The notes beneath the pieces were generated by a model. The model did no database searches, was not told where the DNA came from, and worked only from the letters and a program-made list of their open reading frames with translations. Below are positions 1 to 64,000 of a stretch of DNA of 64,000 nt, in pieces. The stretch spans positions 10,863 through 74,862 of the forward strand of contig JAHQWW010000007.1 of NCBI GenBank assembly GCA_029856365.1, read 5' to 3'. Numbering within the stretch: the first letter of the stretch is position 1; every line of letters begins with the position of its first letter. A program made the position numbers and the translations under genes. The stretch is from Candidatus Hodarchaeota archaeon (GTDB taxonomy: Archaea; Asgardarchaeota; Heimdallarchaeia; Hodarchaeales; Hodarchaeaceae).

Positions 1-1
1 T

Positions 2-2452
2 TTACTCTCAAGGTCGAGAAAACCTGGAGGTTTTAGATTGAGATATGGTCTATCACGTAATACTAGTCAAGGTGCAGCAGGAATCCATCCTGCAACAATG
101 TACCTGACCGAAATGCTCTCTCCAGGCACAAACATAAAAATTGATTTCATGGAACGGCCACTTACAATATTTCCAGTTTCCAGCTTATCTGGTCCATTTG
201 TTGAATTAAAGGATGGTTCAAGCGAGAGAATTGAATCTTTAGCGAGAATTTGTGATATAGAAAATCAGGTAGTGCAGATCTGGGAAATGGGAGACATTCT
301 ACTCTCTCCTGATGATATTCCTGTTACTGAAACTGTCGAATTATCTGCTTGGACAGAAGAATGGTGGAGTCAAGAAATCAAGCACTATATTTACTCGAAA
401 ATGAGATCGCTAGAGAATTTTGCATTAAGTCTAAATATTAACCCCAAAAAGTTAGAAGATTTGTTAACAGAACCAACCCAGTGTAAACCCTCTCCGGAAA
501 TTGCTCTTAATCTAAGTAAGATAAGTAATATACCTATTCATCCCTTCTATTCTTTTAACTGGAATGAAATTGCTATAAGTGATCTAATAAGATTAATTCA
601 GAAACTCAATGATTCCAGTGATGGCTTACTTCCTAATGAAGATGATTTAAAGGAAATTCTTAGACGATTAGGTGTCCCCTTCATTATTTATAAAGATTAC
701 ATTCAAACAGAACGATTTCAATTATTTATTCGAGCATTAAGAGGAAAAGAAGACCAATTAACTAAGTTCATTTCAAAATCATTAAAACCAATAGAAATCG
801 AAAAATTAATTCCAATCCTTACAAAGATTCCTGTACGATCATTATGTCAAAGAAGAATCGGATTGAAAATCATTCGAGTTGAAAAAGCGGAACCTCGACA
901 TATAAATCCACCAGCACACGTACTTTTCCCCATTAGTTCTCATGGTGGTGCCCAAAGAAATCTTTTAAAAGTTAAAAACACAACTAGTGTAGATATTCAG
1001 GTTTCCGAAAGGTTCTGTGAAACATGTAAGGAATCTACCTTTGTTTCATATTGTCTAAAATGCCAACAGAAAACCAAGCAACAATTTGTTTGTAAAAAGG
1101 GGCACATTTCTAGCACACAAACATGTATGGAATGTGGCCAATATGCTTTTTCTGCAAGAGTTAAACCTGTTGATGTGGCAAGATTATTGGAATCAGGCTT
1201 TCAACAGGTAGGATCTCTTGAATTAAAAATAGTTAAAGGAGTTTCCTTTCTCAACAGCAAGAACCGAATACCCGAACACATCATTAAAGGCATATTACGA
1301 GCAAAACACAAAATTTTTGTTTACAAGGACGGGACAAGCCGTTTTGATCAAACCAATGCGCATCTCACCCACTTTACTCCTGAAGAAATTCATATCTCCA
1401 TCAAGGATCTCATAAGATTAGGGTATTCTCACGATGTTAATGGAAATGACTTAACCCAAGAAAATCAGTTAATTGAGATTAATCCTTATGATGTAATAGT
1501 GAGTAAAGCAGCAGGTAATTTTCTTGTAAATTTATCCAATTTCATTGATGATGAATTAGTCTTTTTGTATGATCTTTCACCTTATTATAGAATATATTCA
1601 CTTAAGGATATTATGGGCTCTTTAATTGTGGGTTTGTCACCTTTTTCGATGGTAGCTGTTATAGGTAGAGTAATTGGTTACACGGATAATAATGTTACTT
1701 ATGCTCATCCTCTTTGGCACCTATTAAAAACTCGAAATTGTAACGGGGATATAGACTCAATGACACTGCTCTTAGATGTATTACTTAATTTTTCTACTGA
1801 ATTTATTCCTGCTTCGCGTGGGGGGACAATGGATGCACCATTTATAATCAATCTTTCTGATAAATGGGAAGATACTTCAGTCTATGCAAATTATGATTCT
1901 GTATCGATGAATCTTTTATTTTATAGGAATCTAACTGAAAATCCTTTAAAAGATGAATTATTGTCTTACAAAAAGTCATACCTCATGCCCTCTTTTCCCA
2001 AATTTCATACGATAGATAATATTTCTCATTATAACTTCGAGAATCGTTTTCGTGAGAGTAAAATAGTTTCCAAAATTGAGACCGAATTACGGGTTCTCAG
2101 CCGCATTCGGGGGGTAAAGGAAGGGGAGTTTGTTGAAAATATATTAGAAAACGATTTCCTGCCAAAAATTGCGACCTCATTGACTCGTTTCTTTCTTCAA
2201 CCTGTACGATGCAATACATGTAATACTACCTTCAGACGGATCCCTCTTACAAAATGCCCTGTATGTCATCATCAGAATATGGGACTCACTTTATCAGAAG
2301 GATGGGTTTTAAGATATTTACAAATAATTAACCAGTTAAGAGATAGATATTATACAGACATTTCTGAATATTGTCAATCCTGGGTTGAACTGATTGAATT
2401 AAATAAACGTTTATTATTCGATAAAGGCCCTCGTCCAACAACACTATTTTAA
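2..2452 (+). CDS. polC: DNA polymerase D large subunit DP2, 5'-partial, divergent (catalytic motif NCNGDID)
   Basis: Frame is open from nt 2 (SRKPGGFRLRYGLSRNT). DP2 motifs KGILRAKHKIFVYKDGTSRFD, GRVIG, AHP..H..K.RNC.GD.D, LLLDVLLNFS, RGGTMDAP and C-terminal CxxC..RRIPL..CPxC are present. Confidence 0.93.
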   Translation, partial: LLSRSRKPGGFRLRYGLSRNTSQGAAGIHPATMYLTEMLSPGTNIKIDFMERPLTIFPVSSLSGPFVELKDGSSERIESLARICDIENQVVQIWEMGDILLSPDDIPVTETVELSAWTEEWWSQEIKHYIYSKMRSLENFALSLNINPKKLEDLLTEPTQCKPSPEIALNLSKISNIPIHPFYSFNWNEIAISDLIRLIQKLNDSSDGLLPNEDDLKEILRRLGVPFIIYKDYIQTERFQLFIRALRGKEDQLTKFISKSLKPIEIEKLIPILTKIPVRSLCQRRIGLKIIRVEKAEPRHINPPAHVLFPISSHGGAQRNLLKVKNTTSVDIQVSERFCETCKESTFVSYCLKCQQKTKQQFVCKKGHISSTQTCMECGQYAFSARVKPVDVARLLESGFQQVGSLELKIVKGVSFLNSKNRIPEHIIKGILRAKHKIFVYKDGTSRFDQTNAHLTHFTPEEIHISIKDLIRLGYSHDVNGNDLTQENQLIEINPYDVIVSKAAGNFLVNLSNFIDDELVFLYDLSPYYRIYSLKDIMGSLIVGLSPFSMVAVIGRVIGYTDNNVTYAHPLWHLLKTRNCNGDIDSMTLLLDVLLNFSTEFIPASRGGTMDAPFIINLSDKWEDTSVYANYDSVSMNLLFYRNLTENPLKDELLSYKKSYLMPSFPKFHTIDNISHYNFENRFRESKIVSKIETELRVLSRIRGVKEGEFVENILENDFLPKIATSLTRFFLQPVRCNTCNTTFRRIPLTKCPVCHHQNMGLTLSEGWVLRYLQIINQLRDRYYTDISEYCQSWVELIELNKRLLFDKGPRPTTLF

Positions 2453-2675
2453 AGAAAGAAAATTTATCAATTATAAAGGCCTTCTGTTTCATCAGATTTC
2501 ATCCAGTTACGAGGATATACTCAGAAAACCCCGAGGAGTATTATAGAGAGAATTATAAATTTAAGATTTTGAAATCATTAATGAAAAAGTTTTTTTAGTT
2601 GATAAGAATAAAGAACTTAGATTATTCTTACCGCAAAGAAAAGAAAAAGATGCGAGGAAAAACTCACATCCGCAG

Positions 2676-3332
2676 GTGATTAAAGGGTTGATAGATAACG
2701 AGAAAGAGGTTTTAATAGGCAATCTACTGAAAACTTTGACAACTGGGAGTGTATCGAAGCAAAATAAAGGGATTATATCGATGCCAAGTGACCAACCTGT
2801 GACAGAAGCGGCAAAATTGATGGTAGAGAATCGGATAGGTTCTATCATTATTAAAAATAACCAAATTGAAGGAATTATCACAAAGGGGGATATTATCAAT
2901 CGTGTGGTAGGCCGTGCTTTAGACCCAGGAATTGTTGTAGTTGATGATGTTATGAGTAAACCTGTTTCTTATGTCTCTGAAGATGAAACTTTAGAGAACA
3001 CTATGTTACTAATGGGTCAGGAAAACATCGAACGGATTTTAGTGGTTAAAGATAATGATCTTTCTCAACCTTTAGGGATCGTTTCCACAAATGATATACT
3101 TAAATTTGCTCCAGGATTACTTCGAATTCACAGAGAGCGTCTTCTTATCGAAAATTTTTCTGGAAAGCACCCTGATGATAATAATCGCGAATCTATGAGG
3201 TTTGAAGGTTTTTGTGATGATTGTGGCAACTATTCGGATACTCTCAAAACAGCTAATGGCTATACATTATGTCCAGCCTGTATGGGATCTCAACCAGAAG
3301 AAGAGCAATCCCCTGATGATGATATTATGTGA
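2676..3332 (+). CDS. CBS-domain pair protein with C-terminal Zn ribbon
   Basis: Tandem CBS motifs (EAAKLMVENRIGS..GIITKGDI; VMSKPV..GIVSTNDI) and a CDDCG...CPAC tail. True start may be downstream. Confidence 0.85.
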   Translation: MIKGLIDNEKEVLIGNLLKTLTTGSVSKQNKGIISMPSDQPVTEAAKLMVENRIGSIIIKNNQIEGIITKGDIINRVVGRALDPGIVVVDDVMSKPVSYVSEDETLENTMLLMGQENIERILVVKDNDLSQPLGIVSTNDILKFAPGLLRIHRERLLIENFSGKHPDDNNRESMRFEGFCDDCGNYSDTLKTANGYTLCPACMGSQPEEEQSPDDDIM

Positions 3333-3383
3333 ACAACATCCTATCCACGCAACGGAACTTCGTTGGTGAAATCAAATGTGGCT

Positions 3384-5429
3384 TTAATTATTTTTCTTCT
3401 CTAATTTTGAATACTCCACCCTAGATATAACTGAATCGTGTGGAATTGCTTGGACAAATTCATTCAAGTCAATTGCCCGTATTTTAGCTTTTTTTTCAGG
3501 AGAAACAGCCTTTTTTATGAAAATCTGATTAATTTGTTTTGCTATTTTACCTTTTGACTTAGAACCTGGTTTAATAATTACTGTTATGGGACTTCGCGAG
3601 CGAATATTCTCCTCAGAACCGTAAATAACTTTTGCATTGAATTCATCAACTTGAACTCCGATCGCTAAGGCCATTTCTACTCCTCTAACATAATTTCTTG
3701 TACCCCGAATCATTATTCCTCCTTTGGGGATATATTCGCCAGTTGGTGCGGAAAAACTTGCACTCTTAGCTGGCACATAATAAACGTCAATGGCACCATA
3801 TCCAGCTTTCCAACCACTCGAAAACACTGCAGCTAAGAGTGCTGCATCAGCAAAATCTTGGTCTGTAACATTTTTTTCACTGGTATCACGAATTAAAATA
3901 GTATAAGGAGCTCCTTGTAATTCCGCATGAAAAAAGATATCATTTTCTTTCATACGTCGTTTTACAATTTCCTCGTTACTAGAGATGTCTTTTCCACCAA
4001 TTATTAGAAATTTATTTCGGGTATTTGTCCAATGGTACTTTTCATACCATTTTCTTTTTCTTCGTTTCAATGTAATGCTTTCTACTATTTTTTGTTCTGA
4101 AAGATTTTTAGTTAATAAATTAATTTTTCTTTCCGTTTCAAGTATAGCCTCATTAGCAGGGGTTATTTTGCGAGCAGCCTTTTTCGCACGTTGATAATAC
4201 TCGTTTGCAATCTCAGTTGCTGATTTCCGAAAGTTTACTTCAATTATTTCAGAGTTAAGATTGATACGAATAGTACCCCGTTCTGGACAAATCTCCTCTA
4301 GAATTTTTGCTGAATGTATTCCTTGTTCCTTTGCAATTTCTAATTTGTTCTGAATTACTGGCCAGGCAATGTTTTTTTTCCGAGCTATAACAATAGATGA
4401 TAATAATTCGTCAATATCATTTAATTGAAGAAAAATATTATCCCCCAGATCCTTGTAAAGCTTTTTCTTTTTTTTAAATCCTTCAAGGGTCTGTTTTTGC
4501 GCCTCTAAAACCTTGAGTAGCTTCTTTTTTTTCTGATCATGCTGTTTAAGGCCAACAGAAACTATAGGGGATATATTCATATAGTAAAAATCTAATACGT
4601 GAGAAAAACTTTCGAAATATCGGATTTCTCCAGATATAGATTTGAAGTCAATAGGGTGAAAAGATAACGGTTTTTCATTTGAATCTAGGGCTATCGAGGG
4701 TTTCAGTTCTAGTAAATCTTTCTTAATATCCATAGTGGATTGTAGAATTCGATTAATTTCTTCATTACTAATTTCCTTATTCTTCGTCTTTTTGGAAATG
4801 TTGGCTCGTGCCAGTAATTCCTCCATCAAATCTCCTCCTCCTCCAGCTTTCCGAGCTAATGTCCGTACAATTTCCTCATCTTCAACCTCTTCAGCAGAGA
4901 GAATCTGAGTAATTTCTTCGTAGTTCATATCTAAAATTGATTTTCCACGACTAGGTGGAAGTTCGAATTCTTTTCCAGGTAACACATCACGATGGCGCAT
5001 TTTTCTATACCAAAGTGCTGAAATTACTCTGTTTTGATTCCCAACAACAACTATATTCGGACGATTACCAAAAATCTCAACATAAACTCGATATTCCTGT
5101 TTTCCTCTCAATTTAATTTCTACTAATCTGTCAAAATCAACTTGACGAATACCGATCACTTCAGCTCCTTTCAGATGACTTCTTAGACCCATAATTTTGT
5201 CAGAAGGTCTTTCAGGAACAGGGTGTTTCACCTCTGTCAAATGTAATCGTATTCCTGGCTCAATCAGGAGAAATGGATCTTTAAAAGGGCCTTTCCCCTT
5301 GAACCTGAAAAGGAAATATTTTTCTGTTGAATCACGATAGATATTAGCGACTCTATAACCTATTAGCCCTTGCAATTCTTTCGAAATGGCATAAATGTCT
5401 AAACTAGACATTCTCCTCACGCCTTGCAC
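3384..5429 (-). CDS. rqcH: Ribosome quality control factor, NFACT/Rqc2/NEMF family (archaeal RqcH)
   Basis: N-terminal MSSLDI, RQVDFDRLV, coiled coil, WYEKYHW, GGKD...NE, FFHAELQGAP and APTGEYIPKG match the NFACT family. Confidence 0.92.
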   Translation of the reverse strand: MQGVRRMSSLDIYAISKELQGLIGYRVANIYRDSTEKYFLFRFKGKGPFKDPFLLIEPGIRLHLTEVKHPVPERPSDKIMGLRSHLKGAEVIGIRQVDFDRLVEIKLRGKQEYRVYVEIFGNRPNIVVVGNQNRVISALWYRKMRHRDVLPGKEFELPPSRGKSILDMNYEEITQILSAEEVEDEEIVRTLARKAGGGGDLMEELLARANISKKTKNKEISNEEINRILQSTMDIKKDLLELKPSIALDSNEKPLSFHPIDFKSISGEIRYFESFSHVLDFYYMNISPIVSVGLKQHDQKKKKLLKVLEAQKQTLEGFKKKKKLYKDLGDNIFLQLNDIDELLSSIVIARKKNIAWPVIQNKLEIAKEQGIHSAKILEEICPERGTIRINLNSEIIEVNFRKSATEIANEYYQRAKKAARKITPANEAILETERKINLLTKNLSEQKIVESITLKRRKRKWYEKYHWTNTRNKFLIIGGKDISSNEEIVKRRMKENDIFFHAELQGAPYTILIRDTSEKNVTDQDFADAALLAAVFSSGWKAGYGAIDVYYVPAKSASFSAPTGEYIPKGGIMIRGTRNYVRGVEMALAIGVQVDEFNAKVIYGSEENIRSRSPITVIIKPGSKSKGKIAKQINQIFIKKAVSPEKKAKIRAIDLNEFVQAIPHDSVISRVEYSKLEKKNN

Positions 5430-5664
5430 ACAGCTCCTTTCTCAATTGAATCGATGTTTATTAATAGAATCCTAAGTTTCGAGTATTAAGCCAACCTAGG
5501 TATATTTATTAATGATCGTAATATTTATCATATGTAATTGTTGTCAGAATAATCATACAATAAATGGAAAATTAGCTGGAGATTAGAATAAGAAGAAAAT
5601 TAAATCCTCTATAAATCAATTGAATAATAGAATATCATTCTTACTATACAAAGGTTGAATTCTC

Positions 5665-6231
5665 ATGACAACACAAAGAACAAAGACAGCAAATCCCATA
5701 TTAAACACTTTTGCTGTTTTTGGAGTAGGCACAGCTGTTCTAGGGGGAGTGGCAACGCTAACAGTATCTTCTTTTGAGTTTAATGAAATCTATACGCAAA
5801 TGTTTAAGGGAATGTTCCTTTCATTTGATAATCTAATAGATTTTTGGGCTGTTTTTGTCGCATGGGCACTTGCAGGTATGGTTGCAGGGGTTCGAGCAAA
5901 GAATGGATTTTGGGGCGCAATAGCAGGATTTTTCGGCACATTGTTAGGAGTAGGTTTGTTAGCTGTTTTAAATCTAGCAGCATTGGAAGAATCAACCGCT
6001 ATTCTTGAGTTTGGTTTAGGAACAGCTGCCTGTGTCATAGTAACTTGTGCGGCAGCTTATATAACTGGTAGTGCTACAAAAGTAAAAGTTAAACCTGCAA
6101 AACCAAAACCAACAAGAAAAGTATGGACGGCTTCCAAAGAAAAAGAAGTATGGACCTGTAACCGCTGTGGTAACAGCATTCCTCCAGGGGCCTTTTCATG
6201 TCCAAGTTGTGGAGAACCAGTTATTGAATGA
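5665..6231 (+). CDS. Membrane protein (~4 TM) with C-terminal Zn ribbon
   Basis: Four Gly/Ala-rich hydrophobic segments, a basic linker and WTCNRCG...CPSCG. Confidence 0.7.
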   Translation: MTTQRTKTANPILNTFAVFGVGTAVLGGVATLTVSSFEFNEIYTQMFKGMFLSFDNLIDFWAVFVAWALAGMVAGVRAKNGFWGAIAGFFGTLLGVGLLAVLNLAALEESTAILEFGLGTAACVIVTCAAAYITGSATKVKVKPAKPKPTRKVWTASKEKEVWTCNRCGNSIPPGAFSCPSCGEPVIE

Positions 6232-6298
6232 AGAAAATTTTTATTACCGAAATTTAGAAAAGAGAAATGATGTATTTTTGCCTGGGAAGCAAAAATAC

Positions 6299-6826
6299 TT
6301 ATAGAATTCTTTTCTGTCGTAAATCTTCAAGCTGACTTGATCTTTTGTCAATTTCAATTAACAACTTATCCATTACCTCATCTAGGTCAGAAAATTTTTT
6401 GTTTTCAATAACTGTATGGAGATCGTTATCTACTGATCCAAGCTCATTAGACCTAAGAGACTTATAGGAATTCCGTACAATTGGTTCCATTTGCTTTAGA
6501 GCTAGAACGAGACCCCTAGACAGCTGAGTACCTCGCTCTAGTAGATCACTTGCCAAGATTTCAATCCCATTCAGTTCCATCAGTAGATCTGTTATGTCCC
6601 AATAATGTTCTTTTAGTTCTTCCAGAAGAACTCCAATTCTCTTGAATCTCCGTTTTTTCTCATCCACACTATCAGCCCCGTTAGTAGAGGCCCTTAAGTA
6701 GGAAGCATGTGTCCGTAATTCCTCGTAAAAATCTGAAACAATGGTACGATGGTTTTCTAATTCACGTACCAACCGAGTTATCTCGGAAGCAATAGAAGTA
6801 GAGGTGCGAAACTCGGTGTTGTTCAA
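6299..6826 (-). CDS. Hypothetical alpha-helical/coiled-coil protein
   Basis: 175-aa ORF with heptad Leu/Glu pattern. TTG start is preceded by GGAGA. Confidence 0.6.
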   Translation of the reverse strand: MNNTEFRTSTSIASEITRLVRELENHRTIVSDFYEELRTHASYLRASTNGADSVDEKKRRFKRIGVLLEELKEHYWDITDLLMELNGIEILASDLLERGTQLSRGLVLALKQMEPIVRNSYKSLRSNELGSVDNDLHTVIENKKFSDLDEVMDKLLIEIDKRSSQLEDLRQKRIL

Positions 6827-7055
6827 CTCTTAATATCTCCTTTCGTTTTAGCCAAAAATAACTGGATAGGGGAAAGAACACTTTATTAATGCAAGTCTAA
6901 TAGACAAAACATTTGTTGGTACTAAAACACCGTAAGATTGCAATTAAGCCTGATATTATCCTGAATAAAAAGCTTTTCGCAATTATTCATTATAATTATT
7001 AAATTACCTTGTATATATCCTGTAGTTTAATCCAATCGTTAAGACTTATATTGGA

Positions 7056-8405
7056 TTAGTGAAACTCTTGATACTTCTCACGGATTGTAATTTCTCCTTT
7101 CAAATTTTGTTTCATTAATTCCTTGACTTTTTCCTTTTCACGATAATTTCCTAGGAGATATGCTAGCTTTATATATGCTATTTCGGGTAGAATGTTGAAT
7201 GCATGGATAACACCAGCTTTTTGGAGTCTTCTTCCGCTTTCATATACCGATAGAGCTGTAAAACCATGTAGACATTGAGTAGTCATTACAATAATCATCT
7301 CATTCTCAATAGCTTTTTCAATTGTAGGAATTAAATTGAATGAAACGTGTCCAAGTCCAGTTCCTACTAACACGATTCCTTTAAATCCGGCTTCGATACA
7401 GTAATCTAATATCCCTGGTTGGATACCAGGATAATGGTAAATGAGTCCGACCTTCTCTTCAAAGTTTTTCGTGATATGAACAGGTTTATTTTTCAGTTTG
7501 GCCTTTATAGGTAGATTCTCCTCTTCCATTTCATAAATTATTTTTCCTTCAGTAATTCTACCTAATGGACTTCCTCCAATCGACTTAAATGTATCTCTTC
7601 GACTACTATGCATTTTTCGGACTCTTGTACCTCTATGTATGGTACAAGAAGTGTCTGACGATTTTTCATGCATGACAACTACTACTTCTTTTTTTGCTTG
7701 AGGAGAAGCTGCATATAATACTGAATTATATAGATTAAAGAAGGCATCTGAGGAAGGGCGATCAGAAGACCGCTGAGAACCAGTAATAACGATTGGGAAA
7801 GGTGGATTTGTAATCGAAAAAGAGAGGGCAGCAGCAGTAAAAGCCATTGTATCAGTACCGTGTGTCAGTACAATTCCTTGAGGTGTTTTATTTTGGATTA
7901 AGTGTTCAATTTCTGTCAAGATTTTGATATAGTGTTAAAAAGTAATGTTCTCTGAAAAGATATCAAATAAGAGTCTTGTTTCAACCCGAGCCAATTCTGC
8001 AATTTCAGGAAAAGATGAGAAAAGCTCCTCAGGAGTCAAAGCTGGAATTGTCCCTCCAGTTTGGTAATCCAAGCGAGAAGCAATTGTACCTCCGCAACCT
8101 AATATGGGAACAAAGGGTAATTCAGGTTTTTGGGTTACATTGACCTTTGGAACGTGGTATCTACCTTCAAAACGGCCAATTTTTTTGATCCTATATGTCT
8201 CCCTCGGATTGAATCCAATATTATAACCTGTAGATAGCTTTAGACTAATAAAATCAGTTTCAGCTAGTTCATTCCTTGGTAGTATTACTCCTTTTAGTGA
8301 AGAACCAGCCTTAGTAACCTCTATTTCATCCCAAACTTTTAAACCTTGATTTTTCAACCAATCTAATGTAGATCCTCTGTATCCAGTATATTTCTCTTCC
8401 GACAT
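7056..8405 (-). pseudogene. gatD: Glu-tRNA(Gln) amidotransferase subunit D, interrupted by one in-frame TAA (7935-7937); real nonsense allele or sequence error
   Basis: ORFs 7935..8405 (KLSTGYNIG, GGTIASRLDY.TG) and 7056..7919 (HGTDTM, GSQRSSDRPSSD, RKMHSSRRD) are in the same frame and read ...ENITF*HYIKILTEIE... Confidence 0.85.
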
Positions 8406-8430
8406 CTTAATTGTCTCTTATTATTTATTT

Positions 8431-10350
8431 CTAAACTTGTTTTTTCAAGTGTTTACGTAACTCTTCACTCACAATCTTTCCATCTATTTTCCCACGGGCT
8501 TTTTTCATTACTAATCCCATTAAAGGAGAAAAAGCATCCATCCCACGTTTTTTTACAAGCTCCTGAGAGGTTTTTAGAACCTCGAGAATTATTGTGTTTA
8601 ATTCTTCTTGTGACATTTCACCACCGAAGTGATTCACGATATCTGTCAATGACTTTGTAGGATCTTTACCAAGATTAGTTAAAATATCTGGAATTGCTTC
8701 TTTGGCGAATTTATTCAACACTAGTGCCTCAAAAATTTTTAATAAATGAGCCTCAGTTATATTATTGATATCAACTCCCTCTCTCGAGATAGCGGTCAAG
8801 GTTTGAGTTAAAGTTGTCACAACTGCCTTGATAGGAGCCCCTTTTTCTATTAATTCTTCAAAAATGTCAGCTTTCTCCTCATAGATTAAAGATTCAGCTA
8901 ATTCGTTAGAAATAGAATATTGTTTGTTTAGCCGCTTAATTCGAGCCATAAAATTTTCAGGTAGATTTTTTTCCATCTTAATAACTCGATTTGAGTCAAT
9001 CACTATAGGGGGAAGATCTGTATCTGGATACAGCCTACTCCTACCATGTAAATCTCTTGTGAAGGTAGAAATTCCATTATCATCAACATGTCGAGTTTCT
9101 TGATGAACACCATTGAAAGCAGCAAGTAATCTCTCGTGTACAAAGGAAAGGGCCCTTTGTGCTTCTTCTTTTTTTCCGATTACAATAATAAAAGCTTTTT
9201 TCTGACATTCTTTTGATAATTCATAGATTTCTCTCTCAGAAAAGTTATATTTCAATAAATCCTCATCACTATGGATTATTCCTTTTAGATTAGTGAACGA
9301 TTTAACCCGATCGGAGAGCTCTGTTCCAAATCGTTTATTTGGCTGCAATTCTCGACTTAATAATCCTTGAAATCCAGCAATAGGAAGCATTAAAACTCTT
9401 TTCTTTCGTTTAAAGGCTGATTTAATTATATCAGAAGAAGTGTCTGAAAAAACCTTTGTAACATCAAAAATCTGAAGAGGAATGTCTTGAGGCTGAATGT
9501 TTCGTCTTTGAAGTTCCTTTTGAATAGATATCAAACCCAGTTGTCTTTGGATTTCGATATCAATAGCAATAGGGATCAATTGAAGTAATTGAATCCCCTT
9601 TAACTCAATCCGTTCTCCCTCAGATATACTCACATTTACGTCCTGTCGGACTTTTCCTAATCCTTTACGTACTATTCCAGACGATTTGATTAACATTCCT
9701 AATGTTTTTGCTGCAGAAACTACTTCTGAAGGGGAACTTAAGCTATGATCTGTTACGATCTCAATTAATGGTATTCCTAAACGATCTAATTTGAAAAAGA
9801 TGTTTTTACCCTTGGTTCGATCATTATCCCTACGAGCGGCATCTTCTTCAATATAAATCCAAGAAATAGGTAATTTCTTTTCCTCAATCATCGAAGGATC
9901 TTTCTTAAAGGTTACATATCCATCATAACCAATAAGGACTGTTCTTTGAAATCCACAGGGAACAGAACCGTCTAAATAATTCTTTCTGCAAATATTTGTT
10001 TCTTCAACAATCTTACAGTTCATCATTTTTGCCAATTTTATAGAATCATAGAGAGCTTCATCATTGATTGGAAGGGGAGGTGTTTCGTCTAATTCATAAA
10101 TACAAACACTATCAAAGACTTCATAAAAAATGGTATGATCTTTCTTAAACTCAATAAGTAAAGCTGGGTCATACACTCCCATCTCACCTAATACTGGGCG
10201 AAACTTACGTTGAACAATAGCTTGTGGTTTCTCATTTGTCAAGATTGCGGGACAATGACAAAATAATTTTTTTTCGGTAGAAAGCTGTGCGTGAATTTCT
10301 AACCCTGCTTTGAAACCCAAATTGTCGTAATCAAACATTTTTTCAGTCAT
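8431..10350 (-). CDS. gatE: Glu-tRNA(Gln) amidotransferase subunit E
   Basis: GLEIHAQL, KLFCHC, DGSVPCGFQRT, EEDAAR, LDRLGIPLIEI, RQDVNVSI, RLYPDTDLPP. ATG at 10350 is preferred over the upstream TTG. Confidence 0.95.
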   Translation of the reverse strand: MTEKMFDYDNLGFKAGLEIHAQLSTEKKLFCHCPAILTNEKPQAIVQRKFRPVLGEMGVYDPALLIEFKKDHTIFYEVFDSVCIYELDETPPLPINDEALYDSIKLAKMMNCKIVEETNICRKNYLDGSVPCGFQRTVLIGYDGYVTFKKDPSMIEEKKLPISWIYIEEDAARRDNDRTKGKNIFFKLDRLGIPLIEIVTDHSLSSPSEVVSAAKTLGMLIKSSGIVRKGLGKVRQDVNVSISEGERIELKGIQLLQLIPIAIDIEIQRQLGLISIQKELQRRNIQPQDIPLQIFDVTKVFSDTSSDIIKSAFKRKKRVLMLPIAGFQGLLSRELQPNKRFGTELSDRVKSFTNLKGIIHSDEDLLKYNFSEREIYELSKECQKKAFIIVIGKKEEAQRALSFVHERLLAAFNGVHQETRHVDDNGISTFTRDLHGRSRLYPDTDLPPIVIDSNRVIKMEKNLPENFMARIKRLNKQYSISNELAESLIYEEKADIFEELIEKGAPIKAVVTTLTQTLTAISREGVDINNITEAHLLKIFEALVLNKFAKEAIPDILTNLGKDPTKSLTDIVNHFGGEMSQEELNTIILEVLKTSQELVKKRGMDAFSPLMGLVMKKARGKIDGKIVSEELRKHLKKQV

Positions 10351-10697
10351 TGTGCATCGCATCCAATTGATTACCAAGAATTTGTGAGGAAGATCAAGAT
10401 TAAAAGCCCAGACTTTTAACAATAGTTCATTAAACTAGTTTAACAAAAAACTAGGGACAATCCTGTCTTCAACCAGATAGAATATCCTATATCCTAGAGA
10501 TAAGAACTATTTTAAAAACAATTTTTGGCTGATTGATAACACTATCTGGATCCAAATGGACATATGAATATATATGAAATAATCTCTGATTTCTATTCAG
10601 CCTATAAAGTATAGAAGTAAAAATTTTTAATTTCTGTTCTGTTTCCTACATTCTATGATTAGAAACTTTATTATTGATTGTTCTTGAAGGTAATTTC

Positions 10698-11975
10698 ATG
10701 GAAGCGTTAATCCTTACAGCTGGTAAAGCAACTCGTTTGTATCCTCTCACTAAAACCATTCCTAAACCACTAATACCGATTGCAGGAAGACCATTAATTT
10801 GTCATATTCTAGACGCGTTATCGGGAAATATCGATAGAGTGGTTATAGTTATTGGACATAAAGCAGATTTAGTTAAGCAAACTATAAACCAAATGAACTA
10901 TCCATTTGAGATCAGTTGGGTCACCCAACAAGAACAACGAGGAACTGGTCATGCGGTAAAAATCTGTGAACACTATATTGAATCTGATCCTTTTTTTATG
11001 ATGTATGGCGATATTTTTACTAGCCAGCGCACAATCAAAAACATAATAATATTGGGGCAATCTAATGATCTTACAGGAGGTATTTTCTCGGCAAAAAAGG
11101 TGAGGAACCCAGAAAAATATGGGTGCCTTGAGATTAAAAACAATAAATTAGTGAAAATATATGAAAAACATTCAAGTCCACCAAGTTCCTATATTAATGC
11201 AGGTATCATGGTTTTACCTTTAATAATCTTTAATTACTTAACCCATACTTCTGAATCTAGTCGAGGAGAGATAGAACTTACAGAAGGCATAAATCAGCTA
11301 ATCCAGAACCAAAGAGAATTGTTTTTTTCTATATATTATATAAAAGATCACTGGTTTGATATTGGCTATCCTTGGAATCTAATAACTGCTAATGAAGTAG
11401 GAATGCAAAAAGCAGAATTCCCCGCAAAATCTTCTTCATTCTCTGCTGTAACGATCGAAGGTTCCGTTAAACTTGCAGATAGTGCGATTTTAAGACCAGG
11501 TACCTTCATTCAAGGACCAGTCATCATTGATGAAAATGTTACTGTAGGCCCAAATTGTTTTCTTCGATCAAGCACATATTTAGGAAAAGGTGTTCGGATA
11601 GGAAATGGTGTTGAAATTAAAAGTAGCTTGATTCTTGAAAACACAACGATTGGCCATCTTTCGTATATAGGAGATTCAGTTATTGGAAAAAATTGCAATT
11701 TTGGTGCTGGAACTAAAGTAGCAAATCTAAGATTAGATAATAACGAAATTAATATGAGAATAAAAGGTGAGTCAGTCTCTACAGGACGAAAGAAACTTGG
11801 TGTTTTCATGGGAGACAATGTCAAGACAGGTATTAATGCCTCTTTAATGCCGGGAATAATTATTGGAGAAAATTCCATAATTGGTGCTCATACTTTAGTT
11901 AACCAAGATATTCCCCCGAATACCATTCTTTATTATGACCCTTTTCAAGGTTTAATTCAAAAATCTCTCGAATAA
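10698..11975 (+). CDS. glmU: Bifunctional sugar-1-phosphate nucleotidyltransferase/acetyltransferase (archaeal GlmU-like)
   Basis: ILTAGKATRLYPLT..PKPL nucleotidyltransferase motif, hexapeptide repeats, HLSYIGDS and NFGAGT. Confidence 0.9.
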   Translation: MEALILTAGKATRLYPLTKTIPKPLIPIAGRPLICHILDALSGNIDRVVIVIGHKADLVKQTINQMNYPFEISWVTQQEQRGTGHAVKICEHYIESDPFFMMYGDIFTSQRTIKNIIILGQSNDLTGGIFSAKKVRNPEKYGCLEIKNNKLVKIYEKHSSPPSSYINAGIMVLPLIIFNYLTHTSESSRGEIELTEGINQLIQNQRELFFSIYYIKDHWFDIGYPWNLITANEVGMQKAEFPAKSSSFSAVTIEGSVKLADSAILRPGTFIQGPVIIDENVTVGPNCFLRSSTYLGKGVRIGNGVEIKSSLILENTTIGHLSYIGDSVIGKNCNFGAGTKVANLRLDNNEINMRIKGESVSTGRKKLGVFMGDNVKTGINASLMPGIIIGENSIIGAHTLVNQDIPPNTILYYDPFQGLIQKSLE

Positions 11976-11993
11976 TTTAAGGTACGAACGAGT

Positions 11994-13466
11994 ATGAGAA
12001 AGATTCGTCTAAAAGAGATAAATGTCATACAAAAATCGATTCATGATACTCAATGGCGTATTGGATTAGTGTATCCAAACTCTTATTCGATAGGAATGTC
12101 AGGGCTGACAGTCAAATTCTTGTATCATCTATTGAATCAGCATCGAAACATTTACACTGAACGAGTCTTCTTTTCCGCTGATCTCCCTGGTCCTCCAAGA
12201 TCAATAGAAACTGGAAAAACACTCACTCAATTTGATCTTCTAGCTTTTTCTTTTCAATTTGAACTTGATTATATCAATGCCCTTAAAATGTTACTACGAT
12301 CGAATATCCCCGTTTATTCAAGAGATAGAACTTCCGATCATCCATTATTGATAGCGGGAGGCCCAACAGTCACTACAAACCCAGAACCTTTGTTAGATGT
12401 TGTAGATGTAATTTTCTCTGGTGAATTTGAAGTAATTTCGAAAAAATTTCTTGAGGCAATTATTACAAGCAAACACAGTAACATTTTAGAAGAAATCCTC
12501 TCAGTTCCAGGATTCTATTCCTCTCATGAGCCTGTAACACAGATAACACCGCTTATAACATCAAATCTCAATGATGTCAATTATCCTACCGCTCAAGTCC
12601 GTCCAATTAGTGGATGGAGAGATAGGAAAGGAGTGTTGGATGGTTACTTTCTTCAGGTGTCAAGAGGATGCGTTCACGGTTGTCATTTCTGCTTAATTGG
12701 AAAGATTTTTCGCCCAAAGAGAGAAAGATCATTAATTAATTTGTTTGAATTAATCGACAATGGGGCCAAAGAAACTGAAACAAATTTCTTTTCTCTCATT
12801 GGGTCGAGTACAGCTGATTATTCTCAAATTATAGATCTTTTAAAGTATCTAATTGAAAAGGAGCATAAATTCTCCCTTCCCAGTATTAGAATCGATTCAG
12901 GAATTGAATTACTAGAACAAATAAGGCGAAGTGGGTTAAGAAGTCTTAGCATTGCTCCTGAAAGCGCATCAGATGATGTTCGGTTTAAGGTGGGGAAAAA
13001 AATAACCAATTCACAAGTTTATGATTTTGTTAAGAAAGCAGAGCAAAATCAAATTCAGGAACTCAAAATCTACTTTATTCTTGGGTTATCTTCGAACCTA
13101 GTCTCAGAATCACATGAAATCATAAATTTTCTCCACAATCTAGCTGAATTATGTTCTTCACTTCGACTCAATGTTTCTGTAACACCTCTGATTCCAAAAC
13201 GTGGAACAAAATTAGAAAACCTATGTGTTAATTATAGAGAAATTCAGGCAGGTTTCAGGGCTCTTAAAGAAGGAATACCTAGGTCTATACGTCAAAAAAT
13301 GTTTCCAGTTCACTGGGCAGCAGTACAAGCTATTCTTTCAATTGGAGGTCGTGAATTAACACCTATCATGATTAATATTGCAGAGAATGGAGGATCTTAC
13401 CAGAGTTGGAAAAAAAACTTGGATGCAGAACCAATAGATTATTATCTTAAGCACTACTGCTTCTAA
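11994..13466 (+). CDS. Radical SAM protein with N-terminal B12-binding-like domain (YgiQ/YhcC-like superfamily)
   Basis: YPNSYSIGMS, AGGP..TNPEP, CxxxCxxC (GCVHGCHFC), SLPSIR and APES. Confidence 0.85.
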   Translation: MRKIRLKEINVIQKSIHDTQWRIGLVYPNSYSIGMSGLTVKFLYHLLNQHRNIYTERVFFSADLPGPPRSIETGKTLTQFDLLAFSFQFELDYINALKMLLRSNIPVYSRDRTSDHPLLIAGGPTVTTNPEPLLDVVDVIFSGEFEVISKKFLEAIITSKHSNILEEILSVPGFYSSHEPVTQITPLITSNLNDVNYPTAQVRPISGWRDRKGVLDGYFLQVSRGCVHGCHFCLIGKIFRPKRERSLINLFELIDNGAKETETNFFSLIGSSTADYSQIIDLLKYLIEKEHKFSLPSIRIDSGIELLEQIRRSGLRSLSIAPESASDDVRFKVGKKITNSQVYDFVKKAEQNQIQELKIYFILGLSSNLVSESHEIINFLHNLAELCSSLRLNVSVTPLIPKRGTKLENLCVNYREIQAGFRALKEGIPRSIRQKMFPVHWAAVQAILSIGGRELTPIMINIAENGGSYQSWKKNLDAEPIDYYLKHYCF

Positions 13467-13514
13467 GAATCATGTTTTATGGAAGGTTCGATAATGGAGC
13501 TTGAAACTAATAAT

Positions 13515-15266
13515 TCATCGAGATTGAGAGTCAATCATGGTTTTTGCATCCCGGAGGTATCGAAGAGCATCTCTTATATTTGCTATTGGGGAAATAGTCG
13601 CACTTCCAATTCGACTTTTGTGAATATTTTCTAATAATTTCTCGGCCAAACCCCGAAAGCGTGGAATAGTATTCGAGGAATCAGCTGTGAGAGTCTCAAG
13701 AAGCTCTTCAGCCTCTTCATTGCGCCCCTGTGCTGAAAGCATAATGGCCAAAAGACATTTTCCCTTCGTACGCTTAGGAACACCAACAAGCTTCTCTAAG
13801 CTTTCATTAATCATTTTTTGTGCTTCTTGAAGTATTTTAGAATCCTCTGAAAGCCGATATTCATTAAGATATACTTCAGCTAATGTGTATAAAAGGGTTG
13901 ATCGAAAATCAGGGCATTCATCAGTAAGCTTCATTGCATTGTGTAATAATGTCTTAGCTATACCAATATTATGGATGTGAAACTCATACTTACCTTGGAT
14001 ATAATTATAATAAGCTTTAGAACATTTTTTTAGATCATCAGGGGGCTTTATTGTCTTGAAAAGACCTGGTACTTTATCTAATCTGTTTAGATCGATAAGT
14101 AATTCAGCATATTTCAGCTGAACTTCATTTTGAAACTGTGGATCTTTCAATTCTAATCCTTCAACAATAGAAAGGGCCCTTTGTGCGTGAGCTAATGCAA
14201 GATCATCTTGTGATTCTAGGAAAAAAACATAAGCTAGCCCAAATTCTACTTTTATTTGGTAATTGGAGCAACAATAGTTTTGAGCTTTCTCAAGGACGAG
14301 TGTGAAAGTCTCCTTTGCTTCTTGTAATTGCCCTCGTTCAACAAGAAGCCAACCTTTCTGAATCAAAGGGTAAACGGATAATCCACCATCAATCCCTTTG
14401 CTTAGTAATGTTGTCAAGGAGAAAGCTTTTGATAAATACTCAGAAGCCTCCTCATGTTTTGCCTTGGCTGCATAATAATTTGCAAAATTTGTATAGGCTA
14501 TAATCAATCGATTATTAGCACTAATTAATTGAAATTGTTGAATAGCAGCTTCTAAATGATTTTCAAAGATGTCATCTTCTTCCTTATGAGACATTAGGAT
14601 GTAAATAAGTCCTATATTTAAGTGGTGTTGAGATCTTTGTGTTACTTTTAAAGAATTAAAGAGATCTACTTTAGCTTTTTCTATGTCCTTCACAGATGCG
14701 AAAGATTGTATTGGAATAAATAAATGCTCATATTTTGAATTAGAGTTCAATTCATCTTCAAAAACCTGTTTAGTTGTAAAATATACCTTTTCAAAAGTAA
14801 CCATTCTATTAGAGTTACTTAATAGGAGAATATATGGCAAAGCTATATCAAGTAATGCAAACCAATCTTTAGAAGATTCTAATTGAGAAAAACCTTCTCC
14901 TATAATTGTGATACCATTGTCTGAATTAATAAACTCTGTAATTCCCGCCCCAACATAAGATAATAACAGTGGATCAGAATGAGTTTCAGCTTCTCTGATA
15001 AGGAATTCAGATTTTTTAGTAAAAAATTCTATATCAGCCTGAATCCAAGCTAACTTCGAACACAATGCCCAAAGTACGGTAGGTAGATTTTCTTCTTTTT
15101 CAATAAGGTGTTGAATAAGGAAGTACCAGTCATCCAGCTTCGAAACGGAGCTTTTTTTCTTAATCTTCGAAAAATTACTTTTTATTATGTTAATCCAATG
15201 ACCATTAATACGATCAGTAAAAATAGCGAGCTCTGGGGGAAATTCTATTTTATTCATTTCAAACAC
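13515..15266 (-). CDS. Tetratricopeptide-repeat protein
   Basis: Repeated TPR-like helices (e.g. ANYYAAKAKHEEASEYLSKA; GWLLVERGQLQEAKETFTLV; LSAQGRNEEAEELL). Confidence 0.75.
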   Translation of the reverse strand: MFEMNKIEFPPELAIFTDRINGHWINIIKSNFSKIKKKSSVSKLDDWYFLIQHLIEKEENLPTVLWALCSKLAWIQADIEFFTKKSEFLIREAETHSDPLLLSYVGAGITEFINSDNGITIIGEGFSQLESSKDWFALLDIALPYILLLSNSNRMVTFEKVYFTTKQVFEDELNSNSKYEHLFIPIQSFASVKDIEKAKVDLFNSLKVTQRSQHHLNIGLIYILMSHKEEDDIFENHLEAAIQQFQLISANNRLIIAYTNFANYYAAKAKHEEASEYLSKAFSLTTLLSKGIDGGLSVYPLIQKGWLLVERGQLQEAKETFTLVLEKAQNYCCSNYQIKVEFGLAYVFFLESQDDLALAHAQRALSIVEGLELKDPQFQNEVQLKYAELLIDLNRLDKVPGLFKTIKPPDDLKKCSKAYYNYIQGKYEFHIHNIGIAKTLLHNAMKLTDECPDFRSTLLYTLAEVYLNEYRLSEDSKILQEAQKMINESLEKLVGVPKRTKGKCLLAIMLSAQGRNEEAEELLETLTADSSNTIPRFRGLAEKLLENIHKSRIGSATISPIANIRDALRYLRDAKTMIDSQSR

Positions 15267-15424
15267 TATTATTGTTTTTATTTAAAAAATATTTAGTATG
15301 TTCACGTTTTATCGAAAGGATAAAAAGTTTCATGTATTGACAAAAATACTAAGGAAGATTGAAATTTATTTCTGATTAGGATTGGAAATAGAAAATAATT
15401 GTATAAATTATTGGAGTTTGGAAT

Positions 15425-16624
15425 ATGTCTATCCTAATAGGCATCGTTGGAAAACCATCGTCTGGTAAAACAACTTTTCTAAATGCACTTTGTGGTACAT
15501 CGGCTAAAACAGCTGATTATCCATTTACAACTATCCAGCCAAACCAAGGAGTGGGGTTTGTTACAACACCATGCGTCTGTGAAGAACTCGGGGTAACTTG
15601 TGACCCCCGAAATTCAGAATGCATTGATAGAGTTCGTAAGGTTCCTGTCAAAATTATTGATGTGGCTGGATTGGTTCCGGGCGCATATGAAGGAAAAGGG
15701 ATGGGAAATCAGTTTTTATCTGACCTTGCTCAAGCTGATATTCTCATCCATGTGGTAGATATCTCAGGATCTCTTAATGAGGAAGGAGAAATAGTTGATC
15801 CTGGTAGTCATGATCCAATGAAAGATGTGAAGTTTTTAGAGAATGAGATTGCTGCTTGGATCCGTGGAATATTGAAAAAAGACTGGGATCGTGCTGTACG
15901 AAAAGCAGACACAGAGAAAAAGAATATAGTTGATTTTATTACCGAAAAAATGACAGGATTAAAAATTGCCAGAACGGATGTATTTAAAGCAATAAATTCA
16001 GCCTCTTTGAATACTTCAACCGTAAAAGAATGGACCGATGATGATTTACTTCAACTTTGCCATGAAATACGAAAAGCGGGTAAACCAATCATCATTGCAG
16101 CAAACAAAATTGATCGGCCTACGGCAAAAAAGAATTTTGATCGTTTGAAAAAAGAATTTGGAGAAATAATCGTACCAACTTCAGCTCTTACTGATATTGT
16201 TCTTAAAAATCTTGTTAAACATAATAAAGTAGAATATGTTTCTGCTAGTGGGCGTTTAAATCCAACGGGTAGTATGTCCCCTAAAGAAGATTCTATTGTT
16301 AATAAAATACAAACAGAGATATTAGAACCTTATGGAACCACTGGGATCTTTGAAACGCTAAATAAAGCGGTATTTAATATCTTACAACTTCAACCTATAT
16401 ATCCTGTGGCAGATGTCACTCATTTCAGCGATAATGATGGGAAGGTACTACCTGACGTATTTCTTGTCAAAAAGGGTACAACTATCAAAGAATTTGCGGG
16501 GATTATTCATCAGGATCTGTTCAAGAACTTCATACATGGTATTGATGCCCGTACGAACCGTAGAACTTCCGAAAAATACGAATTACAATTTGGTGATGTC
16601 ATTAAAATTGTAGCTGCTACATAA
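15425..16624 (+). CDS. ychF: Obg-family YchF-like ATPase/GTPase with C-terminal TGS domain
   Basis: GKPSSGKTT, YPFTTI.PN, DVAGLVPGAYEGKGMGNQFL, NKID and IHQDL TGS domain. Confidence 0.92.
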   Translation: MSILIGIVGKPSSGKTTFLNALCGTSAKTADYPFTTIQPNQGVGFVTTPCVCEELGVTCDPRNSECIDRVRKVPVKIIDVAGLVPGAYEGKGMGNQFLSDLAQADILIHVVDISGSLNEEGEIVDPGSHDPMKDVKFLENEIAAWIRGILKKDWDRAVRKADTEKKNIVDFITEKMTGLKIARTDVFKAINSASLNTSTVKEWTDDDLLQLCHEIRKAGKPIIIAANKIDRPTAKKNFDRLKKEFGEIIVPTSALTDIVLKNLVKHNKVEYVSASGRLNPTGSMSPKEDSIVNKIQTEILEPYGTTGIFETLNKAVFNILQLQPIYPVADVTHFSDNDGKVLPDVFLVKKGTTIKEFAGIIHQDLFKNFIHGIDARTNRRTSEKYELQFGDVIKIVAAT

Positions 16625-16631
16625 ATCAGTG

Positions 16632-17132
16632 TTAATCCTTGGTTTTATCATCCATTTGAGAAGGATATCTCTTCTGAATTAGTTTTCGAGTTTTAATTTC
16701 GCTAGACTTTCTGTAATAATAATTAGAAGAACGTTTAGGCCCAAAAGATCGTATTCCTAATGTTTTTAGCTTTTTTGTTAAGTTATCTGCGTTTTCAGGT
16801 GAAATTTGGCCTTGCTTAACTAAATAGTCAATTATTTCTAATCCTTCTTTATTTGTTCTTGCTCTAGCTAAGAAATCGTAAACATTGGGTTCGTAGTTGC
16901 TAAAGGGGTCTTGATTTTGCCTCTCTTCATTTAATGATAAAGAAGGCACTATATCATCTCCAACTTCATCTATTCTCATACTCATTTTCTTATTGGTAAG
17001 TTCTGCATATATCGCTGGAAATTTTTCTCTAATTTCATCGATTGTCATGTTCTGGCTTATTGCAAATGATTCTAAAGAGGATTTGTTTCGTAAAAGTTGT
17101 TTAGATTCTTTTGAAGTATTTTGGTTATTCAT
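16632..17132 (-). CDS. DUF2095-like conserved archaeal protein
   Basis: FPAIYAEL...YEPNVYDFLARA.T..EGLEIIDYL..GQI...GIRSFGPKR..YY. Confidence 0.75.
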   Translation of the reverse strand: MNNQNTSKESKQLLRNKSSLESFAISQNMTIDEIREKFPAIYAELTNKKMSMRIDEVGDDIVPSLSLNEERQNQDPFSNYEPNVYDFLARARTNKEGLEIIDYLVKQGQISPENADNLTKKLKTLGIRSFGPKRSSNYYYRKSSEIKTRKLIQKRYPSQMDDKTKD

Positions 17133-17156
17133 TGATAATCTTCCAAATATTTCATA

Positions 17157-18110
17157 TCATTCTAACAATTTAGGATTAACACAAAATTCAGGTTTTTTAC
17201 TATTCAAGACTAATCTTACCTGTTCAGCTGTGACCTGTCCAGCTCGTTCTTGCGCTTCTTTAGTGGAGGCACCAATATGAGGGGAAACATACAAGTTCTC
17301 AAGTTCAAATAATTTATTTTCTCTTGCAGGTTCGACTGAAAACACATCCAAGGCAGCACCAGCGATTTTTCCTTTCTTCAGTGCATCATAAAGAGCTTCT
17401 TCATCAACAATCCCACCCCGCGCGCAGTTCACAAGGAAGGCCGTAGGTTTCATTTTTTCAAGTTCATTCTCACCAATCATTCCCCGAGTTTCTTCTGTTA
17501 ACCACGCATGGATGGTAATGAAATCAGAAACTCGAAACAATCTATCAAGGTCATCGGTCAATTCCACCCCTATTTTTGCAGGTACTTCAGGAGGAAGATA
17601 GGGATCGTAGACTAGACAAGTCATGCCAAAAATTTGGACTCGCTTTGCAACTTCAGCACCAATTCGACCACATCCAATAAAACCTAATGTTTTACCATAG
17701 ATTTCTGTGCCCATTAATCGTTTTTTTGGCCACTTGCCAGCTTTGGTTTCATTCGTCGCTTGAACTAAATTACGACTGAGAGCCAGCATATATGCAATTG
17801 TTATCTCGGCAACAGAGATGGTAGATGCTCGAGGAGAATTAACAACAAAAATCCTTTTTTCTGTTGCTGCTTCCACGTCAATATTATCGACTCCAACTCC
17901 AGCTCGTCCAATTACTTTCAATTTACTTTTTTCGATCACCTCTCGAGTGACTTTTGTTCCACTACGTACAATAATAGCATCATAATCACTGATTTTACTC
18001 AGTAATTCGCTAGGAGAGAAGTGTCGTTCGACTACTTCAAAATTTTTACTTAAATTTTCAACTGCTGAAGTTATAATGGGATCAGCTATTAAAATTTTGA
18101 TTGTTATCAC
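17157..18110 (-). CDS. serA: D-isomer-specific 2-hydroxyacid dehydrogenase (SerA-like, no ACT domain)
   Basis: GRAGVGVDNID, GFIGCGRIG, NCARGGIVDE, ALDVF..EP and SPHIGAST.EAQ. Confidence 0.85.
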   Translation of the reverse strand: MITIKILIADPIITSAVENLSKNFEVVERHFSPSELLSKISDYDAIIVRSGTKVTREVIEKSKLKVIGRAGVGVDNIDVEAATEKRIFVVNSPRASTISVAEITIAYMLALSRNLVQATNETKAGKWPKKRLMGTEIYGKTLGFIGCGRIGAEVAKRVQIFGMTCLVYDPYLPPEVPAKIGVELTDDLDRLFRVSDFITIHAWLTEETRGMIGENELEKMKPTAFLVNCARGGIVDEEALYDALKKGKIAGAALDVFSVEPARENKLFELENLYVSPHIGASTKEAQERAGQVTAEQVRLVLNSKKPEFCVNPKLLE

Positions 18111-18349
18111 TTCCTCAATCCAATAACTAGCTCTTCTTTTTCATTACGGAGAATTAGCTTCAAAAGAAAGGCGTTTTATACAACTGTAAAAGGTTATGCC
18201 TAAAACAATACCCTGAAATTTCAAGGTAGCAATCTAAGCATTGAAGTAACAATCAAACAATATCAAAAAATACTCAATATTAGATAAATATTGAAAGAAA
18301 ACTGTAAATGGTTAAGCAAGCATTTAAAACTTTCCCAAAAAACGTCTGA

Positions 18350-18418
18350 TCCAAGTATCTCCGTTTTGGAATGTTGCTGAGTGAGTCAGAAACTCATATC
18401 CGCAGAACCTAGAGGAGG
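18350..18418 (+). promoter_or_regulatory. Putative eL15 ribosomal-protein leader plus Shine-Dalgarno
   Basis: GGAATGTTGC...GCAGAACC with an internal TGAG/CTCA hairpin directly upstream of GGAGG and rpl15e. It resembles, from memory, the archaeal eL15 leader pattern. Confidence 0.45.
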
Positions 18419-18423
18419 TAATC

Positions 18424-18990
18424 TTGATGAGTGCTTATAAATACGTATCTAAATTCTGGAAAGAGAGAAATCAAGACTTTCGAAGATTGCGAATATCCAG
18501 ATTGATCCAATGGAGGCGAGATCCAACTGTTATTAGAATTGAAAATCCGACAAGGGTTGATAGAGCTCGTGCACTTGGATTTCGTCGTAAAAAAGGTTAT
18601 ATCATGGCAAGGGTTCGCGTGCCCCGTGGGGGGCGTCGAAAATCCAGACCTAAAAGTGGCAGACGCTCAAAAAGAATGGGAATAAGACGTATTACTCCCA
18701 AGAAATCCAGACAATGGATTGCTGAAGAACGTTGTTGGCGTCGATTCCCAAATCTAGAGGTGTTAAACAGTTACCCTGTGTTAGAAGATGGTTTACATCG
18801 GTGGTTTGAAGTGATTTTAGTTGATCCTCATGCCCCAGAAATCTTATCTGATCAAAAAATCAACTGGATTTGTAATAGAAGTAGTCGCGGCCGTGTTGCT
18901 CGAGGGAAAACTTCAGCTGGCCAGAAAAGCCGAGGATTGCATCGCCGTGGAAAGGGAACAGAACACATTAGGCCTTCCTATGATCGCTGA
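18424..18990 (+). CDS. rpl15e: 50S ribosomal protein eL15
   Basis: MSAYKYV..W, PTRVDRARALG, RVRVPRGGR, FPNLEVLNSY, FEVILVDP and TSAGQKSRGL. Confidence 0.97.
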   Translation: MMSAYKYVSKFWKERNQDFRRLRISRLIQWRRDPTVIRIENPTRVDRARALGFRRKKGYIMARVRVPRGGRRKSRPKSGRRSKRMGIRRITPKKSRQWIAEERCWRRFPNLEVLNSYPVLEDGLHRWFEVILVDPHAPEILSDQKINWICNRSSRGRVARGKTSAGQKSRGLHRRGKGTEHIRPSYDR

Positions 18991-19095
18991 CCATTTTCTT
19001 TCATTTTTCTATGAAAAAACGTAATATGTGCTTTAATTCAATGTTGATTTGAATTAAAAGACACAAATTGAGAAAAATTTAAAGAGATTCTTGAT

Positions 19096-19854
19096 GTGAG
19101 GAATTTGCCTCGGAATTTCATTGATTCACTTGGTCCCAGATATGAATCATACTTATCAGTATATCTTCACACCGCCAGCCAGTTGGGCTTCTCGGAAATT
19201 TGGATTAGTAATCCAACGGAAGAAGAAAAAAATTTGATCACTCAACCTACCTTTACCTCTCTGATTCGTATGTATGAGCGATTAGATATTGGATTAAACC
19301 ATGAATCTAAAGCACATATGGTATCGATCCTTCGTCATCAAAGACGACAAATCCCAATCATAACGGTAACATGTTTAACCCCCGAACTCACTGCATGGGC
19401 AGCACAAGACAATCGTGTTGATATTTTAACATTTCCTGTTTTTCAGATTGGCAAGCTCATGTCTCGATCTATTGCAAAGCTTATGGTTAAATTTAAAAAA
19501 CACTTAGAAATTCAACTCTCCGATTTATACTCCCTACCTGAACGACAACAAATTCCAGCGTTGAGACAGATTCGTTCTGCCTTGGAAATTGCTTCGTGTA
19601 AGAATGTTCCCATTATTTTCACCTCTGGAAGCAAAAAACCTGATCAAATGCGGTCTCCACGAGAACTAACGTCATTGGGGCAAATGTTGCTAATGAGTTA
19701 CATAATGTCGTTGGATTCTTTGAGTATAATTCCCCAACAATTATTACAAAAAAACCTCCTCAAAATCAGTCCAAATTATATTGCTCCTGGAGTGTACAAG
19801 ATTCCTTCCCGAATACGGCCATCTATAACAATGGAGAAGGAGGAGGAGGAATAG
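19096..19854 (+). CDS. rnp3: RNase P protein subunit Rpp30
   Basis: AAQDNRVDIL and IIFTSGS...MRSPREL, in the conserved position after rpl15e. Confidence 0.85.
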   Translation: MRNLPRNFIDSLGPRYESYLSVYLHTASQLGFSEIWISNPTEEEKNLITQPTFTSLIRMYERLDIGLNHESKAHMVSILRHQRRQIPIITVTCLTPELTAWAAQDNRVDILTFPVFQIGKLMSRSIAKLMVKFKKHLEIQLSDLYSLPERQQIPALRQIRSALEIASCKNVPIIFTSGSKKPDQMRSPRELTSLGQMLLMSYIMSLDSLSIIPQQLLQKNLLKISPNYIAPGVYKIPSRIRPSITMEKEEEE

Positions 19855-19859
19855 AAACA

Positions 19860-20249
19860 ATGGATGAACGAATAAGGTATATAAATATTCGATTCATCAG
19901 TCCTATCCAACTCCAAGAGAAGGATGCTTGGTTTACTGTATCATCTGAAGTAAAACGCCTCTTTGGAACACATGGAGCGGCAGAGATTGGTTTATTTCTC
20001 TCCTATTTTGACCAAACAGCTCAAGGAGGTATTTTTAGGGCCTCACACAAGTATGTTTATCGTGTTAGATCCGCCCTTTGCTTTATCCACTCGAGACATA
20101 ATAATCCCCTTTTCTTATTTTCAGAAAATGTCAGTGGTTCATTGAAGAAAGCGAAAAAACTGTTATCGGGATCAAAACACTTAACTCGTTATCAAAAACT
20201 TCGAAAAATGCTTTGTATAAGTTGGGAACAACGTTTCGATGATGATTAG
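19860..20249 (+). CDS. rnp2: RNase P protein subunit Pop5
   Basis: RIRYI, LFGTHGA, GIFRASH..V..VRSAL and VSGSLKKA. Follows rpp30. Confidence 0.87.
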   Translation: MDERIRYINIRFISPIQLQEKDAWFTVSSEVKRLFGTHGAAEIGLFLSYFDQTAQGGIFRASHKYVYRVRSALCFIHSRHNNPLFLFSENVSGSLKKAKKLLSGSKHLTRYQKLRKMLCISWEQRFDDD

Positions 20250-20550
20250 ATACCAGACTGAACTAGATGTTGATACCGTCCCAGTCTGAGAAATTCCATT
20301 TGGAGTTCCCAACTTGGTCTTTGAGTAGAAACCATTTCCACCATAGCCCTACCTTTTCTTCTTCGATCAACAAAAATTAGCCATTGTTCAAACAAACTTA
20401 GGTATAAATACCTAAAAGTAACACATAGATTCTCACAAAATACAAATGAGTTAACAATCCTGGAGTATTTCCAACGCCTTTTGTACTTGTGTTATAGAGG
20501 ATAGATAGTGATGTATAAATCATGTTTTTAAGTTATATTATGCTGTTTCC

Positions 20551-20709
20551 TCATTGTAATTTAATTTGAAACATTGAAGTGTCTTCAGGTATTGGTTTAT
20601 TGGTTCCACACATTGGGCATACAAAGATTTTCTCATCATCTTTATTCTTAAGTATCCAGATTCCTCCACATGAACAGAAAATCGATAAAGTTTGGAATTT
20701 TAAATCAAT
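20551..20709 (-). other. Unannotated small Zn-ribbon reading frame (IFCSCGG...FVCPMCG) lacking an ATG/GTG/TTG start
   Basis: Frame IDLKFQTLSIFCSCGGIWILKNKDDEKIFVCPMCGTNKPIPEDTSMFQIKLQ* is bounded upstream by TAA with no canonical start. Confidence 0.45.
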
Positions 20710-21183
20710 TAGAATATATATGTTTAATATGTGATGTTATCATTTTAATTAATTATTTTCTAATTAAATTACTATTACTCAATTATATTCGGGGTTTATG
20801 CCAAAAAAAAACATTTTTTTCTAATTTTATCACAGATTATATTAGATAAATTCTAAAAACTATCGAAATGGATTCAATTCTAGTAGAATGAGTCAAAGGT
20901 GTTCCAGATTCCTTTCCATTAAGCAACTAGAGGTTAAAAGGATACAAACATGTTTCCTCTAAATAAACAACTTTAATTCTATCCCCCCTTTTCCCAACAA
21001 ATGGAATTATATATGTTGATATAATAATTCTATATCGGATTCCAATCCATGACTTCGAATAATTAAATAAACAAACACAAGTTAATAATACGTGTTTTGT
21101 TACTTTTTTCTACCTCTTTCACTGGAAGCTAACGCTATTAAGGCGATCTGGATAGTTCATCTTCGATTAACAAAGATTTGTTA

Positions 21184-21693
21184 TTACTCAGCTATTGCGA
21201 GGTAGAGATAACCCACAATTAACGCGGAGACTCCTACAAAGAATATTGAAAAAAATTCGTTATATATTATCAGACTTGAAAGAGTAAAAATGAGAGTTAT
21301 TCCAGCTATTTCAAGTAAGCCTGTTCTACCTCCAGTATATTCACGAATCATTGTATAAACCAAAAGAGTGGAAAAAAACATTATTCCCCACACTATTAAA
21401 TGAAAGATAGTTAGAAGTGGTGTGAATGTGCCTCCAAATAACTCAAATTCCCAGAATAGAAATTCCAGAAAGTTTTGCAAATCAACGGGGAAGAAGAGGA
21501 ATAAAAGTTCCAGTAGAAAACATATTGAGAGCATTAATGTTCCTAGGATTAGAGTTCGTACCTCTTCTGAGGCCCAAAGATTTCGATAGAGGGTTTGAGC
21601 CATAACTTTTCCAACTCCTTTCAGAGCTCTCAAGACGTTGGCAATTTGTGTTCGGTTTTTAATTTTTCCCAAAATTTTCAAAAGCAATCTCAA
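21184..21693 (-). CDS. Hypothetical multi-pass membrane protein
   Basis: About 4 hydrophobic segments. The likely start is the internal Met (MAQTLY). Confidence 0.65.
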   Translation of the reverse strand: MRLLLKILGKIKNRTQIANVLRALKGVGKVMAQTLYRNLWASEEVRTLILGTLMLSICFLLELLFLFFPVDLQNFLEFLFWEFELFGGTFTPLLTIFHLIVWGIMFFSTLLVYTMIREYTGGRTGLLEIAGITLIFTLSSLIIYNEFFSIFFVGVSALIVGYLYLAIAE

Positions 21694-22134
21694 GCGATTT
21701 GAGCAATGATATCAGTTGGTATATTGTGCTGATCAAAAATAAATAATTTAATTCTAAAAAAATGTAGATATAAAGAAATTAAGACTGGATCCAGATATAA
21801 ATGGCTCCATTCTATCCTCTTCAAGTGTTTTTATCTAACCATTACCAATCTAAAGAAAAGTGAACCTCTAAAAATTCCGATCAATAAAATACTTACTGAA
21901 TAAGGGAAGTAAAAAGAAAATAAAAGCTAATGTTTATAAGTTGTAGAAATAGGATGAATGTAACGAAGGTATGGAACAAATCTTTTCCTAGATTCATAGC
22001 CATTGCCTCACGATAGTTAGGCTGCTCAATTTGGATTGTTAATCAAAAAAAGCAGGCTTTGATTGAATTAGTGATTCAGTCAAAGTAATTATTCTAATGG
22101 ATAACGATTTTGTTCAATCAGAGAGGTCTGAGTA

Positions 22135-22836
22135 ATGAAAATAGTCCTAATAGGCCCCTACAATAGTGGAAAATCAACGACAGTCCAAAAGATATGTAGG
22201 GGTTCTGCAGTCTCTATTGATTATGGTGGAACAACAGTTGCTTTAGATCATTGTCGAACAAAGATTTATGGAGTTGAAATTTTCCTATTTGGAACTCCTG
22301 GACTTCAACGATTCGAGATAATCCGAAAAATCTTGAGTAAAGGAGCAGATGGTATCCTCTTTGTAGTTGATTCAGTGAATGTAGCTTCATTTGAAGAAGC
22401 TAAAAAACTATTGAATGAAGTTTATGACATATTACCAGGCGTTCCTATTGTCCTCTGTGCAAATAAACAAGACATACGAGGAGCAAAAAGTCCCAACGAA
22501 GTAGCAGAAGTGGTTTTAGGAAAAAATAAAGACAAAATTTCAGTTATAGGAACTTCAGCAACAACTGGAGAACAAATTGAACACGCCTTAGGTCTAATTG
22601 TGCTTAATGCGATCAAACAGTATTATGATATTCTTATAGCAGTGAAGAAATCAAATGGTGAACTTGCAGAGATTGCAAAAAACATCCAACAACCTGAAGA
22701 GAAAGTTTATTCACAACTTCAATTTGCCTCTTGGAGACGACTTATAATAGCTGATTGGGACAACTTAACTTTTAATTTAACGATAGGAGTTTCGAATATT
22801 ACTGATATACTTGAATTTGGACACAAACAGTTTTAA
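22135..22836 (+). CDS. Small GTPase (COG2229/MglA-related archaeal type) with C-terminal helical/winged-helix-like extension
   Basis: G1 GPYNSGKST, TTVALD, G3 FGTPGLQRF, G4 NKQD, G5 TSA, and a ~70-aa C-terminal extension. Confidence 0.85.
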   Translation: MKIVLIGPYNSGKSTTVQKICRGSAVSIDYGGTTVALDHCRTKIYGVEIFLFGTPGLQRFEIIRKILSKGADGILFVVDSVNVASFEEAKKLLNEVYDILPGVPIVLCANKQDIRGAKSPNEVAEVVLGKNKDKISVIGTSATTGEQIEHALGLIVLNAIKQYYDILIAVKKSNGELAEIAKNIQQPEEKVYSQLQFASWRRLIIADWDNLTFNLTIGVSNITDILEFGHKQF

Positions 22837-22876
22837 GTAATTATTCATAGACTATTTTAACAAGGAGTTGGCATAT

Positions 22877-23053
22877 ATGGTTGAAAAACCTGATGTCTAT
22901 ATTTGTCAAAAGAAGGAATGTGGTCATCGTTTTCAGAAAGCGAAATTTATTACTGTTGAAGAAGATGGGGTCTATATAACAAAGCCTTCTTGTCCAGAGT
23001 GTGGTACAACAGATATAATATCATCTGCTTGGTTGTTAAAAGAAGAGAAATAA
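22877..23053 (+). CDS. Small Zn-finger protein
   Basis: YICQKKECGHRF...CPECG. GGAG precedes the start and the gene is co-oriented in an operon. Confidence 0.7.
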   Translation: MVEKPDVYICQKKECGHRFQKAKFITVEEDGVYITKPSCPECGTTDIISSAWLLKEEK

Positions 23054-23077
23054 TGCCAAGAACGAGGCCCCTTTACG

Positions 23078-23608
23078 ATGAGCTTCTTAATCAGCTCTCA
23101 GCGAACGTTCGAACGTGATGCTCTTTCTGAAGCCTATTATGTAATTTCAGATGTTCTCGGATATAAAGTTCATCCATTAAAATCTCGTGTACCAGGTTTA
23201 GCAATTTTACGATTAAATGAAGAAACCAGTCCATTTAGCATTATTGATGAAATCAGCCAGTATATCCAAAAAAAAGGTCTCCTGGTAGCTTGTCTAAAGA
23301 TTGTTCCTCTCGAGAGACTAATGAAAACTAATCTATCAAAAATAGTGGAAAATGCATTTTCTCTTGCAAAAGCAAAGATTCTTCCCACTCATTCATGGAA
23401 AGTTCATGTAAAGAAAAGACAGACAAATCTAAGGACTTTTCAGGTAGTCGAGAAAGTTGCAGAAAAAATTAATTGGGGGGTAGTAGACCTAACGACGCCT
23501 GATCTCGAGATCAGAATCGAAATTGTAAGAGATTTGACTGGGATATCTGTAATGGAACCACGTTTTGAACTTAGTATGGTTCGTTTATCACATGAAACTT
23601 CTAATTAG
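23078..23608 (+). CDS. THUMP-domain RNA-binding protein (Tan1-like)
   Basis: LKIVPLE, SWKVHVKKR and VDLTTPDLEIRIEIV. Confidence 0.85.
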   Translation: MSFLISSQRTFERDALSEAYYVISDVLGYKVHPLKSRVPGLAILRLNEETSPFSIIDEISQYIQKKGLLVACLKIVPLERLMKTNLSKIVENAFSLAKAKILPTHSWKVHVKKRQTNLRTFQVVEKVAEKINWGVVDLTTPDLEIRIEIVRDLTGISVMEPRFELSMVRLSHETSN

Positions 23609-23621
23609 ATGGTTTAGATTA

Positions 23622-24143
23622 TCATTCTAAAGCTAGCAGAGCAATTTTCTGTAGAATTGCTTTTTCAATTTCAGAAAAAGTGAAATCAGTGGCAAGATAT
23701 CCATCATCAATAAGTATTTTTATTAGATTTTGTTTTTTAGACGAAAAATCATCCAATAAATCGAGGTTTGGTGTTAAACGAAGCTCTTTTTGGAGTTGGA
23801 TATTGGCATTAATTAACGTGTGATCTGTTTCGCCAAGTAACACTCCAACAATATCTTGTGTTGTTTCCTTTACTCCTAAAAGAGCAATAGCCTTTTTAAT
23901 CTGCCTTTGACCAGCTACGTAAAGAAGAACTTCGATAGCAAGTGTTTTTGATATCATTCTATCATTTTTCTTAGCATTCAAAGCATGCCAAATTCCAGAG
24001 AAAAGATGTTTATAACCCCAGATGTATCGATTATCGAACAATTGTGATGCCTCTAAATTATAGCCAGTTGTAATTTGGTTTAAGATACCCCCAATGTTTA
24101 CAGAGGATGGCTTCAACACAAGTAGTGATCCAACAAATACCAA
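23622..24143 (-). CDS. cgi121: KEOPS complex subunit Cgi121
   Basis: QLFD...I.G..HL, ISKTLAIEVLLYVAGQRQIKKAI..LGVK, and C-terminal IEKAILQKIALL. Confidence 0.88.
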   Translation of the reverse strand: MVFVGSLLVLKPSSVNIGGILNQITTGYNLEASQLFDNRYIWGYKHLFSGIWHALNAKKNDRMISKTLAIEVLLYVAGQRQIKKAIALLGVKETTQDIVGVLLGETDHTLINANIQLQKELRLTPNLDLLDDFSSKKQNLIKILIDDGYLATDFTFSEIEKAILQKIALLALE

Positions 24144-24308
24144 TAAACTAGATCCGTCAACTTTATCAAGAATATATGACTTATGTTGGGTAATCTAAAC
24201 AACTCTCCATTTGCCACGGAGCATAATTCGATGAGTAGATTTTTTTTAACCTTTCTTAATAACATATTATTATCATTGCAGTTCAATTTAAAGTGTTGAT
24301 AAGATAAG

Positions 24309-24911
24309 ATGGTTAAGTTTAAAATAGTTAGCTGGCAAGAAATAGACCAGTTAGCACGAAAACTCTTTCATCTAGTCAAAAATGACGAATTTGAACCTGA
24401 AATCATATTAGGTATAAGTAGAGGGGGTACGATTCCAGCTAGATTATTAAGTGATATGTTCGATGCAGTAATGCCATTTAAGAAGGGAGTAACCACTTCA
24501 ATATTAGCTTCAATGCAAATAAAGTTCTATACTGGAATAGCAGAAACCCATACACGTCCTGTAGTAGCACAAGATGTGACTGTGGAAATTCAACAAAGGA
24601 AAATATTATTGGTAGATGACCTCGTGGATAGTGGCGAAAGTATTCAGTGTGCTCTCGATTATTTGAATTTAAAGAATCCTAAAGAAGTGAAAATTGCAGC
24701 CCTTCTCTTTAAACCTTGGTCTAAGATCATCCCACACTATTATGTAGAAAAAGCTACTGAATGGGTGGTGTTTCCTCATGAATATTATGAATTCATGACC
24801 GAACGAACCATTTCAGAAGGATATGATAAAGCGGAAGCATGGGCAACTTTTATCAAGCTTGGAATCCCCGATTCATCTGTAGCTTTTTTTGTTGAGAACT
24901 TTTTACCTTAA
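24309..24911 (+). CDS. Purine phosphoribosyltransferase (HGPRT/XGPRT-like)
   Basis: GISRGG, PRPP-binding ILLVDDLVDSGES and WVVFP. Confidence 0.88.
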   Translation: MVKFKIVSWQEIDQLARKLFHLVKNDEFEPEIILGISRGGTIPARLLSDMFDAVMPFKKGVTTSILASMQIKFYTGIAETHTRPVVAQDVTVEIQQRKILLVDDLVDSGESIQCALDYLNLKNPKEVKIAALLFKPWSKIIPHYYVEKATEWVVFPHEYYEFMTERTISEGYDKAEAWATFIKLGIPDSSVAFFVENFLP

Positions 24912-25019
24912 CAAGTAAAGACTCTAGTCTTTTACTTGAATGTGGAAAAGTACTTTTGTAGAGGAAAATTCTGGTTGTTCTGACCCAAAAAAACGTTAAA
25001 ATAGAACATCGTGTTTATT

Positions 25020-26915
25020 ATGCAGTTACTATTAATTCATTCAGATGGATTTAGCTGGAAAGTTAATGATAAAGCAGTGAGTAGCCCTGAAACTTTGACA
25101 GATAATATATTGAGGGAGTATAGTACAGAAAATTCGGTAATGGTTATTTTTATTGGTGTAGAGAAGAGTGACTCCGATAACACTTCTCAATTAATTGATA
25201 TGGCTATTTTAGAGATTCAACAAGCTCTACAAGATGTTAAAGAGAATAATATTATTCTCTATCCCTGGGTTCACTTAGTAAAAACGACCCCAGCAAAACC
25301 CAATGACGCTTTACGTGTTTTACAAACATTACATAAACAATTAAACAATAAATCAGATTTTCACATTGTCCGTGCTCCTTTCGGGTATTATAAAGGTTTC
25401 TCGTTACAATGTAAGGGACATGCTCTAGCAGAACGTTCTAAGGAGATTTTTAGTGAGAAAAGATATGAAAAATCTAAAGAGACAGTTGAAGTAACTACTG
25501 CAATTGCGGCAGAAGATAAAGTGAAATCCCAGTTCTACATTCTCACTCAGGCTGGTAATGTAATCCCATATGATACGTTTGACTATGGAGAATTGACAGA
25601 CTTCCAAATATTTGTTTACTATGAAACAGCCAAAGATAGGGCTGTGAGTTCTCCTCCTAAACACGTCGCATTCATGAAACAACTAGAATTAATCGATTAT
25701 GAGGAAGGTAGTGATGCTGGAAATTTTCGCATTCTTCCTAGAGGATATATTGTCAAACATTTGATTGAAAATCATGTTCTCGAGATGGCAATCAGATATG
25801 GAGCTATGGTTGTTGAAACTCCCCTTATGTATTCCTATGAACATCCTTCTCTCAAAAAATATTTGGAGCGTTTTCCTGCTCGTCAATATATTGTAAAATC
25901 TGGTGATAAGGATTACTTTCTTAGGTTCTCAGCATGTTTTGGTCAATTTCTAACTTTGTCTGACGCGACAATTAGTTATCGACAGCTTCCTCTGAAAATG
26001 TTCGAGATGACCAATTCTTTTAGACGTGAGCAACGTGGTGAATTAGCTGGAATCCGTCGTCTCCGTGCATTTACAATGCCTGATTTACACACTGCAGCCA
26101 TAGACATGCCAATGGCTAAAAAAGAGTTTGAAGCCCAATTCAAGCTTGCTTTACAGTATATGCGGGATATAGAGGTTAGTTTTGAAACTGCATTTCGTAT
26201 GACAACCGATTTTTTTGAGGAGAATAAAGATTGGCTGATTTCTCTCATAAACAATCTAGAAAAACCTATTCTACTCGAGTTGTTCAACACAAGATACGCC
26301 TATTTCATTTTAAAATTTGAATTCAACATTGTTGACGGCCAACGGAAAGCTGGAGCCTTATCGACAGTCCAAATAGACGTGGAAAATTCAGAGCGATTTG
26401 ATATCAAATATATTAATATCCTTGGGCAAGAAGTACATCCATTATTGTTACATTGTTCCTTATCAGGATCAACTGAGCGTGTGATTTATGGAATCCTCGA
26501 GGAGCAAATCAAGCAAATACAAAAGGGTTTCAAACCCCAACTTCCATTATGGCTCTCACCTGCCCAAGTTCGGATTTTACCACTCACAGAAGTATTTTTA
26601 CCCTATTCTATAGAGGTTGCTGAGGAGCTAGAACGGAAAAGCATTCGAGTGGAAATTGATGATCGTGATCTCTCACTTGCAAAGAAAATTCGTGCTGCAG
26701 AAAAGCTTTGGACTCCATTGATTTTTGTAATTGGTGAGAATGAAGTAAATCAGGAAAAAATCAGTGTTCGCTATCGAAAAGAAAATACTCAAGAATTTCA
26801 ACCCTTAAAAGAAGTGATAAAATATATTGAGAAACATACTACTGATATGCCATCATTTAATCTAGTTATTCCAAAGTTTGTGTCTCAACAACCCATATTC
26901 ACTCGTGAGGTCTAA
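25020..26915 (+). CDS. thrS: Threonine--tRNA ligase (archaeal type, N-terminal editing domain)
   Basis: MQLLLIHSD, YPWVHL, RAPFGYYK.F...CKGH.LAE.S, RFSACFG, FRREQRGE, RLRAFTMPD.H and LHCS.SGS.ER. Confidence 0.96.
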   Translation: MQLLLIHSDGFSWKVNDKAVSSPETLTDNILREYSTENSVMVIFIGVEKSDSDNTSQLIDMAILEIQQALQDVKENNIILYPWVHLVKTTPAKPNDALRVLQTLHKQLNNKSDFHIVRAPFGYYKGFSLQCKGHALAERSKEIFSEKRYEKSKETVEVTTAIAAEDKVKSQFYILTQAGNVIPYDTFDYGELTDFQIFVYYETAKDRAVSSPPKHVAFMKQLELIDYEEGSDAGNFRILPRGYIVKHLIENHVLEMAIRYGAMVVETPLMYSYEHPSLKKYLERFPARQYIVKSGDKDYFLRFSACFGQFLTLSDATISYRQLPLKMFEMTNSFRREQRGELAGIRRLRAFTMPDLHTAAIDMPMAKKEFEAQFKLALQYMRDIEVSFETAFRMTTDFFEENKDWLISLINNLEKPILLELFNTRYAYFILKFEFNIVDGQRKAGALSTVQIDVENSERFDIKYINILGQEVHPLLLHCSLSGSTERVIYGILEEQIKQIQKGFKPQLPLWLSPAQVRILPLTEVFLPYSIEVAEELERKSIRVEIDDRDLSLAKKIRAAEKLWTPLIFVIGENEVNQEKISVRYRKENTQEFQPLKEVIKYIEKHTTDMPSFNLVIPKFVSQQPIFTREV

Positions 26916-27111
26916 GAAACAGTTTTAATAATCCATACAAATCATCAATCAAATAATAATAACAGGTACTTTGTCTCAGAAATCAACCTTGAGATCTAAA
27001 TTAGAGCAAAGCATCACATAAAGACCTTTAAATTAATCAATCGGCATCAATAATTGCATTTTTTACTATTTAAATGGATTTAAATTAAATAATCTTTGAA
27101 AGGGAATACTT

Positions 27112-27660
27112 ATGCCTACAAAATTGTTTGGTCGAGAGATAGAAAATCAAATAGCATTTGTTGGCCTTGCAAATGCGGGGAAAACTACCTTAGTTAAAAG
27201 ACTTAAGGGAGACGATAATCTAGAAACCGTACCAACAATGGGGATGAATATTGAGACTTTAAAAATTGGTGACATTGAAGTAATGGCTGCAGATCTAGGA
27301 GGACAGGCAACATATCCGACGAGCTTATGGAAACCATTTGTTTCAGATGCATCAGGTATTGTGTTTGTATTTGATTCTGCAGACAGATCTAAAGTCGAGA
27401 ATGCGGGAAAGTGGTTGAAGAACGTCATTCAATGGGCGCCAGAAGATTCTGCATTTCTTTTCTTGGCAAATAAACAAGATTTAACAGAAGCAATGACTCT
27501 TGAAAGAATTATTTATACATTAGAACTTGAAAAAGAGATGGCTGCAAGACCTAGAACGTTTGCTGTTTATCCTTGTTCTGCATTAACAGGTGATGGGGTC
27601 GAGGAACCGTGGCAGTGGATGAGCGACAGGTTTCGTCATAGAATGTCACAAAAAAAATAG
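27112..27660 (+). CDS. Arf-family small GTPase 1
   Basis: GLANAGKTT, PTMGMN, DLGGQ, W, FVFDSAD, NKQD and CSALTGDG. Confidence 0.92.
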   Translation: MPTKLFGREIENQIAFVGLANAGKTTLVKRLKGDDNLETVPTMGMNIETLKIGDIEVMAADLGGQATYPTSLWKPFVSDASGIVFVFDSADRSKVENAGKWLKNVIQWAPEDSAFLFLANKQDLTEAMTLERIIYTLELEKEMAARPRTFAVYPCSALTGDGVEEPWQWMSDRFRHRMSQKK

Positions 27661-27669
27661 GTGCCCCAT

Positions 27670-28233
27670 ATGAGTTTCCTTTCAAAGCTTCGCGCAAAAT
27701 TTGCCAAAGAAAAATTAACGGTAAAGATCGCGTGGCTGGGTCTTGACCAGGCAGGGAAAACTACATTAGTCAAAAGAATAACATCTGGAGAGTTTAACAG
27801 TAGTACTTTCCGAACATTAGGGATGAATGTTGATGAATTTAGTTCGGGAAATGTTCGATTTATTTCTTGGGATATTGGGGGGCAAGAAGCCTTTCGTGAA
27901 TCTCTTTGGGAAAGCTATATGGCAGGTAGCATGGGAATCGTATATGTGGTGGATTCAGCCGATAGAGCTCGACTCTCAGAAGCTAAGATGGAATTATGGA
28001 AATATGTCCTTGATAATGATAAAGTTGAAAACATACCAATTTTAGTCCTTGCTAATAAACAGGATCTTGAAAATGCCGCTTCAGCTGGAGAGGTTGCTCG
28101 AGGGCTCAATCTTCATAAAGTTACGACACATTCATATGCTATCGTTCCCACGTCTGCCAAAACTGGTTTTAACGTTGAGGAAGGACTTGAATGGCTTCGC
28201 CAAAGGGTGACTGAAAAAATCGATCTCTTATAG
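27670..28233 (+). CDS. Arf-family small GTPase 2 with N-terminal amphipathic helix
   Basis: MSFLSKLRAKF, GLDQAGKTT, TLGMN, WDIGGQ, VVDSAD, NKQD and TSAKTG...GLEWL. Confidence 0.94.
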   Translation: MSFLSKLRAKFAKEKLTVKIAWLGLDQAGKTTLVKRITSGEFNSSTFRTLGMNVDEFSSGNVRFISWDIGGQEAFRESLWESYMAGSMGIVYVVDSADRARLSEAKMELWKYVLDNDKVENIPILVLANKQDLENAASAGEVARGLNLHKVTTHSYAIVPTSAKTGFNVEEGLEWLRQRVTEKIDLL

Positions 28234-28283
28234 TAAAATCTCTATAATATTCTGTTTCTTCATGGTAGATATTCTAAGTTAAT

Positions 28284-29093
28284 CTAACGTTTTTTCTTCA
28301 TGACTACCTTTTCAGAAACCTCATTAATCCGGTCACAAAGTGCAAGAAACAGTGCATGTAACCTTTCCAGATTCAAATCTTTGTTAATTCGTGCATAAAT
28401 ACGAATGGATGGATCATCAGCAGAATTGACAGAAATTCTAACAACTACTTTTCTAACATTATGAATCAGTTTCAAAAGGTTTTTATCACCGAGAAAGTAT
28501 GTTCCTGTCCGTTGGGTGGTCGCTTTAACCAAAAAAAAATCATCAAATCTTTTTACTCCGAGCTCGATGTCTTCAAGTGTAAACAGGAAATCTTGATGTT
28601 TTTTTATTTGACCTTCTTCATGTTTAGGTATGATCTGAATCTTGGTAGGAATTTGAGAACGGATTTCTCCCTTTTTTGAGTTTGCCTCTAGTGCTATATA
28701 ATCATTTACTCCTGCAAACCATGAGATGATGACTGATAACATGAGATGCCTTTCTTCTAGGGCAAATACCACACGGAAGTCTTGAAAGGGTATATCATGT
28801 GATCTCTTGTACTTGGGAAGTAACAAACCCCCGTTTGAACTCATTTCATCCATAACAAGATCATCGAATTCGTTTGTAAAGACTTCCAACAATGCTTCTC
28901 GTGATAATCGCATAATTTTGCGATTTTTTCGTCTTCCAGCCCATAAAAGGTAGAATGTAAAGAATAGAACCGTCCCTGGGCCTAAGAATATTAAAACATA
29001 GTCTATCATCCCATATCCTTCTTGGAGGAAAAAACGAGGAAAATTTTCTAGAGGAAACTCAAAAAATCCCAAATTCAACATCATTGAACTCAT
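28284..29093 (-). CDS. Single-pass membrane protein resembling CCDC47/DUF1682 (PAT complex subunit)
   Basis: TM followed by GRRKNRKI...L...F, then VFALEERHLMLSVIISWF...DYI and LHALFLALCDRI. The order and pattern follow CCDC47 as recalled. Confidence 0.6.
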   Translation of the reverse strand: MSSMMLNLGFFEFPLENFPRFFLQEGYGMIDYVLIFLGPGTVLFFTFYLLWAGRRKNRKIMRLSREALLEVFTNEFDDLVMDEMSSNGGLLLPKYKRSHDIPFQDFRVVFALEERHLMLSVIISWFAGVNDYIALEANSKKGEIRSQIPTKIQIIPKHEEGQIKKHQDFLFTLEDIELGVKRFDDFFLVKATTQRTGTYFLGDKNLLKLIHNVRKVVVRISVNSADDPSIRIYARINKDLNLERLHALFLALCDRINEVSEKVVMKKKR

Positions 29094-29222
29094 GGCTCAT
29101 AATTAGCTTGCAAATTTAAATTATTTTTCGTCGGAATCTTGTTTTTAATTTGCATTCTGTAGGAAAATGCTTCAATTCGTTGACGCTTTTCCCCTCAAAA
29201 TATGTTAAATGACTAAGGGTTC

Positions 29223-29822
29223 TTAATGCTGTATAAAGCTAGCAATTTCCTTGTATCTGAAGGAATCTTTCCCATTTTCCCCTATAACTTGGTAAAATTG
29301 AAAAGCAGCACGACCAGAAATATCAATCTTGGTAGGTTCAATAACAAGTGCAATAGAAAGAGCATTGTGGAGCTGAAAAGAATAAATATGAGTTTTTATA
29401 TCTGTTTGAGATAAAAATAGGCCATATCCAGGATGAGAATGCCACCAACCAAGGCAATAATAGTCATCTTCCAATATATCTTCAAAAACCCTAAAATCTT
29501 CTTCAGAAAAAGAAACAGATACTTCATCACCTTCAGAAACAAAAATGATTTTTAATATTTCCAATTCTTTGGGACGTAGTTCTTTCCCACCTAACAGACC
29601 AATAGCTTCCCTAGGCATAGATTTTACTGAATATTCAGTTATTTCATCAAGTAATTTTCCTAAGATTGATACTGACTTAACTTGGGGAGATGAAGGAATT
29701 TTTAACTTTTCGATTTCCGCTTGTTTACCAAAAAAGCCCTCTTGTATTTTATTAGTAGTCTTCCCTTCCGTTATTTTATAATTTTCTGCCCTCAATCCTT
29801 TTTGTTTATTATTGTCAGACAT
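29223..29822 (-). CDS. JAB1/MPN+ (JAMM) metalloprotease, Rpn11/BRCC36-like deubiquitinase
   Basis: EAIGLLGG ... GWWHSHPGYGLFLSQTD (E-HxH-x7-S-x2-D). Confidence 0.93.
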   Translation of the reverse strand: MSDNNKQKGLRAENYKITEGKTTNKIQEGFFGKQAEIEKLKIPSSPQVKSVSILGKLLDEITEYSVKSMPREAIGLLGGKELRPKELEILKIIFVSEGDEVSVSFSEEDFRVFEDILEDDYYCLGWWHSHPGYGLFLSQTDIKTHIYSFQLHNALSIALVIEPTKIDISGRAAFQFYQVIGENGKDSFRYKEIASFIQH

Positions 29823-29854
29823 AGATCATCCACAATACCAATTCCACAAGAAGT

Positions 29855-30397
29855 TTACTTTGCATGCTTCTTGGTCCAATCTTCAGCTGTTTCCCAGAAT
29901 TTATCAAAATTTGTTTTCATCATCTCTCCAGCTTCAGGATTAAAGGGATCATTTGGATCAACAAGATATTCTGGAAAATCTACATCCCCTGTTGCCTGAT
30001 AAACATCTAACATCATTTCAACATGTTCAAAGACACTGGGCAAAGTTATCGTTTCCTTCCAACCACCAGGTTTCCCTAAGTTATTCCAATTCACAAGACT
30101 TAAGCATACATTGGAGCCCCAGTTCCATTGAGTTTTACCAGTTGCAATATTAGGGTGATATATAGGAGTCAGAAAGTTGATAATTGGAGGTTTAAAGGGA
30201 TATTCAGAAGGTAAGTCAAGAGTGATCTCCCATTTACCTCCCTCATAAGGAGTATTTTTCTTTCCTTTAATAGTCGCTTTGTAATGATGAAGGTCATTAT
30301 TGACTATAGCCCATTTAATGGGACTTTTTTTCGGTGGATAAGTTTTCAACATCCGTTTGAACTCTTCTCGTAGCCGTCTAGAGTGTAAATCCTGCAC
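29855..30397 (-). CDS. Ubiquitin-conjugating enzyme E2
   Basis: RRLREEF, I.G..NTPYEGG, YPFKPP.I.F.T.IYHPNI, catalytic VCLS and DPFNPEA. Confidence 0.95.
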   Translation of the reverse strand: MQDLHSRRLREEFKRMLKTYPPKKSPIKWAIVNNDLHHYKATIKGKKNTPYEGGKWEITLDLPSEYPFKPPIINFLTPIYHPNIATGKTQWNWGSNVCLSLVNWNNLGKPGGWKETITLPSVFEHVEMMLDVYQATGDVDFPEYLVDPNDPFNPEAGEMMKTNFDKFWETAEDWTKKHAK

Positions 30398-30618
30398 GAT
30401 CTTACCATCCTACCATTTTTATCATTATATAATCTATGATAAATTATAATTTAATATCATTTAACGCTAAAGATAACTTATAAATTATACAAGGTTGCCG
30501 ATATTTAAAGCTGTGGCTAGGAAATGGAAGAAAAGGTGTAGAATAAGCTAGCTTTTTAAGGTCTAAAGACTGACTCATCTTGCACGAACATTCCTCACAT
30601 AATGGGTGATCAAAAAAA

Positions 30619-39437: not shown

Positions 39438-40066
39438 AACTTTTCACCTGAAATTACTTTTCCTTCACTTGTTTCTATTATTCTTGCCACTCCTCGGGCA
39501 ATCAGGGCCTTAGCGTTTTCTACGGGCAAACGTACAATATCGTGCCTGATTAAGGGACCATATCGCTTATTATCCAGTCCAACAAAGGCTTCGACATCAT
39601 CAAGAATCCTAATTATCAAATTAACTGGGAACTTGTGAATAGCATCGCTATTCTCCTCAATTTGACTAGGTTCTACTGCCGAATCTTCCTGAAGATTCGT
39701 GGTTGGAGAATTATCCTGAGTATCTAAAATGTTTGGTTTCTCCATGCCGATTGTTTCAATAGATTTTCTCAGATCCTTAATTAAGCGGCGTTCTCCCCAT
39801 GTACATCGTCGTTCCAAATTAATTGGAATATTGTGAATTACTGAATTCAGTATTTTTGTTAACCTTAGTTGAGCAAGATCTTTTCTGAGAAACTCCATTC
39901 TTTCAATAATTTCATCCGCCAATTCTCCCCATTCTAGAGTTTGTGGTTTTCTATATAATTTAGCTAATTTTCCGTCCATTGAAATATAGAAATCCGCAGG
40001 TATCTCTATAAGAGTTGAACTGGCTCTTTCTTCCAACCATAACTCATATAGTCTCCGGTAATCCAA
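39434..40066 (-). CDS. GINS subunit Gins51 (Gins15)
   Basis: Helical A domain (ER...L..IP.DFY...R..KI) and B domain IRILDDVEAFVGLD.K.YGP....DIV.LP.ENA..LI.RG.A. Conserved position upstream of rps27e. Confidence 0.85.
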   Translation of the reverse strand: MDYRRLYELWLEERASSTLIEIPADFYISMDGKLAKLYRKPQTLEWGELADEIIERMEFLRKDLAQLRLTKILNSVIHNIPINLERRCTWGERRLIKDLRKSIETIGMEKPNILDTQDNSPTTNLQEDSAVEPSQIEENSDAIHKFPVNLIIRILDDVEAFVGLDNKRYGPLIRHDIVRLPVENAKALIARGVARIIETSEGKVISGEKL

Positions 40067-40126
40067 ATAATCTCCTCATGTTTATATGAGAACATAAATA
40101 ATGTAGTGTGTCTTCTTTATGAGAAG

Positions 40127-40264
40127 AGCCACTGGCGCGAATTTCCTGAAAACTCTCGCAAAAGTATTCATTTTGAACGCGCGACATCCTCCTTTGTGTT
40201 TCTCACCCAATTGAGGAATGAGAATTACCAAGGAGGCGCTATAACCTAGCTAAGCCACAGTGGC
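40127..40264 (-). tRNA. tRNA-Thr(GGU) with two introns (37/38, 32 nt, 40194-40225; 59/60, 31 nt, 40141-40171)
   Basis: Acceptor GCCACTG/CAGTGGC, anticodon stem CCTCC/GGAGG with loop TT-GGT-A|A, T-stem GCGCG/CGCGC with TTCAAA|T. Both inserts fold as hairpins in relaxed bulge-helix-bulge geometry. CCA is not encoded. Confidence 0.9.
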
Positions 40265-40578
40265 AGTTTTTTAGGTAATGAAATACCTATTAACACCCCT
40301 TTTATAATAAATTTATTTTTTTTCGCACTGAAACTGATTAGTTTTTTCATCAATTATTTACCTAGCTAAATGTTAAGACAATCACTATTTTATGAAATCA
40401 AATATGTTTATTTAAATAAAACATAGAATATCGCAGGTACTCAATGTTGGAGATAAATGTTAAATCATTATTCATTGAACTAAGCTGCCAGGATAATTCT
40501 CACCTCATTAATCATAAAAATAAATGACAATTCTTGGAATAATGGCCTGAAATTAACCATACAAAGGTTTAACGTCAG

Positions 40579-41406
40579 ATGATTGGATCAGAACTAAATT
40601 TTCTTCTTTTAATTCTTGCTTTCTTGCTACTGTCGATAGGATCATGGCACGATATCAAGACTCGGGAAGTGGCTGATTGGATTTGGTTAAGTATGATTGG
40701 AGGAGGCATTGCAATTCACGTTTTTCAGTTCCTCTTACTAATTTTAGCCAAAGAGTCTGTTTTTGAATATTTTACGACTTGGACAATAAATATCGTTTTT
40801 GCTTTCAGTCTAGCCTTTTTTTTGACTTTCTCAGGATTAGGAGGGGAGGCAGATCGTATCGCTTTCATCGCTATTGGATTCATTTCTCCTGTTTCTCCCC
40901 CACTTATTATTTTTCAAGATCCAGTTTATGAGATACTTATTGCGATCACTCCAAGAATTCTTGGAACCTTCTTCAATGCCTATTTAATTACACTTCCTAT
41001 ACCATTTCTGATTTTTGGCTATAATATTGTCAATCAGCATTTATATCCCGACCTTTATGTTTTTTCAAACGAATCTAAATGGAAACGATTTTCTATCCGC
41101 TTCATTGGGTATCCTCGTCAGACTCAAAATCTTGACATGGAATTGGAAGAAAAACCATGGCATTTTGATTTTTTAGAAGAATTTGAAGATGAAACTGGAT
41201 GGAGTATATTGTTTCGGGCACGCCTCGATACACCTGAAGCTGATCTCACAAGAAAACAGGAACTGATCTCATTGATTCAAAATACAGAAAAACGGTCTAT
41301 TTGGATTCAACCGTCACTCCCATTCATTTTTATTTTAATGTTAGGATTTTTTACAGATATTCTTGTTGGGAATCTTATATTATTATTCATGGTGATTTTA
41401 TTATGA
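40579..41406 (+). CDS. Prepilin/preflagellin peptidase, A24 family (FlaK/PibD-like)
   Basis: SWHDIKTREV.D..W, GxGD-like GLGGEAD, C-terminal IWIQPSLPFI, multi-TM. Confidence 0.85.
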   Translation: MIGSELNFLLLILAFLLLSIGSWHDIKTREVADWIWLSMIGGGIAIHVFQFLLLILAKESVFEYFTTWTINIVFAFSLAFFLTFSGLGGEADRIAFIAIGFISPVSPPLIIFQDPVYEILIAITPRILGTFFNAYLITLPIPFLIFGYNIVNQHLYPDLYVFSNESKWKRFSIRFIGYPRQTQNLDMELEEKPWHFDFLEEFEDETGWSILFRARLDTPEADLTRKQELISLIQNTEKRSIWIQPSLPFIFILMLGFFTDILVGNLILLFMVILL

Positions 41407-41663
41407 GAATCATTATGTATATATGATATTCAGCTTGTCACAGGCCCTTTTTCTTTGCTATCTTCATAAGTCTCTAAAAAATAGTGGGTAGATTCAAAAT
41501 AAGAACCTTCTTTTAGAGAAATTAAAAAAAGTTAAAAGGATAATAATAAAATATAATACATAATAATTTATAAATGACCAGTGTGTGGTTATTCAAGTCA
41601 ATTCCTCATTGAAAACAGAGGATTGTACAAAAAACAGAAGTACTCAAAAGGGATGATAGAAAA

Positions 41664-42161
41664 GTGATAGATCCCAGAAGATTCGACACTGTACTTAGTA
41701 AAATCATTAAAAGCGAACCAGGTATTAAAAAAGTAATCCTAGTAGATCGAACTGGTCTCACAATTGCCCACGTTTCTAAATTTAGCTATGTATCTGTTGA
41801 TGTAGATGGGATTGGTGCAATAGCATCCGCTGTATTTATGGCGTCAGCCGAACAAGGACTAAATCTCACAATAGGCGGCCTAGATATCGTTACCTCAGAA
41901 TTTGATACTGGAAAAATTTTTGCTAGTACATGCGGGCGCGGAATTTTGACAATTATTTCAGATGCCGATGTAAATATAGGTATGATTAGATTACTCATGA
42001 GAAAAGCTAATGAAGAACTCAGTAGTATATTAGACGAATTTTTAGCTGGAAAACCCACACGTATAGGCATTGGAGGGGTAGCTTCTGCGACTCCTGAGGT
42101 TCGTACAAGTCTTGAAAAAGATGAACTAGAAGCAGCATTACGAGAACTCGAAAAATTCTAA
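41664..42161 (+). CDS. Roadblock/LC7 (MglB-like) protein with C-terminal acidic helix
   Basis: VILVDRTGLTIA, GAIASA, NIGMIRL and tail LEKDELEAALRELEKF. Confidence 0.88.
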   Translation: MIDPRRFDTVLSKIIKSEPGIKKVILVDRTGLTIAHVSKFSYVSVDVDGIGAIASAVFMASAEQGLNLTIGGLDIVTSEFDTGKIFASTCGRGILTIISDADVNIGMIRLLMRKANEELSSILDEFLAGKPTRIGIGGVASATPEVRTSLEKDELEAALRELEKF

Positions 42162-42208
42162 CATTATTCCTGAATCACGACTCCTAACCTTCAGAGGAGA
42201 CTTATTTC

Positions 42209-42796
42209 TTGAGAAAGGATGCAGAAGGTCGTCATCGATTCAAAGTTGTATTCTATGGCCCATCTCTGGGTGGGAAAACAACAACATTAGCTTGGTTATA
42301 TAAAAGAGTAGATGGTCTTGAGAAAGGAAAATTTACTCAGTTAGCAGATCCCACGGGCCGCACTTTATTTTTCGATTTCGTCCCAATGCAAGCAACCACG
42401 GGTGTTGTTTTTGATGTGTATACTACTGCAGGTCAAGAACGTCACAAACATCAGCGTAAAATAGTCATACAAGGAGTAGATGGTCTTATATTTGTTGTTG
42501 ATTCTAGTGCTTCACAATTTCAAGAGAATGTGGAATCTTTCAATGAGTTAAAATCTCGTTTAGGTAATCAACTGGGTAAAACCATCCCTCTTGTTATTAC
42601 TCTCAACAAGCGAGATGTACAGGATGCTTTGCCTAGATCAGAGTTGATTCAAAAGCTCGAAATCCAAGATTATCCCATATATGAGACTGTTGCGACCACG
42701 GGTCTCGGAGTCAAGCGTGCATTTCAATCATTGGCTCGTGAAATCCTTATGATCCAGCTTTATGGAACTAAAGAGTCTCAAATAGCCAAAGCTTAA
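42209..42796 (+). CDS. MglA-type small GTPase
   Basis: KVVFYGPSLGGKTT, RTLFFDF, YTTAGQ, GVDGLIFVVDS, NKRD and VATTG. Confidence 0.92.
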   Translation: MRKDAEGRHRFKVVFYGPSLGGKTTTLAWLYKRVDGLEKGKFTQLADPTGRTLFFDFVPMQATTGVVFDVYTTAGQERHKHQRKIVIQGVDGLIFVVDSSASQFQENVESFNELKSRLGNQLGKTIPLVITLNKRDVQDALPRSELIQKLEIQDYPIYETVATTGLGVKRAFQSLAREILMIQLYGTKESQIAKA

Positions 42797-43232
42797 ATCG
42801 TTCTAGAATGAAGACAAGAACTGACTCTCAATTCATCTCTCGACAAAAATACCTACTTTGCAAATCAATTTATCACAAAGAAACAACATGTTGATCCACA
42901 CTTTTTGATTGTGTATCTAAAATGCACTATCCTATGATTCATATTATAACACCTACATGTCAGGTACTTATTTTTTCCTTCCTGTTTTTTTTATCCTTGA
43001 TCTGCTTTGATGGTTCGAAGATGTCGTTTTCTAGGAATCATGGATCCTGCTAGATTTTTAGGAATAAGAATTCTTATATATTAGAATTATATTATTCACA
43101 TAAGTCGCCAAACTAAAGAATATACAACGGCATCAATTGTTACAAGAATGATAGAAATTCGAAATAACGTTATGAGCATGATAAAAATTTGAGAAAACGT
43201 TACAAGAATAACCAATAGTACGGGTGTAATAA

Positions 43233-43637
43233 GTGTACATTCCAGATAGTGAAACAGATACCCAGGTGCATAAAGAAATAGCAGAAGTGCTTGAGGCTTT
43301 TGTGAGTAAATTACCAGCAATAGATTTTGCCTCGGTAGTGTCCTTGGAGGGATTACCAATTTCATCTTGGCCACCAACCTTACCTTCAGGATTGGACGAT
43401 GTACGAGTTGCGGCTATGACGGCTGCCATCTTAAGCTTGGGTGAAAGAGCTGTGATGGAGACTGGAAAAGGGGAAATGACACGTATCTTAGTTGAAGGAG
43501 ACAGTGGATACCTGATTTCTGTCCAAGCAGGTTCAAAAGCTGTCTTAACGACTTCAGCAAGTCGTTCTGTGAAATTAGGGCTAATATTTCTTGACATGAA
43601 GCAAGCAGCTATAAAAATCGGTGAAATTCTCGGCTAA
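43233..43637 (+). CDS. Roadblock/LC7 domain protein
   Basis: SVVSLEGLPISS, RVAAMTAAILSLGERA..E..KG....I.VEG..GY and KLGLIFLDM. Confidence 0.92.
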   Translation: MYIPDSETDTQVHKEIAEVLEAFVSKLPAIDFASVVSLEGLPISSWPPTLPSGLDDVRVAAMTAAILSLGERAVMETGKGEMTRILVEGDSGYLISVQAGSKAVLTTSASRSVKLGLIFLDMKQAAIKIGEILG

Positions 43638-43689
43638 AAGCTCGATACAACTAAATAGGGGAGAATAGAGAGCTATTAAATTTAGATGT

Positions 43690-44940
43690 TTAGAGTTCGT
43701 AAAGCTGATCTTTCATTTCTTGCGCTTTCTGCCTATAATATTCTTGAAATTGATGTTCATTTATAGTTTGAGCTTTATCAGCAGCAAATTCATAGTGCAT
43801 CAGAGCTTTTTCAAATCCCCCCTGAAATCCTTCAATCTCCCCAAATAAACCATGCGCAATTATAAGTCCTATTTTATCCTCAAGTGCCTCAAAAAGCTGA
43901 ATAGCTTCTTCAAGATAATATGCTGCTTGAGCAGCACTAGAACTATCACCTTGTCGTATATACTGTCCCAATACTTTAGCTAAATTAACTTGAGACATAG
44001 CAAGAGAATAACGATCCTGTCTTGATTCAGCTAAGGAACGAGATTTATCAAAATTTTTCATTGCCTCTTCATACTTTTGTATACGATAATAACACTCACC
44101 AATATTGCAATAAGCATTAACGACTGCTTTATGAATATTAGCTCTTTTTGCACGTTCAAGTGCTTGTTCAAATTTTGCAATGGCTTGCTTGTAGAGACGA
44201 TTTTCGTATAAAAGAATACCTTCAGTTGATAAAATATTTTCTTCAAGCATGGGATCGCCTAGTTGGCTTGTAAATTCCCATAATGCTTCTAAGCGATTTT
44301 TAGTGAGATCAAAATTCATGGAATCAAGTGATAACTCAGCTTGGGCGAATACTGCGTGAAATTTACCGTTAATATCTGTTAAAATATCGAATATTTTGTA
44401 CGCTTTTGTGAAATTTTCCATTGCTTTCCTTGGATCTGTTTTCATAATTCTACGGCCTTGCTCAATTAAAAGCCAAGGTTCTTCTCCAATGATATCACTA
44501 ATAACCTTCCATTCACTTTTTGGTTTAGCTGAGATGCTAATTTTGCTCTTCCACAAATCTGGTTTGTCAAAGAGATCAGATACCAAGTTCAAAAGGAGGT
44601 TACTATCACCTCCAGCTTTTTCTGACAAGCTTTTTGGGCCTACTCCTCGTAATCTCAGATCACCTTCAGTAAACTCGAAAAGAACTCCCAATGGGATGCT
44701 TTGAGCGCGAGATTCTCCCCACTTCCGTCCTACAACGACAAAGAAATTTTTAGGAGGGAAAACCACATCATCTCGTGTCACAGATTTTAATCCTGGGATC
44801 CAAGTGTAGTCAGTTTTAAAAAAACTGGCAATCAATTCCCCTTTGAATTCAGGATCCCAGTCAACTAAGGTTGCTGCGTCAAATAACTCGATTTCTTCAT
44901 CCTGCACCCCTAAAGCAAAAATAACCTTCCAACTAACCAT
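43690..44940 (-). CDS. TPR protein with unknown N-terminal alpha/beta domain
   Basis: Clear TPRs in the C-terminal two thirds (GILLYENRLYKQAIAKFEQAL; NIGECYYRIQKYEEAMKNFDKS). Confidence 0.82.
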   Translation of the reverse strand: MVSWKVIFALGVQDEEIELFDAATLVDWDPEFKGELIASFFKTDYTWIPGLKSVTRDDVVFPPKNFFVVVGRKWGESRAQSIPLGVLFEFTEGDLRLRGVGPKSLSEKAGGDSNLLLNLVSDLFDKPDLWKSKISISAKPKSEWKVISDIIGEEPWLLIEQGRRIMKTDPRKAMENFTKAYKIFDILTDINGKFHAVFAQAELSLDSMNFDLTKNRLEALWEFTSQLGDPMLEENILSTEGILLYENRLYKQAIAKFEQALERAKRANIHKAVVNAYCNIGECYYRIQKYEEAMKNFDKSRSLAESRQDRYSLAMSQVNLAKVLGQYIRQGDSSSAAQAAYYLEEAIQLFEALEDKIGLIIAHGLFGEIEGFQGGFEKALMHYEFAADKAQTINEHQFQEYYRQKAQEMKDQLYEL

Positions 44941-45207
44941 AGTTCGTCTTCACCCATTTGTTTAACAAGAGATAATTGTGTATTTCTTCGTGAATTAATA
45001 ATCTACGTATTTTTACTACTAGTAACTACTTGTTTATGGAAATAAAATTCTAACATTTTATAACTTATACTCATATATTATGAGTTCTATTTTTTTTATT
45101 CATTTCTTATACATAAGTATCCTTCTTTTAAGTAAGGTGGTACTATCTTATCTTTATCTTTTACCCTTAAGTGAATCATACAAATGAAAGAAAGTTTAAT
45201 AAATTGT

Positions 45208-46641
45208 TTATGGTTCAGGATCATCAATAGAGAGTTTTCTGTCTCCACGATACCGTGGGTGATACATTTTTAGCATTTTGGGCGGAATCCGCTTTAATTC
45301 ATCTTCTGGGAGATCTGATAATAAATCCCATGCCAACTCAAGGGTCTCAAATACTTCCCTTGATTCATAATAATCCTGTTGAAGAAATTCGTTTTCAAAT
45401 CTATCAGCAAAATCTAGATACTTTTTATCTACATTGGTCAAGCTTTCTTCTCCCACAACTGCAACAAGGTCGCGTAAATTTCTACCCATGGAGTAACCAG
45501 CAAACATCTGATCTGAAACTGATTTATGACTTACGTGCGTTCGATCTCTACCTATCCCTTCACGCATTAGACGACTAAGACTAGGCATGGGATCAATTGG
45601 TGGGTAGATCCCTCGACGATGGAGATCCCGATCGATAATTAGCTGACCTTCTGTGATATAACCACTAAGATCAGGGATAGGGTGTGTAATATCATCAGAA
45701 GGCATTGATAATATTGGAAGTTGAGTTATGGTTCCTTTTTTACCCTTTATTCGGCCAGCTCGTTCATAAATGGTAGCTAAATCTGTGTAAAGATAACCTG
45801 GATATCCTCGTCGTCCTGGAACTTCCTCTCGTGCTGCTGATATTTCACGTAGAGCCTCGGCATAATTGGTCATATCGGTAAGGATAACTAAACAGTGATA
45901 ATCATATTCAAAAGCTAGATACTCGGCAGTGGAAAGAGCTATTCTAGGAGTAATCAACCGTTCTGCAGCAGGGGAGTCTGCAAGGTTTAAGAATAAAATG
46001 ACTCTTTCTAGAGCCCCAGTTTTCTCGAAATCTGAACGAAAAAATCGGGCTTCTTCTGTTGTGATTCCCATTGCAGCAAAAATTACAGCAAATTCCTCTT
46101 CTTTTCCTAGCACTTTTGCCTGTCTGGCAATTTGAGCAGCAATATTATTATGAGGGAGCCCACTACCTGAAAAAATGGGTAATTTTTGTCCCCGAATCAA
46201 TGTATTTAGACCATCGATCGATGAAATACCCGTCTGAATGAATTCCCTGGGGTATTCTCGAGCATAAGGATTAATGGGGGCTCCTGTTATGTCGAGGCGC
46301 TCTTCTGCAAATATTTGAGGACCTGTATCAATAATTTTTCCACTTCCAGAGAAGATTCGACCAAGCATATCTTGTGATACTGCAATTTTAATAGTTTCAC
46401 CAAGAAATCTAACGGATGTTTCCTGAGTATCAAGACCCTGAGTTCCTTCAAAAACTTGAACTATAGCAATGTCTTCAGAGACTTCTAACACTTGACCCGT
46501 ACGTTTTTCACCAGTTGGGGTTGTTACACTAACAATTTCCCCATAAGAAACCCCCTTTATATTATTAACAAAGAGAAGCGGCCCAGCAATTGTTGATACC
46601 GTTGAATAAGTAACGATAGAAGACAGAGATTCATCCGTCAT
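45208..46641 (-). CDS. atpB: A/V-type ATP synthase subunit B
   Basis: [54 protein letters not shown] and [17 protein letters not shown]. Confidence 0.97.
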
Positions 46642-46837
46642 TGATTTCACTCCAAAAAAACAGCTTTCGACTTGATAAATCTCTTAATGTTAACTTCTCA
46701 AAATTGTTTCGTTCTTTCGTAAGAAAAACATAAAGTCTCACACTTAGAACAAATTCTAATTACATCCAAGAGAACATCGCAATTAGAAATCATAAGCCCT
46801 TTATATGGAGGTTAAGGGAATTAATACAGATTCTTTC

Positions 46838-47668
46838 TCAAACTTCAGATTTATGAGCATCAACTTTTGTGTTATCGATTATTTCTTCCCAATATGGGAA
46901 GAGTCCAGCAGTAAACTCACGCATTAATACCTTTGCTGCTTCTGTAACATTTGGTTGAGCACCTTTCAGAAGCATTCCTCTCTGTTGTGCAATATGTGTT
47001 ATTATTGCCTCATTCTCCATTGAAAGCGATGAAAGATTATATCGTTGTATGAATCCTTCTGAATAATGTTTTCTTATTCGATCGAGAAAGAAAAAAGAAG
47101 TTTTTAGTGGATCCTCAAGCTTATCGATAGGTACAGCTCCCATAAAAACTTGTAACTCCTTATTAGGATGATCGAAAGGTACTACTCCGGGTGTATCATA
47201 CATTAGGATTTTCTTTGATACACGAACAATTTGTAGATGTCTTGTAACACCAGGTTTCTGTCCTGTAGGAGTAACATGTTTCCCCCTCAGAATATTTAAG
47301 AGACTACTTTTCCCTGTATTTGGAATTCCAACAACTGAGACAAGGATCTCTTGCTTCTTTAGAGATAGTTGTCTGATTTTTTGACGAAGTATTTTCGTCC
47401 CTTGGCGATTACGAGCAGAAATATAGACTGTGGGGTATTCTTGATTAAAAATCCTCTTTATTCTATCGCAAATATTTCGAGGAACTAGGTCACACTTATT
47501 AAGAACGATAATGAGAGGAATTCCTAATTTTTCCAGATGTCTTTCAATCGTAGAAACACGACTAAGTTCTGAAAGGCGACCATCGATTACTTCCAGTACT
47601 ATATCGCTATTTCTGATTAACTCAAACACTTGGCGGTGTTCTTTTTGACGTCTCATGTTAATCAGCAT
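46838..47668 (-). CDS. Circularly permuted ribosome-biogenesis GTPase (RbgA/YlqF/Nog2-like)
   Basis: G4 NKCD precedes G1 GIPNTGKSS and G3 DTPG. Confidence 0.9.
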   Translation of the reverse strand: MLINMRRQKEHRQVFELIRNSDIVLEVIDGRLSELSRVSTIERHLEKLGIPLIIVLNKCDLVPRNICDRIKRIFNQEYPTVYISARNRQGTKILRQKIRQLSLKKQEILVSVVGIPNTGKSSLLNILRGKHVTPTGQKPGVTRHLQIVRVSKKILMYDTPGVVPFDHPNKELQVFMGAVPIDKLEDPLKTSFFFLDRIRKHYSEGFIQRYNLSSLSMENEAIITHIAQQRGMLLKGAQPNVTEAAKVLMREFTAGLFPYWEEIIDNTKVDAHKSEV

Positions 47669-47787
47669 TATAAAACATCCTAGCGAGAGGATTAAAAAGC
47701 TAGCCGGATTCGCTCCTGTCAGAAGGAATGAGTTTGTAAATCATCTCTTGATCACTTTTACAACTTTATTTCCAAGGATTTTGAAGT

Positions 47788-48207
47788 TTGATGACAACAG
47801 AAAAAAACTATCTTGCTTCTCTTAAACGTGCTAGAGACAATCTTCCAGCTCATGTGTTTGAAAAGTCACGTTTTAAAATCCCACATGCGGATGTTTTCAA
47901 AGAAGGAAACAAAACATGGATAACTGATTGGGCAAGGATCCTCAAGACATTAAATAGAGAAAATGAGGCAGATCATCTAGCTAAACACTTAGCAAGAGAA
48001 TTTGCTACATCTTCTACTGAAGAAAGAGGACGATTATGTTTACAGGGGAAATTCTCCAGTGGAATGATAAATCGCGAGTTGGAAGCATATGTGAAAGAAT
48101 TTGTTTTATGTGAAGAATGTGGAAAACCCGATACTAGACTTATCAAAGAGGGACGCATATTAATTAAAGTCTGTGAAGCTTGCGGTGCCCGTGTTGCGGT
48201 CAAATAA
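47788..48207 (+). CDS. eif2b: Translation initiation factor aIF2 beta
   Basis: SRFKIP, EGNKT, G.L.LQGKF and CEECGKPDT...CEACGA. Confidence 0.95.
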   Translation: MMTTEKNYLASLKRARDNLPAHVFEKSRFKIPHADVFKEGNKTWITDWARILKTLNRENEADHLAKHLAREFATSSTEERGRLCLQGKFSSGMINRELEAYVKEFVLCEECGKPDTRLIKEGRILIKVCEACGARVAVK

Positions 48208-48550
48208 TTCTCCTCAGCGTTCATCGTCGTCTAGTCGTGTGTATTTTAAGGTTCATCGAAAAAATAATGTTGAAATATTAGCTTTATGTGATGAATCACT
48301 TTTAGGGCAAGAAATATTCAACGAAAAGGCCCGAATGAGAATCCCAGTTGATTTTTACAGGGGTCAAGAGATAGAAGCACAGGATGCTCTGCAATTGATG
48401 AGAAATTATGCGAACATCAACGTTGTAGGTTCAGTACTAGAACTCGGAATTCGCAAGAATCTCATCAATGAAGATGCAGTGCTGTGGTTCTCCACACTGG
48501 AAGGAAAAAAAATCCCACATCTGTTGATATTCTCTATCCCTCCCCTATAA
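48173..48550 (+). CDS. DUF424 family protein
   Basis: KVH.....ILALCDE.LLG, FY.G, NVVG and IPH. Sits between aIF2beta and nmd3. Start uncertain. Confidence 0.82.
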   Translation: MKLAVPVLRSNNSPQRSSSSSRVYFKVHRKNNVEILALCDESLLGQEIFNEKARMRIPVDFYRGQEIEAQDALQLMRNYANINVVGSVLELGIRKNLINEDAVLWFSTLEGKKIPHLLIFSIPPL

Positions 48551-48566
48551 CAATTGGAGGTTTGTT

Positions 48567-49667
48567 ATGGCTGAATTGGCACCTCAATGCATTTCATGTG
48601 GGTCATCAGAAGTATTTTTTGGTCGTTTATGTCAACAGTGTTATTTACAAAACCATCCGATCTTAAAACAAAAGAAGGATCTTCATATTACTGTATGTGA
48701 ACGATGTGAATTACTTTCATTAAAAGGACATTGGTCAAATTTCTATTTAGTTGACTTAGGTAAACCCCCTATAAACACAAAGCTTACTAAGCTTTTTTCT
48801 CAGGAATGGGAATTTTATTATCGTCCAAGGAAGATTCAAATTCAAAAAATGAATATTGAATCAGATGAGGAAGGAGATATCTCTGTAATTATTGGCATTG
48901 TAGACATTAGCGCAAGCCCCGATGCATTTGTTCCACTGATGACTATTTCGGAAGCCTTTAAAATACATATTGAATGGGGAGAGTGCTCCGAATGCCGCAC
49001 GCGCCTCATAGGATCCTATTTTTCGAAAATTCAAATTCGTGCCCCGAAAGAAGTTAATAATGAACACCTAAATATTTGGAGTGACGAAATTGAAAATATA
49101 AGCCAATCTTATCCTCAATCAGATGGTAAAAATCCGCTTTTTAAGATAAAATACTTACAATCAGGAATTGACGCCTTATTTCAAACAAGAGCAGCTGCTA
49201 ATTCTGTTGGCAGAGAATTCGCTAAAAATCATGGTGGTATCATAAGCGTAACAACAGAATTTGCAGGATTTGATAAATCAAGATCCAAGGAATATCCAAG
49301 GAAACCTGTTGTTTTAATAACACTACCAAATTTTAACCCAGGAGATATAGCGATATTAAACCACCAATTGATTCAAATATTGAGATACAACTCTAAAGTA
49401 GAATTCTGGGATTTCAGGAAAAAATTAAAGGGAAAACTGCCGATAAAATCATTTATAGCCTCTGAACCACAGTTTTTGGAAAATAATTATGAACAATTTC
49501 AATTAATAAACTTTGAACAAAGAGGAGGACTCGCTCAAGTCATGAATACTAGAACCTTTGAGACTCAATATATTGATTCAACCGAAGTATCTGACCTTTC
49601 AGAAGGAGAGTCCTTCGAGTGTATATCTTATAATGGTAGATTACTCAGAAGACAAAAAGAGACTTAA
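48567..49667 (+). CDS. nmd3: NMD3-like large-subunit maturation factor
   Basis: CISCG..LCQQC, CERC, CSEC.....SYF.KIQIR and a C-terminal OB-like region. Confidence 0.85.
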   Translation: MAELAPQCISCGSSEVFFGRLCQQCYLQNHPILKQKKDLHITVCERCELLSLKGHWSNFYLVDLGKPPINTKLTKLFSQEWEFYYRPRKIQIQKMNIESDEEGDISVIIGIVDISASPDAFVPLMTISEAFKIHIEWGECSECRTRLIGSYFSKIQIRAPKEVNNEHLNIWSDEIENISQSYPQSDGKNPLFKIKYLQSGIDALFQTRAAANSVGREFAKNHGGIISVTTEFAGFDKSRSKEYPRKPVVLITLPNFNPGDIAILNHQLIQILRYNSKVEFWDFRKKLKGKLPIKSFIASEPQFLENNYEQFQLINFEQRGGLAQVMNTRTFETQYIDSTEVSDLSEGESFECISYNGRLLRRQKET

Positions 49668-49696
49668 TTGTTTTATTAAAGGACGGATGAGTCTAA

Positions 49697-51070
49697 TTGA
49701 ATACTAATGCTGATTCAATAAGTTTTCAGACTATTATCGAGTCAGCAGCAATCATAATAACGTATTATGAAGAGAATCAAGTTTCCTTAAGAAGTGCTAT
49801 GAAGATCATTCCAACATTTTTAGAGTCTGTTACTCCAGAAACTTATTCACAAATCCATGCTCTAGTATTTGAAACCGTAAGACATCAGAATGTTCTCAAT
49901 CGGATTATTCATCTCAATTTTCAGAGATTTCTTGCAGATAAAATCCCGAAAAAACTACATAATCTTTTACGGGTTTTAACATATCTTTTGACTATGTCCT
50001 CGGATGTTGAGAACGACCATCTCTTAGAAATAGCTCATTTAATCACTCTTAATTCAATTGATGACCCCAACTTGGTTCATTTACTTAGAAATTATGTTGA
50101 AGATTTGAGGAATTGGGATTTAAGTTCATTTATTAAAACAATTGATGACCCTGCAGAGAAACTAGCAGTTCAATTTTTCCATCCCACATGGTTAATTCGT
50201 GATTGGATTAATTATTATGGTTTAGAAACGACTAAAAGAATTTTAGAATCGAATAATCTTATTAAACCAGTTTATTTACGACTTGATCTAATGAATCATG
50301 ATAAGATGGATATTATTGAACAATTGAGAGAGGAGGAAGTGGAAATCGAACAAGATAAACACCTTTTTGATGTTGTGAAAGTCTTATCATGGAAAATCCC
50401 TGTTCCTCGACTTCCTTCCTTCGTTAAAGGACTTTATTATATTCAGGATAAAGGATCAGCACTTATTTCTCATATATTAGATCCTCAGAATGGAGAGGTG
50501 GTATTAGATGCTTGTGCAGCCCCTGGTGGGAAAACTCTTCACATTGCAGCGTTACAACAGGATTCAGGAACCATTATTGCTCTAGATAACCATTTTCGAA
50601 GATTAACTGAAATGGTAACAAAGGTTAACACTTTTAAGATGAAAAGTATTTCACCAATTTTATATGATCTCCGATTGGGGCTGAAATTTCGAATAAAATT
50701 TGATAAAATCTTAGTAGATGCCCCCTGTTCTGGATCAGGTACCTTTGCATCCCGACCCGATGCTAAATGGCGTGTTGATCGTCACCAGACCAAATGGTTG
50801 AGTCAATTGCAATATTCTCTACTATCGAACGCTTCTATCGTGCTTAGAAACACTCCAACTGCATCATTGGTTTATGCAACTTGTTCTCTTCATCCTATTG
50901 AAAATGAAGGAGTTGTAAAACAATTCCTAGAAAATCATCCAGACTTTGTACTACAACCTCAAAAGATCTTTATCGGAACATCTAGCCCAGAATTCCCGTT
51001 AGCGCAACGTCTCTTCCCGCACTTGACTCAAACGGAAGGTTTTTCCATATTTAAACTTGGATGGAATTAG
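49697..51070 (+). CDS. RsmB/NOP2/Sun family RNA m5C methyltransferase
   Basis: LDACAAPGGKT, FDKILVDAPCSGSG and LVYATCSL...ENE. Confidence 0.93.
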   Translation: MNTNADSISFQTIIESAAIIITYYEENQVSLRSAMKIIPTFLESVTPETYSQIHALVFETVRHQNVLNRIIHLNFQRFLADKIPKKLHNLLRVLTYLLTMSSDVENDHLLEIAHLITLNSIDDPNLVHLLRNYVEDLRNWDLSSFIKTIDDPAEKLAVQFFHPTWLIRDWINYYGLETTKRILESNNLIKPVYLRLDLMNHDKMDIIEQLREEEVEIEQDKHLFDVVKVLSWKIPVPRLPSFVKGLYYIQDKGSALISHILDPQNGEVVLDACAAPGGKTLHIAALQQDSGTIIALDNHFRRLTEMVTKVNTFKMKSISPILYDLRLGLKFRIKFDKILVDAPCSGSGTFASRPDAKWRVDRHQTKWLSQLQYSLLSNASIVLRNTPTASLVYATCSLHPIENEGVVKQFLENHPDFVLQPQKIFIGTSSPEFPLAQRLFPHLTQTEGFSIFKLGWN

Positions 51071-53616
51071 CCAAAGAATTCCATTAAATTTACTTGACCA
51101 GTAGAAACCTCGTCAACATCTATATCCAGTGCTCCAAACAGCTGATCAAAAATGGAATCAACCATTGATTTGTACGCTTTCACATCAACCTTTGTTTTAT
51201 CATTCATTAATTCAATAGGAGTCACCCGATCACCTGTTCTCGTTTTAACAAAGCGAATTAATTGGCCTGCTTTGATAAAAGAACTCCGACGCTTCTTATC
51301 ATCATAGTTATGTTGTTTTTGATAATATTTCTCCAGTTGATTTGCTGCTTTCACATGTTGTGCTTTCACTTTGTACCTACTTAACGGTTGTGTAAGTTGC
51401 ATAGTGATCGCTAAATCTTCTCCAGAGTAGAGTTGTTTTTCCAATTTATGATAGATATCTCTGACTAGTTCTTTCACCTCTTTTTTCGCATTTTTAAATT
51501 CCTCCTCTGTATTGACTTGTGATAAAATTATCAAAACACTGTTGAATCCTTCCTGTAAAAATGGAGGAGTATTTCTTTTTTTTCCCATCAGTCCTTTAAC
51601 ATCGATGCTAGAGTCAGGATATACCCCAAAGTAATTCTTTTTGCGTTCTGAGAGAACAACATACCTGTAGAATTTTTCCATCTCCAACCTCACTCCCAAA
51701 TTTTCTTGGCTCCAAGTAATAATCTCATCAATCTGTTCTTTATTGGGTTTATGTAGAAAAACAGAATCAGTGTCACCATAGAGAACCTGAATACCCAAAC
51801 TCTGAGCTTTTTGTATAGTTTTTTTAATTGCATCGCGGCCATATGCTGTTGTGGAGTCAGCGACAGGAAGACAGTACAATGGAAATCTGTCACTGCCTAT
51901 GACCCCGTACGAAGCATTAATTAGTACTTTTAGGCTTCTTTCCAAGATACGTAAAAAATTTTTATGAGGAGTGTCTTTTTTCGACTCGGGTTTGAGCCAG
52001 TAGACACGTACATCTTTAATAAAACCAATAATGTCAGCTACAATTCCACGGTTCTTCTGGCAAACCCAATAATTTGTTTGGGGTACAATATTGTTCTCGC
52101 ATTCTTTATGAGAACAGTAAATTGTTTCGTAACTCAGATTAAAAGTTCCAATGATAGAAGGATAAAGAGAAGCAAAGTCCATGACTGTAACATTGAAATG
52201 AACGCCTGGAACAGGATCGATAACCAAGGCTCCCTTATATTTTTTTCCTTTTATTATAGCCTTCGAACTGGCGTGTGTTCCTTTTATTGAAAGATCTTCT
52301 TGATTTGGGATGAGGTATCCCCTACGACGATGTTCGTAATAAAAAAGACTTCTTACCCAGTTGGATACGCTAGTACGTACCAGATCATCAATCGGTATTC
52401 TAGAAATACGAGCTAAAATGAATATTAAGTTTAAAGGTGTTTTATTATCGAATAATAGAAGGTTTAAAGTAATTTTAGCATCTCGCACGCAATAAGAAAT
52501 TAACTCCCACTCTGATAATTCTGAAATCTCCTTTTTTAATGGGATTTTCCCAATTCCAAACAATGATCGGGTAATTGTGTCAAGAGTTTCCTCTCTATAT
52601 CGATTTCCAAATGCATAGCCTCGAATAGCAACATTATGATAAAATCGATACATGTCTAAATGTAGTGCCTGCTTAAAGTTACAACTTTTATTTCTACGAT
52701 TCCATATGATAGGACTATGAGTACCAATCTTTAGGTGTTTTGCACGTTCGTGAAGATACGGGAAATCAAAGTTGTCTCCATTAAAAGTAACAACAACTGA
52801 ATATTTTCTTAGAATCTCAAAAGCTTGTTTTAGAAGGGATGATTCATTAGTGAATCTTTGAATTTGAACATGAAGGGGCAGCTCTTTAGGTTTATTACCC
52901 TTATCTATGCCCTTACGCTCCAGAACCAAAGCAATTTCGTTGCCATCACTATCAGCGAAACAAATACAAATTATTCGAAATTTTGGGTCTGCAGCTTGAG
53001 GAATCTGTCCCTTTTTATACTCTGTTTCGATATCACAAGCCACTATAGGCATTTCTGGAATTTCTTGTGTAAAATCATCCTGAAAAACCTCGCTTAATCC
53101 CTCATATTTGGCTAAATGCTCGATAATGCTTTGTGGAATGTCCAATCCAGAACTCATACTTTGAGATCGAATAAATCTTTTATGATCAGAATCCCACCAA
53201 TAACGCCTTCCAGGTATAATTTGGACATCATAAATCCAATTTTGATGGTATTTAATCCTAGACTCCCATGTTTCTCCAACAATATCTCTTACCTTAGGAA
53301 CTTCACTGGGGGTGGGAGTCACAATTCGTGTGAGTTCTTCATCTGTCTCATTCAGGATGTCTCTTTTTCTAATAGTGTCGATCCTCTTTACTGTTCCACG
53401 TGGAAACTCAATTTCTTGTATTTTCTGAAGTGGTTCTCGACTAAAGCAATATGGTTCATGATCATAGGTATCAGTAATATATATCACTTTTTTCTTTTCT
53501 ACGTCATATAATTTGATTCCAGCGCCATTTGTTTTCGCATCATACACAGTACTTAAAACAAAATAATCTTTGCCTGCTCCCAGTGCCTCCTTCCAGTACA
53601 CTGAATTTGGCTTCAT
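51067..53616 (-). CDS. polB: Family B DNA polymerase (PolB1-like)
   Basis: Exonuclease DIET, FNGDNFDFPY, YCVRDA; polymerase DFASLYPSII, KVLINASYG, YGDTDS, KKNY; PIP box QVNLMEFF. Confidence 0.96.
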   Translation of the reverse strand: MKPNSVYWKEALGAGKDYFVLSTVYDAKTNGAGIKLYDVEKKKVIYITDTYDHEPYCFSREPLQKIQEIEFPRGTVKRIDTIRKRDILNETDEELTRIVTPTPSEVPKVRDIVGETWESRIKYHQNWIYDVQIIPGRRYWWDSDHKRFIRSQSMSSGLDIPQSIIEHLAKYEGLSEVFQDDFTQEIPEMPIVACDIETEYKKGQIPQAADPKFRIICICFADSDGNEIALVLERKGIDKGNKPKELPLHVQIQRFTNESSLLKQAFEILRKYSVVVTFNGDNFDFPYLHERAKHLKIGTHSPIIWNRRNKSCNFKQALHLDMYRFYHNVAIRGYAFGNRYREETLDTITRSLFGIGKIPLKKEISELSEWELISYCVRDAKITLNLLLFDNKTPLNLIFILARISRIPIDDLVRTSVSNWVRSLFYYEHRRRGYLIPNQEDLSIKGTHASSKAIIKGKKYKGALVIDPVPGVHFNVTVMDFASLYPSIIGTFNLSYETIYCSHKECENNIVPQTNYWVCQKNRGIVADIIGFIKDVRVYWLKPESKKDTPHKNFLRILERSLKVLINASYGVIGSDRFPLYCLPVADSTTAYGRDAIKKTIQKAQSLGIQVLYGDTDSVFLHKPNKEQIDEIITWSQENLGVRLEMEKFYRYVVLSERKKNYFGVYPDSSIDVKGLMGKKRNTPPFLQEGFNSVLIILSQVNTEEEFKNAKKEVKELVRDIYHKLEKQLYSGEDLAITMQLTQPLSRYKVKAQHVKAANQLEKYYQKQHNYDDKKRRSSFIKAGQLIRFVKTRTGDRVTPIELMNDKTKVDVKAYKSMVDSIFDQLFGALDIDVDEVSTGQVNLMEFFG

Positions 53617-53764
53617 TTCTTAGATCTCTATGGATTGAATAAGATACGAAAATTGAATAAATGATAAAAAGGTTTCATGTATAATATAGTTAAAGTCATA
53701 TAATAATAACCCGAAAGTACAGATGTTTAATGGATTCAATAAGTATTCTTCACATGTGATTTAA

Positions 53765-54112
53765 ATGGCAACTATTGAAGCAATAAATAATAATGCTAAA
53801 AAAATTGAAACCCTAACAAAAGTGGCGAGGTTACTTGGAGATCAAATTAAAGAACAAAATCAAAAAATAGACAATCTTCAGGAAGAGATTATCAAATTAA
53901 AAGAACAAATAAAGCAATCATCCAGTCCGAGAACATCCGTAATTCCAGACAAAAAAGCTGATGTAGTTGCTTCTTCTGCCCCACAACAACCGCTTTTACA
54001 AAAGCCAGAAGCAATTGAATTGATAAAGGAAAAACCAACGAGTATTCTTGTAGCAACGGACTCCGATAAACAGGAATTGTTACGAGCCTTAAAGGTAATA
54101 GATGATTTATAA
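53765..54112 (+). CDS. Coiled-coil protein with flexible linker and C-terminal helix
   Basis: N-terminal heptads, a Pro/Ser linker and DKQELLRALKVIDDL. Confidence 0.65.
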   Translation: MATIEAINNNAKKIETLTKVARLLGDQIKEQNQKIDNLQEEIIKLKEQIKQSSSPRTSVIPDKKADVVASSAPQQPLLQKPEAIELIKEKPTSILVATDSDKQELLRALKVIDDL

Positions 54113-54137
54113 GATTTATAAGGAGATGAGTAATTAA

Positions 54138-55820
54138 TTAATTTAAAACATTTCGAACCAATTGTCGAATTTTTAATGGTACTAAGCTTTTGTTACCTAA
54201 AAGAGTCGTGATATAACTGCCAATAAGATCTGATTGTTGCCATTGATCTATCTGATAGAGTTCTTCTCCCTCTGGTGAAATTTCAACTTTCAATATATTC
54301 CGATCCACATAATCATTTAAGCGTCTTTGAAGATCTATACGCTTTTCTGCGGGTATTCCTAAGATGTCATGTATCTGTTCTTTTGTTAAAGCTTGATTTG
54401 ATCCTAAAATGAACAAAATCCAATTGTCTGGATGAGCTAGAAATGTTTTAACTAGCTGACGAATATCTATATCGATATCTATAGAGGGTTGACCCTCTGA
54501 TTTCATAGTAATTTCTTGAGTAACTTTATAGCTTAATTCCTTACTAGGAGGAGATGGGATTTGACTAATCATTGCCAATCGTTCTTTCAATAGATCAACA
54601 TCATGGCGTAATTGAGTAAAATCATCAGTCATGAGGGATTCTGATGTATTTTCATAAAGTAGAGACTCTCCAGGAGTTATCGCGCCACTTTCCCTAAGTA
54701 TTCGTTTAAGTTCTTCATTCTCGTTCTTTGTTTGACCTAAAATCCGTTCAAACTCTACTAATTTCTCAGTCAAATCTTCTGCAAGTCGTTCGTCCATTCC
54801 ACGAGACCAGGTGAGCTTTTCATTAATTCTTTGAGTCGCTCCTCTAAGATTGCCCTCCAAATCATCTTTAATGTTTTCTAGTTCTTTGATCCGAGCCTCT
54901 TGATTGTGAATTTTCCTTTTTAAACGTGAGACGAGAGAAGGAGTGCTTAAGATCACTTCATTATCAGCTATGTTTGGAATACGATATACTGGAATGAAAT
55001 TGTTGTTGTCAATAATTGATCCTGTTTCATACTGTACTCCTATTTTATCAAGAAGTTTGACAAGTTCTCGAGTTTCATCATTATAACGAAACATGAAAAG
55101 GTCCTCTCGGTCACCTGTATAGCGATAGATTCTCGAAAACTGAAGCCATATCGTCACAAAATCTAATATATCCTGTTCATTCGTACATTTGGCAACAGAA
55201 CGAATGATTTGGGGAACACTAGCTTTATATTCCCCTGTGAATGCTTTAACTAATGCTGAACAAATCTGTACAGGAATCTTGATATAGTATCCTCGTAGAT
55301 TTTGAGGAATTTCTCCTTCTGAACATAAACGGACATCAAATATTGAATCAAAGGTTTCAATAAGACTTTCTACCTTATCCCTCTGATCTGTCTGATACGT
55401 TCCAGTAGTAAATACGTTTTTGGATAAAGTAAATAATGCCAATAATTTTGCCAGAGAATTATTACTAGTTCTTATTGGGAGCTTTATAGGAAGCTGATTC
55501 TTTTTATTTCCAATTGTCGTTACAGTAAAAGAAGTCATGAATAACTCGCGCTGATTTTCAGCCAAAAGACGTATTGTCGAAAGAGGAATAGACATCTCTG
55601 GATTTGAACGATAACGAGACCATTGTGCACGACTAACAACAGGTTCTAGGCTTTTTAAAACCACTCCCTTTTGAAAAATGAATCTACGACCTCGTGGAGT
55701 TAAATTCACTCTTGAATCATCAGGAAAATCGGTTAACGTTAACCATTCTTCTATTTCATAGTCCATATCTAGTCTAGATCGTTCTTTCTGAATAGATTCG
55801 TGCAAATCCGCCTTTTCCAT
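54138..55820 (-). CDS. Degenerate LAGLIDADG-like domain + coiled coil + C-terminal winged-helix protein
   Basis: IKLP...SLAKLLALF, FDSIFD, VPQII...EQDILDFV and ELVKLLDKIGV follow LAGLIDADG spacing without DG/EG. Coiled coil at aa ~295-420, then ALTKEQIHDILG...LQRRLNDYVDRNIL wHTH. Confidence 0.55.
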   Translation of the reverse strand: MEKADLHESIQKERSRLDMDYEIEEWLTLTDFPDDSRVNLTPRGRRFIFQKGVVLKSLEPVVSRAQWSRYRSNPEMSIPLSTIRLLAENQRELFMTSFTVTTIGNKKNQLPIKLPIRTSNNSLAKLLALFTLSKNVFTTGTYQTDQRDKVESLIETFDSIFDVRLCSEGEIPQNLRGYYIKIPVQICSALVKAFTGEYKASVPQIIRSVAKCTNEQDILDFVTIWLQFSRIYRYTGDREDLFMFRYNDETRELVKLLDKIGVQYETGSIIDNNNFIPVYRIPNIADNEVILSTPSLVSRLKRKIHNQEARIKELENIKDDLEGNLRGATQRINEKLTWSRGMDERLAEDLTEKLVEFERILGQTKNENEELKRILRESGAITPGESLLYENTSESLMTDDFTQLRHDVDLLKERLAMISQIPSPPSKELSYKVTQEITMKSEGQPSIDIDIDIRQLVKTFLAHPDNWILFILGSNQALTKEQIHDILGIPAEKRIDLQRRLNDYVDRNILKVEISPEGEELYQIDQWQQSDLIGSYITTLLGNKSLVPLKIRQLVRNVLN

Positions 55821-56079
55821 GGCGTAAACTCCATATTATTATTTCATGTTTATGATGACAAAGTTAAATTTATTCTACCTCAAGCAAATAAATTTCTACT
55901 TATATATTCCCCTTATCCATTCATGAATCTTTCTCTTTGACTGAAGTAATTTTCTTTTGGAGAATGCCCTAAAAAGGATATATAACCATTTTATCTAAAC
56001 ATTCGGAGTTTTTTGGTACAAAGTTCTACCATAATCATTCAATCAGCAGTTAGAGGAGTTATGATTAGAACTTAAAACT

Positions 56080-56970
56080 TCATTCGTTAATTGTTGAAGA
56101 ATCCCCTGCTGAAGATTCAAGATGTTTTCTTTTCAAATAAGGCATTAACATAAATTGGTAAAATAAGTAAGCACAACCTAGAATGACCACAATAATAATG
56201 AGTAATACATTAAATTGAGTCGATCCAGCATCAATAAAGGCTTGCATTGCAATTGGATCATCTATAATATCTTCCACGCTACCATCACCCTGAATCAATA
56301 GAGATCCTAACCATGCATAAAACACACACCGAATAATTGAGCCAATTAAAGTAGCAATACAGTATGATCTGAACTCAATTTTAAGAAATCCTGAAGCATA
56401 GGAAATGGGATCAAAGGCCATAAAAGGAAATGCTCTTGCTACAAGAATAGCTACTGCTCCATATTTTCCAATGTAAAAATCGAGAACAGCAAGATTTTCT
56501 TGGCCAAGAAATCTTTCCATCATTGGTCTTCCTCCAAGAACAGCAATATAATAGGTTAAAATTCCAGCTGCCATTGAGCCAACAATCCCAAGGATTGTAC
56601 CCCCTATTAGGCCCCAGATGAGACCTGAAGATAAAAGAACAAGTTCCGATGGAATAGGTACTAATATACCTTGAATACCCATGAATAAAATAAAGATTAA
56701 CCAACCCCATTCTTTTAAATCAATTATAGGTACAATAAACCAATGAATAACCATTGAGAATAACCAAGTGTCATCTTGATATTGAAGTATCAAGATTATA
56801 ACACTAATAATGAGGATAATTATGAAGAGAGTCATCCAAACCCAAGTAGATCTACTATGACCACTAAAAGTTCGCTTAATAGCTTCAAGTAACCAATTTA
56901 ACAGTTTTCTTGCAAGACTGTAAGTCCTTGTTTTTTCTCCCTCGGATATATTTGATTCATTACGATCCAT
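56080..56970 (-). CDS. DedA/TVP38/TMEM64 (VTT domain) membrane protein
   Basis: PIPSELV..SG..WG...G, ARAFPF..FD.ISY.SG and AT.IG. Confidence 0.9.
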   Translation of the reverse strand: MDRNESNISEGEKTRTYSLARKLLNWLLEAIKRTFSGHSRSTWVWMTLFIIILIISVIILILQYQDDTWLFSMVIHWFIVPIIDLKEWGWLIFILFMGIQGILVPIPSELVLLSSGLIWGLIGGTILGIVGSMAAGILTYYIAVLGGRPMMERFLGQENLAVLDFYIGKYGAVAILVARAFPFMAFDPISYASGFLKIEFRSYCIATLIGSIIRCVFYAWLGSLLIQGDGSVEDIIDDPIAMQAFIDAGSTQFNVLLIIIVVILGCAYLFYQFMLMPYLKRKHLESSAGDSSTINE

Positions 56971-57041
56971 ATCCTAGACATTTCCTATTGAAAATAGATG
57001 ATCATCGGCTTTATAATGAGCTTTTATGAAAAAATAGTGGA

Positions 57042-57422
57042 TTATGCTATCAAAACTGCATCAACGGTTCCATTTTGTCCAGGGCGACTTGTTACCCTCG
57101 CATTCCCCTTTTTTGTTCGAATTATTGCTCCTTTTGTAATAATCTTTCTCCGCGCGAAATCCCTGTTTGCTAGATTCTCAAGTACATCTTCAATTTCTAC
57201 TTTTTCTGTAGTTCGCTTCTTTATGGAGGATATATTGGCATATTGACAGCTTAACAATCTAATTTTTCGATTCCCTCCTCGAGTTCGTACAATTTTTTTT
57301 CGTTTTTCACCAAGCATTGTATGTGCGGCTGGTCGTGCTAAATCTCGTTTCTTCTTTTTAATAGCAACATGATATCGGCCGCCACTAGGTTTCCGTACAG
57401 ATCTCTTCTGTGATCTTGCCAA
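57042..57422 (-). CDS. rps8e: 30S ribosomal protein eS8
   Basis: [34 protein letters not shown]. Confidence 0.97.
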
Positions 57423-57470
57423 CGAATAGCTCTCCTCAAATGTTATGCCAATAAATTTTGATTTTAAATA

Positions 57471-57785
57471 TCAGCTTCTATTTCTCTTTTGTTTTCTAAC
57501 TCTTTTCTTTTTCTTCTTTTTTTCTCGTTGAGATCGTTCCTCTGTGAAAATATTGTCATCATACTGAACCATGTTAAACGAGCTTGGGGAGGCTGAAATT
57601 ACAATCCATGGATTTCGGGTTGATCCAATAACCTCGATAACCTCTCCGATTGCCTTAAAGTGTCCATTTCTTCTTATTTTTGCACGGGATCCGATTTTAG
57701 GAAGATTTTTAACTGTTAATTTCACAATTATCTTTCCTTGAACTTTTTTTGAACATTTTCCTACTTTAATCGGTGTTTGTGTCAC
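57471..57785 (-). CDS. gar1: H/ACA RNP protein Gar1
   Basis: PKIGS......IG.V.EVIG....PW... and a basic tail. Confidence 0.75.
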   Translation of the reverse strand: MTQTPIKVGKCSKKVQGKIIVKLTVKNLPKIGSRAKIRRNGHFKAIGEVIEVIGSTRNPWIVISASPSSFNMVQYDDNIFTEERSQREKKKKKKRVRKQKRNRS

Positions 57786-57934
57786 AAATAAACCCGTTTT
57801 ATTTTGATTTGTTTTCTGATTAATCCTTTTTTCATAAAAATTAACAATTGGGAATACAATTATGTCTAGATTTAAATTTTAGTACATGATCTAGAATCCC
57901 TACATCATGAATAAAAAGTCAGAGTTGTAAAAAT

Positions 57935-59158
57935 ATGGCTGTTTATGATGTTCTTATTGTAGGAGGGGGTCCTACAGGGTTATCAGCAGCAACCACAACA
58001 GCCAAACAGGGCTTATCTACGATTTTAATTGAAGAACACACCAAAATAGGCCAACCACTAGCATGTGGAGAGGGAATATCAGCTGATAAACTCTTCTCGC
58101 TAGAAAATATGCCGAAAATAAATTCTCAAACTAATGATCAGATTTTACGTCTCCAGCAACATGAATCTTTTATTGAAAGAGTAGTTAATACTCAACGCTT
58201 CTTTTTTGGATCGAAAGGAGTCGCCACAGCAAACATAAAAACTATTACCATTAATCGTCCTCTATTCGATCAAATTATGGCTAAACAAGCTCATAATGCA
58301 GGAGTAGAACTACTTTTAGGAACTCAAGTAATTGCAATCAACCCGAAGAACGGGAGATTAGAGATTAAAACTACAAATGGAAGTTACGAGGCAAATATTG
58401 CCATCGGATGTGACGGGCCGTCTGCTCACACTGTTCGTATGATGGGACTGCAGCCTCCGACGGAATATGTTCAAGGTGTGGAATATAAGATTCAAGGAGT
58501 CCACACAGATGCTTTAGATTTTTATTTTGATTTCAATCATTTTAAAAAAATGCATTATGGCTGGTCTTTCCCAAAAAAGAAACATACAAATGTGGGGGTT
58601 GTAGTTGAACCAGCGTCTAAACCAATGAAAATCTTGAATCAATTCATCAAACATTTAAGGTACATGGACATTAAAGATGAAGAGATAATCCAAAAGATTG
58701 CTGGAATCATACCTGCTAGTGGCCCCATTCCCAAGAGATACAGTAATAATTATATGGTTGCAGGAGATGCGGCAGGTTTGACGAACTCTATTTTCTATGG
58801 AGGGATTTCGATAGGAATTCACTCGGGTATGCTTGCTGGACAAACTGCAGTCGAAGCTCATGAAATTGGTAAATTTGATGAACAACAAATGAGTGAATAT
58901 CAAAAGAACTCTCAATCATATCCCTATATGGATCCGATCATTCAACAAGCTCATGAGATTTTGTATAACAAGTTTTCTGCAGATGACATCGAAACATTTG
59001 GCTCATGGATTGATGGTTGGGATATTACTACTCTTAGTATGTTTCAAAAGTTACGATTATTTTTAAAATCTCTTATTTCCCCTTCAATGTTGAAAAAATT
59101 CAGTGAAGCACGAATTATCGCTCATGGATTTAGTAAAAGCAGAGATTGGGGTTTTTGA
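57935..59158 (+). CDS. Geranylgeranyl reductase family flavoprotein
   Basis: YDVLIVGGGPTG, CGEG, R..FD, YGWSFPK, NVG and AGDAAG......GGI. Confidence 0.88.
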   Translation: MAVYDVLIVGGGPTGLSAATTTAKQGLSTILIEEHTKIGQPLACGEGISADKLFSLENMPKINSQTNDQILRLQQHESFIERVVNTQRFFFGSKGVATANIKTITINRPLFDQIMAKQAHNAGVELLLGTQVIAINPKNGRLEIKTTNGSYEANIAIGCDGPSAHTVRMMGLQPPTEYVQGVEYKIQGVHTDALDFYFDFNHFKKMHYGWSFPKKKHTNVGVVVEPASKPMKILNQFIKHLRYMDIKDEEIIQKIAGIIPASGPIPKRYSNNYMVAGDAAGLTNSIFYGGISIGIHSGMLAGQTAVEAHEIGKFDEQQMSEYQKNSQSYPYMDPIIQQAHEILYNKFSADDIETFGSWIDGWDITTLSMFQKLRLFLKSLISPSMLKKFSEARIIAHGFSKSRDWGF

Positions 59159-59308
59159 GTAGAGTATTATTGATTTTTAGGAGATTACTTGTGTTCGAAC
59201 AGTTATTATTGTTTAGGTAAGGATTTAAGAAGAGAACATAAATGCAGAGTTCTACGTCAGAGCTTGATTGTACTTCCTATTGGCCATAAATACAAAGGAA
59301 ACAACTCT

Positions 59309-59455
59309 ATGAAAAGCAACGCAAAAGCATTTATAACGTTTAGTTTGGGCATAATCCTATTAGCCATTGCCATTTCGACAAATCAATTCGAATTGATTCA
59401 AGAAATTATTGAAGAGATTACAAAAAGCGCGACAGCGGGAATTCCTATACCTTAG
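59309..59455 (+). CDS. Small single-TM protein upstream of a polyferredoxin
   Basis: MKSNAKAFITFSLGIILLAIAISTNQ...GIPIP, 9 nt upstream of the next gene. Confidence 0.55.
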   Translation: MKSNAKAFITFSLGIILLAIAISTNQFELIQEIIEEITKSATAGIPIP

Positions 59456-59464
59456 GCGATTTAA

Positions 59465-60376
59465 ATGGCGTGGCATAAGAAACCAAAGACTAATCTAACT
59501 AAACTCCGCTTATTACGAACTTTCGTCCAGTTTGTAATGTTCATATTAATGAACCTCACTTTTTTCCTTATTGGTGCAACATGGTTAGTATTACCTGTAA
59601 ATATGCCCCGTTCAATCTTTTCAAGCTCTGAAGGGGCCTTTTTTCTCTTACAACGCATGTTATCGATGGCTATTGTTCCTTTAATTCCCCTCACTACATT
59701 TTTTCTCTTTGGTGCCATTCTTGGTAGATTTTTTTGTGCGTGGGCCTGTCCTTTTGGTTTGTTCCAGGATATTTTAGGATACGTCACTTCTTGGATCAGA
59801 AAATACGAACCTACACAAGAAACAAACCTCAATTCTCGACAATTTGGTGAATTTATAACAGGAGCAACATTACTCTTTTCAACCTTCATCGGGATTAATG
59901 TAGCATTAGGTGAGAAAGCAGCTGTTGAAACTGCTTTTGATGTGTTTGTTGAACAACCATGGGCGGTCCTGAGTCCGTCAGCGTTTCTGTTCATAGCTAT
60001 ACCATTATTGTTTTGGTGGGGAGGAATAGAAAATTTCTTCATTTGGGATAAATTTGTGGTAATTGATATAATCTTTTGGTTTCGCCTTTTTATCTTTGTT
60101 TTTGCCTTTATCCTAGTTATCTATATCCCTCGGGGATGGTGTCGCTGGTTCTGTCCAATAGGGATAATTATGGGTCACTTGGGAAAAAATTCATTATTAG
60201 GAGTTGGACGTAATATATCGAAATGTAACCACTGTGGGCTTTGCGAAGATGTTTGTCCAATGGGGGTCAGAATTCTCTCTCATCCTGCAGAAAAAGTAAG
60301 ATCTCCACAGTGTACCAATTGCTTGGATTGTATTGCGGCCTGCCCTGAAGACGCTATGGAGATAAAATTTCTTTAA
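59465..60376 (+). CDS. Membrane-bound 4Fe-4S protein (NapH/MauN/YccM-like)
   Basis: GRFFCAWACPFG, WCRWFCPIG and two CxxCxxCxxxCP motifs. Confidence 0.9.
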   Translation: MAWHKKPKTNLTKLRLLRTFVQFVMFILMNLTFFLIGATWLVLPVNMPRSIFSSSEGAFFLLQRMLSMAIVPLIPLTTFFLFGAILGRFFCAWACPFGLFQDILGYVTSWIRKYEPTQETNLNSRQFGEFITGATLLFSTFIGINVALGEKAAVETAFDVFVEQPWAVLSPSAFLFIAIPLLFWWGGIENFFIWDKFVVIDIIFWFRLFIFVFAFILVIYIPRGWCRWFCPIGIIMGHLGKNSLLGVGRNISKCNHCGLCEDVCPMGVRILSHPAEKVRSPQCTNCLDCIAACPEDAMEIKFL

Positions 60377-60388
60377 AAATTTTAGGAA

Positions 60389-60607
60389 TTAACCCCATCG
60401 CAGTCGTTCGATCTCACGATCTTTTTTCAACTGTTTTTTGATTTTTCGGTAATGTTCAGCACAAAGATGAACTTTTGTTACCTTATCTCGAATACTAAGG
60501 GTAAGATTCGCTTGTTTAATTGCACCACCCGCTTTTTCTCGCGAAACCGTCTTTTTTGTTACGTTTGAGCAGCCTTCAACATCACAGGGCTTTTTTTTTG
60601 TTACCAC
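60389..60607 (-). CDS. Small conserved archaeal Zn-binding protein
   Basis: CDVEGC ... LCAEHY.KIKK..KKDREIERLRW. Confidence 0.7.
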   Translation of the reverse strand: MVTKKKPCDVEGCSNVTKKTVSREKAGGAIKQANLTLSIRDKVTKVHLCAEHYRKIKKQLKKDREIERLRWG

Positions 60608-60637
60608 GGCTTACCTCTCACTTAAATGATGTCTAAA

Positions 60638-61411
60638 TTAGATTAAGGGGGTTAATTCGATATGACCAGGGGAAGGCCGAAACACAAACTCAGTATTTTC
60701 GAGTTCTGTTAATGACATACCTGGAACCTTTCGGATCTGCAGCACTTCCTCAGGGATTGCTTCCTTCTCCTTTTGTGCCTTTTTTTCCAATTTAATTACT
60801 CCATCACAATAATGTTCGATCGCTTGTATGATTCTTGTCTCATGAACATCACGATGTAGGGTTAGAATACTGACAACACCCATTTCTTTATCAGTTGCTA
60901 TTTTGTGCTGTAAAAAAGCCATGGGTGCTTTCAATGAATCAGAAACCAATAAAATAGTAGTTAACGAATCAAGAACACCTCGAATCGGTTGAGAACGAAC
61001 GTGTAATAATGAACGTCGGATTTGATCAGTCACGAGACGAGGTTGAGTAATATCTCGGATTACATTCTCTCCTGTCGTACCAGGTCTTCCTTCGGTATAA
61101 CCAAAAGGATTAGTGAAAGCATCCAAAAAAACTAACCGTTTTGTTTCAAAAGTGACCTCTGATATATTATAAGGTACAAATAAAGGAGAATAATGGGAAA
61201 ATAAGTGTTCTGTGGATAGAATATAGCCATATTCACCAGTTCTTAAGCCTTCGGAGAGAAATTGAACTAAAATATGCTCCGTATTGATACCGACTTCGTC
61301 TTCTACAAGGATGATTGATCCTCGAGGAACTCCTCCACCCAAGGCATCATCCAGTAGGGGAATACCAAATTTTGCGCGATCTTCCATTACCATCATAAAG
61401 TCTCCGTACAA
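60638..61411 (-). CDS. KaiC/RAD55-like RecA-superfamily protein with degenerate Walker A
   Basis: FGIPLLDDALGGGVPRGS, Walker A position EDEVGINTE, VLDSLT and DGVIKL. Confidence 0.8.
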   Translation of the reverse strand: MYGDFMMVMEDRAKFGIPLLDDALGGGVPRGSIILVEDEVGINTEHILVQFLSEGLRTGEYGYILSTEHLFSHYSPLFVPYNISEVTFETKRLVFLDAFTNPFGYTEGRPGTTGENVIRDITQPRLVTDQIRRSLLHVRSQPIRGVLDSLTTILLVSDSLKAPMAFLQHKIATDKEMGVVSILTLHRDVHETRIIQAIEHYCDGVIKLEKKAQKEKEAIPEEVLQIRKVPGMSLTELENTEFVFRPSPGHIELTPLI

Positions 61412-61590
61412 TTATTATTTGCTTTGTTATTATAGGTATAAATCAAGTTTAAACTTGCCTGTTCTTGAGCAATTGTAATATATCAATCTTAAACTTAAAA
61501 GATTGTCTGTTTTCTTCACAAAATCAAGCTCATTAAATTGATTAATTCATTCTAGTCATTGCCAACTGAAAAATATGGGAATTAAATGAT

Positions 61591-62400
61591 ATGAAAATCG
61601 AATTCTTTGGGATTCGTACCCCGCTTATTAATGTATCTGATAAAAATATTACAAATATATTAATAGAAGCATTTAAAGCCAATAAGGTCGAGTTACAGGA
61701 GTATGATATAATTATCATTGCAAGTAAAGTTATATCTGTTATTGAGGGCTGCCAACTTCCCTTAAATAGCATTACTCACGTTCGACAAGAAGCAAAAATT
61801 GCTGCAAATACTGCTGGACTTGATCCACGATTCGTAGAAGTAGTTTTCCAAGAAGCTGATGAAGTCTTAGGTGCTGTACCAGGAGCTGTTCTTGCTTTGC
61901 GAAATAATGTTCTCCAAGCTAATGCTGGTGTTGACCAAAGTAATGCTGGAGGAAATGAATTCGTGATAGTGTTACCAAAAAATCCTATTAGAACTGCAGA
62001 AAGAATACGTAAAGAGATCAATGCATTGACGGCAAAAAAAATTGGAATTATTATTGCTGATTCAAAGACACATCCTTTAAGGAGAGGAACTTCGGGATTT
62101 GCTCTTGCTGTATCGGGATTCAGACCTCTAATCGATGATATTGGGACTCCAGACCTATATGGGCGACCCATGAATATTACTACACGGGCAATCGCAGATA
62201 ACCTAGTAAGTGGTGCAGAGATCTTAATGGGTGAAACAGATCAGAGGGTTCCAGTAGTTCTAGCTCGTGGATGTGAAGAGATCACTTTTGAAGAGACTAG
62301 AGAGATTGAAAAAAATAATGATTTAATGAAAATTTCTCCAAACCACTGTATTTATTTGGGACCTCTTTGGTACAATCGGAAATTTAAAATGAAACAATAA
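61591..62400 (+). CDS. cofE: CofE-family gamma-glutamyl ligase (F420-0:Glu ligase or FolC2-like)
   Basis: IIASKVIS..EG, ANAGVDQSN, IIADS..HPLRRG..G.A, DLYGR.M..T..A.AD and MGE.....P. Confidence 0.88.
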   Translation: MKIEFFGIRTPLINVSDKNITNILIEAFKANKVELQEYDIIIIASKVISVIEGCQLPLNSITHVRQEAKIAANTAGLDPRFVEVVFQEADEVLGAVPGAVLALRNNVLQANAGVDQSNAGGNEFVIVLPKNPIRTAERIRKEINALTAKKIGIIIADSKTHPLRRGTSGFALAVSGFRPLIDDIGTPDLYGRPMNITTRAIADNLVSGAEILMGETDQRVPVVLARGCEEITFEETREIEKNNDLMKISPNHCIYLGPLWYNRKFKMKQ

Positions 62401-62413
62401 TAATGAAGTAAAT

Positions 62414-63277
62414 ATGCATATCAAGGGACAGCTGGGAAATATAGAAATTGGTGATTGCGTCAGAACCCGTCTTATGGCTGTTATGAATCTCTCACCGACT
62501 TCCTTTTTTAAAGGAAGTATTAAACAGTCTGAGGTTGAGATTCAATCTCATTTAGAATTATTGATTGATGAAGGTGCTGATTTCATTGACGTAGGTGCCA
62601 TTTCTAGCGCACCTGCTTTTCTATATAAGCGAAAAGAGAAGGTGTCCAAATCCACCGAAATAGATCGCCTTTCTTATTTCTTTAAGGTCTACAAAGAAAT
62701 AGGATCGAATCTTCCTGTTTCGGTTGATACTCAATCATCAATAACAGCAGACTACGCTCTCTCCCAAGGAGCAACGATTATCAATGACATTTCAGGCTTC
62801 AAATCCGACCCCAAACTTCCACATGTTGTCTCTGAGTACTCTGCTTCAGTAATCATCATGGCCTGTCGTCGAGTTCCTGGGGATGTATTTTTGATGCGAG
62901 AAGTCTGTACTGAACTCAATAACAGTATAGACATTGGTATTAATGCTGGTATTGAAAAATCAAGGATAACTATTGACCCTGGTTTAGGTAGCTGGGTACC
63001 AAAACGACAGATAGAAAACGATTATAAATTAATCCTTAATTTGGCTAAACTCCGTGAATTAAAACAGTGTATTCTTGTAGGAATATCTCGAAAATCCTTT
63101 ATTGGTCAGATTTTAGGTCTTCCTCCTGAAAAAAGATTATGGGGGTCACTAGCAGCGACTACAGTAGCCATACTGAATGGTGCACATATCATTAGAACTC
63201 ATGATATTAGAGCAACCAAAGATGTTTGTCTAATTACTGATTATATTAAAAATTTTCAAAAGAGAGTAAATATCTAG
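62414..63277 (+). CDS. folP: Dihydropteroate synthase
   Basis: MAVMNLSP.SF, EGADFIDVGA.S, SVDT, IINDISG, IDPGLG, GISRKSFIG and IIRTHD. Confidence 0.93.
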   Translation: MHIKGQLGNIEIGDCVRTRLMAVMNLSPTSFFKGSIKQSEVEIQSHLELLIDEGADFIDVGAISSAPAFLYKRKEKVSKSTEIDRLSYFFKVYKEIGSNLPVSVDTQSSITADYALSQGATIINDISGFKSDPKLPHVVSEYSASVIIMACRRVPGDVFLMREVCTELNNSIDIGINAGIEKSRITIDPGLGSWVPKRQIENDYKLILNLAKLRELKQCILVGISRKSFIGQILGLPPEKRLWGSLAATTVAILNGAHIIRTHDIRATKDVCLITDYIKNFQKRVNI

Positions 63278-63527
63278 CTAGAGAATTATTAGATTAGAAA
63301 ATTTAATTTTGATCAGAAGATAAACAGAACTATTTATAACAATGAAATCTGAAAATATCCTTGAATATAGTAAATTATATATCACGATAGATTTCCTCTA
63401 AAAGCTCATTCAGGTGGCTTAAAAAGGACAATCTACAAAAAACTGCTTTCAATATTAATCCAGAGTTATTATATTCGTTTAATAATTTGTAAACAATTTT
63501 CCAGATGATTAGGTGTTCTTGGTGTCT

Positions 63528-64000
63528 ATGAAAAACATAGATGATTTTTTTGGTGATGACGAGTCCCAGAATGTGGAAACATTAATTGAAGTAACAAAAA
63601 AATTCTTCGGATTCGTTTCTCAACTTGCAGAGATTGTCGATAGTCTAGCAAATAGCTTAGATGAATTGTCGAGTAAGGTAGATCAGCTGCTTCAAAACCC
63701 AAGTGTTTCAGCTGCTCCCAAGCTGCCTTCAACACTAGCAGCAAGAAGTACACCCCCTCCAACGCCAGCAACAACAAGTATACCCCCTCCAGCGCCAGCA
63801 ATAAGTTCACCCCCTGCAACACCAGTAGCAAGAAGTACACCACCAGGACTCCCAACACCACCAGCTCCACTTACAGCTTCAGGCCCCCCTTTTACTCCAA
63901 CTCCTCCTCTATCTCCTCCCTCTACACCATCAGGGCTTCCTCCTCTACCGGGTGCAACTCCAATACATCAACCTGGTTTCGGCCAACCACCAGCAGCACA
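63528..64000 (+). CDS. 3'-partial protein: N-terminal coiled coil followed by Pro/Thr/Ala-rich repeats
   Basis: MKNIDDFFGDDESQNVETL...LDELSSKVDQLLQNP...STPPPTPATTSIPPPAPAISSPPATPVARSTPPG... open to the window end. Not in the ORF track because there is no stop. Confidence 0.8.
   Translation, partial: MKNIDDFFGDDESQNVETLIEVTKKFFGFVSQLAEIVDSLANSLDELSSKVDQLLQNPSVSAAPKLPSTLAARSTPPPTPATTSIPPPAPAISSPPATPVARSTPPGLPTPPAPLTASGPPFTPTPPLSPPSTPSGLPPLPGATPIHQPGFGQPPAA
63730..63846 (+). repeat. Imperfect ~30-bp tandem repeat (4 copies) coding for Pro-rich units
   Basis: caacactagcagcaagaagtacaccccctc / caacgccagcaacaacaagtataccccctc / cagcgccagcaataagttcaccccctg / caacaccagtagcaagaagtacaccacc. Confidence 0.85.

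What the first reader, a model, noticed from the sequence alone, without database searches (positions are those of the whole stretch)
1730..1756. PolD large subunit with a substituted catalytic aspartate (NCNGDID instead of NCDGDED)
Seen: codon 1742-1744 is AAC (Asn) where DP2 normally has the first Asp of the Mg-binding DGD. Other normally conserved positions also differ: GLSPFSMVA vs GLAPHTSAG, KTRNC vs KRRNC, and the C-terminus RPTTLF lacks a clear PIP box. The Zn-binding modules are intact. Established: the CDGD aspartates are required for PolD catalysis, and eukaryotic Pol alpha/delta/epsilon C-terminal domains are thought to derive from DP2. Inference: this is an inactivated DP2 paralog retained as a structural or scaffold subunit, relevant to the PolD-to-PolB replisome transition.
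Basis: partly seen in the sequence, partly recalled or inferred. Interest (0 to 1): 0.72.

Follow-up and report, generated by a model that had tools for sequence, protein, structure and literature searches.

The report
Polymerase-dead PolD subunit in Hodarchaeales
This Asgard archaeon (Hodarchaeales) keeps its only copy of the main archaeal DNA-copying enzyme whole and under selection although the catalytic site is broken, most likely as a scaffold while B-family polymerases copy the DNA; a 2020 paper noted this briefly for a genome of the same genus.

Summary
Observation confirmed: codon 1742-1744 is AAC (Asn872) at the catalytic Asp956 position of PolD DP2. Assemblies from two other studies agree. 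It is not a paralog: it is the only DP2 here and in 22 of 23 other Hodarchaeales genomes, including a single-contig chromosome. The Asp is lost in 44 of 45 family sequences but kept in 70 of 70 other DP2s; 14 also lack the second Asp. Three more residues that matter in mutagenesis (R952, H923, K392) are replaced too. The gene is intact (1107 aa), under purifying selection (dN/dS 0.07-0.27), keeps its zinc cysteines and is predicted to fold like PolD. DP1 keeps 6 of 7 metal ligands, but its proofreading channel is eroded. The genome has an intact Pol-epsilon-like PolB (B10), found only in this order, and a PolB1. Best reading: a dead DP2 kept with DP1 as a replisome adaptor; the role is inferred. 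Kazlauskas et al. 2020 (PMC7544198) indicated inactive DP2 in Heimdall B3/LC3, and B3 is in this genus. This scan has reported the same feature on at least six other genomes. Real and interesting, but a new member of a known case.

The parts
2..2452 (+). DP2 (PolD large subunit) gene, residues 292-1107 plus stop; residues 1-291 lie upstream of the window (gene = G000:C91:9991-13314)
   Evidence: PF03833, PF24844, PF24846; TM 0.86 to 8PPT/6T8H
1730..1756 (+). Eroded acidic (a) motif: T868 for R952, N872 for catalytic D956 (codon 1742-1744), I875 for E959; D874 (D958) kept here
137..157 (+). Eroded basic (b) motif: K-x-E-R-P-G-K reads K-I-D-F-M-E-R; critical K392 is Arg343, the invariant P and G are gone
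1640..1648 (+). Eroded selectivity (s) motif: PHT reads PFS; steric-gate His (P. abyssi H923, 9N H931) is Phe839
866..886 (+). Eroded R-M-G-R-P-E-K motif, now K-I-I-R-V-E-K
1016..1135 (+). Zn-I/Zn-II region; C630, C633, C642, C645, C655, C666, C669 invariant in the family
2129..2449 (+). C-terminal domain with Zn-III (C1028, C1031, C1043, C1046; the DP1-binding module in P. abyssi); lowest or near-lowest dN of the protein; exo-channel R1114 and R1178 replaced; ends in a conserved GPRPTTLF tail with no canonical cPIP
51067..53616 (-). PolB1-type polymerase (NF004417 above its cut-off) with intact motif A, YGDTDS and a C-terminal PIP box; one candidate replacement replicase, not linked to DP2 by operon

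Best explanation
This is the single-copy DP2 of Hodarchaeales, turned into a pseudo-polymerase. The fold, zinc modules and DP1-binding C-terminal domain are kept, while all three catalytic motifs of the two-barrel core have decayed, so it most likely no longer adds nucleotides. DNA synthesis is done by B-family polymerases: the order-specific Pol-epsilon-N-like B10 and/or PolB1. The DP1-DP2 heterodimer is most likely kept as a non-catalytic replisome adaptor. In Thermococcales DP1's N-terminal domain binds GINS/CMG and stimulates the helicase, and DP2's C-terminal region binds primase and PCNA. Shown here: motif loss, single copy, selection, predicted fold, intact PolBs. Taken from literature on other archaea: the importance of the residues and the hub interactions. 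Inferred: that the Hodarchaeales complex still makes those contacts. Odds: polymerase-dead about 0.9; adaptor role given that, about 0.65.
For: D956 position: N42/S2/D1 of 45 family rows vs D 70/70 in others; D958 lost in 14 rows on two separate branches; R952, H923 and PG of the b-motif lost in all 45. Mutating D964 or D966 abolishes activity, K398A nearly does, R960A reduces it, H931Y abolishes it in 9N PolD; K-to-R at the equivalent RNAP lysine abolishes transcription (PMC7708050). The two f2 genomes are eroded too, G022 with no recognisable a-motif. Single DP2 match in 23 of 24 order genomes. dN/dS 0.07-0.27 over six pairs, with the CTD, catalytic barrel and N-terminal domain the most constrained parts. 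AlphaFold pLDDT 90.8, TM 0.86 to PolD. DP1 present in 18 of 21 genus relatives, with a conserved N-terminal helical domain. B10 has intact ExoI, motif A and DTDG (intein in G000), and is in 16 of 17 family genomes and 0 of 233 other Asgard genomes at E<=1e-40. Hub roles of PolD: PMC9023282, PMC8096248.
Against: No biochemical test exists, and the published mutants are mostly Asp-to-Ala in Thermococcales, not Asp-to-Asn. Asn872 is itself conserved (42/45) and D874, D876, R869, K867 are kept here, so the pocket is not freely drifting. The canonical C-terminal cPIP that binds PriL and PCNA is absent. One Logan protein (P0007) nested in the clade has Asp at this site again. The B10/dead-DP2 match is one evolutionary event, so it carries no statistical weight. 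PolB1 is also in relatives with intact DP2.
Confidence: 0.6

Rival explanations
1. DP2 is polymerase-dead but is kept mainly as the DNA-holding and stabilising partner of a still-active DP1 nuclease, which now works in repair or in trans-proofreading rather than as a replisome scaffold.
For: DP1 keeps D360, H362, D404, H497, H560, H562 in 19/19 and H451 in 18/19 family sequences; N450 is Glu in 19/19, a fixed change that could still bind metal. DP1 dN/dS 0.14-0.22. Kazlauskas 2020 says B3 DP1 might still be active.
Against: Exo-channel residues that matter for proofreading in P. abyssi (PMC10721889) are eroded: the F586 loop is unconserved (Y/F in 11/11 other Heimdallarchaeia, none in the family), P413 kept in 4/19, DP2 R1114 and R1178 replaced, and the KH loop G-P-I-R-x-x-G-G-T decayed. 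LC3-type DP1 is reported inactive.
Confidence: 0.2
2. DP2 has been co-opted for DNA uptake or recombination: it is translationally coupled behind a type IV pilus operon that has radA divergently transcribed at its other end.
For: DP2 starts 6 nt after the stop of the last pilin-like gene. radA, the pilus ATPase, two TadC-like genes, pilin-like genes and DP2 keep this order in 8 of 8 genus genomes checked. The ATPase is on other contigs or far away in Heimdallarchaeia with intact DP2.
Against: The downstream CBS and NFACT genes are equally syntenic, so this may be plain genus-level synteny. In the two f2 genomes with eroded DP2 the ATPase is on another contig and no pilus gene was found beside DP2. 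No known link between PolD and pili.
Confidence: 0.08
3. The enzyme keeps low or altered polymerase activity, using N872 with D874/D876 as ligands, or regaining Asp by deamidation of the Asn-Gly pair or A-to-I editing of the codon.
For: N872, G873, D876, K867 and R869 are conserved. Asn-Gly is the most deamidation-prone dipeptide (own knowledge). One relative has Asp back.
Against: 14 of 45 family rows lack D958 as well, and the b- and s-motifs are eroded in all, so restoring one Asp would not rebuild the site. P0007 has the same eroded b- and s-motifs, which fits drift rather than restored function.
Confidence: 0.07
4. It is an inactive paralog beside an active DP2 that is missing from this 84%-complete assembly.
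For: G000 is 83.6% complete.
Against: One DP2 match per genome in 23 of 24 order genomes, always the eroded form, including single-contig G009 and 99%-complete G007.
Confidence: 0.02
5. Sequencing error or a decaying pseudogene.
For: Long branch in the tree; dN/dS is higher than in two canonical pairs (0.04-0.05); G015's copy is split into two frames.
Against: Same base in assemblies from other studies; conserved across more than 40 sequences down to 38% identity; full length and dN/dS far below 1.
Confidence: 0.01

Closest known systems
Heimdall_B3/LC3-like PolD (Kazlauskas et al. 2020, NAR, PMC7544198, section on second subunits, Figs 7, S15, S16)
   Same: DP2 without an active site, B10 PolB with a C-terminal Zn finger, DP1 with five motifs.
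   Different: B3 has lost both aspartates (SCNGATD); this genome keeps the second. The paper covers two MAGs and its text implies the inactive DP2 rather than describing it (Fig. S16 is an image I could not view). Order-wide extent, selection, motif-by-motif loss and exo-channel erosion are added here.
Canonical PolD DP2 (P. abyssi 6HMS/6T8H/8PPT; T. kodakarensis 6KNB)
   Same: Domain order, predicted fold (TM 0.86), zinc modules, DP1 partner gene; 114 of 154 near-invariant positions kept.
   Different: a-, b- and s-motifs eroded, KH loop decayed, no cPIP; below the NCBIfam equivalog cut-offs (TIGR00354 687.8 vs 702.15).
Non-catalytic half of eukaryotic Pol epsilon (Pol2 C-terminal module + Dpb2)
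   Same: A dead polymerase fold plus a DP2-type Zn CTD and a DP1-type subunit, kept beside an active Pol-epsilon-N-like PolB; works-like analogy only.
   Different: The dead module in Pol2 is a PolB fused in the same chain; here it is a two-barrel DP2 on a separate gene. Feng et al. 2025 (PMC12680538) saw no two-hybrid binding of the Hodarchaeal B10 CTD to DP1.
Baldrarchaeia/Aenigmarchaeota PolB-DP2CTD fusions; Nitrososphaera_GCA_002499005-like group
   Same: Other archaeal lineages in which PolD catalysis was given up while DP1 was kept.
   Different: Baldr/Aenigma lost DP2 and fused its CTD to a PolB; here the whole DP2 stays as a separate full-length protein.

Membership tests
PolD large subunit (DP2) protein family | N-terminal, central and catalytic DP2 domains in one chain | tested here: met
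   PF03833, PF24844, PF24846 all above cut-off
PolD large subunit (DP2) protein family | Two-barrel PolD fold with Zn-I/II/III | tested here: met
   Predicted model pLDDT 90.8, TM 0.86 to 8PPT_B; Zn cysteines invariant. The alignment used included canonical DP2s.
Catalytically active PolD | a-motif NxDGD with both aspartates | tested here: not met
   N872 at D956
Catalytically active PolD | b-motif lysine (K392) in E-R-P-G-K | tested here: not met
   Reads D-F-M-E-R; P, G, K are 70/70 in other DP2s
Catalytically active PolD | s-motif PHT steric gate | tested here: not met
   PFS; His 70/70 in others, 0/45 in the family
Catalytically active PolD | C-terminal cPIP for primase and PCNA | tested here: not met
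   Ends GPRPTTLF, without the L-x-x-F-F pattern
Catalytically active PolD | Measured DNA polymerase activity | not testable with these tools
   Needs a primer-extension assay
Heimdall_B3/LC3-like group (Kazlauskas 2020) | DP2 in one clade with the B3_Heim DP2 and lacking the active site | tested here: met
   P0001 and P0032 in one clade, SH-aLRT 99; 52% identity
Heimdall_B3/LC3-like group (Kazlauskas 2020) | Co-occurring B10 PolB with C-terminal Zn finger | tested here: met
   G000:C18, 1901-aa frame with an intein in the DTDG motif
Heimdall_B3/LC3-like group (Kazlauskas 2020) | DP1 present, with five phosphoesterase motifs in the B3 branch | tested here: met
   G000:C81; 6 of 7 ligands kept, N450 is Glu
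Inactive paralog beside an active DP2 | A second, canonical DP2 in the same genome | tested here: not met
Pol-epsilon-like holoenzyme (B10 + DP2 + DP1 in one complex) | Physical binding of B10 to DP2/DP1 | not testable with these tools
   Needs co-expression or pull-down; the literature two-hybrid test is negative for B10 CTD with DP1 only

The most novel reading that the evidence does not exclude
Hodarchaeales run a split forerunner or analogue of Pol epsilon: the dead DP2 with DP1 is the non-catalytic half that docks on GINS/CMG and primase and physically recruits the Pol-epsilon-N-like B10, catching the PolD-to-PolB handover with the old scaffold still whole in a lineage proposed as sister to eukaryotes.
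Probability: 0.15. Interest if true: 0.75.

Novelty: new member of a known kind. Interest (0 to 1): 0.36.

Why it matters
PolD is the essential replicase in many archaea, and eukaryotes kept only its DP2 C-terminal domain and an inactivated DP1. A whole Asgard order that has killed DP2 catalysis but keeps the protein under selection, while gaining the closest archaeal relative of Pol epsilon's active half, is a living model for that handover. It allows a direct test of which non-catalytic jobs of PolD (helicase coupling, primase hand-off, DP1 support) cannot be dropped. The core fact was indicated in 2020 and has not been followed up in the papers I could search; Feng et al. 2025 does not mention it in the passages read. 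So the value is in extent and testability, not discovery.

Tried and rejected
Second DP2: tblastn, six-frame motif scan and Pfam searches found none. Raw reads: none offered, only Logan contigs; no RNA holder listed, so expression and editing could not be examined. Complex prediction of DP2 (1-395 and 575-1107) with the last 63 residues of B10: 'no answer', score 0.00, partner fold uncertain, no controls run; not used for or against binding (two earlier submissions failed). GINS: PF05916 found nothing in G000, but it rang in only 1 of 14 control genomes and G000 is 84% complete, so nothing is concluded; PriL and PCNA are present. Shifted catalytic pair: the D-I-D in the motif is not new, since canonical DP2 already has D-E-D there. 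P. abyssi R193 could not be mapped reliably (gapped column). DP1 R499 is uninformative because other Heimdallarchaeia lack it too. The tree was a quick LG+G4 run with long branches; it shows the family clade but not where it attaches, so vertical descent from the Heimdallarchaeia DP2 is assumed from single-copy status, not tested. dN/dS is pairwise Nei-Gojobori, and some pairs are saturated or very close. Literature search covers open-access papers only.

Full report
Observation. The window opens inside a DP2 gene (frame 2..2452). In the assembly the gene runs G000:C91:9991-13314 and encodes 1107 aa with no break. Bases 1730-1756 read T-R-N-C-N-G-D-I-D with AAC at 1742-1744. This aligns to P. 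abyssi R952-D960, putting Asn872 on catalytic D956. Contigs from two studies other than the possible source show the same base. All three DP2 Pfam domains score above cut-off. The AlphaFold model (pLDDT 90.8, pTM 0.89) matches PolD structures at TM 0.85-0.86.

Who it belongs to. The closest loci are titled Hodarchaeota, Hodarchaeales or Heimdallarchaeota. One same-genus genome, G002, is Heimdallarchaeota B3_Heim (P0032, contig 87,993 bases), and its B10 C-terminus matches the PWI48375 fragment printed in the supplement of PMC7544198. G009 has the length of chromosome CP070695.

Not a paralog. G000 has one DP2 by tblastn, motif scan and HMM. Across the order, 23 of 24 genomes have exactly one match and the miss is a 71%-complete genome. 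A permissive search of five well-assembled genomes, including single-contig G009, found no second copy. Other Heimdallarchaeia families carry a canonical N-C/A-D-G-D-E-D motif.

How far the site has decayed. I aligned 45 family rows (two are the same protein) with 70 other DP2s. At D956 the family has N 42, S 2, D 1; the others have D in 70 of 70. At D958 the family has D 31, V 9, A 3, N 2, and the losses fall on two separate branches. R952, the steric-gate H923, T924 and the P and G of the b-motif are lost in all; K392 is Arg in 28 rows and other residues in nearly all the rest. In Thermococcus 9N PolD, mutating either aspartate abolishes synthesis, K398A leaves under 15% of primers extended by one base, R960A limits extension, and H931Y abolishes activity; K-to-R at the equivalent RNA polymerase lysine abolishes transcription (PMC7708050). 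This protein therefore differs at four tested positions at once. The two genomes of the other family are eroded too, one beyond recognition. In all, 40 of 154 positions near-invariant in other DP2s are lost, clustering in the KH loop, the b-motif and the C-terminal DNA-contacting helix. One exception, P0007 from a single Logan contig, has Asp again but keeps the eroded b- and s-motifs and is nested deep in the Asn clade; I read it as reversion by drift or an error.

It is maintained. Pairwise dN/dS for DP2 is 0.07-0.27 over six pairs (0.09-0.14 for the four of useful distance), similar to B10 (0.09-0.19) and lower than DP1 (0.14-0.22). Two canonical pairs give 0.04-0.05, so constraint is somewhat relaxed but strong. 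The C-terminal Zn-III domain, the catalytic barrel and the N-terminal domain have the lowest dN. All eleven Zn-region cysteines checked are invariant, and the family has fixed its own residues in the N- and C-terminal domains.

Partner and replacements. DP1 is on another contig and is found in 18 of 21 genus relatives. It keeps six of seven metal ligands and H451, with N450 fixed as Glu, and a conserved N-terminal helical domain. Residues of the proofreading channel defined in PMC10721889 are eroded in both subunits: the DP1 F586 loop and P413, and DP2 R1114 and R1178. G000 encodes the Pol-epsilon-N-like B10 with intact ExoI, motif A and an intein-split DTDG. B10 was found in 16 of 17 family genomes and none of 233 other Asgard genomes searched at E<=1e-40, and also in the two f2 genomes, one as a fragment. 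This is one gain, not many independent ones. A PolB1-type enzyme with a PIP box lies in this window at 51067-53616; relatives with intact DP2 have it too. Either could be the replicase.

How it most likely works. Shown: a single, full-length, selected DP2 with a broken catalytic site, and intact PolBs in the same genome. From other archaea: DP1N binds GINS and PolD stimulates the CMG-like helicase (PMC9023282); DP2's C-terminal region binds PriL and PCNA (PMC8096248); Heimdallarchaeal PriL binds DP2-CTD (PMC12680538). Inferred: the DP1-DP2 dimer survives because of these hub contacts, much as yeast needs the dead half of Pol epsilon more than its active half (PMC7544198). The weak point is that the canonical cPIP is gone; a different conserved tail replaces it. 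I put polymerase-dead at about 0.9 and the full adaptor explanation at 0.6. Rivals are a DP1 nuclease role (0.2), a role tied to the adjacent pilus-radA locus (0.08), residual activity (0.07), paralog (0.02) and artefact (0.01).

Comparison with what is known. Kazlauskas et al. 2020 define a Heimdall_B3/LC3-like group, contrast it with AB125 that encodes 'active DP2 and DP1', tie it to B10 acquisition, and show the DP2 active-site alignment in Fig. S16 (the figure itself could not be viewed). This protein is a member of that group by clade, B10 and DP1 tests. It is a member of the DP2 family but fails the sequence tests for active PolD. Earlier notes of this scan reached the same reading on other genomes; I had reached it before looking, and they are not counted as support.

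Verdict. Real, order-wide and under selection, not a paralog, briefly known since 2020 and untested. Interest 0.36; new member of a known kind.

Noticed in passing
L121:1-9991 (G000:C91, just upstream of the window): DP2 starts 6 nt after the last pilin-like gene of a type IV pilus operon (ATPase, two TadC-like genes, pilin-like genes), with radA divergent at the other end. The order is kept in 8 of 8 genus genomes checked. The ATPase is 90-98% identical across a genus whose DP2s are only 50-84% identical.
   Followed up: partly
window 51067-53616 (-): Crenarchaeal-type PolB1 (NF004417 above cut-off) with intact motifs and a PIP box; homologues in 39 of 41 Heimdallarchaeia genomes searched.
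   Followed up: partly
L122:5883-11585 (-) (G000:C18): Pol-epsilon-like B10 carries a LAGLIDADG intein inserted inside the catalytic DTDG motif; several relatives have long frames (1914-2021 aa) that suggest inteins too.
   Followed up: partly
L079:736-2289 (G000:C81): DP1 has G-E-H-D in place of G-N-H-D in all 19 family sequences (one G-E-R-D), and its proofreading loop around F586 is unconserved.
   Followed up: partly
L133:1246-4533: P0007 has Asp back at the first catalytic position while the other motifs stay eroded; single Logan contig.
   Followed up: partly
L060:7764-11084 (-) (G015): DP2 is split into 238-aa and 868-aa frames in this single-contig, 70%-complete genome; assembly error or real break not resolved.
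   Followed up: no
L121:1-1554 (-): The radA frame continues at least 170 residues past the Rad51 domain into a helical, TPR-like stretch and runs off the contig; a second RadA-like gene (71% identical) is on C34. Possible fusion or misjoin.
   Followed up: no
window 7056-8405 (-): A GatD/asparaginase-like sequence appears in two consecutive ORFs (156 aa and 287 aa) next to a GatE-like gene at 8431-10422 (assignment from motifs by eye, not searched). Possible frameshift or split gene.
   Followed up: no
window 2676-3332 (+): CBS-domain protein with a C-terminal Cys-pair (zinc ribbon-like) segment directly after DP2, syntenic across the genus.
   Followed up: no

Follow-up and report, generated by a model that had tools for sequence, protein, structure and literature searches.

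A Hodarchaeales (Asgard) archaeon encodes a 269-residue protein that, we are highly confident, is truly, though remotely, homologous to the membrane-proximal core of CCDC47 from eukaryotes. Its gene occupies positions 28284-29093 of the minus strand of the window, by which we mean the whole 64,000-nucleotide stretch of DNA that was analysed. CCDC47 (calumin) is a ribosome-docked scaffold for the assembly of multi-pass membrane proteins and the partner of Asterix in the PAT complex; it is a subunit of the metazoan multipass translocon as well as of the fungal SND3 translocon, and corresponds to Pfam family PF07946, formerly DUF1682. The explanation that we favour overall combines homology to the CCDC47 core with a proposed function as a scaffold in membrane protein biogenesis, and we regard this combination as quite probable; the more specific suggestion, that the archaeal protein associates with the ribosome or the translocon, is put forward tentatively.

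According to the ORF list, the gene is a complete ORF with an ATG start, encoding 269 amino acids plus a stop codon. Since a homologue search with the protein returned 66 homologues at E<=1e-55, and since the mean column identity over 26 aligned relatives is 67%, we consider this ORF a real gene and not a chance ORF; within the Hodarchaeales genus, identities range from 60 to 95%. On the same strand lie a JAMM gene (29223-29822) and an E2 gene (29855-30397), so that the CCDC47-like gene is co-oriented downstream of both, as the initial annotation had placed it, while on its other side it converges with a gene termed ArfB. The 129-nt gap that separates it from the JAMM gene holds an A/T-rich TATA-like element, AAAAATAATTTAAATTT (29112..29128, minus strand), which was read directly from the sequence and is centred about 24 nt upstream of the ATG. 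This element is a possible promoter of the gene's own, which would yield a near-leaderless mRNA. A sigma-70 promoter and terminator scan of the stretch gave results at shuffle level only, the sigma-70 model being one that does not apply to archaea.

Sequence and structural similarity to CCDC47

PF07946 is the top Pfam match of the 269-residue protein, at a sub-threshold score of 14.8 bits (E 0.016; residues 42-170 against HMM positions 11-152), the gathering cut-off of this family being 27.7 bits. The same model is matched by 17 of 26 close relatives and by 38 of 80 diverse relatives. While the window clade stays below the cut-off, three Heimdall relatives from families f3-f7 exceed it, namely L042 (37.9 bits), L040 (32.6 bits) and L033 (31.8 bits), with E-values down to 1.5e-9; the match of L040 spans positions 8-314 of the 326 in the HMM. 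The protein's membership in PF07946 would thus be transitive, by way of its relatives, and would not follow from its own sequence alone. A separate six-frame match to PF07946 on contig C165 (18.7 bits, HMM positions 185-267), lying within a 1088-aa frame, is taken to be of the coiled-coil type.

When 177,635 PDB sequences were searched with a profile of 80 family sequences, CCDC47 was the best match, at E 0.015 (6w6l_7 and 7tm3_4/7tut). The CCDC47 chains are chain 7 of PDB entry 6W6L and chain 4 of entries 7TM3/7TUT and 9I78. The profile alignment takes in the transmembrane (TM) helix, the GxxKN motif, and the R and D of a conserved block. Sequence identity to CCDC47 is only 9-14%. HMMER pairs the family consensus aGrrKNkki with the juxtamembrane GKNKN motif of CCDC47; it likewise matches the LeeRh...D block of the family to the CCDC47 block quoted in the initial annotation, placing R115 and D131 opposite an R and a D of human CCDC47. 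PDB sequence searches with the single sequence or with a close-clade profile returned nothing relevant, and the subclade profiles A5, A6 and A4 did not reach CCDC47 in the PDB, their best match being 9i78_4 at E 1.5.

The initial annotation had picked out a TM segment followed by four strings, all of which are found in the translation: GRRKNRKI (residues 53-60), VFALEERHLMLSVIISWFAGVNDYIALEA (residues 109-137), DKNLLKLIHNVRKVVVRISVN (residues 203-223) and LHALFLALCDRI (residues 245-256). It had further described these strings as collinear with blocks of CCDC47. For the first two, collinearity is borne out by HMMER; the last two are covered by the structural alignment only.

An AlphaFold model computed from the 26 close sequences alone was unusable (pLDDT 55), and the model obtained from the 80-sequence alignment (pLDDT 90.3, pTM 0.83) was used instead. 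With this model, Foldseek ranks 1-3 are all CCDC47 chains (rabbit, E 7.1e-8; C. thermophilum, 9.0e-8; human, 2.4e-5), with a probability of 1.00 and TMq values of 0.53-0.61. A Foldseek-independent search of 48,161 chains likewise placed CCDC47 at the top (7tut_4; Z 18.1 over 225 residues, rmsd 3.2 Å) and second (9i78_4; Z 16.7), followed by the mycobacterial protein TtfA at Z 11.2 and by all others at 6.5 or less. The structural alignment pairs residues 32-267 of the model with residues 135-404 of the 483 in CCDC47. The CCDC47-like identity initially assigned to the protein is thus matched by both the PF07946 HMM and the predicted structure. The nearest Pfam-named cluster in the ESM Atlas, which we treat as a lead only, is also CCDC47 (score 0.83).

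Architecture and predicted topology

The protein begins with a short N-terminal segment, residues 1-29 (29007..29093, minus strand), which carries a net charge of -2 and which, from the charge count and the positive-inside rule, is predicted to lie outside the cell. It contains a clade-conserved FLQ motif, whose L23 and Q24 do not vary among the closely related aligned sequences, and is modelled at pLDDT 58-67. This segment stands where CCDC47 has a signal peptide and an acidic luminal domain, both of which are absent here, and its 29 residues contain no cleavable signal-like n-region ahead of the TM helix. The sole TM helix, residues 30-52 (28938..29006, minus strand), was assigned by Kyte-Doolittle analysis, by the model and by alignment to the TM helix of CCDC47: the top 19-residue windows begin at residues 29-35 and mark a single hydrophobic segment directly before GRRKNRKI, which lies within a continuous model helix (residues 29-71) and aligns from CCDC47 residue 142 by HMMER and from residue 135 by structural alignment. 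It is followed by a juxtamembrane basic motif of the form G-[RK]-[RK]-K-N, here GRRKNRK (residues 53-59; 28917..28937, minus strand), identified through its HMMER alignment with the GKNKN of CCDC47; of the 80 family members, 79 retain G53 and 67 retain N57. With flanking charges of -2 outside and +6 inside (residues 53-67), an N-out/C-in topology is predicted by the positive-inside rule, in agreement with that of CCDC47 (PMC7505659).

Residues 60-241 (28371..28916, minus strand) form a cytosolic alpha/beta globular domain, assigned from the fold searches and containing the near-invariant residues R115, D131 and P228 (conserved in 79, 76 and 75 of 80 members, respectively). The cytosolic part is basic; its pI is 9.5 here and lies between 8.85 and 10.3 in all 80 members. 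The remainder, residues 242-269 (28287..28370, minus strand), consists of a single C-terminal helix with a basic MKKKR tail, as judged from the model (helix 242-268), the structural alignment and a table of tail lengths. Of the C-terminal extension of CCDC47, this helix corresponds to no more than the first helix, and about 80 further residues have no counterpart. The protein has only 28 residues after position 242 and lacks the long coiled coil; the initial annotation had correctly recognized this absence.

The two proteins therefore have in common a single-pass N-out/C-in arrangement (predicted for the archaeal one), a TM helix and, after it, a juxtamembrane G-x-[KN]-K-N motif, a cytosolic alpha/beta domain with conserved Arg and Asp, the first post-domain helix, and a basic C-terminus. 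They differ in that the archaeal protein has neither signal peptide nor acidic luminal domain (about 29 residues outside the membrane, versus about 130), is shorter (269 versus 483 aa), and presumably belongs to a prokaryotic cytoplasmic membrane rather than to the ER. CCDC47's globular domain touches rRNA H25; another of its contacts, eL6, is to our knowledge eukaryote-specific. Also missing from the archaeal protein is the charged coiled coil of about 80 residues by which the C-terminus of CCDC47 reaches Sec61, rRNA H24 and the exit tunnel (PMC7505659).

Family members and gene neighbourhoods

All 21 genomes of the genus encode a member of the CCDC47-like family, as do nearly all those of the class; across the phylum the family occurs in 108 of 399 genomes, with profile matches ranging from E 1e-99 to 1e-10. 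A second, word-index homologue search brought back largely the same close relatives, and the last homologue search yielded archaeal proteins only. The genome itself encodes a paralogue of 286 aa with a longer tail (genome G000, contig C21; L003:1414-2274). This paralogue and the long-tailed Heimdallarchaeia forms (for example L040, 308 aa; L042, 275 aa) have the same architecture and motifs as the window clade, and the tree places all of them together in Group II, the Heimdall-type group. Within this group, the window clade has the shortest tail after position 242 (28 residues; the paralogue has 57, and L037 and L040 have long K/E-rich tails of 87-94) and a longer N-terminal segment, distinguished by the FLQ motif. 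The 269-residue protein is thus a short-tailed form of the family, not the sole Asgard CCDC47-like protein. By hhalign, a more distant branch, Group I, shares homology with the window clade (probability 98.9%, E 3.5e-17).

Throughout the genus, the gene lies in a conserved block, ThrRS>ArfA>ArfB> <CCDC47-like <JAMM <E2, which was found in 21 of 21 loci, down to 60% identity of the CCDC47-like protein. This linkage to E2, JAMM and Arf genes is limited to the one genus and is lost in a sister family of the same order (L027, L029). Among 30 diverse loci, the recurrent neighbours are genes for a KaiC-like ATPase, Nnr, a nucleotidyltransferase and CstA; we found no conserved linkage to secY, ribosomal or insertase genes in these loci, and no homologue of E1, E2, JAMM, Ubl or WH/RING within 4 kb of the family member in any of them. 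In three genera of the Heimdall family f4, a Ras-like GTPase gene lies directly upstream on the same strand. There are, however, 58 small-GTPase genes in the 4.24-Mb genome, and we estimate that GTPase adjacency in 2 of about 19 family-level lineages would arise by chance about once in ten. Given the 30 diverse loci and this GTPase count, the idea that the gene works together with the Ubl cluster or with small GTPases finds no support beyond the genus.

The genome, which is 83.6% complete, was also searched for other translocon subunits. Asterix is a small, divergent membrane protein that could escape detection. In a six-frame HMM search for Asterix (WDR83OS; PF03669), the best match had an E-value of 0.72 and fell in a stop-containing frame, so that the Asterix-like partner for which the initial annotation had proposed a genome search was not found. 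Neither TMEM147 (13.3 bits) nor EMC6/OPTI (16.4 bits) was credibly detected in this 83.6%-complete genome, both scores falling below the cut-offs. An insertase gene of the EMC3/TMCO1 family is present, as in other archaea (55.6 bits); within the multipass translocon, the Oxa1-type insertase alone has so far been traced to archaea (PMC12572126).

Proposed function, rival readings and evolutionary setting

The initial annotation had gone further and had read the protein as a prokaryotic precursor of the ER multipass-translocon chaperone. Of this reading, the homology to CCDC47 stands; the role of precursor is an inference on evolution and function, the Asterix-like partner is missing from the search results, and the fold recurs in bacterial DUF3137 and TtfA. 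In the mechanism that we propose, the protein would be anchored in the cytoplasmic membrane with its basic domain held just beneath the bilayer, and would act as a scaffold or docking factor for the biogenesis of multi-pass membrane proteins, beside SecYE-beta, the archaeal Oxa1-type insertase, or both. Through its basic domain and tail, the protein could contact rRNA or acidic lipid, comparable to the placement of the CCDC47 globular domain on rRNA H25. The protein would then be a simpler anchor and leave the channel unregulated; the regulating part might be supplied by the longer-tailed paralogue in the same genome or, in other Heimdall lineages, by the long K/E-rich tails. Against this mechanism weigh the missing coiled coil, the failure to detect Asterix, TMEM147 or EMC6/OPTI in the 83.6%-complete genome, the eukaryotic character of eL6, the lack of conserved linkage to secY, ribosomal or insertase genes in the 30 loci, and the non-ribosomal use of this fold in TtfA.

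The same fold and ancestry might instead serve a job like that of TtfA, that is, as a ribosome-independent accessory subunit of one multi-pass transporter or membrane complex, to which the protein would bind via its TM helix and cytosolic domain. TtfA (TMM transport factor A; PDB 6T84; listed in the Atlas as PF28092) partners the RND transporter MmpL3 in exporting mycolate, for which archaea have no pathway. Behind CCDC47 it is the next-best fold (Foldseek E 5.7e-3; Z 11.2, with 160 residues aligned). It consists of a cytoplasmic domain between an N-terminal TM helix and a C-terminal tail that is dispensable, and it binds MmpL3 (PMC6593404); the archaeal protein resembles it in its N-terminal TM anchor, in a cytoplasmic domain of the same fold and in a C-terminal tail that varies. 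Members of the distant Group I branch lie beside CstA transporter genes in 7 loci, and the 269-residue protein lacks the coiled coil that reaches the ribosome. We nevertheless consider a TtfA-like function rather unlikely: no transporter gene adjoins this gene or its Group II homologues, the match to CCDC47 is much stronger (Z 18.1) and includes the TM helix and GxxKN whereas TtfA gives no sequence-level match, and a basic cytosolic part in every member fits contact with nucleic acid or lipid. The protein belongs to a wider prokaryotic superfamily that includes TtfA and DUF3137 (PF11335), an uncharacterised bacterial and archaeal family whose HMM covers part of the domain only, without the TM/GxxKN region, and weakly matches residues 145-210, the second half of the domain. 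The protein scores 14.6 bits in the protein scan and 15.4 bits in the six-frame scan, below the gathering score of 26.1, and its ORF is the only DUF3137 match in the genome. Of the 80 family members, 7 match DUF3137, versus 38 for PF07946; some Group I relatives match both models, among them P0085, which clears PF11335 at 31.7 bits.

An alternative that takes its cue from the neighbouring genes is improbable in our judgement. The protein could be a membrane anchor or receptor for the adjacent Ubl conjugation system (E2, JAMM, Ubl, E1, WH/RING) or for the two Arf-like GTPases, bringing them to the membrane or to membrane-bound ribosomes; the block intact in all 21 genus loci and the upstream GTPase gene in three f4 genera speak for this, whereas the loss of the linkage in the sister family, the 30 diverse loci devoid of Ubl-system homologues and the one-in-ten chance estimated for the GTPase adjacency speak against it, as do the gap with its TATA-like element before JAMM and the convergent orientation towards ArfB. 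Convergence, or a common alpha/beta arrangement that matches by chance in a protein unrelated to CCDC47, is very improbable and already largely refuted. The low identity and sub-threshold Pfam score would be compatible with it, as would the likeness of the domain, at Z 5-6.5, to type III secretion chaperone/YbjN-like folds; yet CCDC47 scores 7 to 12 Z units above such generic matches with 225 of 269 residues covered, relatives clear a curated Pfam cut-off, and the collinear match takes in the TM helix and GxxKN as well as the conserved R and D.

CCDC47 has been described as "conserved across eukaryotes" (PMC7505659), and in the roughly 8.4 million papers and preprints that we searched there was no report of an archaeal CCDC47 and no co-mention of CCDC47 and Asgard. 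Being near-universal in Heimdallarchaeia, a bona fide homologue would be a second translocon accessory factor among the eukaryotic signature proteins with Asgard roots, and makes it possible to test whether ribosome-coupled, chaperoned assembly of multi-pass proteins existed in the archaeal ancestor, before the ER. In a broader scenario, which is speculative and which as a whole we hold to be unlikely, the TM-plus-globular CCDC47 core would predate eukaryotes and act as a ribosome- and SecY-proximal scaffold in Heimdall archaea, paralogues of differing tail length would represent stages toward the Sec61-gating coiled coil, and in this genus the short copy would also be wired to a membrane Ubl/Arf module. 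The connection with TtfA and DUF3137 points to a single ancient superfamily, whose members would be TM-anchored cytoplasmic adaptors for multi-pass membrane proteins. A minimal CCDC47 core of 220-310 residues with natural tail-length variants is convenient for structural and biochemical studies. The ESM Atlas lists bacterial and euryarchaeal look-alike clusters, which are leads only, and in databases a few relatives are automatically labelled PF07946 or DUF3137.

The CCDC47-like gene and its product

The open reading frame under study (window 28284–29093, minus strand) lies in an AT-rich window (~35% GC), begins with an ATG and encodes 269 amino acids. The names of near-identical proteins assign the window to a Hodarchaeales/Heimdall-group Asgard archaeon. 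It is a real gene: a collection of 5.8 billion proteins contains 66 homologues of the translation at E≤1e-55, and mean column identity is 67% over 26 aligned relatives. An A/T-rich TATA-like element ~24 nt upstream of the start codon suggests that the gene may have its own promoter. All four strings quoted in the initial annotation are found in the translation (residues 53–60, 109–137, 203–223 and 245–256).

The protein has a single hydrophobic segment (residues 30–52), flanked by net charges of −2 on the N-terminal side and +6 on the C-terminal side; by the positive-inside rule, the N-terminus would face outward and everything after G53 would be cytoplasmic. A confident AlphaFold model computed from an 80-sequence alignment (pLDDT 90.3, pTM 0.83) contains a helix (29–71) that crosses the membrane and extends into the cytoplasm, an alpha/beta domain (~76–235) and a last helix (242–268) with a terminal MKKKR. 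Over 80 diverse family members, conservation reaches at least 90% at G53, R115, D131 and P228, and no member departs from a basic cytosolic part (pI 8.85–10.3; 9.54 in the window protein).

Relation to CCDC47

For the window protein alone, the best Pfam match was PF07946 (CCDC47, formerly DUF1682), at 14.8 bits, well below the 27.7-bit cut-off. This model was also matched in 17 of 26 close relatives, in several distant relatives that phmmer, run exhaustively on 1.84 billion representatives, had identified, and in 38 of the 80 members of the diverse alignment; only seven of the 80 matched DUF3137 (PF11335). Three Heimdallarchaeia relatives passed the curated PF07946 cut-off (L042, 37.9 bits; L040, 32.6 bits; L033, 31.8 bits), the L040 match covering HMM positions 8–314 of 326, and we regard the signal as consistent throughout the family. 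When the 80-sequence profile was compared with 177,635 distinct PDB sequences, its best match was CCDC47 (6W6L chain 7; 7TM3/7TUT chain 4; E 0.015), in an alignment that takes in the TM helix, GxxKN, and the arginine and aspartate conserved in the block that the initial annotation had quoted from CCDC47. The family link to the PF07946 HMM is significant. Since narrower family profiles did not reach CCDC47 among the PDB sequences, we judge the connection with an individual CCDC47 sequence to be marginal.

The initial annotation would have been refuted by the lack of a CCDC47 match in structure prediction or HMM; in structure searches such a match was obtained by two methods. In a Foldseek search of the PDB, ranks 1–3 were CCDC47 chains from three species, each with a probability of 1.00 (7tm3_4, E 7.1e-8; 9i78_4, 9.0e-8; 6w6l_7, 2.4e-5). 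A Foldseek-independent search of 48,161 representative chains aligned 225 residues of 7tut_4 (Z 18.1, rmsd 3.2 Å), placing model residues 32–267 over CCDC47 135–404, and scored fungal CCDC47 at Z 16.7. The next fold match was mycobacterial TtfA (Z 11.2), followed by generic type III-chaperone/YbjN-like folds (Z ≤6.5). We take homology to CCDC47, and the architecture of the protein, as shown.

CCDC47 and the window protein share the TM helix and juxtamembrane motif as well as the globular domain and the first helix after it. The archaeal protein, however, has neither the signal peptide nor the luminal domain of CCDC47, nor, over ~80 residues, its C-terminal coiled coil, in agreement with the absence of this coiled coil noted initially. 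As CCDC47's globular domain makes contact with eL6 and rRNA H25 (McGilvray et al., PMC7505659), the window protein retains the part that lies beneath the membrane against the ribosome body and lacks the one extending to the channel and tunnel. Tail length varies within the family: 28 residues follow position 242 in the window clade, 57 in the paralogue from the same genome, and 87–94 in the Heimdallarchaeia relatives L037 and L040, whose K/E-rich, helical tails match the Pfam CCDC47 model nearly to its end. Both this series and the short-tail/long-tail paralogue pair in Hodarchaeales are new here.

Distribution, paralogues and superfamily

Of 399 genomes of the phylum searched with a profile, 108, representing 30 of 85 genera, have the family. 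Each of the 21 other genomes of the genus has it, as do most families of the class; in one large family it was found in none of the 135 genomes at E≤0.001. Many genomes of the genus hold two copies. The second copy of the source genome (4.24 Mb, 204 contigs, 83.6% complete), on contig C21 (L003:1414-2274, plus strand), encodes 286 amino acids with 28% identity to the window protein and a basic tail, and its type occurs in many genomes of the genus. In a quick maximum-likelihood tree, the window clade, which comprises 27 rows and has a support of 98, is sister to a clade from the neighbouring family, the paralogues form a clade of their own (support 100), and a clade of other Heimdallarchaeia families holds the best scorers against Pfam CCDC47.

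The more distant Group I takes in a Bathyarchaeia protein named 'DUF3137 domain-containing' by NCBI. Aligned with the window clade by hhalign (probability 98.9%, E 3.5e-17, 200 columns), Group I is, by this profile comparison, truly homologous. The sole match of the DUF3137 HMM in the source genome is the CCDC47-like frame itself, and the DUF3137 cut-off was passed in a bacterial control genome. Taken with TtfA, these links suggest that cytoplasmic domains anchored by a TM helix form an ancient superfamily in prokaryotes, its members nearest CCDC47 being the Heimdall-type archaeal proteins; this explicit tie of the family to Group I/DUF3137 and TtfA is new here. As leads only, the nearest Pfam-named clusters among ESM Atlas look-alikes were CCDC47 (score 0.83) and TtfA (0.76), with hints of unnamed bacterial and euryarchaeal clusters.

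Several further sequences were observed. In two genomes of the genus there is a third copy, of Group I type and highly divergent (L057:350-1057 and L058:383-1108), which was not found in the 83.6% complete source genome. A 375-aa protein lacking a Pfam match is encoded at a conserved position upstream of the C21-type paralogue (L097, L098). Nine separate stretches of a giant 4736-aa library protein (P0069) match the window protein (107 bits), the best covering FLQ-TM-GRRKN; this protein could consist of repeats or stem from a wrongly joined gene model. On contig C165 of the source genome (26967–27209, plus strand; L001), PF07946 HMM positions 185–267 score 18.7 bits within a 1088-aa open frame.

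Genomic neighbourhood and proposed function

As initially described, the gene lies downstream of E2 and JAMM on the same strand, at a distance of 129 nt from JAMM. It is convergent with two abutting Arf-family GTPase genes (27112–27660 and 27661–28233, both plus strand; PF00025, 133.6 and 162.6 bits), which likewise pass PF09439, the model for SRP-receptor-beta (46.6 and 40.7 bits), and are syntenic across the whole genus. The ubiquitin-like conjugation set at 29223–33025 is complete, comprising JAMM (29223–29822, minus), E2 (29855–30397, minus), a Zn-ribbon protein (30619–31413, plus), Ubl (31349/31436–31756, plus) and E1 (31796–33025, plus), and is followed by a 583-aa multi-zinc-finger protein (33573–35324). 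Asgard Ub clusters of this type are known. The block ThrRS>ArfA>ArfB> <CCDC47-like <JAMM <E2 stands in each locus of the genus and is already gone in the sister family. In 30 loci of other lineages, no homologue of a Ubl-system protein is encoded less than 4 kb from the gene. That the E2/JAMM/Arf linkage is genus-bound is new here.

Recurrent neighbours in those 30 loci were a KaiC-like ATPase, Nnr (an NAD(P)H-hydrate repair enzyme), a nucleotidyltransferase and, in Group I, CstA. The KaiC/RecA-like ATPase (~220–236 aa; PF06745, 85 bits) directly adjoins the gene in eight loci from several Heimdallarchaeia families (among them L074:3225-3890, L082:4786-5487, L083:3484-4149, L085:2974-3672 and L089:4874-5554), often with Nnr and nucleotidyltransferase genes nearby. 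A CstA-family transporter gene lies within 1 kb of Group I members in seven loci (L084, L086, L091, L092, L099, L100, L103), often near one or two ORFs of ~90–120 aa lacking a Pfam match. Three genera of one Heimdall family (f4) have a gene for a Ras/Rab-like GTPase (L077:4771-5400, minus; L078:3284-3847, plus; L080:3329-3898, plus; 109 bits to PF00071) directly upstream of the long-tailed CCDC47-like one, on the same strand and at a distance of 69–151 nt; the two could form an operon. With 58 small-GTPase genes in the source genome, two GTPase adjacencies in ~19 lineages are not beyond chance (P ~0.1 by our estimate), and we do not consider them statistically compelling.

HMM searches of the source genome identified an EMC3/TMCO1-type Oxa1-superfamily insertase, of a type likewise present in other archaea. 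No credible TMEM147 or EMC6/OPTI was found in this 83.6% complete genome, nor the Asterix-like partner for which the initial annotation had proposed a search. Because the CCDC47–Asterix pair defines the PAT complex in eukaryotes (PMC9630114), the 'PAT complex' label of that annotation is not transferable; its 'CCDC47-like' holds by sequence and fold.

We infer, as the best-supported reading, that the window protein would be a membrane-anchored basic cytoplasmic scaffold, without a channel-regulating tail, with a part in how multi-pass membrane proteins are made or assembled close to SecYE-beta and/or the Oxa1-type insertase. Nothing in the neighbourhood survey supports a translocon role. The main alternative, a dedicated partner of one transporter, draws on TtfA, a protein of like build that binds MmpL3 (PMC6593404); we consider it possible but rather unlikely. 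That the protein anchors the adjacent Ubl or Arf modules, in this genus only, would fit the invariant block, but this tie is supported in one lineage only, and the idea seems to us improbable. Least of all do we expect the likeness to CCDC47, spanning sequence profile and fold, to be convergent, which is very unlikely.

Our literature search found no publication joining CCDC47 and Asgard; CCDC47 papers mentioning archaea did so for the Oxa1 family only, and those on DUF1682, PF07946 or IPR012879 were plant papers only. Automatic annotation has already assigned PF07946 or DUF3137 to a few relatives.
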